Below, in pieces: positions 1 to 64,000 of a stretch of 64,000 nucleotides of DNA; the stretch's first letter is position 1, and every line of letters begins with the position of its first letter. The notes beneath the pieces are model-generated. The model saw only the letters and a program-made list of their open reading frames with translations. It was not told where the DNA came from and ran no database searches. The DNA comes from Trichoplax adhaerens. Its lineage: Eukaryota; Animalia; Placozoa. The position numbers and the translations under genes are program-made. The stretch is from NCBI RefSeq assembly GCF_000150275.1, contig NW_002060943.1, positions 7,258,026-7,322,025 of the forward strand, read 5' to 3'.

Positions 1-2318
<2,318 letters not shown>

Positions 2319-4196
2319 TCATAAGATTAGAGTCCAAAGGAAGATATATTAAGGGGGGAAAAAAATAATAATTATTCAATTGATATCCATGATATTATAC
2401 AATAAAGTACAAAGGCAATTTAATCATGATATTGGGTTATTATTTTTTTGTCTCTCTGTCTGGAAGTTGTTTTTGGTATTGTTTACAAGTAAATTAGAGA
2501 GGCGACAATATGGGAAACGATGCAAAAGAAGAGTGAATTATTAGCCATGGTGATCGTTTACATATCGAAGTCATATCCATAGTCAGGCCGTTATGGCTGT
2601 AAAATCAACTCGTTCATGGCACTTGGATCATTAGGATTGATTGCTAGTAAAATCGAGAGGTTGAGACTGGATGAGATCGATCGATTTGTATCTTGATGGG
2701 ATACCTCTTACAACTTTAACTGATCCATCTATGACACGGGGCACATTGGAATCAGTACATCTAGCTAAACTTGTATATACAAGATAGATCTAGTCTGTGG
2801 TAGAAGGAAAAGTTTGTTATTTTGATACATTGAAAAAACGATGGAAACGACCTCAGCTTGTAGCTCGTTGTTGTCCATGACCAAGCATCGATACTATAGC
2901 TAGAAAAGGAATGCATAGCAACATCGATGATGAAACAATCTATCCTCTACAATTGCTATAGCCATAGACTACGAAGAAAGTGATCCATTTTCAAGCTATG
3001 AGCATGATAAAAGCTATTATGCCAGCCTGCATGATGATCCTCCAACACGACAAGTATTCCCTTTCTTTCTCTACAGTATTGCATAGCCATCTCCTAAGTC
3101 ACGATGACACAGCTTTATCAAGATGGTCAAGCCTCCACTCACTCTACCGTAGACAAGGAGGTGATTCTCAACTGCATGGACTGATGGAAACCCTCCACTT
3201 GATCGTCTAATAGCATTGGCAATAACGAATGGATAACATGATTGCTAATCTACTGGCCAAATCAACTGGATCTTACCTAAATAATCGAAATGACGACAAA
3301 TTTGAGCAGCCATACTTGCACCACCAGCCGTTGTCTTGATCCAATGGTTATGAGTGAGGGTTACAATCAACCCCGGGTAATAGAAAGGGGGGTCAACAAT
3401 GGGGTGTTGCTTGGTAAGTGAAGCTTCTAACCTACTGTTTGATACTAGCTTACTGTCACTATGCTACAGTATAAGCAAGCGGCTCCTTTCTTGAAGCAGA
3501 GCTTATGGTATACAGATAGTACAGCGACCCGGACATGCTGCACCATGGCCTGTACAAACAAGGAAATCTCTACTTAGCAGGTTTCCTTCTATTAGAAATA
3601 AAAAGAAAATCTCTGGATAAGTGGATCAGATTGTTTAGTAGTTTTACTAGAGGTTATTATTCACTTTTATTTCTTTCTTTAAAGTCACGGCCTAGTAGAA
3701 GAATGGTTCTACCTGGACACCTGGTCTATACCTTTGTTGGGTAATATCGTGAATAAGTGGCACAATAGTACAGTGACATTAATTTTGCTAGTCATTTTTG
3801 AGGGCAGCATATTTAGTTATTACTCACATTCATCAGGTCATGAATAACTACTTTATATAGAATATTGAGTTAGTAAAGTATGATCGCTATGTCCTACAAT
3901 ACTATAGTAAGTCTTACAGACTTACAGTCTTGTATTAACATGATTACTATACGCACAGGGAAAATGACGAGCAAAAATAATGTCATGCCTGCAGTACATA
4001 GTACATCTGTACCGTCAAATACTGTCGTGTACAGTGTACAGTAGCACATGGTACTGTACTCGATCACGCTAGAGATTGTAGCAAACTGATAGTACAGTGT
4101 GCAATGGACGTTCTACAATTCTATACTGTATACTATACACTGATCGCACATAACTGCATACGCAGTAAAAATACGAAGTCGAAGCAAGTCCGTAGT

Positions 4197-4330
4197 CACG
4201 TGGTCAATCGCTGACGTCAGAAGTCAGCCTGTTTTTGTTTTGTAGACTTCGCCGCCGAGCTACACGTGTTGAGTCGATTCAGTATCGTGGTTGAAAACAT
4301 ACTGGATAGCAATAGCTTTTAGTATAAAAA
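4197..4330 (+). promoter_or_regulatory. Probable DKC1 promoter: two E-boxes (CACGTG 4197-4202, 4263-4268), CRE palindrome (TGACGTCA 4212-4219), TATA-like TATAAAAA 4323-4330
   Basis: Motifs read directly in a CpG-richer patch 190-325 bp upstream of the DKC1 ATG (4521). Function is inferred. Confidence 0.55.
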
Positions 4331-4520
4331 GGGTGTCGATCGTATTGGATCGACACCAGTTTGCAAAGCAAGCACCACCTCAACCGCGGTTGGGTCAACT
4401 AGATGTAATTGACTCGCTCGTATCGCGTCATCCAGTAGCAACGACACTTGCACGATCGGGTCATCTCACTCGAGCGCTTCAACTCTTTTTCCTATCCGAG
4501 ACCTGGACAATTCCTCCAAT

Positions 4521-9609
<5,089 letters not shown>

Positions 9610-11114
9610 ACAGCAATTTTGTATACTCCTATTAAATTTACTTTATTATGATATTGTAATATTGACTGTACACAGTACATGCTGTTCTGTTTGTACAGAA
9701 CTATGCAATGCAGTGTTATACAGTATTAACAGCAGAAAGAATTTACATCATGTTGCATGGTCTTCTAATCCAATCTTAATAGCAGTAGTACATCAGAATG
9801 CATTTGTTTTTAGCAAGCGATAATTGCAAAAGTTAATTTTTTACATTACTTTTGCTCTTGCATGGATCACTTTTAAAAATGTTCTTACCACAGTTAAAAG
9901 TTATGGTACCATATTTTACGCTGGTTGCATAATGACACGTCGTTTAACTTGACCATCATTCACGTTTATCTAGAAATACATTTAATCTTTTATATTTGTA
10001 GCAGCTAATGTGCTCCAAAGTCGAAGGTATAAATAGAATATCATAAGAGCTATACAGTATAAAGTATGGAGAAAGATAGAAAAAGTAATTGTTATCAGGC
10101 ATTATTTGATAATTATAACCAGTCTATACCTGACTGTGGTCAATTGCTTGCTTAATTTTTTGTTAATTCTTTATTCATGATACATTTACACTGCTCAGCT
10201 CATGTAATTCCATTAATCAATTGTAACGATGGGTTTGTCAAAGACTTCGGAAAATTTAATCTTGCAGCACTATACAAGAATATATTGGACAAAATTCTGT
10301 ATTATCTTTTTGGATTACCCCACTGTTGCATTGTTTACTATCGACATTATAAATACAATCTATCCTTACTTAATGTAATCAGTTTTTATAAATTGATAGG
10401 ATCAGTAATAAATATTGTGACATACGATCTTCACTGTTTGGATACTATTCATATATACTTGTATGGTTTGAACAGGTAGGTGCGCTGAAATACTGTTATG
10501 AAATGAGATAGAATACAAATTGACTTGTTCCTTCTAGCCTAATAACTACTTAGTAATTTATTTAATAGTTAGTAACGATATCTAGTCTTGATGCAAATTG
10601 CAAAGTTAGAGTTGGCGTACTGTAGTACTCGTTTTGCAGCTGAAGACATTCATAAGACTGTAAATAGGAAATCGACAGTATAGCAATAATCTCCTTGACA
10701 GTGCATAGTGTATTATCTAGTTTGGGCCTTTGTTATTTGGTTTTTGCTATTCTAGAAATATACTAGACTACTCGCATAATTTGAACATTATTCAAGACTG
10801 CGGTAGCATGTACGCATACAAGCCATTTAATGAATAGTTAACTGCATTGCTTACTTTGATTTCCTTATACTACAATGGTAATATGTACCGGTGATAAACT
10901 AGTCTATTATTTTTAATGGCCTAAATTGAAAGGAAGATTGATTGCTGGCATTGCTCTAGATTAGATGCCACTATAGTCTTGAATCATTAAATACCGTATT
11001 CGAAGTCGTTTTCTCCTTCCATTCTACGTCGCTCAGCACTTCTACTTTACTTACTGGCACTAGACTACATTAGTCTACTTATAACTCAAAATTGAGTTAA
11101 GATGAATTGGCAGC

Positions 11115-11740
11115 ATTACAAAAAAATGGCTGAGATTGCTACTATAGTCTTGAATCTATTCGTCATTTAGTTTATTCTTTAATGACAATAATTATAATTA
11201 TGCGTATAAGTAGCTACCATGCTGTTAGTCATTTTTGGTAACAGATCAAGAAATTGATGAGACTGCCACTATAGCCTTGAATCTATCCGTTATTTAGTTT
11301 ATTCTTTAATGACAATGATTGTAAGTAGCTAAGATATTCTTAATCATTTTTGGCAACAGATCAAGAAATTGATGAGACTGCCACTATAGCCTTGAATCTA
11401 TCCGTTATTTACTTTATTCTTTAATGGCAATGATTGTAAGTAGCTACGATATTCGTAATCATTTTTGGCAACATATTAAGAAATGGATGAGATTGCTACC
11501 ATAGTCTTGAATCTATCCGTCATTTAGTTTATTCTTTACGAGCAATAATTATGCGTATAAGTAGCTACAATACTCTTAGTCATTTTTGGTAACAGATCAG
11601 AAATTGATAAGATTGCCACTGCATGTAGTCTTGAATCTATCCGTTGCTTAGCTCAATCTTTAATGGCAATGATTGTAAGTAGCTACGACACTCTTAATCA
11701 TTTTTGGCAGCATATCAAGAAATGGATGAGATTGGAAAGT
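11115..11740. repeat. Intergenic tandem array, about 119 bp unit, about 5 copies
   Basis: GAGA(T/C)TGC(C/T)ACTATAG(T/C)CTTGAATCTATCCGT.ATTTAGTTTATTCTTTAATG recurs near 11132, 11259, 11374, 11489, 11609. Confidence 0.9.
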
Positions 11741-12939
11741 AACTACGACACCCTTAGCCATCTCCTTCTGTATTAGCATTCGTCTATAGTTGGTAACATT
11801 GATTAAAAAAAGGATTTGATTTACTGCAAGAAATGGATTAGATTGGATATATTAGCACTAGTCTGTTGTTAATGCTAGTTAAAAAGTATGGATTCATTGG
11901 CAGCACTGCAAGCTATGAAATTCCATTGGAAAGTAACTAAGGTACTCGTAGTCATCTCCTTCGTATATTAGCACTAGACTAGGAATGACAAACAGAATTA
12001 AAATATTCCTATGCAATCGTTTTGTAACTCTTAATGAATAGGGATATGTAAGATCTTACTCTGTGAACTAGCATAGCCTAAATCATAGAACTAAATACAG
12101 CTAATCAAGTTGGTGTCGATGATGGTATGTGGTATTTCTTGATGGAAGTATAGAAGCACCAATTGTGTCCTTAAAAGATTTTAATTACAAGCTACTCTCA
12201 AAGTAACTAACGTGTAAAATAATAGCATGTTACATAACAAATTGATCGGCAGCACTGCAAGAATTGGATTCCATTGCCATACCAGTGCAGCAAGAAATAG
12301 CTTTAAGCGTTAAAGAGAAATCACTGAGGTATCGTCTCTGCGTGTAGACTCCCTTTAAGGAATCTACTCGATCGTATGTAGAAAATAGACTAAAGATGAA
12401 GGGATCTACTGTAGCATAGAAGGTTGCTAACAGAAGAAAGATCGATCTACTCCAATTCCACCATGGTATGCACTACTGTACAATAGTCCATTTCGAAACT
12501 AAGCCTTAGATCAACACATTTAGGGTAAATAAACTATTTTGCAAACAAACATTTTTTCCCCAGTCCATGAATTCCATCAACAAGTTAATGTATACAACAT
12601 GGATAGCCATGCTATGCAGAATATACGATTGGTGTGCTCACTAGCAATACTACACTATTAGGATCCACCGTTCTGTATAATTCATACATAAATAAATTTG
12701 AGTATTGCTTCCTACTGAGAGGCCCAACTTTGAATATACAGTTTACTGGAAATCTCAGTTCTCGTGAATAAGTAATTATTGTCCTATGCACTCTTTATTG
12801 CTCTACTATACTCGTATCATAATATCCAATACCAACTAGATATTATAAAATATCATATTCGTACATCTTGATGGCATATCTTGAGATATTTCGAACAATC
12901 GTGCTCTAATTGAGAAAAAAAGATCAAAAGGAAAATCCA

Positions 12940-15900
12940 ATGGACCAATTTAAATTAATCCTTTTCAATCTTATGTTAGGGCTAATTTGCCAACAAGCGA
13001 TCGCTCATTGCATCCAGCCAACTCTTCCAACACAAGCCCATTCCCGACAGAGTTTTCCATTTCAACACCGGCAAGAAAGAGCTATAGTACGAGGTAATTA
13101 TATATTGAATATGCAATCTATAAGTAATAAAAAAACTTCATCAATCCAATCGCATTTTCATGTCCTATTGGGTCTTTTTGTTAATCGCAATGAACTATCG
13201 GATCATATATGCTAGTTTAGTATTAAAAATGATTGGTCCATAAGTAAAAAACTCCATCAATCCAATCGCATTCTTATGCCTTATTGGGCCTTTTTAAATC
13301 CCAATCAGCTATCCAATTGTATGAAGTAGTTTAGTGTTAAAAATATAATAATTGATCGATATATTTGCTCAAGTTAGGATGGATCCATCTCCCCTTGTTT
13401 ACTGCTCTTTATGGACAGTATTTATCCTGGCTAGAGTTGGTTTGAACTGAAATAGAATAGCCGTCAATTTTATGTTGAGAAATTACAATATCAAGAGTTT
13501 TCCTTTCTACCCATTAGCTTATGTAGTAGCAATGATCACGTCTATCTTTATTTATTCAATCTTGACGACCATGAACAAGATGGATCGTTATTCCTTAGGG
13601 CAGTGCTTTGATTATTTTTCGTTCTACATACCAAAGCTATAGACTGCTACATGAATAGGACAGTCGATTGCTAACAGATCGACGAAAAGATGGAGCTAAT
13701 ACCATTTTGGGGGCTTAGTATTCATTGACCATGATACAAACTTGGAAACAAATTAATAATATCCTATAGTTCATCTTTTCCTATCATAGCCCACACGTTG
13801 CGACGACATTGGCTTGGGAATAAAGTTGAAAATGTCCGTTGATTCATCTTTTCCGATGGTGATGCACATATTACAACAATATTCACTTGGAAATAACTTG
13901 AAATTGCCTTGACTTTCAACTTTTCCTATCATGAATTCAAAGTGTCCTAACGTTAATCTCTTCCTGTCATGATTTGCATATTGTCCGGATATTAACTGGG
14001 GAATAAATTTATACTAACGTTAATCTTTTCCTGTCGTGATTTGCGTATTTGTCAGAATATAAACTTGGGAAAAAAATTGACACTAACATTAATCTTTTCC
14101 TATCATGATGCATATGTCGTGGCGACATACATTTAGGAATAAGTTCATAATGTCCTTACGTTTATCCTTTCCTGATCACGATATTGTGGTGATATCGATA
14201 TTAACTTGGTAATCAAATCGAAAATGTTCTAACGTTAATCTTTTCAATCATCATGAGTGACGATATCGATATTAACTTGATAATCAATTCGAAAGTATCC
14301 TAGCGCTCTTCTTTTCCTGATCTCTATGTTATGACGATATCAAATTAACTTAGTAATCAATTCGAAAATGTCCTAAAATTCATTTTTTCTTGATCTCTAT
14401 GTTGTGACCATATCGATAATAACTTGGTAATCAATCAGATAATGTCTTAAAGTTCCTATCATGATCCTAGACGTTGGACGATATCGGTATTAACTTGGTG
14501 ATCAACTAGAAAATGTCCTAACGTTTATCTTTCCCTGATCTACGAGTATATATTGTGATGATATCGATCGTAACTGGGAATCAATTAGAATTGCCCTAAC
14601 GTTCATCTTTCCCAGATCTATATATTATGACGATATTAATATTAGCTTGGTAATCAACTACAAAATACCTTAACGTCCATCTTTCCCCGATTTCTATATT
14701 ACAATAATGTCAATTTAGTAATCAATTAGAAAATGTCCTAACGTTCATCTTTCCCTGATCTATATAGTGTGATGATATCGATCGTAACTTGGGAATAAAT
14801 TAGAAAATGTCCTAGCGTTCATCTTTCCCTGATCTATATGGTTTGACGATATCGATAGTAACTTGGTAATCAATTATAAAGTGTCTTAACATTCACCTTT
14901 TCCTACTATGATCCATAGTTCCATACGTTGTGATGATATTGATAGTAACCTGGGAATAAATTAGAAAATGTAATGTTGATCATGATCCCTATACACGTAT
15001 TTGACGATATAGATAGTAACTTGAGATTGAATTGAAATTATTCTAACGTGAATCATTTCCTATCCTAACTCATAAGTTAAAATGATATATTTAAGAACAA
15101 ATACATGTCCTAACCTTTTCATAATGCTATTGAGGTAGGTGGAAGAGAATCATCGATAGCTTACACTGGTGGCCAAGCCAAAATCACCTGTAAAATTTTA
15201 AAATCCACTGATCGCGATCCTCCATCCAAGCCGGAATGTACTAATTTGTTCTGTCTCAATAAGCGTAAACTTTACTTTTATTGCTCTAAAACAGAGCAAT
15301 ACAACTATAAGGATAATTGCTTAGCTTGCTGGAAATTTAATGGTAATCTATTGCCTGTAGAAGGACAAGATCAGTTTTCCTTCGGTTTGGAACAGAAATC
15401 GGATACAAATTCAGCTTATTATTATTTCAATCTGATTATTAAAAATGTCCATAAGGAGAATGAAGGAAATTATTCGTGTTCACTAACGATGCTTGAATAC
15501 GGATATAGTCATACAATGCAGGACCTAAGCACTCTTCAAGTCAAAGGTTACCTATTCAACTTGAATTATTAACCAAATTAACGTTTAGATAGAAGTTTTA
15601 GTTTGCAATAAACGAAAAGTTCGTTTTTTCTTTCCAATCGTCCACTTTAAAATAGAAGAACAAACTGGCACTATAAAACCTGATTTGTTATTTACAATTA
15701 TATCTTTTAGATTCATGGATTCAATGCAGTAAGGAAAAAATGATGGAAGTACAGTATGATAACGATGGCAATCAAGCTAAGATTTATTGCAAAGCTTATG
15801 GAGCTCCACCTTTGCATTTCCAATTCCAATGGTATCGAATAACTGGAAGGAATAAGACAAAATTAAGTGGAAATTATAATGCAAATCAAGGATCATCTAT

Positions 15901-18900
15901 TATCAATGTACTACCAATCGATCGAAGAAAAGTAGAACAAACTGGAAAGATTATTTGTATTGCTCGAAATACTTTGATCAAGGATTCTCAATGTCAATAT
16001 CAAGGCAATGTAAATCCACTAGATGATGCTAGTAAGTCAATTCAATCTTGATTAAGGTATAGATAGGGAAAGGAATAAAATAGCTAGAATATTCATTTAC
16101 TGCACAAAATAAGAGTAGAATTCGTATGTCAGTGTGAGCCATATTGACCTACGCACTACCCGATTTTAGTAAATTGATTCTATCTTGGTTAAAACATAGA
16201 TAGGGAAAGGAATAGTTTAGCTGAAGTATTCCTTTGCTGCCTAAAATAAGAGTCAAATTCTCTATGCGAGTATCAGTAATACTAATCTACAAAAAATGGC
16301 TTAAAAATCCAGTGATGTATCGACAAATAAATGAGTAGACTACATTAATCTGCGTCCTTATACGTATGTTGATTACGGAATAGATACGAGATTTATTCTT
16401 GATTTATTCTAAAGTTACTGAACACATTCTGTATTTGGATATAGAAAGATTTTTCCCACGCCATTTCTTAGCTAAAATAAGTACTAGACCTTTCATGCTA
16501 AAATTATTGTCATAGATAATCAAAGATAGATCAATTTGGTTCCACGGTAAACTTATTTTTCCCTATATTACTTGCGATATTTCTACTATCAACTAGCTTG
16601 GATGGTCACGCTGATTAGTATTTTAGGATCTGGAACACTAACGTTATGTATTATCGGCGTATTGCTAAAAGTAACACGAAATCAGACTATCACTGGGTTG
16701 GCCAGAACCTTAGTGACTATACTCAGTAGAGAAGGTAAGTCAAGGTTTATTAGCGCATAGCTTATAAAATTCAATATTCTACTTTACTCGAATTATTAAA
16801 GATTCAATCTTTTTTCTATAACACTAAACTAAGATTTATTAGTTCATAGCTTATAAAACAATTCTAGATAGGCTTTATAATAAATTCAATATTCTCCTTT
16901 CTCGAACCATTACACCTGCTATTTTTAATCAATAATAACAAAGTCAAGATTAATCAGCTCATAGCTTATGAAATAATTCTAGATAAGCTTTATAAAAATT
17001 CAATATTCTATCTTACTTATAAAATAATTGTAGATAGACCTTACAATAAATTGAATACTCTACCTAACTCGAAGTCAAGGTTTATTAGCTCATAGTTTAT
17101 AAAATAATTCTAGATCGACTCTACTTGTATAAAAATTCGATATTCTTCTACCTTACTCGAACCATAAAAGATGCTATCTTATGTCATAATGACAAAATCA
17201 AGATTTATTAAATCATAGTTTATAAAATAATCCTAGATAGGCGTTGTAATAATTCAATATTCTATCTTACTCAAACCATAAAAGATGCTATCTTTTGTCA
17301 TAATAATTAAGTCAAGGTTTATTAGCTCATAGCTTCTAAAATAACTATAGATAAGCTTTATAATAAATTCAATATTCTACCGCTCTCAAACTATAAAAGA
17401 TTTTAACGTTTATCATAATAACGGTTATGCAACAGCTTGTATCTAGAGTAGTAGCCTCCGGATTTTCAATCAGTACTTACCCAGTCGTAACTTTCTCGCT
17501 ATACTCTTCCGTTCATAAGCTTGCTTGGAATTACTATCATTTCTCTTATAAAATAGGATAGAGTAGCTCATACGAGTAAGTTATAAAATATCATGTCATT
17601 AGTGTTATAATAAAGCCTTGAGCATATTGATAGTCAGTTCGTCGAAGAAAAATTATTTTATATAATAATTTTCGTCTTGATCTTCGGATATCTTATATAT
17701 TAATGTATATTATTGCGTCTATCATGATAGTCTTGATAATTCAAACACAACCATTCTTAACTGAAGATATAGAAGAATTTCGTAAGGAAATTGGAGCAAC
17801 TTATAAAGCCAGAGTCTTCTATATTGACAATACAACTGCATGGGCAGATATGAGAACAGTTGTGGCAAATTTAAAAAGATTTAAAGTTGTCATATGTATC
17901 ATTAGTGAAAAAATACTGCATGAAGGTGTCAGTAACCTACAATTTAAAGATTTTTTATGTAAAATTATTACTAAATGTATAGAAAAAGAGAATGTGACCG
18001 GTATGCCGCCTATACTTATTCTTAAAAAGGAGGAATTTAATCATAGCCACTATCCCGATGACGTCGATCAATTAGAATGCATTGATATTCACTTAAAGGA
18101 CGAGCAATTTCAGCAATTGCTAAAATCTCATTTAACGAATGAGCAAATTCAATGGCTAGAAGATCATTTTACTGATCAGCAATTCAAGCAACTGCTTAAA
18201 ATATATTATAACGATCAATCATTTCAGCTATTGCGAGAAAATTGTTTAACCCATGAGCAATTTCTAATGTTACTTGTAAGTCATTTAGACGATGACCAAT
18301 ATCAGCAATTACTAAAAACTCAATTAACTGGTGAGCAAATTCAATACCTAGAAGATCACTTAAATCAGCGGCAATTACGACAATGGATTAAAAATTATTT
18401 CACAAATCAACAACTTCAAATATTACAAGAATCTCGTTTATCAACCGATCAAGAATTACAGCAATTGGTAGAAAACCAGTTAACTGATGATCTACTCCAA
18501 TCATTCCTGCAAACTCGTTTAACAGATGAGCAAATTCAATGGTTAAAAGATCATTTAACTCCTCAGCAATTAAAGCAATTGCTTAAAAATTATTCCATCA
18601 ATAGACAATTTCAGCCTTTGCTAATAGCTCTTTTAACCAATGAGCAATTGGAACTGCTGCTTCAAAGTCATTTAATCGATGATCAATTCCAACAATTACT
18701 CAAAAATAGCCTAACTAGTCAGCAAATTCAATGGCTAGAAAATCATTTAGCTGATCAGCAAAGCAAGCAATTTCAACAAGTACAAACAAATAGGTTAAGT
18801 ACTGAACAATTTCGTCAGTTGACAGAGAGTCATTTAACCCATGATCAATATGAACAATTACTCGAAAGCTTTGCTCGATTTTACTATTACGATTGGAAGG

Positions 18901-18905
18901 ATTGA
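12940..18905 (+). CDS. Type I membrane receptor, paralogue 1: signal peptide, 2 Ig domains, TM, TIR/SEFIR-like domain, helical repeat tail
   Basis: Exons 12940-13093, 15139-15546, 15711-16031, 16597-16734, 17731-18905 join in frame, all introns phase 1. Signal MDQFKLILFNLMLGLICQQAIA; Ig1 KITC...CWKFNG...LIIKNVHKENEGNYSC; Ig2 KIYCKAYGAPP...FQWY...IICIARN; TM WMVTLISILGSGTLTLCIIGVLL. The TIR-like call rests on hydrophobic pattern only. Confidence 0.85.
13750..15070. repeat. Degenerate minisatellite, about 60 bp unit, about 20 copies, intron 1 of receptor 1
   Basis: GATATCGAT..TAACTTGGTAATCAATTAGAAAATGTCCTAACGTTCATCTTTCCCTGATCT recurs roughly every 60 nt. Confidence 0.9.
16737..17420. repeat. 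Tandem array, 90-130 bp unit, about 6 copies, starting at the intron 4 donor of receptor 1
   Basis: AAGTCAAG(G/A)TTTATTAGCTCATAGCTTATAAAATAATTCTAGATAG-like units near 16737, 16827, 16941, 17072, 17194, 17309. Confidence 0.85.
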
Positions 18906-19434
18906 ACGCCTTTGGCGTAAATCGTCTTAGTCCATCCATAAATAACGAATAGGATTAAAGTTAGAGCTATGGTTGAGAAGGAAACTACTATAAAAGATTA
19001 ATAGTAATTTTCCTATCACTGCTCTATCTAACTCAGAATTGAATAACATAGGATTGGCTGGCATGGATCTAAGTCCGTTCAGATCAAGTGAATAATCCAA
19101 ATGCTTATCTCACGCTATTTCTCTACATTATTCGATATTATAAATCATTAATCAAATTTAAAGAGAATTTACAGTGAAAAAATATCCAGGATTAGTAATG
19201 TTCTAAAGAATTTAGAATGTATGACTTCTGATGTAATCATCAATCCAATTTTATTCCATGTTATTTCTTTACTTCATTTTATTAATCACATATCGAGTTT
19301 AAAAATCATCCACGAATAGAAGAGATCACCAATTGAAAATAGTGTTAAAAGAATGATTATTGTAATTATTGATCGAAATTTTATTTATATCATTTCTCTG
19401 CTCTATTCTGTTGTATTTCTGAATCATCCATTAC

Positions 19435-19755
19435 CTATCGAGTTCAAATAAAATCTAATACAGAGTATCTCTAATTACGAATATTGTAATAAATGATACC
19501 ATTAATTAGCAACTAAGTTTAAATAAATTCCTTAACAGAGAGTCTCATCAATTAAAAATATTTTAACAAATGATACCATTAATTAATTATTGGCACCTAC
19601 CCGAGTTTAATTAAATAAAATTACCTAATACAGAGTCTCCCCAATTAGAAATATCTTTAATAAGTGACAACATTAATTATCAGCACTTGCCGAGTTTAAA
19701 TAAAGTCCCCTAATACAGAACCTCACCCAATAAGAAATATTGCAATAAATGATTA
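19435..19755. repeat. Tandem array, 80-90 bp unit, 4 copies
   Basis: TAATACAGAGT.TC.C.AATTA.AAATAT...AATAAATGATA.CATTAATT near 19456, 19533, 19626, 19711. Confidence 0.8.
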
Positions 19756-20587
19756 TTGTTGTAATCATGGATCCAATTCCATCTACATCTGTATGATTAA
19801 ATTTGATTCTTCATTATTTTCTGACTCATCGAATCTTATACTAAGACTTTAATAACATTTACAGTAATTTAATCTGCATGATTAAATTGGATTCTACAAT
19901 ATTTCCTTGCCCATTTAATTTTAAACTGGGGCTTTAATAATATCTACTGTATTTTAATCTATATTATTCTACGCGATTCAGTAGGACTTATTACATGTGA
20001 GGAGATGGGATAAATTAGGGTTAGGGTAGCAAATAGGATTACGATCATTGATGCAATGCCATCGACATCAAGTCTACGATACTATTCTATGTTAATTCTT
20101 TCTCTACTTTACAATATTAACCACATATCCAAATGTAGTAAAAGGACTAAAAGTAGAGTCCTTTGTAGTTTTTAGTATGTAATTAGTATTATTTTACTAT
20201 ACAAAATACCTAGAAAGTGATAGTGTCTTTAAGTTTTACCCTGCCAAATCATCATGTCGCCATCTTTTCTTCTTCATTATTTTACAAGGTATTATATAGA
20301 TTACTATACAAGTAGCCCTATAGAGCAAATGCCTAATCTAAAGAAAGGGCGTTTGATCGTCTATTCAAATTGTAAAGAAATTTGACTTAGTAGCAAAACC
20401 CTATCCTTAGAGAAAGGGGATTTATAACATGACGATAAAGTACTGTAAGGTAGTCTATACTCGTACAGTTACAGTACAATCTGACGCTAAAACATCAACT
20501 GTCAATACTCGCGAATACTAAGCGATACTAATGTCAGAAAAGTAGTCGTAGTAGTCATATAAATTTTTTGATAAGCGATTACTGTGA

Positions 20588-21580
20588 TCTTTATAAAAAG
20601 CGAATTTTTCCGGATTTGTGTCCGATATAGTTTTCGGATTCTGGGACCGGTCGGGTTTGTGTCCGATATAATTTTCCTGTTTTGGAACCGGTCGGGTTTA
20701 TTTTTAATTTATGTCTGAATTATAATTTTTCTGTTTTAATTTTTGGATTTTTGTTCATGAAAAATATCGTAAGAGTTGATTTTTGAGATATGGACTTTTT
20801 GTTATGAATTTGAAACTTTGGAATTTTATGGCGTGACTTGAAGTCACATTAGGAGATTTAGTGAGGAAAATAGAAAATAAGATGGAAATTGGCAGAGGTT
20901 GTGTTGATTGTTAGGTAGTTAGAATGTTATTTTTATGACTAAATCTTGATGTTTAAAGGTTGATTTTTAGCTTTTTATAGTGTATTAATGATAGAAATTA
21001 TATTAGAAATGAAGTTTGATGTATTTTTATAGTTAGCTTATTGCTTTTATAGTATTTTGTAAGGGAATCGTAGGGTAAATTGTGTCTGAACTTTGAATGA
21101 TTTTTGTTTTCTTAAATGGTGCAAAGTAGTTTTGTAAAACGGATCTTAAGAGCGATTGGTTAGCAAATGTTTAGTTTTAAATACCTCTGACGGCTCTATG
21201 AAGCCTATAAATGATAGTGCAATTAGAAAATTTAGAGGGAGAGTAGAAGAAGATTTTATTTGAAGAACTTGTTGAATTTAAAAGGCCTTCGGGGTCGAAT
21301 TGTCGTAAGTTAAAACGTTCTTGTTTTTGAAAGGTTGTTTGGTCGTTGACAGTTTTTAAGTCTGTCATTTATTTTAATAATACTTAAAGCTAAGTATTTG
21401 TAAGGTTATTCGGTTTATACTTCTCTCCATTTTTGTTTTGAAATAAATTGCTGTTCGGTTATTTCCCCAAATTTTATTTGGTGTCAAAGTATTAGCGTTA
21501 AGTCGACCGGAGTGCAACGAAAGTAGAATCAAAGTTTGTTAAAGTTTTGTAGCTTGATCTCTACACATTTCATTTCATTA
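20588..21580 (+). mobile_element. Dispersed repeat family A, copy 1 (non-autonomous element; Helitron-like 5' start A|TCTTTATAAAAAG)
   Basis: 21138-21580 is nearly identical to the reverse complement of 42365-42807 and similar to 45491-46140. The left part has a short internal duplication (TTTGTGTCCGATATA...ACCGGTCGGGTTT twice). The left boundary and class are uncertain, and no 3' CTRR hairpin is seen. Confidence 0.7.
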
Positions 21581-22496
21581 CACAAATATAAACAGCATCT
21601 ACTTATGGCGAAAAATCGTGAATTAGTAAATAATGTCATCAATCATTTCAGTGACTGAGCTAAGTCCATCAACATCGGAAGGTACCATCCAATTTTATTC
21701 CATGCTGATTTTTCTCTACTTCATATTCGAATTCATCACTTATAAACAAAGATAAATAAAGTTTCTCAGATAAAACGTATGGCAAATTAGAAATAGTACA
21801 ATAAAATTACTTTTCATTGATGTGATTCCAATTACATCGACTAAATTATCTTGAATTAATTTAGATTGAATTGAGAACTTCATAATCATCTGTACTGCCG
21901 TATACTCTGATCTACTATTTGATTTTTACACTATACAAAATATATAGCGTCAAAATAAACTTTTCAAGTCTACGAAATTTTCAGCTAAACTGGATAGATT
22001 CATGACAATTAAATAACATTTTCTCCAGTATTGATCACTTAAACGTACTATAATAAATGAGCAACTGCATATTATACATTTACATAATTAGTGAAATGAT
22101 TAATATGATGATGTCACTAACAAATAGCATTCTACAGTACTGCACCTTCTATTAATCAAAACAAACTTTTAACGTCTACAAAACTTTCTAAACTGGCTAG
22201 CCCCAAGATAAATAAACAATTTTTTCCCAGTATTGATCACTTAATTCTAATTTTATCATTGATCATTCATGATCGATAGTCAAAATATTCTTTACTAAGG
22301 ATAAGCGACATACGATTTTCTGACATTAGAAATCAATACGAATTCGAACAAGAATAAATTGCATTGCCATTCTTATTGACTATTTCTTATCAGACTATTT
22401 CGATTTAATGAGAATAGTACATGAGGTAGATAAAGTCAAGACTGTACCAACCTTCCTATAACTGATTTTGCTGTTAAATGTAACCGAGAAGAAAAG

Positions 22497-25400
22497 ATGA
22501 ATTACTACAGAATTCTAGCTGGATGGTTTATCCTCTTCATGAATAGTTCATTCATTCATACCGGTAAGAATATCAATGATTGATCTATTCCTTAGCTTTA
22601 TAATCTTGTGTTTAGAATTTTCAACTTTGATCTAACAACATGCCACACCCCTTGGAAAAGATTCGAATTGCCGATCAACTATACCACCTTATGAACCGCT
22701 ATCAGGTAACTTCTTGTGCTGAAGTTCGTTGTGATATCGATAATTAGAATGCCATTACAACTAGTGGATATCCGATATAATCACTTTACATTAGGTAAAA
22801 CTAGGCTATTACGAATTATCTAATCATATTATCACTTGTTTGCAATCAGCTGGTATCTTTTACTATAGTTCGATATATTGCTCGTAAAATAAAATGGCGT
22901 CCCGACTATGGTAGATATCTAAAGTAATCCTTCTACAATCGCCAAAAACAGATTATGACTAACATTAGATCAATGTATTGACTACTATCAGTTTATACCT
23001 TGCACTCAGTATATAATGTTGATAAAATAAAATAGCATCACAGCTGACAGATATTCAAAGTAATCCTTCTACAGTAGTAAAGCTTGGGCTACTTAGGTTA
23101 TCACTAGATTATTCCATTCTATGGATTGTTATCAGCTTGTATCTTCTACTATAGCTCAATAAATTGTAGAGTAAAATAAAAATTACATCACAGCTGGCAA
23201 ATATGCAAAATAATCCTTCTATAATGACAAAACTAGGATTATTAATACTGTTACTAGATCATTCTATGGATTACTAACAGCTTGTATCTTATACTATTGT
23301 TCAATAGAATATTGTGATAAAATAAAACAGCATTACAGCTGATAAGTATCCAAAGTATTCTTTCTATAAACGCAAAACTAGGGTTACTAATACTATCAGT
23401 AGATCATTCTATCGATTCCTATCAGCTTGTATCTTGTACTAATAGCTCAATAGATTGTGGAGTAAAATAAAAATGGTATCACAACGGTCAAATATCCAAG
23501 TAATCATTAAACAATTCCTAATCATAAACTACTGCTGATAATAATTTAATCATTCTATCGACACCTAACAGCTTGTATCCTACATCCGTTATAGTCCGAT
23601 ATAATTTCCGTAAATTGAATTATATAACAGTTAGTTGATATCCGAAAGTAATCATCCTATAATAGCCAAAACGACTAAGACTGTAACTAGACCTTTCATC
23701 AACTGCTGTCAGTTTGCATCCTACACTACTGGACTAGTACAGCGCAATAAAACGTCGATGGAGTAAAATGCCATTATAGCTGATGGTTAATATGCTAAAG
23801 ATCATCTTTAAGCAGAAATATGTTATATCGATCGTAATATAGTAGATAGATTGTCATTAGGGTTACCGATTGTAAAATTAATTCATTTTCCAGTAAAGGA
23901 ATCATTACTTGAAATTAGTAAGAAATTAACTTCAACTATAAATTACTTAATCAATTGATAGCTATAGCACCAATTTGATGACAATATAGACGATTATATT
24001 TCAATCTTGATTCTAATAGTGTACCGATATGATTCATGGAAGATGATATTAGATTGAAAAATGATTAAAGTTTCTATTGCCTCTGCAATTGGGAGAGTAT
24101 GATAAATATCCTAATAACTTGCTATCGTTTCATGTATTTTCATTTAGATGAGCAAATATCAAAACTTAATAGCAGCATAAATCTGTTATCAGCACAAGCT
24201 TATGTTGGAGCTGATGGCTACATAAGATGTATAATAAAAATCGATCCAGAACCTACCAGCAATTGTAACAAAAAAAATGTAGCGAAGCAATGTAATATAT
24301 GCCCAGAGGAACTGTGTCCTGGATGTCGAGATTCTCCAGATAAAACGTGCTGGGATTGCTGGTTTAGAAATGGTGAAAAATTACCGATGCAAGAGCCCAA
24401 TAAATATGATTACGACATTTCTCAGAATCATCCCTCTGGTCAACACCTGTCTCAATACTATGAATTTCACCTTATCATTAGAAATGTCACTGAAAAGGAT
24501 GCTGGATATTACAATACTGAACTAAAAAGATTATGCGAATATGAAGGAAGTTTTTCAAATCATAGCACTAAACTAACGATAAAAGGTGCCGTAATGACTA
24601 ATATAATATCTATCTTTGATTTGTAGAATGATATTTGACTAGCTCTACAATTAAATATTCTGCTAATATGGATACAAATACGGATATCTCCAATATATTG
24701 GAGATATCGTCAGTATTTTTCAAATTGTTAATGTTAATCTTATAGCAGAACTTTTTCAAAGTGATAGAAATTTATTTGAAAATTAATACGTGGAATAACT
24801 TATATTTTATCTCTGCGTCGAGAACCACAAATAGGATGATAAAAAATCGATAGCATCTGTTACAGGGGTATCAACATCCGTTACTTTACGTTTACTAGTA
24901 GTTATAGAAGTCATGACATCCTGATGAGGAAAATTATGAAGTATCAGCAGATTTATTAGAGTGAAAAAAGATCAGATGATATGGTACTACGTTATCAGGA
25001 TAGCAATAGGTACAAGCGTTTCTACATGCTGATGCACATAAGAATGTTCTACCCAGTATCTAGCTCTATTTCAAATAGATTAAAAATTATTTTCTATTTA
25101 TTATATACTATGATCTAAGATATAGATATATAAATACCCTTTCTATATAGATTTGGTATGAGTATAAAATCAGGACCATACTAAGGATTACAGTTAAATA
25201 TATATTCACTGTACATATATACATATATACTGCGAATGCAGAATACAGACAGAAGAGTACATAGTTGTAGCCTTTACATCTTTAGAAAGCATTGTGAGAT
25301 CAAGTTAGGTATAAACACTTCTACATGTTTGTGTACATAAGAACATTTTACATAGCATCTAGCTGCATTTCAAATAGACTAAAATTATTATCTTTTTATA

Positions 25401-28243
25401 ATGTACAATGATATTAGATATAGAGTTGGTTAGAGCATAAAACTAGGATCATACTAAGAATTACAGTTAAATGTTTACTTAACAAAATCATAATTTAGAA
25501 ATTTTGTATCTCATACTTATTGATAGTATATTATCCATATAGAATTTAACATTAATTAGAGTGATGATTAGCAAAGTACTAGGAAATTGATTGAGATAGA
25601 TATAAAGATATTCCGTAGATAGTAAGAATTCAAGTAGAGTGAAGTGATTGATTACATATTTATTGATAGACTACTATAGATATGTAGACATCAATGTAAC
25701 AGGAACTTTGAGTTAGAATAATACAGAGCTAGAGTTAATAGGCTAATCTGGGCATACAATTTCAGATACAACAGAAATTTAGAGTCCGAATTATGGAAAC
25801 TTATAGATAAATAATTCAGAATTCATATTTCATCCATACAAAATGTAGGATGGATAGCAATGATCCAAGAATCATTCATTAGCATCATCTTTAGTAAAAG
25901 GACTCTATGAGAATTAGAAAGAGTAGAAAAGACTCCCTTTCAGATTTTCTGTCGATATCTACTAAATATCAATTTGACTTTCCAATAATAAATTACTTCT
26001 TATTTCATATATAGAACCGTCATTTAATTGTCTTCAAAAAACAACTATGGAAGTACTAGATACAAAAGACGAATATTACGTCGACATATTTTGCAGCGTA
26101 GAAGGAGCTCCGCACTCACATGTCCAATTTCTATGGTTTTCTGAACACGGAATTATTGCGACAGACTCAGAGGGTGAATGTAGTTATTCTAACGGATTGA
26201 ACATAACTAGGAGATTGCGGATTAGTCGAAAGAGAGCAGAAAGGCTAAAAATGATTTATTGTAATGTTACCAATTCTTTAATAAAGAACCGCTCATGCCT
26301 CTATGAGGCCTATATTAGTCCAATACCTGATTATAGTAAGCATACTTCATTTTAATAATAGAATAGCGGATAGAATAGATCTAATATAGGAGCTTACAAT
26401 ATTGCTATTCTTTACATAGTATCTTTTCTTAATTTTTTAGCTTGGAGTTTCATCGTGAGTATCATCTTAGGCTCCGCAATATTATCTGTCATCAGTGTTA
26501 GCATATATCTAAAAGCAACAGAAAATCGAAATCTAATATCTATGCTAGAGACCTATATCTATATAAAAAAAACGAACGGTTAGTTAAGATTATAAAGGAC
26601 ATTTTATGAAGATTTATACGGATCTAATGTTATTTAGCACACTACACTTTTTGTCAATAATTTCGATAACCATATCTACTAATTAATAAAATATGCCAAT
26701 AGAATGAAAGCTAGGATAAAGATATTTAGTAACTTTTATAAATGCTGAAGTTATACTCTTATAGGTTGCTCGTTATTATGTAAATAGCTTATACCAACAA
26801 TATAGGATAAATAACAGCTTACGGATATTGATGTTGTAACCGCTATACCCACCTAATTTATTTTGCTTACCTCGATATTTGCGTTAATAGCGCCTGTACT
26901 ATATCGTTATAAAGTACGCCATATCAAAACTAACTAATAGTAAAGGAAGCGAACTCTATTCTACGCAGATTAGAAAAAAATTACAATGGAAACTAGGATA
27001 TAATTATATGTATTATATCGTTGTAAAATATACAGTAGTAGATCCTTCTAAAATAATCAAAAGGATCATAAAGGTACACTCTTTATAGATAGAACTGTAA
27101 TTGAAATGAATTAAAATTATGAATTTAACATCGCATCATTACTTCAACGCTATATCTATATCAAAAATCACAAGAAATAAAATTGCAATGAATTCAAATT
27201 AGGGGTTACAAGAATTGAAAGTATACTTTACTTTAGTAAAATATTATCAATTGAAATTAGGTGTTTATGTCACACTGTTGGGATGTATAAATGCACAGTT
27301 TCTATATTATAAAGCTAAAGTAAATGAATTTTCTATTATGTTGTTGATGAAATTACAGAAAAAGGAGATTACAAATTTAAAATATAGCCATAAATCTAGA
27401 TATTACACTATATGTGTTATATTTTTTCTAGAAGGAAGGGGAAGTTACATTAAAGTTTATCTTAAATCATTAGCTATTATTATGAATTAGTTTATGTTAA
27501 AGCATATCTTAAGCTATTCTTATAAATTTACGTTATTTCTATACTTCTAGATATTACATATGTTATTTTCTGCTTGATTTATATTAGAATATATCTTCAG
27601 TTATCAACTATTCTTACAAGGTTACATTATATCCATAGTTCTAGATAATATATATGGCTTTTTTTATTGGTCTGTATTAAATTATCAACTATTCTTATAA
27701 ATTTACGTTATATTCATAGTTCTAGATACCATATGCACTGTATGTTTTTATTTATATTAGAATAAATCTTTAACCATTAACTATTATTTTTTTATTGTCA
27801 TAACAGTATTGTTGATACAATCACAACCATTCATAACAGAAGATATGGAAAAATTCTGCCAAGCGATTACTACAAAACACAATGTCAACGTTCTTAGGGC
27901 CATCCCTACTCAGTGGATTGATATGAAAACCATTCGAGAAAGCTTGACAAGATTCAAAGTTATTATATGCGTCATAAGTGAAGCAACTAAATCGAATACA
28001 GTACAAAAAAGATTTCAATTCAAGGATTGGGTTTGTAATATTATTAAAGGTTGTCTGGAAATAAGTAACGATGATATACCGCCCCTATTTATAATCATGA
28101 ATGATAAATTGAATCAAGATGAATATGAAGATGATATCAATACTTTGGAGTACATTACTTGCAACGATAAATTAACAGAAGAGCAAAGAGAACGACTAGA
28201 AGAAAGCTTTTCTCGATTTTATGACAAAGACTGGACGATTTAG
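22497..28243 (+). CDS. Type I membrane receptor, paralogue 2: signal peptide, 2 Ig domains, TM, TIR/SEFIR-like domain
   Basis: Exons 22497-22563, 24148-24585, 26015-26335, 26441-26578, 27807-28243, all introns phase 1. Exons 3 and 4 have the same lengths as in paralogue 1 (321 and 138 nt). Signal MNYYRILAGWFILFMNSSFIHT; Ig1 YIRC...CWFRNG...LIIRNVTEKDAGYY; Ig2 IFCSVEGAP...FLWF...IYCNVTN; TM WSFIVSIILGSAILSVISVSIYL. The cytoplasmic domain aligns with paralogue 1 (QPF.TED.E.F, W.DM.T, RFKV.IC.ISE, QFKD, LEESF.RFY..DW). Confidence 0.85.
22760..23800. repeat. Degenerate tandem array, about 145 bp unit, about 7 copies, intron 1 of receptor 2
   Basis: ATCAGCTTGTATCTT...AAAATAAAA..GCATCACAGCTG...AAAGTAATCCTTCTA recurs near 22888, 23026, 23176, 23321, 23466. 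Confidence 0.85.
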
Positions 28244-29696
28244 ACATGCGATTAATTGAAGTTAATACGATAAATAAATGAAATAGAACTATTCTTAATA
28301 CAGTCTGTATGATTTACAAGATGATGTTTTTGCTGGTATTTGTAAGGTGTTTAGCTGAATTATTTCCATTCTTTTAATCAATATATTTATAAATTATACT
28401 AATATAAAATGATGAAACTATAGTTGGTGAATACTCTAGAGCTCTATTAATGGTAATCATCAGGTTTCGTTATCTAAACGATCATCATCATGCGCAATAA
28501 ATATGCGATGATTAGATTAACATTATTTAAATGGATGCCTAATTGTTTGATTGCAAGAAATTTTTGATCGATAAATAAAGCTCATTATAGATTCCAAGGT
28601 GAAATTTGAAATAGCATTTATTTTCAGTCCTGCTACATGTAAAACTAATGTAGTAGTCCATGGGGGTATACTGTATAGTATTGCGATATTTTGTTGAAAT
28701 TAGCATTCAATTTCAACAAAACATTAAATACAAGGTGAAAATTTAGGGATATAGCTCCTGAATAACATAGTCGTGATGTTACATAATATTATATACTCGT
28801 ATATTTCATTAAACGATAACTGCATTAGCATCAGTGTTATGTAGCATTAAACTTATTGATTATTATTAACTTCGGCTTAAAGACTTTCTTTCATAAACTA
28901 TTTTTACCGCCTAATAAGAAATATGGTAAAAATGAAATTTCTTATCGAAATGCTGCAGAATGAGTAGTCGCAAATCGTCAATTTTCTCCAACCCATTTCT
29001 TCCTAATCTTGCCTTCCTTACTTATTAGGCTCATAAGCGGATATCCACTTTCCGGATGTCCGGTGCTATAGTAAAGTCCGTGACGACTAATTAGAAAACT
29101 AGAAATGGCCCTTGTCTTAAACACTTGTTCATTTTACAGTAGTTAACCCCAACAAAGGTAGCCATTTATGACATAGTATATGAACAGCAATGCTAATGTA
29201 ATATAGAATAACTCAAGCGTCACGTAGCCTATCAAGATAACCTCCCATCTACAGCGATCTCGTTTACGACTAGCTTTATCAAGCATCAAGATTAGTAATC
29301 AAGATATCCATTAGCTCGAGACATTATCGAGTACTTGGTAGAGATTATCCAATTGTAGCTTCCAAAAAACAGATCCTCAATTGACTTTGGAGACATAATA
29401 ATCATCCTTGTTTATAGAATAATAATTCAAATTATCTTTCATGAATTAACTTGATCACCAGTTTACGCTGCTATCGGATCATATTCTTACTGTATGTAAA
29501 CTTTGTGTTGATTTATCTGATTGTATTGTGATTAGATATGCATTGTAGCTAGATTAGCTCATTAGATGCCTATAGTTTACTCGTATTCAGACAGTTCAAC
29601 AGATTGGTTACTGAAGTAATTGCTCTCATTATTCATCTTGATAGAAATCCAAGTTACACTTTATCTCAGTATAGAAGATAATACTATTCATATCCA

Positions 29697-31947
29697 ATGG
29701 CTGCAAAAACGGTTCCGACAGTTACTACAAGGTATTCTACTACGTATACGAATCGTAGCCAGTAATAGTAACCGTGCGAGTTTTCTAATCTTCTATTAAC
29801 TGATTAAATTATTATAATAAATAATCATAATAGCTGCATGAATATACTGCTTATTATATTCTCTAGAGTCATAGAAGTAAGGTACAAAACTGCTGACAGA
29901 ATTGATTTGTTACTACTCTATAAAATATGATTTACAACGTCCATGCCATTTTATTTAGTTGTATTCTATCTAGAGATAGTAGAGCACCTAACTGTTAGTA
30001 GAATAGATTTGTTTCTAATCTATTAAACATGTATTATAACGCCAGTGGTAATTTATTTTACTATAGCGTATATTTCTGGAGATAGTAAAGCAATTCACTA
30101 TTGACAGAATAGATTTGCTTCTAATCTATTAAACATGATTTATAGCGCCGATGGTATTTTGTTTTACTGTATATTATCTAAGGATAATAAAGCATCTAAC
30201 TGTTGATAGAGTTGATTTGTTTCTAATCAATTAAATTAAACATGATTTATAACGGCAGTGGCACTGTACACGGATATTATCTAGAGATAGTAAAGCATCT
30301 AACTGTTGAGAAAATTGATTTCTAATCTATCAAACATGAGTTATAATGCCGTTGGTACTTTATTTTCCTCTACATTATAATTATCTAAATATAGTAAAGC
30401 ATCTAACTGTTGACCGAATTGATCTGTTTCTGATCTATACTTTATTTACCGACTGCGTTGATTTAAATTCGGGTAGATCGATTAAGAATTCATCGACTGG
30501 TATCGATATGCATGTCCTAGATGCAGTCACAACACACTCTAATGGGTCGATTCTATATCAAATTGTTGTCGTAACCAACCTTGCAGAACATAAAGGTTCC
30601 AACTTCATACAGGACGATGTTGTGCATTTTGTGGTATGAATTTCAAAGTTATACATACTGCGATAATGATGGCACACGGTGACAACATTATTGTAACTTA
30701 CTGTTCATTTTAAAACCTTGTTGTCCATATGAGTAATAGTCCTATTGCTAGCAAACGTAAAATCTGACTAGTGTTGCTGAATCTACGGAATATCGGTCCA
30801 CAATTTTATTATTTTAAAAACTGCATCTGTATCGTTGATACTGACAAGCTTATTAATTAAGAATAATTCTACGTACGGTATAATCTTATAGGGTTTTATT
30901 TATATCTAGGTAAAGCATGATTACGGTGCTTTCGAAGGATTTTATAGCAAATTATCAGAAAGTTACCCCGCATCGATACTACCTCCGTTACCAGGGAAAG
31001 CATTCATAGCAACTGAAAGCACTATCAAAAAGCGAAAAAGAATGCTAAACGCGTTGATGGAGTTTATTGCATCCTCATCCAAATTATCCAACTGTGAAAT
31101 CGTTCAACAATTTTTAGGTGTCAAAGACAAACGTCAGACAGTGGCTACAAGTCGACCCGTGGATGCAACTGATAATCATCCATTAAGTCAAAATTTTGAA
31201 GCTGATGATAATAAGTATGGCGTATAAAGCTGTCATAAGAACAAATAGACTGCATTAGTTATCGTGGTGCAAGCGCAGAAAATCGTCCTTGTCGCTAAAA
31301 TAATCCCATTAATTGATTGATATTGTATACTTTAAGGACCGAGATCAAAGAAGATTCAGACGAAAACAAGCGCGACGACGACAACGATGATCTATTCGGC
31401 AGTAGTAGCACTAAGATAAGATCTGGTGGTAATTTTTCGGTCGATAAAGGGCAAGATACAAACTTTGGTAATTACGATACAAGAAAAGATACAGGAGATC
31501 TATTTGCACCAACATCTGAACATTCAGAGCAGGCACAAGACCAATCAGAAGAAACAACAGTTGTTTTAGAGTAAGTCTTAAAATGGGCTAGAGTGCTATT
31601 TACGCCCTATTTTCAAAAAGTTGATACCAATTTATTCTCTTCAATAATATACGTAATAATATATCTTCATAATCACTTGCTATATATTTTCTGCTTTATT
31701 TATCGGATTTAGTTTAGGTAATGACGATTTGGATGATTTGATGAAACAAATAGATGACGGTAACAGTAATAAACCTAAGCCTAAGCCAAAACCTAAGCCT
31801 AAACCAAAACCGAGACCCACGGCCGTAAATCAAGCAAATGTCAATCAAATTGATAACATTGGTGATAGTTTGCATAATATAGATATTTCTGATGTTAGTA
31901 AGTATATTCAAGATAATTCTGCTGATGATGACGTTAGCTTATTTTAA
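29697..31947 (+). CDS. HS1BP3: HCLS1-binding protein 3 (PX-domain autophagy regulator)
   Basis: Exons from 29697-29731, 30477-30633, 30910-31213, about 31337-31570 and 31713-31947. The peptide MAAKTVPTVTTRSIKNSSTGIDMHV...ILYQIVVVTNLAEHK...DDVVHFVVKHDYGAFEGFYSKLSESYPASILPPLPGK...QFLG matches the HS1BP3 PX domain as I recall it. It has a KP-rich segment and ends SKYIQDN...SLF*. Confidence 0.88.
29860..30440. repeat. Tandem array, about 103 bp unit, about 6 copies, HS1BP3 intron
   Basis: TCTAGAGATAGTAAAGCATCTAACTGTTGA.AGAAT.GATTTGTTTCTAATCTATTAAACATG recurs near 29888, 29989, 30097, 30198, 30301, 30405. Confidence 0.9.
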
Positions 31948-32008
31948 ACTTCCGAAAAAGTGACGATAGTACAGATTGGATTCATTCTTTTTATAACAAT
32001 GAATTGAT

Positions 32009-34833
32009 TTAAGTTCTAAGATTGCCTTTAGGTGAATGACTAGTATTAAATAAGTGTCTGATAAAATAGACCTGTACAATAGCTACAGAAATCATAACGA
32101 AACATTCACATAGAGACCACATTTGTACTCTAAAGTTATTGCCTTCAGCAATATTTCTGTGGCGAGCCTCCTTGGCGGTAGAAGCACTAAGCATTTTTTG
32201 TACCATTTGAAGATGTTCTGATGTCGTTCGTAGAAAATCCTGCAATTTACGATATCAATATCATTTTGTTAAGTAATTTTATATTATGAAAATTCGAAAC
32301 GTTTAAAATATTGATTATAGTTTATGATTCTATCTATTCAGTTAATTAATCAGATTATAAGATATGCGAGCCATCTGTTTACTATAAAATTAGCATGTCA
32401 GTCAAATAGAGATAGAGTATAGCAATTACCTCAATCTTTTCAATGTTTGAATCATCATCTTGTAAACCTGTCGTTTTCATATTCCAAGATTTATCTTGAG
32501 TAGGATTGAGGTAAAAATAAAGCGTCTTTGAAGAGATCTTACTGAAGGCATTACTAAAGCAAAACTCGTAGTCTCCACTTTCAGTTGCTTTCATTTCGTG
32601 ATATCCTTCTGATCGCCTGGTTTCGGAAACGATGATTGTCTTTCCGGGAGAAATGATGTAAAAGTCGACATCTAGCTCTCCACCTCCACCGGTTACCTAA
32701 TAAGAGAGTAATATCGGCATTAAGTACTTTTGCATGTGCCATAGCCTATGCTTAGTTCTAATAATTAATTAATTATCGACCATATCAATCAACTGTAGTT
32801 AATGTTGAGAGAAGTTTTAAATCAATACTCTAGTAGTTATAATTCATTGTAATTACATATTACAGCCAAAGGTTGTCCTATATTTCAACTAGATTAATTA
32901 CCTATTAACTAGTAACAGTCTAGCTTGCATTGTGTACACTGAACCCTTGCTATTGACAACATCTTGTACGATACATTACAATACGGGGCTTGCACAGAAA
33001 GGTTCACACTGCACAGTGTGAGAACTGCATAAATTGTAGGTTATTACAATATTTGTCTACTCTACTTTGTAACTAACTCTACTATGCAAAGCTACGACTA
33101 CTGCAGTACATTTCAAGTTAAGCGGATAGATAATATAGCGGTTTGGTGATTTCATCAACTGTTTTTTTGTACTTATAAATTATATATTATTATAGTGCTT
33201 TCAATCCAGTACTATCATGCATATCATCCCTATTTTTACAAGTCATGAAATAGCTCAATATCCAAGATAGATGACTTGTCCCCACATAAATGATCTCCTG
33301 CATCGGGTCTTGCGCTCAAATAAAATTGACCACTAACTTGATGCAATTGTTTTCAACGATGGACATTAACCTCAAGGTGGACGATTATTCTCTACATAAA
33401 CTATCTCCTGTATCGCGCTTAAATGAAATTGACCACCAATTGGATGTAATTGTTTTGGTTAAAAAGCCATTAGGATAGACGATTGCTCCCTACAACTCGT
33501 AAGTGTATGTTAATCACTTATATGGTAGAATTGTGCATGATCCCTTCCATTGCCCTTGTTGAAGTTATAGACGCAATTTGTAGAACATTTAAAAAAGACA
33601 ATAGACAATAGGTACAGTACATTATAAGGGTCTCCCCTGTAGTGATTATATAATATTCGTACAGTATACCAATTGAGACTGTATCTTAGATTGACTTTAA
33701 AATGTATAAATTTATGTAATATGATGTAAAAAGAAGAGACTGATCGCGAATAGGAGCTGATAGTGGATTAGGGTCCTAATTCCAGTATCAGTAGTAATAA
33801 AGTACATAGTAAATTGTAGTAGACTGTCAACCTGGATATTTAACGAATGGTGACTCCATTTTATCCCAACGTGGAGTTATCAAATCCATACCAACCTCTT
33901 ATTAACAGATCCTAAATTTGGGCATAGGTATGAACTGGTGGATGCTTCTTTTTCACAAAAAATGACATTAAATTGGAGGTCCATTTCATTTGAGTACAAT
34001 TTATCTAGAGAGCAATCATCTGCCTTGATGCTCCTAGATCGGAAAACAATTGCATCAAGTAAGTTGGTGGTCCACTTCATTAGAGCACAATACCCGATGC
34101 TGGAGATTCTTTACGTAGGGAGCAATCATCTACCTGAATACCCCCCCGATTTTGCAAAAAAAATTATATCAAGTTGGGTGGTCCATTTCATTTGAGCACA
34201 AATATCCAAGAGATAGTTTGATGCAGGGAGGAATCGTCTACCTTGATGGTGTTTGATCGAAAAACACATCAAGTTGGTGATCGGAGGACAATACCCGATG
34301 TAGGAAATACTTTATACTCATACGCATTACTTTATGTAAGGAGCAATCATCTACTTTAATGGCCCCTTTTGCAAAACAACTACAACAAGTTGGCGGTCCA
34401 TTGCATTGGAGAATACCGTCTAGGAGGAGATAGTTTATGATATGTTATAGAGGGAGCAATCATCGTCTACTTTGATGCTCCTTAATCGGAAAACAATTGC
34501 ATCAAGTTGGCGATCCATTTCATTCGAGCACAATACCCAATATAGAAAATACGTTATACTAGTACTAATTCAATTTGTGTTTGATCACAGTAAGTGGATT
34601 AGTTTAACCTGGATGTCGGCCATGGCCGAATAGAATGAATCATCGATTACTGTAGACACTATTGCATTTCTTACCTGGTATTCAGCATAAAAGGTCGAGT
34701 TACTATGGATATTCTCGAAATAGCAGTCCGTCACTCCGGCATCGAGCTGGACAGTCATATAATTTTCGCCTACACTATTGCAAATACAGTACAGTAAAAT
34801 CAATACAGTAAGCCTATAAAATGATGCAGCCAT
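32009..34833 (-). CDS. p24-gamma family (TMED1/TMED5-like) GOLD-domain cargo receptor
   Basis: Three exons (34833-34675, about 32696-32430, about 32239-32009): signal MAASFYRLTVLILLYCICNSVG, TVQLDAGVTDCYFE...EYQ | VTGGGGELDVDFYIISP...GDYEFCFSNAFSKISSKTLYF | AKEARHRNIAEGNNFRVQMWS, TM, IRHLF...RT*. Confidence 0.92.
33245..34560. repeat. Two oppositely oriented arrays of a ~120 bp unit (about 33245-33495 and 33950-34560) in TMED intron 1; foldback-like
   Basis: CTCCTGCATCGGGTCTTGCGCTCAAATAAAATTGACCACTAACTTGATGCAATTGTTTT (about 33295) is the reverse complement of AAAACAATTGCATCAAG...TGGTCCACTTCATTAGAGCACAATACCCGATGCTGGAG (about 34043, repeated to 34540). Confidence 0.8.
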
Positions 34834-35157
34834 TTTCTCTCTCTCTCTTGACGTCGATAATGATGGATTTAAACTTGATCGAAGGACATTTCTATCCACT
34901 ATAAGTAAGTAAAATAAGCAATATCAATCTTCGACGCAGTCGACGTAGGCAACACTGGAATGGCTGCTACAACACGCCAAGTCTGATGGCCTACAATGAC
35001 CTAGACTGCAGCAGCCGCCGTCGAATGAGTACAATAGGTTGACTATTGTCTTCTTCTGCAGGGTTTGAGCACGCGTAGTTGGTGTATTGACACGTTTCCA
35101 TCAGGGAGAAATGGTGAAGGAATGCAATGGAGGAGCTTATCCAACGGGAGTACGCAT

Positions 35158-35216
35158 CTCTGTTAAATGAGCACATTATCGTAAACCGTCAGTAAAGCGA
35201 CGGGAGTTTGCACTAG
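35158..35216 (+). mobile_element. Helitron family B 3' terminus (hairpin + CTAG|T)
   Basis: 59 nt identical to 62939-62997. CCGTC-8nt-GACGG hairpin 9 nt before CTAG, followed by T. Confidence 0.8.
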
Positions 35217-37272
35217 TATCGTCTAAAAGCTGTTGTAAACACTTCTCTTCATTCTAGCCTTAATATGCAGATGCTCCATTCCGTAATGGACTTATATTTC
35301 TAAACTATTTCATTGAAACTTATTCTACTTTTGTCACTTACATCAAGTCATCAATGCTTTTGAATTCCTAGTACCCCTACTAACACTATCACTCTTTTTC
35401 AACATTTTGCTTCTTATTTGGTCTGAGATCTCCGTCCATCCGAGACCAGATACTGAGTGAGTAAGTGTACACTGTACAGTGGATTACTCATACTGTACAC
35501 TATACAGTACAGTGTACTGTACAGGTCAGTGAGTATTGAGTTAACGTCCCTTTTTCTTTCCTTTTTAGATAGAAATTCACCAATCCTTCACTGTACTGTA
35601 CTGTATTTTGTTTTCAGAATCGTGTTCATCAATGAAAAAAATTCAAGTGTATTCACTGTACTCTACTGTATTTTATTTTCAGAATCGTGCTCATCCATGA
35701 AACAGTCTCAAACAGACTTGAAGAAGTCATAGTCCTATCAAAATAGGATATTTATAGCCCCTCTCTTCCTTGTTAGTGCAGCAGTCCATCATGCATGCCT
35801 AATGAAAACACTAGCACACATCCGCAGACGCCATAAAATCCATCACCAAAAAATGAACTAATCTACCATAGACTAACGTGAACGTGAATGTACCTTAAGG
35901 TTAATAATGGACGCATACAATCGTATTAAATGGTCAATCCATGACACACAGTATTTCGCATGGAAAGTAATAAGATTGATTTACCCCTGTCAGATTAGTG
36001 GACTAGTATTAAATTGAGCTAATAATCATGGAACCAACAATTCTGAACAGTAAGCGACACCATCGAAGGGGGGAAATGACTTGAATCACAAAATAAATTT
36101 TCAATTTATTACCAAAGTAATCGTAAACACAAGATCTTATCATTAGTTATGCATCCTGGAAGCGGCACGGCACATGCTTATGGCGCGCCATCGACTAGTG
36201 TTAAGTAAAGTTAGATTCTCCATTTTATGCATCTTGTAGAGCTGGTAATAATTGATATCAGTGTTATTAGAAATGGACAATAAATAATGTGCATTTGATT
36301 CGATTGTAGCTTATCCCTTGTTGAACTAAGACAGTCTCTACAAGTGACAGCTCTAGCAAAAACTTACACATAGCACATCCAATCCTGAACGAATCTGAAC
36401 GGCAATCAAAAATAAACATGAAAGAATCATCAATACAGTTACTGCTTAGGGAGGTGAAGAAGACTCCGCTTATGGGTTAAATACCTGTTGTGCTAGTTGA
36501 AAATGCTACAACCTCGTGGATTATCACTTCTGCGTGAATGTCTAGAGTCAATTTAGATAAGGTATTATAATTGACATGGACTTTGGAACATAAATATTAT
36601 AGTAGGATAAGGCCCGCTGTGCCAGGATAGATATTTGTGACACAGAGGTAAATAACCTAGCTATAGAAGTAGATTCGAGAATGGCTAGATCGATTGAGAC
36701 AGACCTACAAGCATAAAGGAAAATAAGACAGAATAGAAACCCATTGCAAGTCGGACAAGATAGTAGCAACGAAATAATTTTAACCCAATCCATTGAACGT
36801 GGAGAAATAAATTCCATTCACTAAATTATCCAAAGATAATCTAGATTATGGCTAAGTTTGAATTTGACCAGTCAAGTAAGATCATGCTTCGTTTCAGTAG
36901 TCCAGTTTTAGTCAGATTCAATCAGAAGGGGAAAAATGGAAGGAGTTTGATATATTGCCCTCTTTTGAGTAATCTGTATAAAATGGGCTACTATTTTACA
37001 GTATACACTAATAAGGTATGATTTCAGTCAGTATACCTTCCGAAGTCTTTTGAACTATCATTTTCGGCATTATTTTAACAGAAGCTTATTAATATCTTAT
37101 AACGGACTAATTATTAAAAATTTTTAAAGCAAGAAATTCGCTTTTTATTAATAATTTTTTCAAATATTAGAAGCGTGAATTAGTCCATTCAGTATTATTA
37201 TTGATCACTTATCATTTCAGTTTGAAAATAAATTCTACCCTGATATTCTAAAACTAGTGACTGTTGAACGTA

Positions 37273-40200
37273 ATGGAGCTCTTGACAAGATCGTTATATT
37301 TCCGTGGCTATGCAGCTGTCAATAGGGTAAATGTGAGCACTTCTGATACATTGATTTTCATTTTTGAATAGGTAATGATTGAAATAGATATAGCTGCAGC
37401 TTACTTAAATTTGTAGAGCTTGTCAACAGTACTACAAAAATCGTTCCAATTGCATGAATGATAAATGTATAAAAGTTACAATGTTTTGCTTACATTCTGC
37501 TTTGATAATGAGTTATTGTACATCCGTGATTTATTGATTAACTATTACTTTCTATAGTTCGAAGTATTATTTAAGAATACTCCACTAAAGTTTTATTCAA
37601 CATTTCACTATTCAATGATATATCTGGTATTGCATTACATTACATAAGAACTCCTCCGTTATTATTGAATTAGAAGTTAACATTTAATCTTCTTATTTAA
37701 CCTACTTTACGAAATCGTTTCAATAGTATACTATTGGACTAATTATATTTGTTGATAATAAATTGCCAATAATAAGTACATCAAACTAGTAGAATCATCA
37801 TTACAATTTTATCGGACTAACAAACGGCTATAAATATTTCACGATGCAGATTCGGTACGAGTCTGATAAGTAGCACATCTTTATAATATAAACATTAATT
37901 AGACAGTTGCTATCGTAGAAAACTATTAAAGACTGCAGTCAAATTAGTTATCAAAGATACAGATATTAGGTCATAAATATTCATAATACCTTTTTACTCA
38001 ATGTTGTATGATGTCAATTTTTCGAATAAGCATTGATTACTATTATAATTTACAAACGTTAAAGGTTTAATTTCTTTCCAAGCCTTTGACAGTATGACAG
38101 TAAATAATTTGCCATTGATTCAAATCTAGGCGTCTCACACGACGACTATAGTTGTTTATTTCAAGAAAAGATTTTATTTGATTAAATTTCATAAGTTATA
38201 GTAAGAAGAATAAACTGCTAGTTTTTCATTGAACCTTGGCAGCTGATGACGTTATGGACTACTTTAATACAGTTAAACCTTCGTTAACGCAATTACCATT
38301 ATTTTTAATCCATAAACTAACAGTCACATACCTCCTCTTACTAGCTGCCGGTTAAATGTATTAAATTTATTAATTCGTGATTCTAGCACCTAGCCAGCAT
38401 AATTTATTTTACATTTAATAAATAAATATATTATTATGGTAATAGTTAACATACAGACCCAACCGGCTCTATCTCAGCTCGATAATTTATTTATTTGGGA
38501 ATAATATCAGTCTTTTATACGGGTATACCTTTTTAAGATGGCTTTCCCACCTTCCATTAGTGACAGGATTCCATATAGCCCTATTTTTTTTATCAATTAA
38601 TTTACAATAGTTGATTCAGGACTACTGTATTACCAACGTAAAGGATAACGGTAGTTGGAAGACATCGTTATATAATGTGTTTGAGACAGTAAAAAGTTTT
38701 TAGATTAGTAGCTATAGTTGCAAGAAGTGAGCTAATTCGTCGTTAATTTTAGCCTTTCACTAGTCATAATATTATATTAATGTACTTATTTAATCATTGT
38801 AGTAGTTCAACAAAACTGTAGGATGGACTATTAATTTTTTGGACCGATTAAAGAAAATGAAAAAAATTAGAAGGAGCAGATATAACCTTTACCACTTGGC
38901 ATCGAAGTGTAATTAATTTGCCAAAGTTTTATTAAAATGCACTAGAAAGAGTAGATAATTAATGCCAATATTATGTAGAAAGATCCAGTTTCATATGTAT
39001 GCGTTTGCTACATTGCGATGCTTGATATTTTTAATTTTATAGTTGTCGATCGCATCTCTAAGTCGGATAGTGGCTTGATTTAAAATTTGAAATTTGCCTT
39101 CAGTCCAAGGGGACTAATTTGCTTTCTTATGAGATGCATCGTTTTTATTACGTTATATTCTATAGTAATTTCAAATATATAATTGTCAAATTGGTTTTTG
39201 ACAGTAAACAAACTTTCATCTGCGAAATCAGTAAGTAGCAAGTAGCTGTACAATTTGCAATAGCAAAAAAATCAGACAATTTAATGGGCGCATTCATAGG
39301 CGAATTCAATTTAATTAGGAATGGTCTATTCAACTCTTACATTGTTCATATTATAAACGAATTAAAATCCTAGCTTAAAAATTTTATTGGTTTGATTTAT
39401 TTACGAAAAGAATTTAAAATCATTCATTCATTCATTATCGATTTGACAAGTGGTAGCCATCGTTTCTTATTGACCATCATACATTAGTTGTTTCACAGTT
39501 CTACCGGAAGTTCTAGTATCTTATTATGAGCGTAGAGTGCTAGTTTAATTCAATATTGGATCAGTCATCAGAATTAACGTTTGATAGGCTTGTTTCTTCA
39601 TGATTTAACTTATACTATTTTCTTGGACTTAAAAGATCTTTCCAACTATTTCTTCGTCAAGATTACTGGCAACTACTAGTACAATAGTTGTTAATGATAG
39701 TCCCCTGCAAGTTTTACCATCTATAGATCTTCCTGAACTAATACAACGCAAAGCTATCGATCATATGGTAGGTTTCCCTTTATTAAAGACAACATAATTA
39801 TGATAAAAGCCTTAGTTAGTATGCTACAAAGTATAATAGATTCAATGGCTACAGAAACTTTCATAATTTCTTTGAAACAGCAAAAGAGTGACGAACCTTT
39901 TAATATTGTTAACATCGGTGATATAGTCTACAAGATTAAAACGGTAAGCAGATAATAGTAAAACATAGGATATGCCAGGCGAAATAAAGATAGCCAAATC
40001 TCACATTTTCGATGCGAGACAAAATTTAACATATCTTTGTTAAAATCATAATGTGTAACTGTAAAGACTCCTTAAATAATACCTCTTTAAATATGATGCA
40101 ATATCCTGTACTAAAATTCAAACTAGCAATCACTTTAAAGATTGTTACAATAGTCGCATGTTACCATTTAGAGTTAATGCTAAGCACTGTGTTTAAGGTT

Positions 40201-43200
40201 CCTACTATTCTCAACCGGCATAGAAGCTAATAAATAGTACAAGTTGTCAATATTAATGTATAGCTAGCTATCTACTGACCTCCATTTCCTTTATTACTTG
40301 AAAAACGGGTCTTTTATACTTAGGCTCTCCACAATTGCAATATATAGTATGTCTAAGAATTATTAGGTTGAATAGTATCGGATTAGTGATGAGGTAGAAT
40401 TAAGAAGTGCAACGAAGCCCCAAAATTACTTAACCCTGATTTTAGTAAAAACGTAGATCTTAATACTGATCTATTATTTAAGTCACAAAACTTAATCAAT
40501 AAATAGTTTAGTTTAAGGTGCATACGTATTCCAACAATTACAGTATATGAGAAGTAAAGGAATGTTCATGAGCGAGAACTTCCGATGGTAGACAGAAATT
40601 CAAGATTTAGTTACGCGATCTAATTGTATTGTCACTAAACAGTATGAACCGCAGAATTTTGATGATAAAGATAACATGATAGAAGATAAAAAATTTATTA
40701 GTATTTCTTGAAAATAATAATATAAAGTTACTTCTTACGCCGATATAAATATAAATTTATTGTTCTGGGCCATAAATTACGCAGTGGTTTTCCCTTCTGC
40801 CTCGTGTACATTCTTATTTCGGTATGTTCATAGTTTAAAATTGAATCTATTTTGATAAAATTTGCTTTTAAAACTAGTATGCAAATTATACATACCTCTA
40901 AAAGAGCATGTCGAATATGCTAATTTTATAACCAGCCCTAAAGTGTAACGTGGATAGAGGACTTTTAGCCACATTACTGGCTTTTGGATTTGGGTTTGAA
41001 GGTGTTAGTAAGGTAGGCATAAATTAAAATTTTGAATGATTTCAGTGTGGATAGTTGAATAAAATTGTTAATTGTAATGTGTTATAACAATCATTATAAC
41101 AATTTCAAGAACGGATTAATTAAATATATCATCTTATTAAGGATGAAATTGATACAGTTTTGAAAATGGGGGCGGCACCTGAAAAAATTATTTTTGCGAA
41201 TCCGTGCAAGCCAATTTCTCATATAAAGTATGTTTTAATAAAATATCATCTTGCAAAGACTTGATCAGTAAGCAGGACAAAGTGGACAGATGTCCAATAT
41301 GTATGTACGCTGCACTCGGTACCTACCATTTTATTTGCTGGATTACTAATTCTTGTGCTTGTTAATAGCAAATCCTGTGACTTTTCATAAATGTGAGTTT
41401 ATGAAAGGCGAATGCGGCTGGAAACAATTACGAGCTGTTGACTTTACCGACTGGGAACGTGGTAAGTATATCAGTTTTATTACTCTACAATTTTTAATTT
41501 GCAGCTATGTCGTTGCCAAAATTTTAATCGAAAATTTTGTCCAATAAATCAAATTAAATACTCTAATCAGGATTGCAAGAATAGCGCAAATTCCAGTTTA
41601 CTATTGGGAATTTAGCTATAACTTCAATATCATAACCTGATTTCTTGTTCAATGCATATTTTCGTCTACTTTTAAAAGATGCTAAAATAGGAATGGTTCT
41701 CAATTCCAAATATGAGAACATTAATGGCCAATATGCGAATATGATTAGTCCCCCGATGGTGAAATCTCATGAAGCAAAATCAATTAGGGTATTCAGACAT
41801 TAATGTAACGGACATTTCCTCTTAGTTGTTACCGAAATTCGAAATTGAATTACATAAAGCTGGGTAGACAATTACCAGAAAACTTTAATCCATTCTATTT
41901 AGCGATCACCAGCATTAGAGATAGATATTTCGTACGATGTAATCAAATAATGTGATAGTCAATAACAAATCGATAGACGAAGTAACATAAGCTTCATGCT
42001 TTCCATCATCAGGTGCAAATCTCATTTGGATACAATGGTTCATACACCGGAAATTTATACGTTATGGTCATGTATCCGAAGTACAGTGATAAATTAAAAG
42101 TAATCGATACAATCAACCCACAGTCGGCTTTACTTGGACCACTTACTATTACACGTTATCAAATATTCTTTTCTCCTCTATATACTGATTATCAGGTATA
42201 TCTTAATATTTTATTTTGGATATTTATGATATTGCAATATGATGTCAAAATTGCTTGATAGTAATTATTTACATGGTTATACCTTGCGAGTAAGCACCTT
42301 AAATTCTAATTGTTTCAATCAAAGTATAATGACTAAAATCACAATCAGTTATGCAATATATTAATGTAATGAAATGAAATATGTAGAGATCAAGCTACAA
42401 AACTTTAACAAACTTTCATTCTACTTTCGTAGCACTCCGGTCGACTTAACGCTAATACTTTGACACCAAATAAAATTTGGAGAAATAACCGAACAACAAT
42501 TTATTTCAAAACAAAAATGGAGAGAAGTATAAACCGAACAACCGCACAAATACTTAGCTTTAAGTATTATTAAAATAAATGACAGACTTAAAAACTGTCA
42601 ACGACCAAACAACCTTTCAAAAACAAGAACGTTTTAACTTACGACAATTCGACCCCGAAGGCCTTTTAAATTCAACAAGTTCTTCAAATAAAATCTTCTC
42701 CTACTCTCTCTCTAAATTTTCTAATTGCACTATCATTTATAGGCTCCGTAGAGCCGTCAGAGGTATTAAAACTAAACATTTGCTAACCAATCGCTCTAAG
42801 ATCCGTTNNNNNNNNNNNNNNNNNNNNNNNNNNNNNNNNNNNNNNNNNNNNNNNNNNGAAATAATTTCAATGTTGGATATCGGTGTGGATTTCCCGGCCA
42901 AGCAAATTCACTTTTTGAGAAAGTATGAGAATCTAGATTAACGAACATAACTGAATAAAATAAGGAACATTAAAAATATTCCATTCTTCTAATGCTTATT
43001 TTAGGTATGTAGCAATATTAGCGGCGCTTTAGATAAAGACTTTCCAATAAAAGATAATATACACATTTTGGCAGAGCCTGGTGAGATTTACTTTTATAAA
43101 AATTGTTTTAATCTCGACATGATCTCATCTGGCAATCAATTTCCATCATAAATACAGGATCTAAGAATGACAGTCAATTAACAATCTTAGATGTTATTAA

Positions 43201-44296
43201 TTTCCTTTAATAGATCGCTACTTTGCCGAAACAGCCTTTACGTTAGTTGTTTGCGTAATTGGCAAACGTAAAATTTATGGGATTGATCAGAAGATTTCAG
43301 CTCATAGTAAGATTCAAAGGAATTATTTAGCCTCGTGTAATCATGTTTGCTAATGTTCGATAATTTTGGTGTACGATAGTTTATGAGTCATTACAATTCA
43401 ATTGATAGATAATGATAAAAAGTGCTGGGATCTATTATAGAGAAATCTAGAAATGAGGTCTGTAATAAGGTATATCAGTAATTTTTAAGTCTAGAATTAA
43501 CTCTTAAGTGCTGCAATAAGGCCTTGCTTTCAAATTTTGTAAAGGAAATTTTTAATTACTACGTTAATGACGGACGTTATGGATCCTTTTCTGAATTTTT
43601 AATGAGCTATGGATGTCGATATCCAAAAGTTAACGGAAAAAAATCTAAAAAATTATATTCAACTTGTCTTTGGGGACCCACTGTTAGCGGGTCGGATTGC
43701 ATATTTCATGAATGCTACCTTCCTGAAGTAAGAACATGTTGCAATATTGCAATTGTGACATACTGAGTGAAAGTTGATAATATTTTAGATTTTACCACTA
43801 TTGCAAGCTCAAATAATAGCATATAATCAGTCACAAAAACTTTGCGTATCATCTTTAGCTGAATGTTGGTAACAATTATGTAATTTTTCTATCGTAATGT
43901 ACTTTAGCTAGAAGTAGGAGATCTAATTTACTTTGAAGGTAAGAAAATTTATAATCATATCAGGAAAGAGACTGCGCTATAAAAGATATTTTATGGACGA
44001 TCTTGATAGAAATGGGAGCCTATACGTCAGTTCTAGCTACCAATTTTAATGGATTTACCAGACCTGTTTCATACTACGTCATTGATCAAAGGATGTGGTA
44101 AGACTAGTATTTTTCCAAGATTATTAAGGCTTTATAATTACTTGGATTTATAACTTATGTAAACCTAGCTTGTACTTGAAACTTTTACAGGAACATGGCA
44201 AAGGATAAATTGTTGGCAAAATTCAAGGTTGCTCATGAATACTCACCGAAAATAGACACATTTAATCAAATTGAATATGAAAGTAAGTTTAACTAA
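37273..44296 (+). CDS. Ornithine decarboxylase homologue, probably catalytically dead (antizyme-inhibitor-like) or pseudogene; middle exons missing
   Basis: Exons: 37273-37326 (tentative first), 39636-39767, 39881-39943 (DEPFNIVNIGDI), 40785-40821 (WFSLLPRVHSYF), 40934-41012 (ALKCN...FEGVSK), 41142-41227 (IIFANPCKPISHIK), then after the gap LDIG[G]GFPG, ALDKDFP...ILAEPDRYFAETAFTL, YYVNDGRYGSF, LWGPTVSGSD, LEVGDLIYFEEMGAYT...FNGF, stop 44294-44296. Confidence 0.85.
41369..42195 (+). CDS. Three exons encoding most of a MAM domain, lying inside the ODC-like locus
   Basis: 41369-41461 KCEFMKGECGWKQLRAVDFTDWER (CxFxxxxCGW...DW); 41679-41788 GQYANMISP; 42013-42195 SFGYNGSYTGNLYV...DYQ. They splice in frame with GT-AG boundaries. 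Confidence 0.72.
42365..42807 (-). mobile_element. Dispersed repeat family A, copy 2 (runs into assembly gap)
   Basis: Near-identical reverse complement of 21138-21580; both copies yield the MTDLKTVNDQTT ORF. Confidence 0.9.
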
Positions 44297-45490
44297 AAAG
44301 GAATTACTGCTTAAGTGTATTATTAGTCAATTCATCAATTACAAAGTAAATGCCATAAGCAATGAATGTTTAATTCTATGCGTTGCGTTTCATTAAATCT
44401 TAAGCATGACTAAGTTATAGTACGATCACAAGGCTAATTTGTAATAGTTGCTCTAATGATACCTGATATTTTTTACTGTATCGTAAAAAATAAGTAAGTA
44501 TAATTATAAGGAAAATGAGATGGGTATATAATATTTAATAGTAACCTGTAATCGTTCTGCAGCTCTTGATATGGATATGTAAGATTTTACTATGTGAAAT
44601 AACATAGCTAGTGAAGTTCGCGTATCATGATGGCTTGTTGTGTTAATAGTGGAAGCATGTAAGCTTATATCGACGAATAAAAAAATAACTTTAGCAAGCT
44701 GCTCTAAGCATCCATTCAAATTTATCAACTACGTCATTATAATTTCTTGTTTCTGTCGCATAAAATTTTTGCTATTATTTATAGTTACGCTCATTGCATT
44801 GAATATTTTAATTGTGATTGGTTTAATTAGCTTAGACTGCACCATTAATAGATGATAGTACGTACGGCTTTGAAAAGTAGTACTTAATAAATCTGATTTA
44901 TTTTTACCTTATCACCAATAAGTTAGCAAAGTGTACTTTCTAAAGTGCTTTTTCGTCTTTTATATACTATTTAATTTTCTTAATATAGGACGGCTACTAT
45001 TTATCTTATTGGTAAGTATAAGGATAGAATTAGAGTGTGGATAGTAGCTACCAGCATGAAAATGTAACACAATCTTGTCATGGTCTTTTACTAATAACTT
45101 ATCAACTAAGATTGCGATTATGTATCAGATATGACAAGCTAAAGTAGAATAATGGAAAATGTACAATCATGGATGGTGGTATGCAAACTTTCTAGTGAGA
45201 AATTATGTCGAGCTTGGCTTTATCACTAATTATACTATTCGTTAGTTCTAAAGAATTGCTAATTTTCTGTTTATTGCACCAGTCACAAATGTAAAAATAT
45301 AGCTAGAGTTACATTATCGAAATAAATACCTTTACATCGTTAAAATAGAAATTTCGATTCTTTGAAGTAGTAGAATATTCGCTTTAGCTTCATACCTAGG
45401 AATGTAGGTATACGAATTTTTAGGATTTGACCACTGGATTCATGAAAAGCCAAATAATACAATCAGCTGATTATTTATAAATAGATCTAC

Positions 45491-46140
45491 TGAAATGAAA
45501 TATGTAGAAATCAAGTTACGAAACTTCTAATATATTTTGATTCTACTTTATTTGTACTCTGGTCGACTTAATGCAACTTTGACACAAAATGAAAATTGGT
45601 GAATAGCCAATCAACCATTTATTTAGAAAAAGTGAGACAGTCAGATTAAATAACCTTCTAAATACTTAATTCTAAGTGTTATAAGTGAAGAAATAAAAAA
45701 AAGCGACAGAACTGAAACTGGTAACGACCAGACGACCTAAAAAAGAAGAGCATTTTCACTTACAACTATTCGACCCCGAAGGCCTTTAAAATTCAACAAG
45801 GTCTTCAAAAGAATCTTCTTATACTCTCTATTCTAAATTTTCTGATTTAATGGCACTGCATTTGTAACGAATCAATTTTTAGAACCTCTTTATCATTTAT
45901 AGGCTTCGCAGAGCCGTCAGTATTTAAAACTGAACATTTATTAACCAATCGCTCTTAAGATTCACTTTAGAAAACTACTTTGCACCACTTGAGAAAGCAA
46001 AAATTGTTTTAAGTTCAGTTATATTTTACCACATGATTCCCTCACAAACGCTATAAAACCAATAATCTTACTACAAAATACATCAAGCTTCACTTCTAAT
46101 GTAATTCATTAGATTAAAAGCTTATTAAAGTCATTTTAGT
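45491..46140 (-). mobile_element. Dispersed repeat family A, copy 3 (older, diverged; next to gap)
   Basis: Begins TGAAATGAAATATGTAGAAATCAAG and shares TTCGACCCCGAAGGCCTTT and AACCAATCGCTCTTAAGAT blocks with copies 1 and 2. Confidence 0.85.
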
Positions 46141-47601
46141 CTGTCAAACGAAAAATAGCAACTACTCAACAGCAACNNNNNNNNNNNNNNNNNNNNNNNN
46201 NNNNNNNNNNNNNNNNNNNNNNNNNNNNNNNNNNNNNNNNNNNNNNNNNNNNNNNNNNNNNNNNNNNNNNNNNNNNNNNNNNNNNNNNNNNNNNNNNNNN
46301 NNNNNNNNNNNNNNNNNNNNNNNNNNNNNNNNNNNNNNNNNNNNNNNNNNNNNNNNNNNNNNNNNNNNNNNNNNNNNNNNNNNNNNNNNNNNNNNNNNNN
46401 NNNNNNNNNNNNNNNNNNNNNNNNNNNNNNNNNNNNNNNNNNNNNNNNNNNNNNNNNNNNNNNNNNNNNNNNNNNNNNNNNNNNNNNNNNNNNNNNNNNN
46501 NNNNNNNNNNNNNNNNNNNNNNNNNNNNNNNNNNNNNNNNNNNNNNNNNNNNNNNNNNNNNNNNNNNNNNNNNNNNNNNNNNNNNNNNNNNNNNNNNNNN
46601 NNNNNNNNNNNNNNNNNNNNNNNNNNNNNNNNNNNNNNNNNNNNNNNNNNNNNNNNNNNNACTTATAGACAATTGCAAAGGGCGTAATTAGTGAAAGTTA
46701 AATGTTGAAAGAACGATTACTTGGCAATCTTATTTATACTGAAGCGATGAAGATGAAACTCTTGACTTGATGACGTGGTTGTACAACTGGGAGCAGTTGC
46801 ATTTATTCAAACCAGTTGAACTAATGAATGTCAACACCAATATCTACCAATTCATTATTATATTGTAGCTATATCGTAACGTCAAAGTTACCAAGGTGGT
46901 TGATACCTTATAGTATATAGGGAATTCTCTCTTTACTTTCACAGACTTCTTTTCCTTAAACAGTCCCCGATTACACAGCTTAATTGACTAGGGCATCAGC
47001 TTTGCAAGAATAGTACTGTAGATATGGTGTATGATTTTACTCACACACAAGTTACTGTATCTACTACAAAAGTAACTTATTACTTTAATCAGATATACTG
47101 TACGTGTGTGTAAAACTCAAGTACTACTGTGATGCACTATCTAATTTTATTTTCAAGTATTGCAGTAAAACGGAAGATTGATCCATGTAGGTACCTGCTA
47201 CAATCAATGCACAACATACTTTGTGTTGACTTGTCTCTAAAACGAAGCCAATGATGTGTCTTCTGAAGTATCCAATAAAAAACTGTCGATGGTACAATAT
47301 CAGAAAAGGAATATTGGTTAATGAGTGGTTCTACTGTCGGAGGAAACGACTCCTCTATTCTAATTTTTATACTCGTACGTTAAAAAAAACATGTGAGATA
47401 AGTTACAGCATTCCATAGTACAATTTACGTCTTGACTGCATCGTTACAACTTGAACGAAATATCATTTTGTATTGGACACGTTGGTTTCTGTTCCAATAT
47501 CATGTAATTTATATAATCAATCTAGCAAGAAAAGCAATTATATGCAATTGCTGACAACTAAGTACAACAAACTATGATTATGGAATGTAGCAGTTCTATC
47601 A

Positions 47602-48612
47602 TTTTATTTTAATTCAAAACGGTAAATTGCATAAATGCAGTACACTAGTGGTGCTATTACAAATTCATATGCTGTATCCAGTATAAAATACATACGATTG
47701 AAATCAATTAGCCTAACAAAAACTTAGCATGATAACTTAATCGAAGATTGAAGTAAACTATGACAGAGTTTTAACCATTGAGGATTAAGGGTCAGTAGAG
47801 CTTCTCCTGTACAAGACATCACGTGATGGATCTGGATAAATGAGATCAGTGTTGTATCCTGTCTGTCCTCGTGCGCATATACAGGGTGTATACTAATATT
47901 GAGTGGAAAATAGAGCAGCAGAGTGGATGTTTCTTGTCATCATAGTCAAATTCAAGCAGTCAATATACAGCAGATTTTGTATTGATTTGTGTCTAAAACG
48001 AAGCAAATGATCTGTCTTTCGAGGTATCCAATGAATTTATGAGCGTAAGCTAGGTCTGTTTCATCCTACAATTTGAAAAATAAAGATTGTACGAGTAGAG
48101 TGTAAAGAGAAACAGGTGAGAAACTAAGTATCCATTAAATTTATGAACGTAAACTAGATCTGTTTAATCCTACAATTGATTAAAAGAAACAGATTGATTT
48201 ATATGTAGAAAGAAACGGGTAAGAACATAAGCATCCAACGAATTGATGATTGTGCAAATACATCACTATCCAACACAATCATATCCATGGTACAATATCA
48301 GAAAAGGAATATTGGTTAATGAAAAAACAAAACATGTGAATTTACAGCATTCCATAGCACAATTTCCATCTTGACTACATCATTACGATCTTGAACAAAA
48401 TATCATTTTGTACTGGATCTTAATATTGATAAGAATATTGTCGATGGTACAGTATTCAGAGAAGGAACATTGGCTAGTGAGTGGTTCTATTGTAGGAGAA
48501 AACGACTCCTCTATTTTAATTTCTTATCTGCGTACGTTAAACAAATAAATAAAGTAAGACGAGTACGTTAAAACAAAACATGTGAAGTAAGTTTCTGCAT
48601 TCCATAGCACAA
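47602..48612 (+). repeat. ~1 kb near-identical direct duplication of 62998-64000
   Basis: Both start TTTTATTTTAATTCAAAACGGTAAATTGCATAAATGCAG and match to the window end with scattered substitutions and one short indel. Confidence 0.95.
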
Positions 48613-49433
48613 TTTCCATCTTGATTACTACATCATTACAATCTTGAACAAAATAGCATTTTGTATTGGATACGTTGGTTTCAGTTCAAGTATCATGTAA
48701 TTTATAATTAATCTAGCAAGGAAACCAAGTGTATGCGATTGCTGACAATTAAATACAACAAAGCATGTTCACGGAATGTAGCAATGCTATCCTTTATTGG
48801 ATTTGAGAATGGTAAAGTGCAAAAATGCGGTTCACTTTACAAGTCGTCAGGTTATCGATGTGGATAAATGAGATCAGCGCTCTATCATGCCTATACGCTG
48901 ATATGAAATGTATGCGTAAGTTTGAGTCCAAAATAAGGCAATAGTTGACTTTGTTGATAGGTAATAATGCCTGCGATCAACGCAAGACCATTTGTAAATG
49001 GATGACTGAGGAAGAAAATGGCAGAGGATACATCCGTTGCCTCTCCAACCGAATGAACGGATTAAGACTAAGTAGCAACTACTCTCTCTGCAAACTTTGC
49101 AGTCAACATCGTTCAGATACTCGTATCGGAATATTGGATAACAATTATAACAGGCAGGCTATCAACAAAGTAACTAGGTCCATTTGTTACCTTCTATACT
49201 GTCTGCTGGTATCTATAGTAGGCAAAAACGAGTACTTTACGCCTTTCAATTTTACTTGAAGTAAAACATTGAAGAAAACCCACCCAGCTACTAAAGCAGT
49301 GACCATGGTAACCACTGCCAATGCGCAATATTGCACACCATCGTCTCCAACGCAATGCAATCTTGTCACTGTGTCACGCTTCCAAAAGTTCCTATGCAAT
49401 GGAAGAGAACGTGTTGCTAAGTGAAGGGCGTTA

Positions 49434-49614
49434 TGCGAAGAGGCGGTGTGCATGGATCATCTACGGATCGGAAGAAATATCTCAATTTCATTGGTTACTT
49501 CTTTCCTTTCACTTAATTTTATTGGTTACTTCTTTCCATTCACACAATGGAAAGAAGTAACCAATGAAATTGAGATATTCCTTCCGATCCGTAGAAACGG
49601 ACCGCCTCTTCGCA
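49434..49614. mobile_element. 181 bp palindromic MITE with TTA target-site duplication (Tourist/PIF-Harbinger-like)
   Basis: TIR TGCGAAGAGGCGGT / ACCGCCTCTTCGCA; inner ~47 bp inverted arms TCTACGGATCGGAAGAAATATCTCAATTTCATTGGTTACTTCTTTCC; TTA at 49431-49433 and 49615-49617. Confidence 0.8.
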
Positions 49615-51953
49615 TTACTAAGTTGCTTTCGAGCAGTATGATATACTGTACGCTTGCATTGATAGAGTCGAATCAGCGGAAAAATGGATCGCCTCACCCT
49701 TATTTAGTACTGAAAGTGATTTACCGACTCGCTACGCGCCAGTAGTCGCTGGGCGCCAAAACAACCACTGCAAGCGTTATTAGCGTGGAGTGTAGCATAA
49801 CGTATTGCACACCACTTTGAATGACCTACTGTAGACTACTGATAGCATCTGTACAGAAGAACATTGGCAACATTCTTCTCAGTTGGCGGGCCTTGCTGGA
49901 GTTTTCTTCATCCCTTTTCTCAATCTCATCTTTCATCAACGATCTGCTACGATTGGAGGATTGTGTACGCTCCAAGCACCATTATCGTATTCTCTATTTC
50001 AACTAGGAACATCAGCACCGATATCCACTTACCATCAACTCCAATTAACCTGGTAAGTGGAGATGATCGTCATAACGGATCATGTACCTACGAAAACCAA
50101 TTGTTGTATTATTGACTCTTGCAAGGTTGGATTCAAAATAGTGAAAGAGTGCTGTTGCATTGACTAGGTTTCACCCTGCTCCATTAATTACCTCAATGAG
50201 TTATACATTGTAAAAATTTTACTGTTTATATCACGTTTGGAGAGTAAGAACAAGGTAATAATGAAGTAATCAGTGGTTCTATGCTAGAAGGGAACGACTC
50301 TTTTTTCCATTTTTGAAGGGTAAAAAAAACGGGTGAAATAAGTTGCTGCATTCCATAGCATAATTTGCATCTTTCCTGCATCATTGCAATCTTCAACAAA
50401 ATATCATATATCATAGCGGAGTATTGGATAACAGGCAGGCAGGCTATCAACAAAGTAACTAGGCCCATTTCTTACCTTCTACACTGTATGCTGATACTTA
50501 CAGTAGTTTAAAAGATAGTTGAAGTAAAACGTTGAAGAAAGCTCGCCCTGCTATTACGGCAGTGACTAACTGATTATGGTAACCACTGCCAATACGCAAC
50601 ATTGCACACTAGAGACCTTTAGTCTGTAAGGGTTGTTAAGGGTCTCTATTGCACACCGTCATCTCCAAACCAATGCAATCCTGTCACTGTGTCACGCTTC
50701 CAATGCAATAGAAGAGAACGTTATATTAATTTATTATTATTCCATTTTCCCATTTTCAAATGGAATAATAATTACTCGAAGGACACGATTGCAACAAGTA
50801 GGAGAACTGGAGAACGGCCTGGTCAATCAATTCTAGTACTGTAGTCATAAAACAAGATGTCCGTCCTTCTTCATGACTGTAATCGCATGAGGTAGACTGG
50901 CAGAGACGATCATCTCTAATACTAATGATGTGCAGACTGATTCTTGAGTCATTTCAAGTGGATTGCATGTCTGACGCGGTACACTAGCTGCAGAAACGTG
51001 CTGTATAGTTAGTTTGGAGAACGTAGCCAACATTGCTCTCAGTTGATTGCGCTACCTTGACGGGCCTTGCTGCAGTTTTCTTCCCTTTCGTTTTCAGCCT
51101 TTCTCCTGCTTAGCCAATATCCAGTAGAAGAATCCATCCCATCGTTGATCGACTATCCGCTATTTCAACCAGTGACATCACCACCGATATCCACTGGCCA
51201 TCAACTCCAATCAGTCTGATAAGCCCATCATTGATCAGATCAATACACCATTCACAGATCGCTCAACTCAATGATACTCTTACAGGTAGTTAGCCACCAT
51301 CAAATGAGTCAATGAGTGTACAGAGTAGAGCATTTTCTTGACATACTCCATCAACAGATTGTCCAAATTAGATTTACTGTCTAATCCATATTTAGTCATA
51401 GCTATGCAGATGATTGTCCCAATTTTCACTCGTACTGAATTGACGCGTGTTGTCTTCAAGCTGCGTGCAAAATATCCATGCTGCGCTACAGGTTATTATT
51501 GACTGATAGTCCTTGACTCACTTGTGTTTATAATACAGTAATATGAAATTGCATGATGACATCTAGTAACAAACCATACCAGTAGTTTTAGAAATGATGA
51601 TGCCTATTTCTTCCATTCATCCTACTAGTGAGAATTCCCCGTTCATATGAACGGAGAGAGAAAGAAATATAATAAAACTTTGACGATGTCATGTTTGTAC
51701 GGTATACTTTAAAACTATTTCGAACAATGCCTAATTAGTCCGGTACCCACAATCAGTATTAAGTAACTATTGTGTAGCTGATTCGATTAACTAATTTTAC
51801 ATGGTCATGGAATATTTTTACTGTAGATGTAAATATCTGCGTGTAGCGATTATCTTTTTACGTCAATAATGATTATGTTATGAATATAATACTCATATAT
51901 AGTTACAGTTAATAACGTCAGTGAGTTACATTACACGGTATCTTCAATAAATA

Positions 51954-52661
51954 CTAGTACAAACTCACATCGCTTTGCTGACGGTTTACGATAATGTACT
52001 TATTTGTTAATAATTAACAGATAGTATTACCATTCGACATTATATATATCCCGGTAATAGCCAGGCATTACTATATTCACAGCAATGCTTGTAGAATACT
52101 ACTTTTCAATAATGCATTCACGGATGAAATGCTATATTAAGATTAGTTAATGGTCCAAAGCACATTATGATAACTAATGTACGGTGATGGACTTACCAAG
52201 TTAAGATTAGCAGGTACTGCAAGATATCTACAGTGCGGTACAATGTCCTTAGTACTGTGGTCAATTCTATACCAATCATTATAATGACTCTAAGGATCGC
52301 TTGAGTATGCAAGCAAAGCTTGCTCTATCGATAGCAACCGTCATAAGAAAATGTAACAATCAAAATGGCTGCGTAGAAAACTCTATAAAGATTGTATGTT
52401 TATTCAATTTTCATCAGAATAATACATCAAATCAAACTTGAAAGGCCCAGTTGCCACCCTTACCGACATAACGAATACTATTTTAATAATCAGTACTCTG
52501 CAGAAATCACTACCTTAGAGCTATTCGTTTTACATGAAGAAATCTTGAGGTAAAAAGTACTGTAAGAATCTTATACTGACCTATTGAAATGAACCCATAA
52601 TCAGTCATCTAACAATAGTATAAATACCCCCGCGCCGCTCGTGGTGGGTGGATGCGTGGGA
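51954..52661 (-). mobile_element. Non-autonomous Helitron family B, minus-strand copy (708 bp)
   Basis: Minus strand starts A|TCCCAC and ends CATTATCGTAAACCGTCAGCAAAGCGATGTGAGTTTGTACTAG|T. The body is the reverse complement of 61656-62245. Confidence 0.8.
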
Positions 52662-53107
52662 TTATCCATTTATTTTGCTTTTATTTTGATCACCGAATCC
52701 CCAAAATTCATTAGTTTAGACTAAAAATAGACTATACCTGACTATTACAATACAGCAGCAATCGCTTTACGAGTATATCAATGACATGTTGAAATACTCG
52801 CACATTATTCCATGTTGCAACGTTGTAAATCCTTCTCGTATACCGACAATGAGTCTTTGTTTGACTACTAAACTATAAATTGAAGCCGTTAAAGTCAAGA
52901 TGGAGTACAACAATCTGTTGTTACTTATACATTACAGTAGAAATGAAATCGAGTGATAGGATTGTATTGAAAGTGCTGTGATAGCTTATTACTGCTACAG
53001 TGTTGTCTACTGCACGTAATACAGTATTAGTGAGAAATGAAAAACCGAAATAGCTAAAACTAAAAATAGCCATATTATTGACGCTCCACACAGGCTGATT
53101 GGAAATA

Positions 53108-56100
53108 ATGGAAGGATGGAATAATATTGACAACGCTTTACACATTTATGAAAATCATCTCTGCCATGATTTACCTATAGAAGGGTTGTTAACTGAAATC
53201 AAGAATGAGAATTTAATATCAGAGGAGGAGTACCAATTGATCAATTCAAAGTCATCTCGAAAACAAAAAAACAGAACGCTGTGCAGTATGTTAAAGTCCA
53301 AGAAAGAAAAGAAAACAAACATGACTTCCTTTTGCAATTTATTATGTATGCAACCAGAACCTAAAATACAAAACTGCGGTTGGATTTTACATGATGTGGC
53401 TAATGATCCAGGTACAGTTACGAACAGATAATTATAAAATAATTATTATTCCTTTCGTTTATTAATATATTTACTTGTTTAATAAAATTATTTACGTGAT
53501 TTGATTGATATATATGGTTTTCTATTGGAACGACAACGCGATTTACGATGGAATGGATATGTACATATATGCAATGATCGAATGGAATGATTATCGTATG
53601 GTTATTATACGGATATACGTATACTAAAACCACCAATACACTGCAATGCTTATACACTAAATCGCCATTCAATCGTCATTCAATACAAATTACCATTACT
53701 ACTCTACTCTTCTCTACTTGTGTCTTACTATACGTCAATACTATATAAACTCTATTATTCTATCATCGCATAATTCCATATCAATCATAAAGATTGTAAG
53801 TATCGTTGTATTGGTATATTAAATATACAATGACATTATTAAATAGACTATTGTATGTACTGTATTTTTTTTCTACTATATATCATCACATTTAAATTTA
53901 CTTAAATAGTCATAGTATAGCATGTATAATAAAAGATTTGACGATCGAGAATAGTAAAGATATATATAGTATTGTGTGAAAACTCGTTTAGATTTTATCA
54001 TGTAGCAAAAAAGATATACAGTATTTAATCATAATATATTCTATCTTCTGTATTTATGGCATTAATTTAGGATATTTTTGTTAGACTTATATAGAAATCA
54101 GTTTAGTTAATCTAGTCATGTCAGGTTAACTTTAAATATACTATAATAAAGTGTAATAAGTTTATGAATAAATGATACAGCGAAAATATTTGACAAAACA
54201 GTATTTATCAGCTCCTGTATTATAATTTATAATAATTTGTTAAAGATCACACAATATGCAAGGTATAGTTCAAATGAAAATCAGTACATACTGTATAATT
54301 TTTTAATTTGAAAACAAAACTTTTTAATTTCATCCTCCATATTAACTCTCGTTTCGTAACACAGTTGGGCTGAATTATATTCGCGATTTCATTTGCGCAT
54401 TACAAGAAGGAAAATGTAAGAACAATCTTATAAGAATTATGATTATCGGACCAGAAAATGTAGGTAAAACAACTTTACTCAAAGTGCTAATTAAGCAGTC
54501 ACTATTGGCTAATGAAGCACCAACACAAGTAGCTAGTGGTAATCATCCGCTAATAGAATTGATTACATTCGATACTGGTGATATGGTGAAGACTGGATTG
54601 GGCACTCTCGCTGATAGTAAAGTTGGATTAGCAGTTCTTCAATCGCCATCTTTACAAGTTACAAGACAGACCTTATCCAATATGAAATCGCAAAGAACGA
54701 ATGTATTCGATAAATTACTTCGCAGCAAGTATAACAAACTTAGACCGAAACTTTCTAAGATACAAGAGGCAAATACAGATAGTAATGAAAGTAATTAATC
54801 ACAGCAGTCAAAAATAGACAATCTACATGCTGTATTGTGCGACTTCGGAGATCAGGCAGAATATCACGTTACACATCAACCATTTATGTCGTGTGATAGT
54901 ATTATGTTCTTGTATTTAATATCGCTGAAGAGATTAATGACGCTATACAACAAAGGAACAACTCAAAATCAGATATAACCTACTATGCAAGAATGAATGA
55001 ATGGTTATCATCTGTACATGGATGCAAGGGGTTAAGCCATGGTTTAGAGGGTAATGTTAGAAATGAGATTACGATCGATGGTAAAAATTATGAATTGCCT
55101 ATTGTCATTGTCATCGGTAGTCATGCAGATAAGATTGTAGCTAATAATGAAGAAGAAAAAAATAGAAAAATACAAGCAGCTTATAACAAGATATCACATG
55201 AATTTGGCCGTAAGGCCTTTTCCAAACATCTATACTTATCACACTTAGCTATGAATGGTGATGGCAACGATAACAGCAAAGCAACTCAAGATCTAAGAGA
55301 CGAGATACGTAAACGGTTATGTCAAACCTTTACTAAAATTGCAGAAAAATTACCATTTATAACGGATCCTATTCCAGTTCGATGGTATGAAATCATTCAA
55401 ATACTTCGTGGAGAAAGAGAAGATAAAACAATAAAGAAGTTACTTACTAAAACACAAGTTAAAGACTTGATAGACAAACATCATCTATCTAAGCAAGGCG
55501 AGAAGTTAGATAGTTTATTATCTTACTTGCATAATATCGGACAAATTGTCTATTGCGATAAAGACGAGATTCTGAGTAATTGGGTCGTATCGGATATTGA
55601 TTGGCTAATTGAGGTGTTTTGTTCATTAATTCGAATTTCATTTTTCAAGTCTTCTCATGCTGATGACTGGAGTGACTACGAGAAGATTCAGAATATAGGT
55701 AAAATAAGCGAAGAATACATTGGAAACGTTTGGAGCAAATTTAATTTAGACGATGAAGAAAGAAAATACGTATTATCTCTTATGACTCACTACGATATTC
55801 TTTGTGAAGCAAGTGAATTACAAGGAAAAGATCATATCTATCTTATTCCTTGTCTGCTAAAGACACGACCTAAGAGCGATGCATTATATCCATCGAATAG
55901 CACTACATCGAAATACATCTATTTAGGGTTTGATGAGAAGGAGTTACCTTATATTTCTTATAATATCTTTTACTGCTAGATTTCTCGATGTTTGCAGAAG
56001 CGTAAATGGAATAATGGCAGAGTTAAACTATATCAAAACTGCGCTTCATTTCGAATTAGTCCTGGTATTGATTTGATTATCGATAAGTTATCAACGGTCA

Positions 56101-57456
56101 TAGGCTTACAATTAGTTTATCGACACCCAAATTTAAAATCTAAAGAAGTAAGAAGAAGGCTAACTGAAACAGCCGTTGAGCTCAATGTTAAGGATGTAAT
56201 TGAATCAGCTTTAAGAATCATTCTTACTAAATGGATGCCAAATATGAGTCATATACGAATAAAAGTGAGTGTTAAGTGTCCGCGTTGTGGAGAGTTAGTA
56301 AATATCGAAGATGGATTAAGTGATGATAAATCATTTCTGGATTGCCTTAATTGTGAATGTACCTGGCTTTCCTCGTACCAATTAAAGCCTTGGTTAGATA
56401 AAATTCCAGGTGATACCACAAATGCGGTGCTGTCTTTGGAATCTTTTGTAGCTAATTATTCCTTTATGAAATGTATCAGTATATACAGTAGGCTTAATTG
56501 GAACTCACATGAGTAACCAATTTTATTGATCTATTAAACAGTAACAAATTGCTTTAATAATATTTCAACATTAATTTCTACTTCAATCGATAAGTTATCA
56601 ATAATAGCGCTCATACATTTGAAACGATGTTGTCATAAATTTACTAACTGAAATAACTGTAATAACAATAGACAAAATATTCAGTAAAATTTTTAAAAAG
56701 TATGTACTTTATTGTACGGCGGATCGAACTCATTAATTTATTAAATGAAATCTATAACCTTATAAATTGGTTTAATAATAATTCTTTATCTCTTGTATTT
56801 AACAGTCGATGCTTCTAGCGATAACGGAGAGGATACTCCTATGTCGTTAACAGAGGAAGAGGGTGGTTAGTTAGGCAAAGTGTCTAATATATCTATTGAC
56901 TATGTTTGAGTTATTCTTTGAAAATTATAATCGCAGCTGCTATAACGCATATATGAATATCTTATAATATTACAATAAGCGACAAATAATTAACTTAAAT
57001 TTTTTTTGATTATTTGCTTCAGCATCAAAAATACCAAAATGTAAGATCAGCGGAATTGGAATGTTGGAAATACATAAACAAATCTTACGCAGCCACTACG
57101 TCAAAATTATTGGGGAATGTCAATCAAGCGTCAAGCCTATTTGTAATCACTTATACGGTCGAGAAATTCTAACATTTTATCTAAAGGAAATCATTCTATG
57201 CCAGCCAACCGATTATGAGTAAGTCTGCAATACGATACGATGATGTTGCTTAGTTGTAAAAATGTATCATGAGGATAATATAAACTGTGACAATTATTAT
57301 CACAGAAAAATGGGAAAATTGTTGGATATTTTACAGGAATGTGGTAATCGAGCATTTGGTGTATTTTGTGAGGTTCTATCTACCATTAATTCGCCAGTGA
57401 TAAAAATCTTAGAAAATGCGGAAAGGGAAAATGGAAAGGAACCAAAAGGAAACTAA
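53108..57456 (+). pseudogene. ROCO-family gene CARD-Roc-COR-(Cys4 finger)-CARD, disrupted
   Basis: Exon 53108-53411 CARD-like (LLTEIKNENLISEEEYQLINSKSSRKQKNRTL). Exon 54365-56410 has P-loop GPENVGKT, CDFGDQ.EYHVTHQPF, VIVIGSHAD, COR (PVRW, LLSYLHNIGQIVY, DIDWL, YLIPCLL) and CPRC...CLNC. Exons 57023-57219 and 57306-57456 give a CARD (KMGKLLDILQECGNRAFGVFCEVL). Lesions: TAA 54796-54798, frameshift near 54902, TAG 55977-55979. Confidence 0.88.
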
Positions 57457-60400
57457 GTAACACGTAGATATATTTACTGTGTACGTGTTCCACCCACTGC
57501 ATTTATACATAACTTTAAGTGCTCTATCGGTGCTGAATTACATGATTCACTTAACATGATGTGGCATATCATTTTCTACTTCAATACGTTCGGTAGTGTT
57601 ATAGATTTTTTACATAGAATTCAATATTATTTTTTTATTAAGATTTAAAGCAACAATTTGCATCGTCTACTTCTCTGTTTAGCGTCTAATGTTGTTCGTC
57701 TAATTTTATTACTTGCTTGCAAATGATGAAAGCATTTTAATGGTAACCATAATTTGCAATTCACTCTGCCATCTTTCTTTGTGAATTTTACTCCTATTAG
57801 AATTACTCGGCATAACGATTACGACTTCGCACAGAATTATCACTATTATTAAGCTAATGCTTTATATCGGTAATTTTTATGCAATAACAGGAGAACGTTT
57901 ATTTAGTAGTTTACTTACCAAGTGTATTTCTTTAAAAAATTTTAGATTGAATACATCCTATTTGTATTAGATTATTACATCTTGAGAGTACTATTTTAAT
58001 ATGCTAATGAAACAAAAATTGATTAAAACGATTTACCTATGAAGTAAATTAATTGGTGTTAGTATTTGACGTTGCGTTTATATTTTTATTGTGAAATGGA
58101 TACGCTTTAAATAATTTTATATGGCTTACAACTGGTAAAATAGAGTAAGAGAGCTTGTTTCCTTAATTGTGCGGCGTTGAATTTTCAATGAATGGCTTTA
58201 TTCTATTGCTACTATTATAGACGTAAGGCTAAGAGCGAATATCAGGTTCGCATTTTTAGTGTTTAAGATCGTATCCGCATACTTAATTACTTAAAATTTT
58301 TTGCATTCTGCCCATCTTAAGCTAAGGTGATATCATGTTAAAGGATATGATTAATATTCAAGATTTTGCGATAACACGTAGTTCCATGACGTCAATTTAC
58401 TCCCTAGTGATATATAGCAATACCATTTTAATAAGTTTCATTGAAACAGAAGAATTATAGTAGAGTGTTCATTTTTAAACTAGAATTTAAGAGCGTCATT
58501 ATCAACAAGATGATTTTCTAAATAAAGTCTAAGATTCAACCTTACAACAGTTTTATGATTCTAATATGTGATAAAGAGGCAGAGAATAATGGGACAGAAA
58601 GTTTCGTTTCTTGTTCATATCACTTTATTAATCAGTCCTTCTAGGTCCATAGCTTGCTGCCGAAACTTACTGTCATTGCGTTATTAACTCTTGCAAAGTA
58701 CCGATAGAAAACAGTGAAGCAGTGCCATGGCATTGACGAGGCCTTTGATTACTATACTAATTGGCTGTATGAATTGGTAGCCGATCGAGAGAATGAGAAT
58801 TGAACTGTTTCTATCACAATTCAAGAGTAATAGCAAACTAATGAGTTAAAAAGTATTCTACAAGAGGAGAATAGAACATTTTGTAGCCTTTTACAGTTTA
58901 GTAAGAGAGACACGATCATTTTATTTATTTTATGTTGCTCATTCATGATAGACGATTACATGCATGCAACCAGATAATGAAAATCCAATCCCAAGGTTTG
59001 CTGTTGTACTGTATGAGGTTGTAATTGCTAAAGTAACAGTAATAAAAAGTGTTTATTGACGAAATATTGAACTTATGCACCATTGCCAATTGTACTATGA
59101 GTGGAAGCAAAGCTCGGAAAGAACAATTCGTGGGTGATGCTATTTACATCGACTACATCGACAACATTGAAGATGGCGATCAATACGATTGCAGTTTTAT
59201 AACTAGAAGCCGTTATATTGACCTCAACGAAGTTGAGTTAATGGTTGTGAACATCATTATCTGCCAATGAATGATTTTACTATACCTGTGATATATCGAA
59301 AAAGTTATCATGACGGTTAATCACTTACAGTATATCAGTTACTCTTTTTTGACGTTTACAACGCTCTTTTTTTATGAATCGTTTCTGCTTTGACAGTTAA
59401 CTAAATGAGGGCAAATAGCGGGCATAACTTGGCTGATCGCAGCACAGCTTTGCGAGGACAGTCTATTAATATATTGTAGTTCATGATTTTACCCTAAAAA
59501 ATAAATGGTTACTGAATGATATACGCGTATGCAAAATGCAAAAATGTTACCGTGATACACTATTCCTTTTACCCTTCAAGCATTAAGAAAATAAGATTGA
59601 TCAGTACACCGCACACTTTTCAATGCACTAATCTGTGTCTAATGCGAAGCGAATACAGTAATCTGTTCAGTACCCAATGAATTTACCATGGTGTAAACAA
59701 TATGTGAAATAAATCTGTTTTATCCTACAGCTTTAAGGAAGATTGATCTGTGTATAGGACAACATGAGCGGAATACTAATGTCAAATCGATTTATGATGA
59801 TGCAAATGGATGACGGAAAGTAGATCAATTGTATCCTACAGGTGGCGTACAACATTAAAATTAGTTAATACTCAATGTCTAGAAGGAAACATGAGATACA
59901 TTAGGTATAAACTGGATTGGTGATACTACAAACACGTCTTTCTTGAGTACGGTAATTTGTACGCTGCAGGATTCCATATAATAACTAAAAGTCTTAATGA
60001 ATTTTCAGGATACGATTGAAGCCGAAACCTTGTGCTGTACGGCCACATAATGCGTAGCCAAAATTAACAATATTGATTTGAATTTTACTGTCGGTATGTA
60101 GCGGACTTTGCATCCTAGTGAGATCACTAGGAATGGCGAGAAAGCATTTTAAGTGGTTGAGAGTTTTTATAGAGATTAATGCTAACGTCATGAAAATAAA
60201 AGGAACAGAATTAATATAGAATAGAAACAATTTTAACGTGTCCCATGATATTTTTAGTAATTATAACTGTGAACTAGGTATGGAATAGACTGAAACTTTA
60301 ATAATTAATGTGCAAAATTAGACTACACTCTTAACGATAGAGTTTTAATCTACAATGATGAAAGACTATCTTTTATTTATTACTAGTAGATGAAAATTTA

Positions 60401-61655
60401 AACTATAATAACAAACGACTTGCTTTCACAAGCTAACATAGAAAAGTTTCGCACTACATTTAATCAACACATTCTAGTTAAATATTAGAGGCTACTTGTG
60501 GCAAGAGTAGAAGGCAATTAAACTCTATCCTTTTCATTGTCTTGTTTATTTTTAATTTTAGAATAAAATTGAAATTGAGCTGGATAGCAAATATAGACGT
60601 GTAAAACACCGAATAAGGAGATTTTCTCTTTAGTAATAATTGACTCATTACAATACTATTCTCCTGTTATATCCATTCTACTACCTGCAAGTGAAACGAA
60701 AATACTTGTTTAAAACGAAGACAGAGTAATTAGACGGCAGTGATGCAAGATGGAGTTTACCTAAATAGACTTCCGCTTTTAACTGTAATTTTAATAGGTT
60801 CGGCACATAACTTGAGCGCTAAAAGTATTGGGAAAAATTACTTACAATAATTAAAGTACATTCCATTTTGGTCAAAATTTGATTATTATGATTAAAGGTT
60901 TTGATAGATTTAGTAGAAAAGCGAGATGATGATAATAACATTACCATTTTAACATGAAGAAATTACAATTTCATTCAAAAAGACAATAATATGTGGTGAG
61001 AAAGGTCAAGGATACAAGATGGGCCATAGATTATAACGGTAAGATTTGTTCTAGATTTATTTATCTGGATAAAAACAATTACAAGAAAACTTTGTGAAGA
61101 TTACAGTCTTAATTAGATGGTGTTTGGGTAATACTAATGCACTTGGTTACAATTTTATTTACAAATACTAGGTTACTGAAAGGACACAAGTAGCTTTTAT
61201 GATTTGACAATCGTGGACTTGATCATTTGCAATCTCTGTTCGTAGGATGACATTCTTAAGTCGTTATGAGTGAAACGAAGTGGCATGTTCTAATGTTAAA
61301 TGTCGTTACTTTGATGCTGTAAATCTTTCATACTGTTAGGCAAGAAGGGAACAGAAATTAAATATTTAAGATACAATGCTTTGACAGGATTGTAGTAATA
61401 TAGCTAGGCTATTCATTAGGAAAGCATGCCATTTCTACTTACCTATATCATTGTAATGTAGCTTAGTATTAAGATTGTAGACTGTTAGCCATGTTTAGTA
61501 TAATGTAAGGTAGCGTAACTTCTATATTTATCCTAAGAGATATTTGGTAGCCATAACTATAGGCTGTAGTGGTATGGACTCTACAGTATGCTAGAGTACA
61601 GACGACAACTAAATCTCAGGTGTGTTATTTTCATGTCATCTATCAAGTATACTAA

Positions 61656-62997
61656 TCCCACCGACCCTCCCTTGAAATGAGCAGCGCGGGGGTATTTATA
61701 CTACTGTTAAATGACTCTGATTATGGGTTCATTTCAATAGGTCAGTATAAGATTCTTACAGTACTTTTAACCTAAAGATTTCTTCATGTAAAACGAATAG
61801 CTCTAAGGTAGTCATTTCTGCAGAGTACTCATTATTAAAATAGTATTCGTTATATCGCTAAGGGTGGCCACTGGGCCTTTAAATTTTGATTTCATGTAAT
61901 ATTCTGATGAAAATTGAATAAACATAGAATCTTTATAGAGTTTTCTATACAGCCATTTTGATTGTTACATTTTCTTATAACGGTTGTTATCGACAGAGCA
62001 AGCTTTGCTTGCATACGACAGCGATCCTTAGACACATTATAATGATTGGTATAGAATTGACCACAGTACGAAGGACATTCTACCGCACTGTAGATATCTT
62101 ACAGTACCTGCTAATCTTAACTTGGTATGTCCATCACCGTACATTAGTTATCATAATGTGCTCTGGACCATTAACTAATCTTAATATAGCATAGTATATT
62201 ACTGTTACTAGGATATATATAATATCGAATGATAATACTATCTGTTATATATTTGACAGTTTCGCTCACCAACCTTAACATAGCATTAATACCGTATATA
62301 GTAACCATTCTTATTCAGTAAACATACTAATACGAAAGTTACTTAACGAAATTTGAATTGGTATAGAAATGAATGATCTGTAGGGTTTATGTAAATATTA
62401 TTGAGAAGGTAGAAGTGATTGATACACATCAGTAGGTACTATTAGTTCTATTGCTCTCTTACAATTCGTAGTGTTATCCTACTGTAGTTCCCCTGTCCCG
62501 ATTACTAATATGAAAGTTACTTAACGAAATTTGAATTGGTATAGAAATGAATGATCTCTAGGATTTATGTAAATATTATTGAGAAGGTAGAAGTGATTGA
62601 TACACATCAGTAGGTACTATTAGTTCTATTGCTCTCTTGCAATTCGTAGTGTTATCCTACTGTAGTTCCCCTGTCCCAATTACTTTTGATTTCTATACTG
62701 TATATAGTAACCATCCTTATTCGGTAAACATACTAATACGAAAGTTACTTAACGAAATTTGAAAAGTGATTGATACACATCAGTAGGTACTCTTAGTTCT
62801 ATTGCTCTCTTGCAATTCGTAGTGTTACCCTATTATAGTTCCCCTGTCCCGGTTATTTTTGATTGCTATATATCATATTACAAAAAGTATTTCTAAGAGG
62901 ATAATGTTCGTTAGTCAGCGATCTGATAGTTACTGAACCTCTGTTAAATGAGCACATTATCGTAAACCGTCAGTAAAGCGACGGGAGTTTGCACTAG
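61656..62997 (+). mobile_element. Non-autonomous Helitron family B, plus-strand copy (~1.34 kb) with internal tandem repeats
   Basis: Starts A|TCCCAC, ends hairpin + CTAG|T. 61656-62245 mirrors 52014-52661. 62290-62865 holds three copies of a 180-230 bp unit (AAAGTTACTTAACGAAATTTGAA...AGTTCCCCTGTCCC). Confidence 0.8.
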
Positions 62998-64000
62998 TTT
63001 TATTTTAATTCAAAACGGTAAATTGCATAAATGCAGTACACTAGTGGCGCTATCACAAATTCATATGCTGTATCCAGTATAAAATACATACGATTGAAAT
63101 CAATTAGCCTAACAAAAACTTAGCATGATAACTTAATCGAAGATTGAAGTAAACTATGACAGAGTTTTAACCATTGAGGATTAAGGGTCAGTAGAGCTTC
63201 TCCTGTACAAGTCATCACGTGATGGATCTGGATAAATGAGATCAGTGTTGTATCCTGTCTGTCCTCGTGCGCATATACAGGGTGTATACTAATATTGAGT
63301 GGAAAATAGAGCAGCAGAGTGGATGCTTCTTGTCATCATAGTCAAATTCAAGCAGTCAATATACAGCAGATTTTGTATTGATTTGTGTCTAAAACGAAGC
63401 AAATGATCTGTCTTTTGAGGTATCCAATGAATTTATGAGCGTAAACTAGGTCTGTTTCATCCTACAATTTGAAAAATAAAGATTGTACGAGTAGAGTGCA
63501 AAGAGAAACTAAGTATCTAATGAATTTATGAACGTAAACTAGATCTGTTTAATCCTACAATTGATTAAAAGAAACAGATTGATTTATATGTAGAAAGAAA
63601 CGGGTAAGAACATAAGCATCCAACGAATTGATGATTGTGCAAATACATCACTATCCAACACAATCATATCCATGGTACAATATCAGAAAAGGAATATTGG
63701 TTAATGAAAAAACAAAACATGTGAATTTACAGCATTCCATAGCACAATTTCCATCTTGACTACATCATTACGATCTTGAATAAAATATCATTTTGTACTG
63801 GATATTAATATTGATAAGAATATTGTCGATGGTACAGTATTCAGAGAAGGAACATTGGCTAGTGAGTGGTTCTATTGTAGGAGAAAACGACTCCTCTATT
63901 TTAATTTCTTATCTGCGTACGTTAAACAAATAAATAAAGTAAGACGAGTACGTTAAAATAAAACATGTGAAGTAAGTTTCTGCATTCCATAGCACAATTC
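62998..64000 (+). repeat. Second copy of the ~1 kb duplication (47602-48612); runs off the window
   Basis: Direct sequence match; begins at the T immediately after the Helitron CTAG. Confidence 0.95.

What the first reader, a model, noticed from the sequence alone, without database searches (positions are those of the whole stretch)
12940..28243. Tandem pair of divergent Ig-Ig-TM-TIR/SEFIR-like receptors (IL-1R-like architecture)
Seen: two paralogous five-exon genes with identical intron phases and a signal-Ig-Ig-TM layout. The ~140 aa cytoplasmic exon alternates hydrophobic strands and amphipathic helices like a TIR/SEFIR fold: bA VLIIQT, aA EDIEEFRKEI, bB RVFYID, aB DMRTVVANLK, bC FKVVICIISE, aC FKDFLCKII, bD PPILILKK, then HYPDDVDQLECIDI (like the TIR P..L..L.YID segment). 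Known: Ig-TM-TIR is the IL-1 receptor architecture, also described in sponges and cnidarians. Inference: a lineage-specific innate receptor family too divergent for standard TIR profiles (boxes 1-3 are eroded). There is no Glu at the WCxxE NADase position, so a scaffold rather than an enzyme; the two paralogues might work as a receptor/co-receptor pair.
Basis: partly seen in the sequence, partly recalled or inferred. Interest (0 to 1): 0.85.

Follow-up and report, generated by a model that had tools for sequence, protein, structure and literature searches.

The report
Placozoan Ig receptors with TIR-like tail
Two neighbouring Trichoplax genes encode membrane receptors with two antibody-like outer domains and an inner domain that probably, but not provably, has the fold used by Toll/interleukin-1 receptors, and one outer loop of the second gene varies far more between strains than the rest of the gene.

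Summary
The window is Trichoplax adhaerens scaffold 1. The two genes are TRIADDRAFT_52089 and TRIADDRAFT_52091, and they are the only two copies in the genome. Gene 1 has five exons and gene 2 has six, not five. Every intron is phase 1. Layout: signal peptide, V-like Ig1 with a Cys-rich B-C loop insertion, Ig2, TM, and a roughly 135-aa alpha/beta cytoplasmic domain.

RNA contigs from two studies join the Ig1, Ig2, TM and last exons of gene 2 at GT..AG sites, so the splice-based refutation fails.

The TIR reading is plausible but unproven:
- **Against:** Pfam, PADLOC, NCBIfam and PDB sequence searches and hhalign give nothing.
- **For:** language-model neighbours of both paralogues are all TIR/SEFIR clusters, and UniRef auto-names gene 2 "TIR domain-containing".

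New here: a 102-nt patch in Ig1 of gene 2 (24253-24354) is hypervariable. It has 27 variable positions, pairwise dN 0.17 against dS 0.03, and every Cys is kept. Introns and the other exons are almost invariant.

The published placozoan immune survey found no transmembrane TIR receptor. I rate this a new variant of the Ig-TM-TIR receptor kind.

The parts
12940..13093 (+). Gene 1 (TRIADDRAFT_52089) exon 1: signal peptide plus linker
   Evidence: ATG at 12940, hydrophobic N-terminus, donor G|GTAAT at 13094. Matches the H2 model P0030 at 48 of 51 residues.
15139..15546 (+). Gene 1 exon 2: Ig1 with a Cys-rich B-C loop insertion
   Evidence: Sub-threshold Pfam hits: Ig_3 E 0.0024, ig 0.0068, V-set 0.03. 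Phase-1 AG/GT borders. 133 of 135 residues identical to H2.
15711..16031 (+). Gene 1 exon 3: Ig2 (I-set/C2-like)
   Evidence: Ig_3 E 1.3e-5 at 26.1 bits, I-set 5.6e-4. UniRef name 'Ig-like domain-containing protein'.
16597..16734 (+). Gene 1 exon 4: transmembrane helix plus juxtamembrane segment
   Evidence: Kyte-Doolittle 19-residue mean of 2.06 at 16605. Borders. Present in the public model P0002.
17731..18120 (+). Gene 1 exon 5, first part: TIR-like alpha/beta domain (about 130 aa)
   Evidence: 40% identical to gene 2's domain. ESM neighbours are all TIR at 0.93. AF2 pLDDT 62.7 with E-H-E-H-E-H-E order.
18090..18866 (+). Gene 1 exon 5: about 20 degenerate Q-rich repeats of 12-13 aa (L-T-x-E-Q-x-Q-x-L-L type)
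   Evidence: 17 motif anchors, several of them spanning two units. Only one short DNA-level repeat survives. Gene 2 has a single unit.
18867..18905 (+). Gene 1 C-terminal tail motif (S-F-x-R-F-Y-x-x-D-W) and stop codon
   Evidence: 13 of 21 residues identical to the gene 2 tail. Also present at the end of the environmental relative P0004.
22497..22563 (+). Gene 2 (TRIADDRAFT_52091) exon 1: signal peptide
   Evidence: 22 of 22 residues identical to the H2 model P0007. Donor G|GTAAGA.
22661..22705 (+). Gene 2 exon 2: short linker exon
   Evidence: 14 of 14 identical to P0007. The loose ends of RNA contigs upstream of 24146 equal 22674-22703.
24148..24585 (+). Gene 2 exon 3: V-like Ig1 with an 8-Cys insertion between the B-strand Cys and the C-strand Trp
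   Evidence: V-set E 0.0058. RNA contigs cover it and splice it. Single copy in the genome.
24253..24354 (+). Hypervariable patch inside Ig1 of gene 2 (Cys-rich B-C loop)
   Evidence: 27 variable positions in 102 nt against 8-14 in 1232 nt elsewhere, Fisher P 3e-22 to 3e-25. Mean pairwise dN 0.168, dS 0.033. All 8 Cys kept in 7 haplotypes.
26015..26335 (+). Gene 2 exon 4: Ig2
   Evidence: I-set E 0.065 alone, 2.4e-4 in the full-length P0007. 106 of 106 identical to H2. Spliced in RNA.
26441..26578 (+). Gene 2 exon 5: transmembrane helix plus juxtamembrane segment
   Evidence: Kyte-Doolittle mean of 2.24. Joints 26335|26441 and 26578|27807 in RNA contigs.
27807..28243 (+). Gene 2 exon 6: TIR-like domain, one tail repeat, the S-F-x-R-F-Y-x-x-D-W motif and stop codon

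Best explanation
These are two tandemly duplicated, apparently placozoan-restricted type I membrane receptors. Each has a signal peptide, a V-like Ig domain carrying a disulfide-rich insertion in its B-C loop, a second Ig domain, one transmembrane helix and a cytoplasmic alpha/beta domain of about 135 aa. That domain is most likely a very divergent member of the TIR/SEFIR (STIR) fold. It is followed by one (gene 2) or about twenty (gene 1) short Q-rich helical repeats and a conserved C-terminal motif.

Shown here:
- the gene structures;
- the splicing of gene 2;
- the paralogy and the narrow taxonomic distribution;
- the failure of all standard TIR profiles;
- concentrated, amino-acid-changing, Cys-preserving polymorphism in the Ig1 loop of gene 2.

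Inferred:
- The variable Ig1 face binds a ligand that is itself diverse, whether microbial, symbiont-derived or conspecific.
- Binding brings cytoplasmic domains together.
- Those domains recruit the cytosolic TIR/SEFIR adaptors that Trichoplax is reported to have (MyD88-like TIR-CARD and SEFIR-DD proteins), by homotypic contacts, towards NF-kB-like or MAPK outputs.
- With no conserved Glu at the weakly aligned NADase position, the domain would act as a scaffold rather than an enzyme.
For: - **Identity and copy number:**
- **Exons and phases:**
- **RNA joints** in two studies, plus a recorded RNA run.
- **Ig evidence:** several sub-threshold Pfam Ig families on all four Ig exons and UniRef's Ig-like name.
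- **TM and signal hydrophobicity:**
- **TIR-like reading, language model:** ESM Atlas neighbours of both paralogues, which are only 40% identical, are exclusively TIR or TIR/SEFIR clusters at 0.90-0.93.
- **TIR-like reading, public name:** UniRef names B3RLR2 'TIR domain-containing protein'.
- **TIR-like reading, weak similarity:** in-register similarity over alphaB-betaC-alphaC to Trichoplax TIR_2 domains appears twice.
- **Hypervariability:**, with a single genomic copy.
- **Literature:** Kamm et al. 2019 (PMC6321704) report TIR/SEFIR adaptors but no TM TIR receptor in placozoans and state that unknown receptors may feed the pathway.
Against: - No sequence profile recognises TIR or SEFIR. 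This covers Pfam at E up to 10 on six family sequences; the TIR, TIR_2 and SEFIR HMMs run over the whole genome, which miss these loci while finding 19, 5 and 2 others; PADLOC and NCBIfam; and PDB sequences.
- hhalign against a TIR_2 alignment gives probability 1.5%.
- The Box 1, Box 2 (BB-loop RDxxPG) and Box 3 motifs are not recognisable by eye.
- Both AlphaFold models are low confidence (pLDDT 56 and 63, four-sequence alignment).
- For the gene 2 model, TIR is tied within 1 Z unit with CheY-like, flavodoxin and small-GTPase folds.
- The ESM neighbour method returns all-same-clan lists for a third of shuffled proteins, by its own notes.
- No ligand, partner or expression site is known.
Confidence: 0.6

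Rival explanations
1. The receptors are real, but the cytoplasmic module is a different flavodoxin-like alpha/beta domain, either a lineage-specific invention or a CheY/Toprim-like relative, and not a TIR/SEFIR homologue. Signalling would then run through the Q-rich repeats and the conserved C-terminal motif, or through other partners, not through TIR adaptors.
Against: Language-model neighbours of two 40%-identical paralogues are only TIR/SEFIR. UniRef's automatic name is TIR. TIR hits align 126-133 residues of the roughly 140-aa domain, against 108-118 for receivers. A type I Ig receptor with a C-terminal alpha/beta domain of this size is, in animals, the known context of TIR; that last point rests on established knowledge, not on a test here.
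Confidence: 0.25
2. Whatever the cytoplasmic fold, gene 2 is a polymorphic self/non-self or mate-recognition determinant (allorecognition, fusion control or gamete recognition) and not a microbe sensor. The hypervariable Ig1 loop would bind the same or the paralogous molecule on another individual.
For: Extreme diversity is confined to one membrane-distal Ig loop. Two alleles sit at near-equal depth within single runs (41.3/33.2 in X15, 105.3/96.5 in X5). dN is well above dS and every Cys is conserved. The pattern resembles the polymorphic domain 1 of other invertebrate allorecognition Ig proteins, which is a comparison from my own knowledge and not tested here.
Against: The library holds no placozoan allorecognition gene or assay that could be linked to this locus. 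The same polymorphism pattern is expected for host-pathogen or host-symbiont arms races. Gene 1 is not hypervariable, at 2 of 135 differences between H1 and H2.
Confidence: 0.3
3. The patch variation is not allelic. It would come instead from RNA editing, from a hidden paralogue or from assembly error.
For: All reads evidence comes from Logan contigs of coded runs, and phasing by depth is my inference. Six listed differences were not shown by the tool.
Against: Substitution types are mixed, with A>G only 8 of 31. Run X12 covers introns at low, even depth and so behaves like DNA; it carries 12 patch differences but none in about 1400 nt of intron. The independent H2 genome model P0007 has 18 mismatches and a 6-aa indel in Ig1, but 0-3 in every other exon. 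The exon is single copy in the reference at both DNA and protein level.
Confidence: 0.05

Closest known systems
Vertebrate IL-1 receptor family, including SIGIRR/DIGIRR and IL-1RAPL
   Different: No TIR profile match and no Box 1-3 motifs. There are two Ig domains, the first V-like with an 8-Cys loop insertion. The tail carries Q-rich repeats and a conserved terminal motif. No IL-1-like ligand is known in placozoans. By published argument the architecture probably arose independently (PMC2858798).
Ig-TIR (IL-1R-like) receptors of non-bilaterians and amphioxus: Hydra HyTRR-1/2, and the sea anemone and amphioxus Ig-TIR proteins
   Same: The same domain order in early-branching animals. They are regarded as lineage-specific reinventions (PMC2858798; PMC5094078; PMC6321704).
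   Different: Those proteins carry TIR domains that standard profiles detect, and the placozoan pair does not. No hypervariable Ig loop is reported for them in the papers read.
IL-17 receptors and other SEFIR proteins, including the Trichoplax SEFIR transmembrane protein described by Kamm et al.
   Different: The SEFIR HMM finds two other loci in this genome but not these. The ectodomain here is Ig, not fibronectin-III.
Polymorphic invertebrate Ig-superfamily recognition molecules (Hydractinia Alr1/Alr2, amphioxus VCBP), compared from my own knowledge
   Same: Hypervariability is concentrated in the membrane-distal V-like domain, with strong excess of amino-acid-changing differences and many alleles in few samples.
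   Different: No sequence relationship was tested or found. Those proteins do not carry a TIR-like cytoplasmic domain. Here the variable element is a Cys-knot insertion in the B-C loop.

Membership tests
TIR domain (Pfam PF01582/PF13676, clan STIR) | Significant match to a TIR sequence profile | tested here: not met
   No TIR family at E up to 10 for six family sequences. The genome-wide TIR_2 and TIR HMM searches miss these loci. PADLOC and NCBIfam find none. hhalign against a TIR_2 alignment gives probability 1.5%. UniRef's automatic name says TIR, but its source could not be checked.
TIR domain (Pfam PF01582/PF13676, clan STIR) | Five-stranded parallel beta-sheet flanked by helices (flavodoxin-like, about 135-160 aa) | tested here: inconclusive
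TIR domain (Pfam PF01582/PF13676, clan STIR) | Box 1, Box 2 (BB-loop RDxxPG) and Box 3 (FW) motifs | tested here: not met
   By inspection of alignments A1 and A3. The invariant residues are a Trp after betaB, a D/N-M-x-T turn, a K...C-x-I-x-E strand, and P-P before betaD. None reproduces the boxes.
TIR NADase subgroup (SARM1, plant and bacterial TIRs) | Catalytic Glu in alphaC (WCxxE position) | tested here: inconclusive
   Under the only alignment obtained, which is not significant, the position holds F or L in all four members. No conserved Glu lies in the predicted alphaC. An invariant Glu ends betaC instead.
SEFIR domain (PF08357) | Match to the SEFIR profile | tested here: not met
   The SEFIR HMM finds C1414:6761542 and C1390:206086 but not these loci. 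There are no Pfam hits.
Immunoglobulin superfamily | Ig-domain profile match with the B-strand Cys, C-strand Trp and F-strand Y-x-C pattern | tested here: inconclusive
   All four Ig exons hit several Ig families below the gathering cut-offs; the best is Ig_3 at 26.1 bits against a cut-off of 30. The Cys/Trp/Y-x-C pattern is visible in Ig2 of both genes and in Ig1 of gene 1. Ig1 of gene 2 lacks the F-strand Cys. UniRef names gene 1 Ig-like. No structure was predicted for the ectodomain.
IL-1 receptor family | Ig ectodomain, single TM helix and cytoplasmic TIR in one spliced transcript | tested here: inconclusive
   Domain order and splicing are shown. The identity of the last domain as TIR is not established.
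IL-1 receptor family | IL-1-type cytokine ligand and MyD88/IRAK coupling | not testable with these tools
   Kamm et al. report MyD88-like and IRAK-like genes lacking some canonical domains, and no true TLR. No binding data exist.

The most novel reading that the evidence does not exclude
Gene 2 is the first polymorphic recognition receptor of Placozoa: a V-like Ig domain whose disulfide-knotted B-C loop is kept hyperdiverse, wired directly to a TIR-like signalling domain. Two further, smaller variable spots lie in the same domain, around 24427 and 24525-24553. The diversity island is about 100 nt long with sharp edges. It lies inside otherwise near-identical haplotypes and has no donor copy in the genome. 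It may therefore need either very old balanced alleles trimmed by recombination or a targeted diversification process.
Probability: 0.35. Interest if true: 0.85.

Novelty: new variant of a known kind. Interest (0 to 1): 0.66.

Why it matters
The published survey of placozoan immunity found TIR and SEFIR adaptors but no transmembrane TIR receptor. It left the input of the pathway open (PMC6321704).

A pair of Ig-Ig-TM receptors with a TIR-like tail would be a concrete candidate for that input. It would also add a fourth non-bilaterian or early-branching lineage to the cases where Ig and TIR were combined.

The hypervariable, positively selected Ig1 loop makes gene 2 a directly testable candidate for strain-specific recognition in an animal with no described allorecognition or variable immune receptor genes. 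No paper in the searched library mentions either gene by any identifier.

Tried and rejected
- **Profile scans (no TIR or SEFIR found):** Pfam, PADLOC and NCBIfam scans of the cytoplasmic domain and its relatives.
- **PDB sequence searches:** run with one sequence and with a profile, both gave only noise.
- **hhalign of the family against an 11-sequence TIR_2 alignment:** probability 1.5%.
- **Local hmmsearch of the family profile against 428 ORFs from Trichoplax TIR/SEFIR loci.** The top hit is a TIR exon but is aligned one beta-alpha unit out of register, so it is not evidence. The second hit is in register at only 5.9 bits.
- **Foldseek against PDB:** no match at E <= 0.001 for either model.
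- **Second AlphaFold model (gene 1 domain):** the C-terminal third is disordered and the fold search is uninformative.
- **Search for more family members:**
  - The word-index search found only the query.
  - The metagenome scan found no relative.
  - A profile search of the own genome found only the two genes.
  - Hits P0005 and P0006 of the exhaustive search are spurious. One is a repeated ASH/HYDIN Ig protein and the other a low-complexity repeat.
- **RNA editing and a hidden paralogue** were rejected as explanations of the patch variation.
- **My first guess for the gene 1 exon 1 donor** (at about 13044) was replaced by the GTAAT donor at 13094, which the H2 model uses.
- **No joined CDS was built from window exons.** Full-length comparisons used the public models P0007 and P0030 by id.


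Full report
**Where and what**

The window is G000:C1414:7258026-7322025 of a 105.6-Mb assembly with 1414 contigs. The two genes are TRIADDRAFT_52089 (gene 1, partial public model P0002) and TRIADDRAFT_52091 (gene 2, partial model P0001) of Trichoplax adhaerens, on a 13.26-Mb scaffold. The Trichoplax sp. H2 assembly has full-length models: TrispH2_005208 (P0030, 728 aa) and TrispH2_005209 (P0007, 487 aa). Exons were handled one by one by reference, and full-length comparisons used those public models by id.

**Gene structure**

Reading the frames and splice sites and mapping the public models gives these exons:
- Gene 1: 12940-13093, 15139-15546, 15711-16031, 16597-16734, 17731-18905.
- Gene 2: 22497-22563, 22661-22705, 24148-24585, 26015-26335, 26441-26578, 27807-28243.

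Gene 1 has five exons. Gene 2 has six, because its signal peptide and a 15-codon linker lie on two small exons that are one exon in gene 1. All nine introns are GT..AG and phase 1, and the Ig2 and TM exons have identical lengths in the two genes. The paralogues are 29-40% identical exon by exon, and the cytoplasmic exons give E 6e-28. Protein and profile searches of the whole genome find only these two copies.

**Transcription and splicing**

Assembled contigs from X11 (1927 nt) and X5 (1481 nt), which belong to different studies, carry Ig1, Ig2, TM and the last exon joined at GT..AG sites. X15, recorded as RNA-Seq, also shows the 105-nt intron removed. The unaligned upstream letters of these contigs equal window 22674-22703, so exon 2 is joined to exon 3 as well. 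Gene 1 splicing is inferred, not observed.

**Ectodomain**

Each of the four Ig exons hits several Pfam Ig families, always below the curated cut-offs. The best are Ig_3 at 26.1 bits for Ig2 of gene 1 and V-set at E 0.0058 for Ig1 of gene 2. UniRef calls gene 1 an Ig-like domain-containing protein.

Ig1 of both genes has a long Cys-rich insertion between the B-strand Cys and the C-strand Trp. Gene 2 has eight Cys there, including three CxxC pairs. Ig1 of gene 2 lacks the canonical F-strand Cys. Hydrophobic signal and TM segments are present.

**Cytoplasmic domain: negative evidence**

- No TIR or SEFIR family appears at E up to 10 in Pfam for the two window domains, P0002, P0003, P0004 or P0007.
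- The TIR_2, TIR and SEFIR HMMs run over the whole genome find 19, 5 and 2 other places but not these.
- PADLOC and NCBIfam give nothing, and PDB sequence searches give noise.
- hhalign against an alignment of Trichoplax, amphioxus and other TIR_2 domains gives probability 1.5%.
- A local profile search against ORFs of the Trichoplax TIR/SEFIR loci put a TIR exon first, but one beta-alpha unit out of register, so it does not count. The second hit aligns alphaB-betaC-alphaC in register at 5.9 bits, the same weak register as hhalign.

By the same token, membership in the TIR family is not established.

**Cytoplasmic domain: positive evidence**

- The ESM Atlas feature search returns only TIR or TIR/SEFIR clusters (0.90-0.93) for gene 2 and, separately, for gene 1, which is 40% identical. 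The tool warns that such scores are leads.
- UniRef names B3RLR2 (gene 2) 'TIR domain-containing protein'. This is an automatic name whose source I could not check.
- AlphaFold2 had only four sequences to align:
  - The gene 1 model has pLDDT 63, with four clear units and a disordered C-terminal third.
- Structural matches of the gene 2 model:
  - It is followed within 1 Z unit by a CheY-like decarboxylase wing domain (10.5), with receivers around 9.
  - TIR hits align more of the domain (126-133 residues) than receivers do (108-118).
- Foldseek has no match at E <= 0.001 for either model.

My reading is that a flavodoxin-like fold is likely. TIR/SEFIR is the best single candidate, at about two chances in three, but it is not demonstrated.

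**Distribution**

An exhaustive phmmer search of 1.84 billion cluster representatives found six proteins:
- the two Trichoplax genes;
- P0003, on a 1.3-kb Logan contig;
- P0004, the last exon of a similar gene on two metagenome contigs;
- two spurious repeat proteins.

The P0003 contig has two 78-80% DNA matches to another T. adhaerens scaffold, which hints at a placozoan relative. The P0004 contig has none. A metagenome pattern scan found no further relatives.

**Tail**

After the domain, gene 2 has one L-T-x-E-Q-type helical unit followed by S-F-x-R-F-Y-x-x-D-W. Gene 1 has about twenty degenerate 12-13-aa units before the same end motif. The repeats are old at the DNA level. P0004 has different Ser/Gln-rich repeats but the same final unit and motif.

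**Hypervariable Ig1 loop of gene 2 (new here)**

In the laid contigs, differences from the window pile up at 24253-24354. That is 27 variable positions in 102 nt. The remaining 1232 coding nt have 8 listed differences, or at most 14 if the six unshown ones all lie there (Fisher P 3e-25 to 3e-22).

Two variants at near-equal depth occur within single runs (41.3/33.2 in X15, 105.3/96.5 in X5), as expected for two alleles. Phasing by contig and depth gives six haplotypes besides the reference. In each of them 7-11 codons change the amino acid and none is changed silently, and all eight Cys are kept. Mean pairwise dN is 0.168 against dS 0.033 in the 35-codon patch.

X12 covers introns at low, even depth. 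It has no difference in about 1400 nt of intron but 12 in the patch. Neutral diversity is therefore near zero, and relaxed constraint cannot explain the island.

The independent H2 genome model differs from the window at 18 residues plus a 6-aa indel in Ig1, but at 0, 0, 0, 0 and 3 residues in the other five exons. Gene 1 Ig1 differs at only 2 of 135. The exon is single copy at DNA and protein level, and substitution types are mixed. Hidden paralogues and RNA editing are therefore unlikely.

Smaller variable spots lie at an 18-nt indel after 24427 and at 24525-24553. By the usual Ig strand pattern these would fall in loops at the same end of the domain as the B-C loop. That placement is inference.

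**Mechanism proposed**

Shown: two expressed (gene 2) or modelled (gene 1) type I Ig receptors with a conserved alpha/beta tail, and strong diversifying or balancing selection on one ectodomain loop of gene 2.

Inferred: the variable face binds diverse ligands, receptor clustering brings the tails together, and the tails recruit cytosolic TIR/SEFIR adaptors. Kamm et al. 2019 list 16 TIR proteins in Trichoplax sp. H2, including MyD88-like TIR-CARD and SEFIR-DD proteins. [quoted passage not shown] Neither gene's identifiers occur in that paper's held supplements or anywhere in the searched library.

Ig-TIR combinations in sea anemone and amphioxus are argued to be independent inventions (PMC2858798; PMC5094078), so homology with vertebrate IL-1R is not implied.

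The main rival is that the tail is a non-TIR flavodoxin-like domain. A functional alternative, compatible with either fold, is allorecognition or mate recognition instead of microbe sensing.

**Limits**

- The reads evidence comes from assembled contigs of coded runs, so strain identities are unknown and depth-based phasing is my inference.
- Both structure models are low confidence.
- Gene 1 was not tested with reads.
- The receptor/co-receptor idea and the scaffold-not-enzyme idea remain untested.

Noticed in passing
window 53099-53431 and 54993-55979 (+): About 25 kb downstream of gene 2, an ORF with a CARD domain (E 2.2e-8) is followed by an ORF with a COR-A domain (E 7.3e-16). These are probably exons of a CARD-Roc-COR (ROCO-type) signalling gene. 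A death-fold gene therefore lies close to the candidate receptors.
   Followed up: no
window 24427 and 24525-24553: There are two further variable spots in Ig1 of gene 2. One is an 18-nt in-frame insertion after 24427 in run X15, which matches the six extra residues of the H2 model. The other is a cluster of four amino-acid-changing differences at 24525-24553.
   Followed up: partly
window 26441-26768: In run X15, one contig removes the 105-nt intron but then reads through the TM-exon donor at 26578 into the next intron. This may be an unspliced or partly spliced transcript, or DNA carry-over (record 16).
   Followed up: no
G000:C1414:6761542-6761997 (-), about 0.5 Mb upstream on the same scaffold: The best SEFIR-profile match of the genome (30.9 bits, full-length domain in one ORF) lies on the same scaffold as the two receptor genes. 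It may be the SEFIR transmembrane protein discussed by Kamm et al..
   Followed up: no
L027:830-1108: The 1.3-kb Logan contig that encodes the relative P0003 has two 78-80% DNA matches to T. adhaerens scaffold C1410, not C1414. The relative therefore probably comes from another placozoan and sits in a different neighbourhood, or the contig is chimeric.
   Followed up: no
I did not examine it.
   Followed up: no
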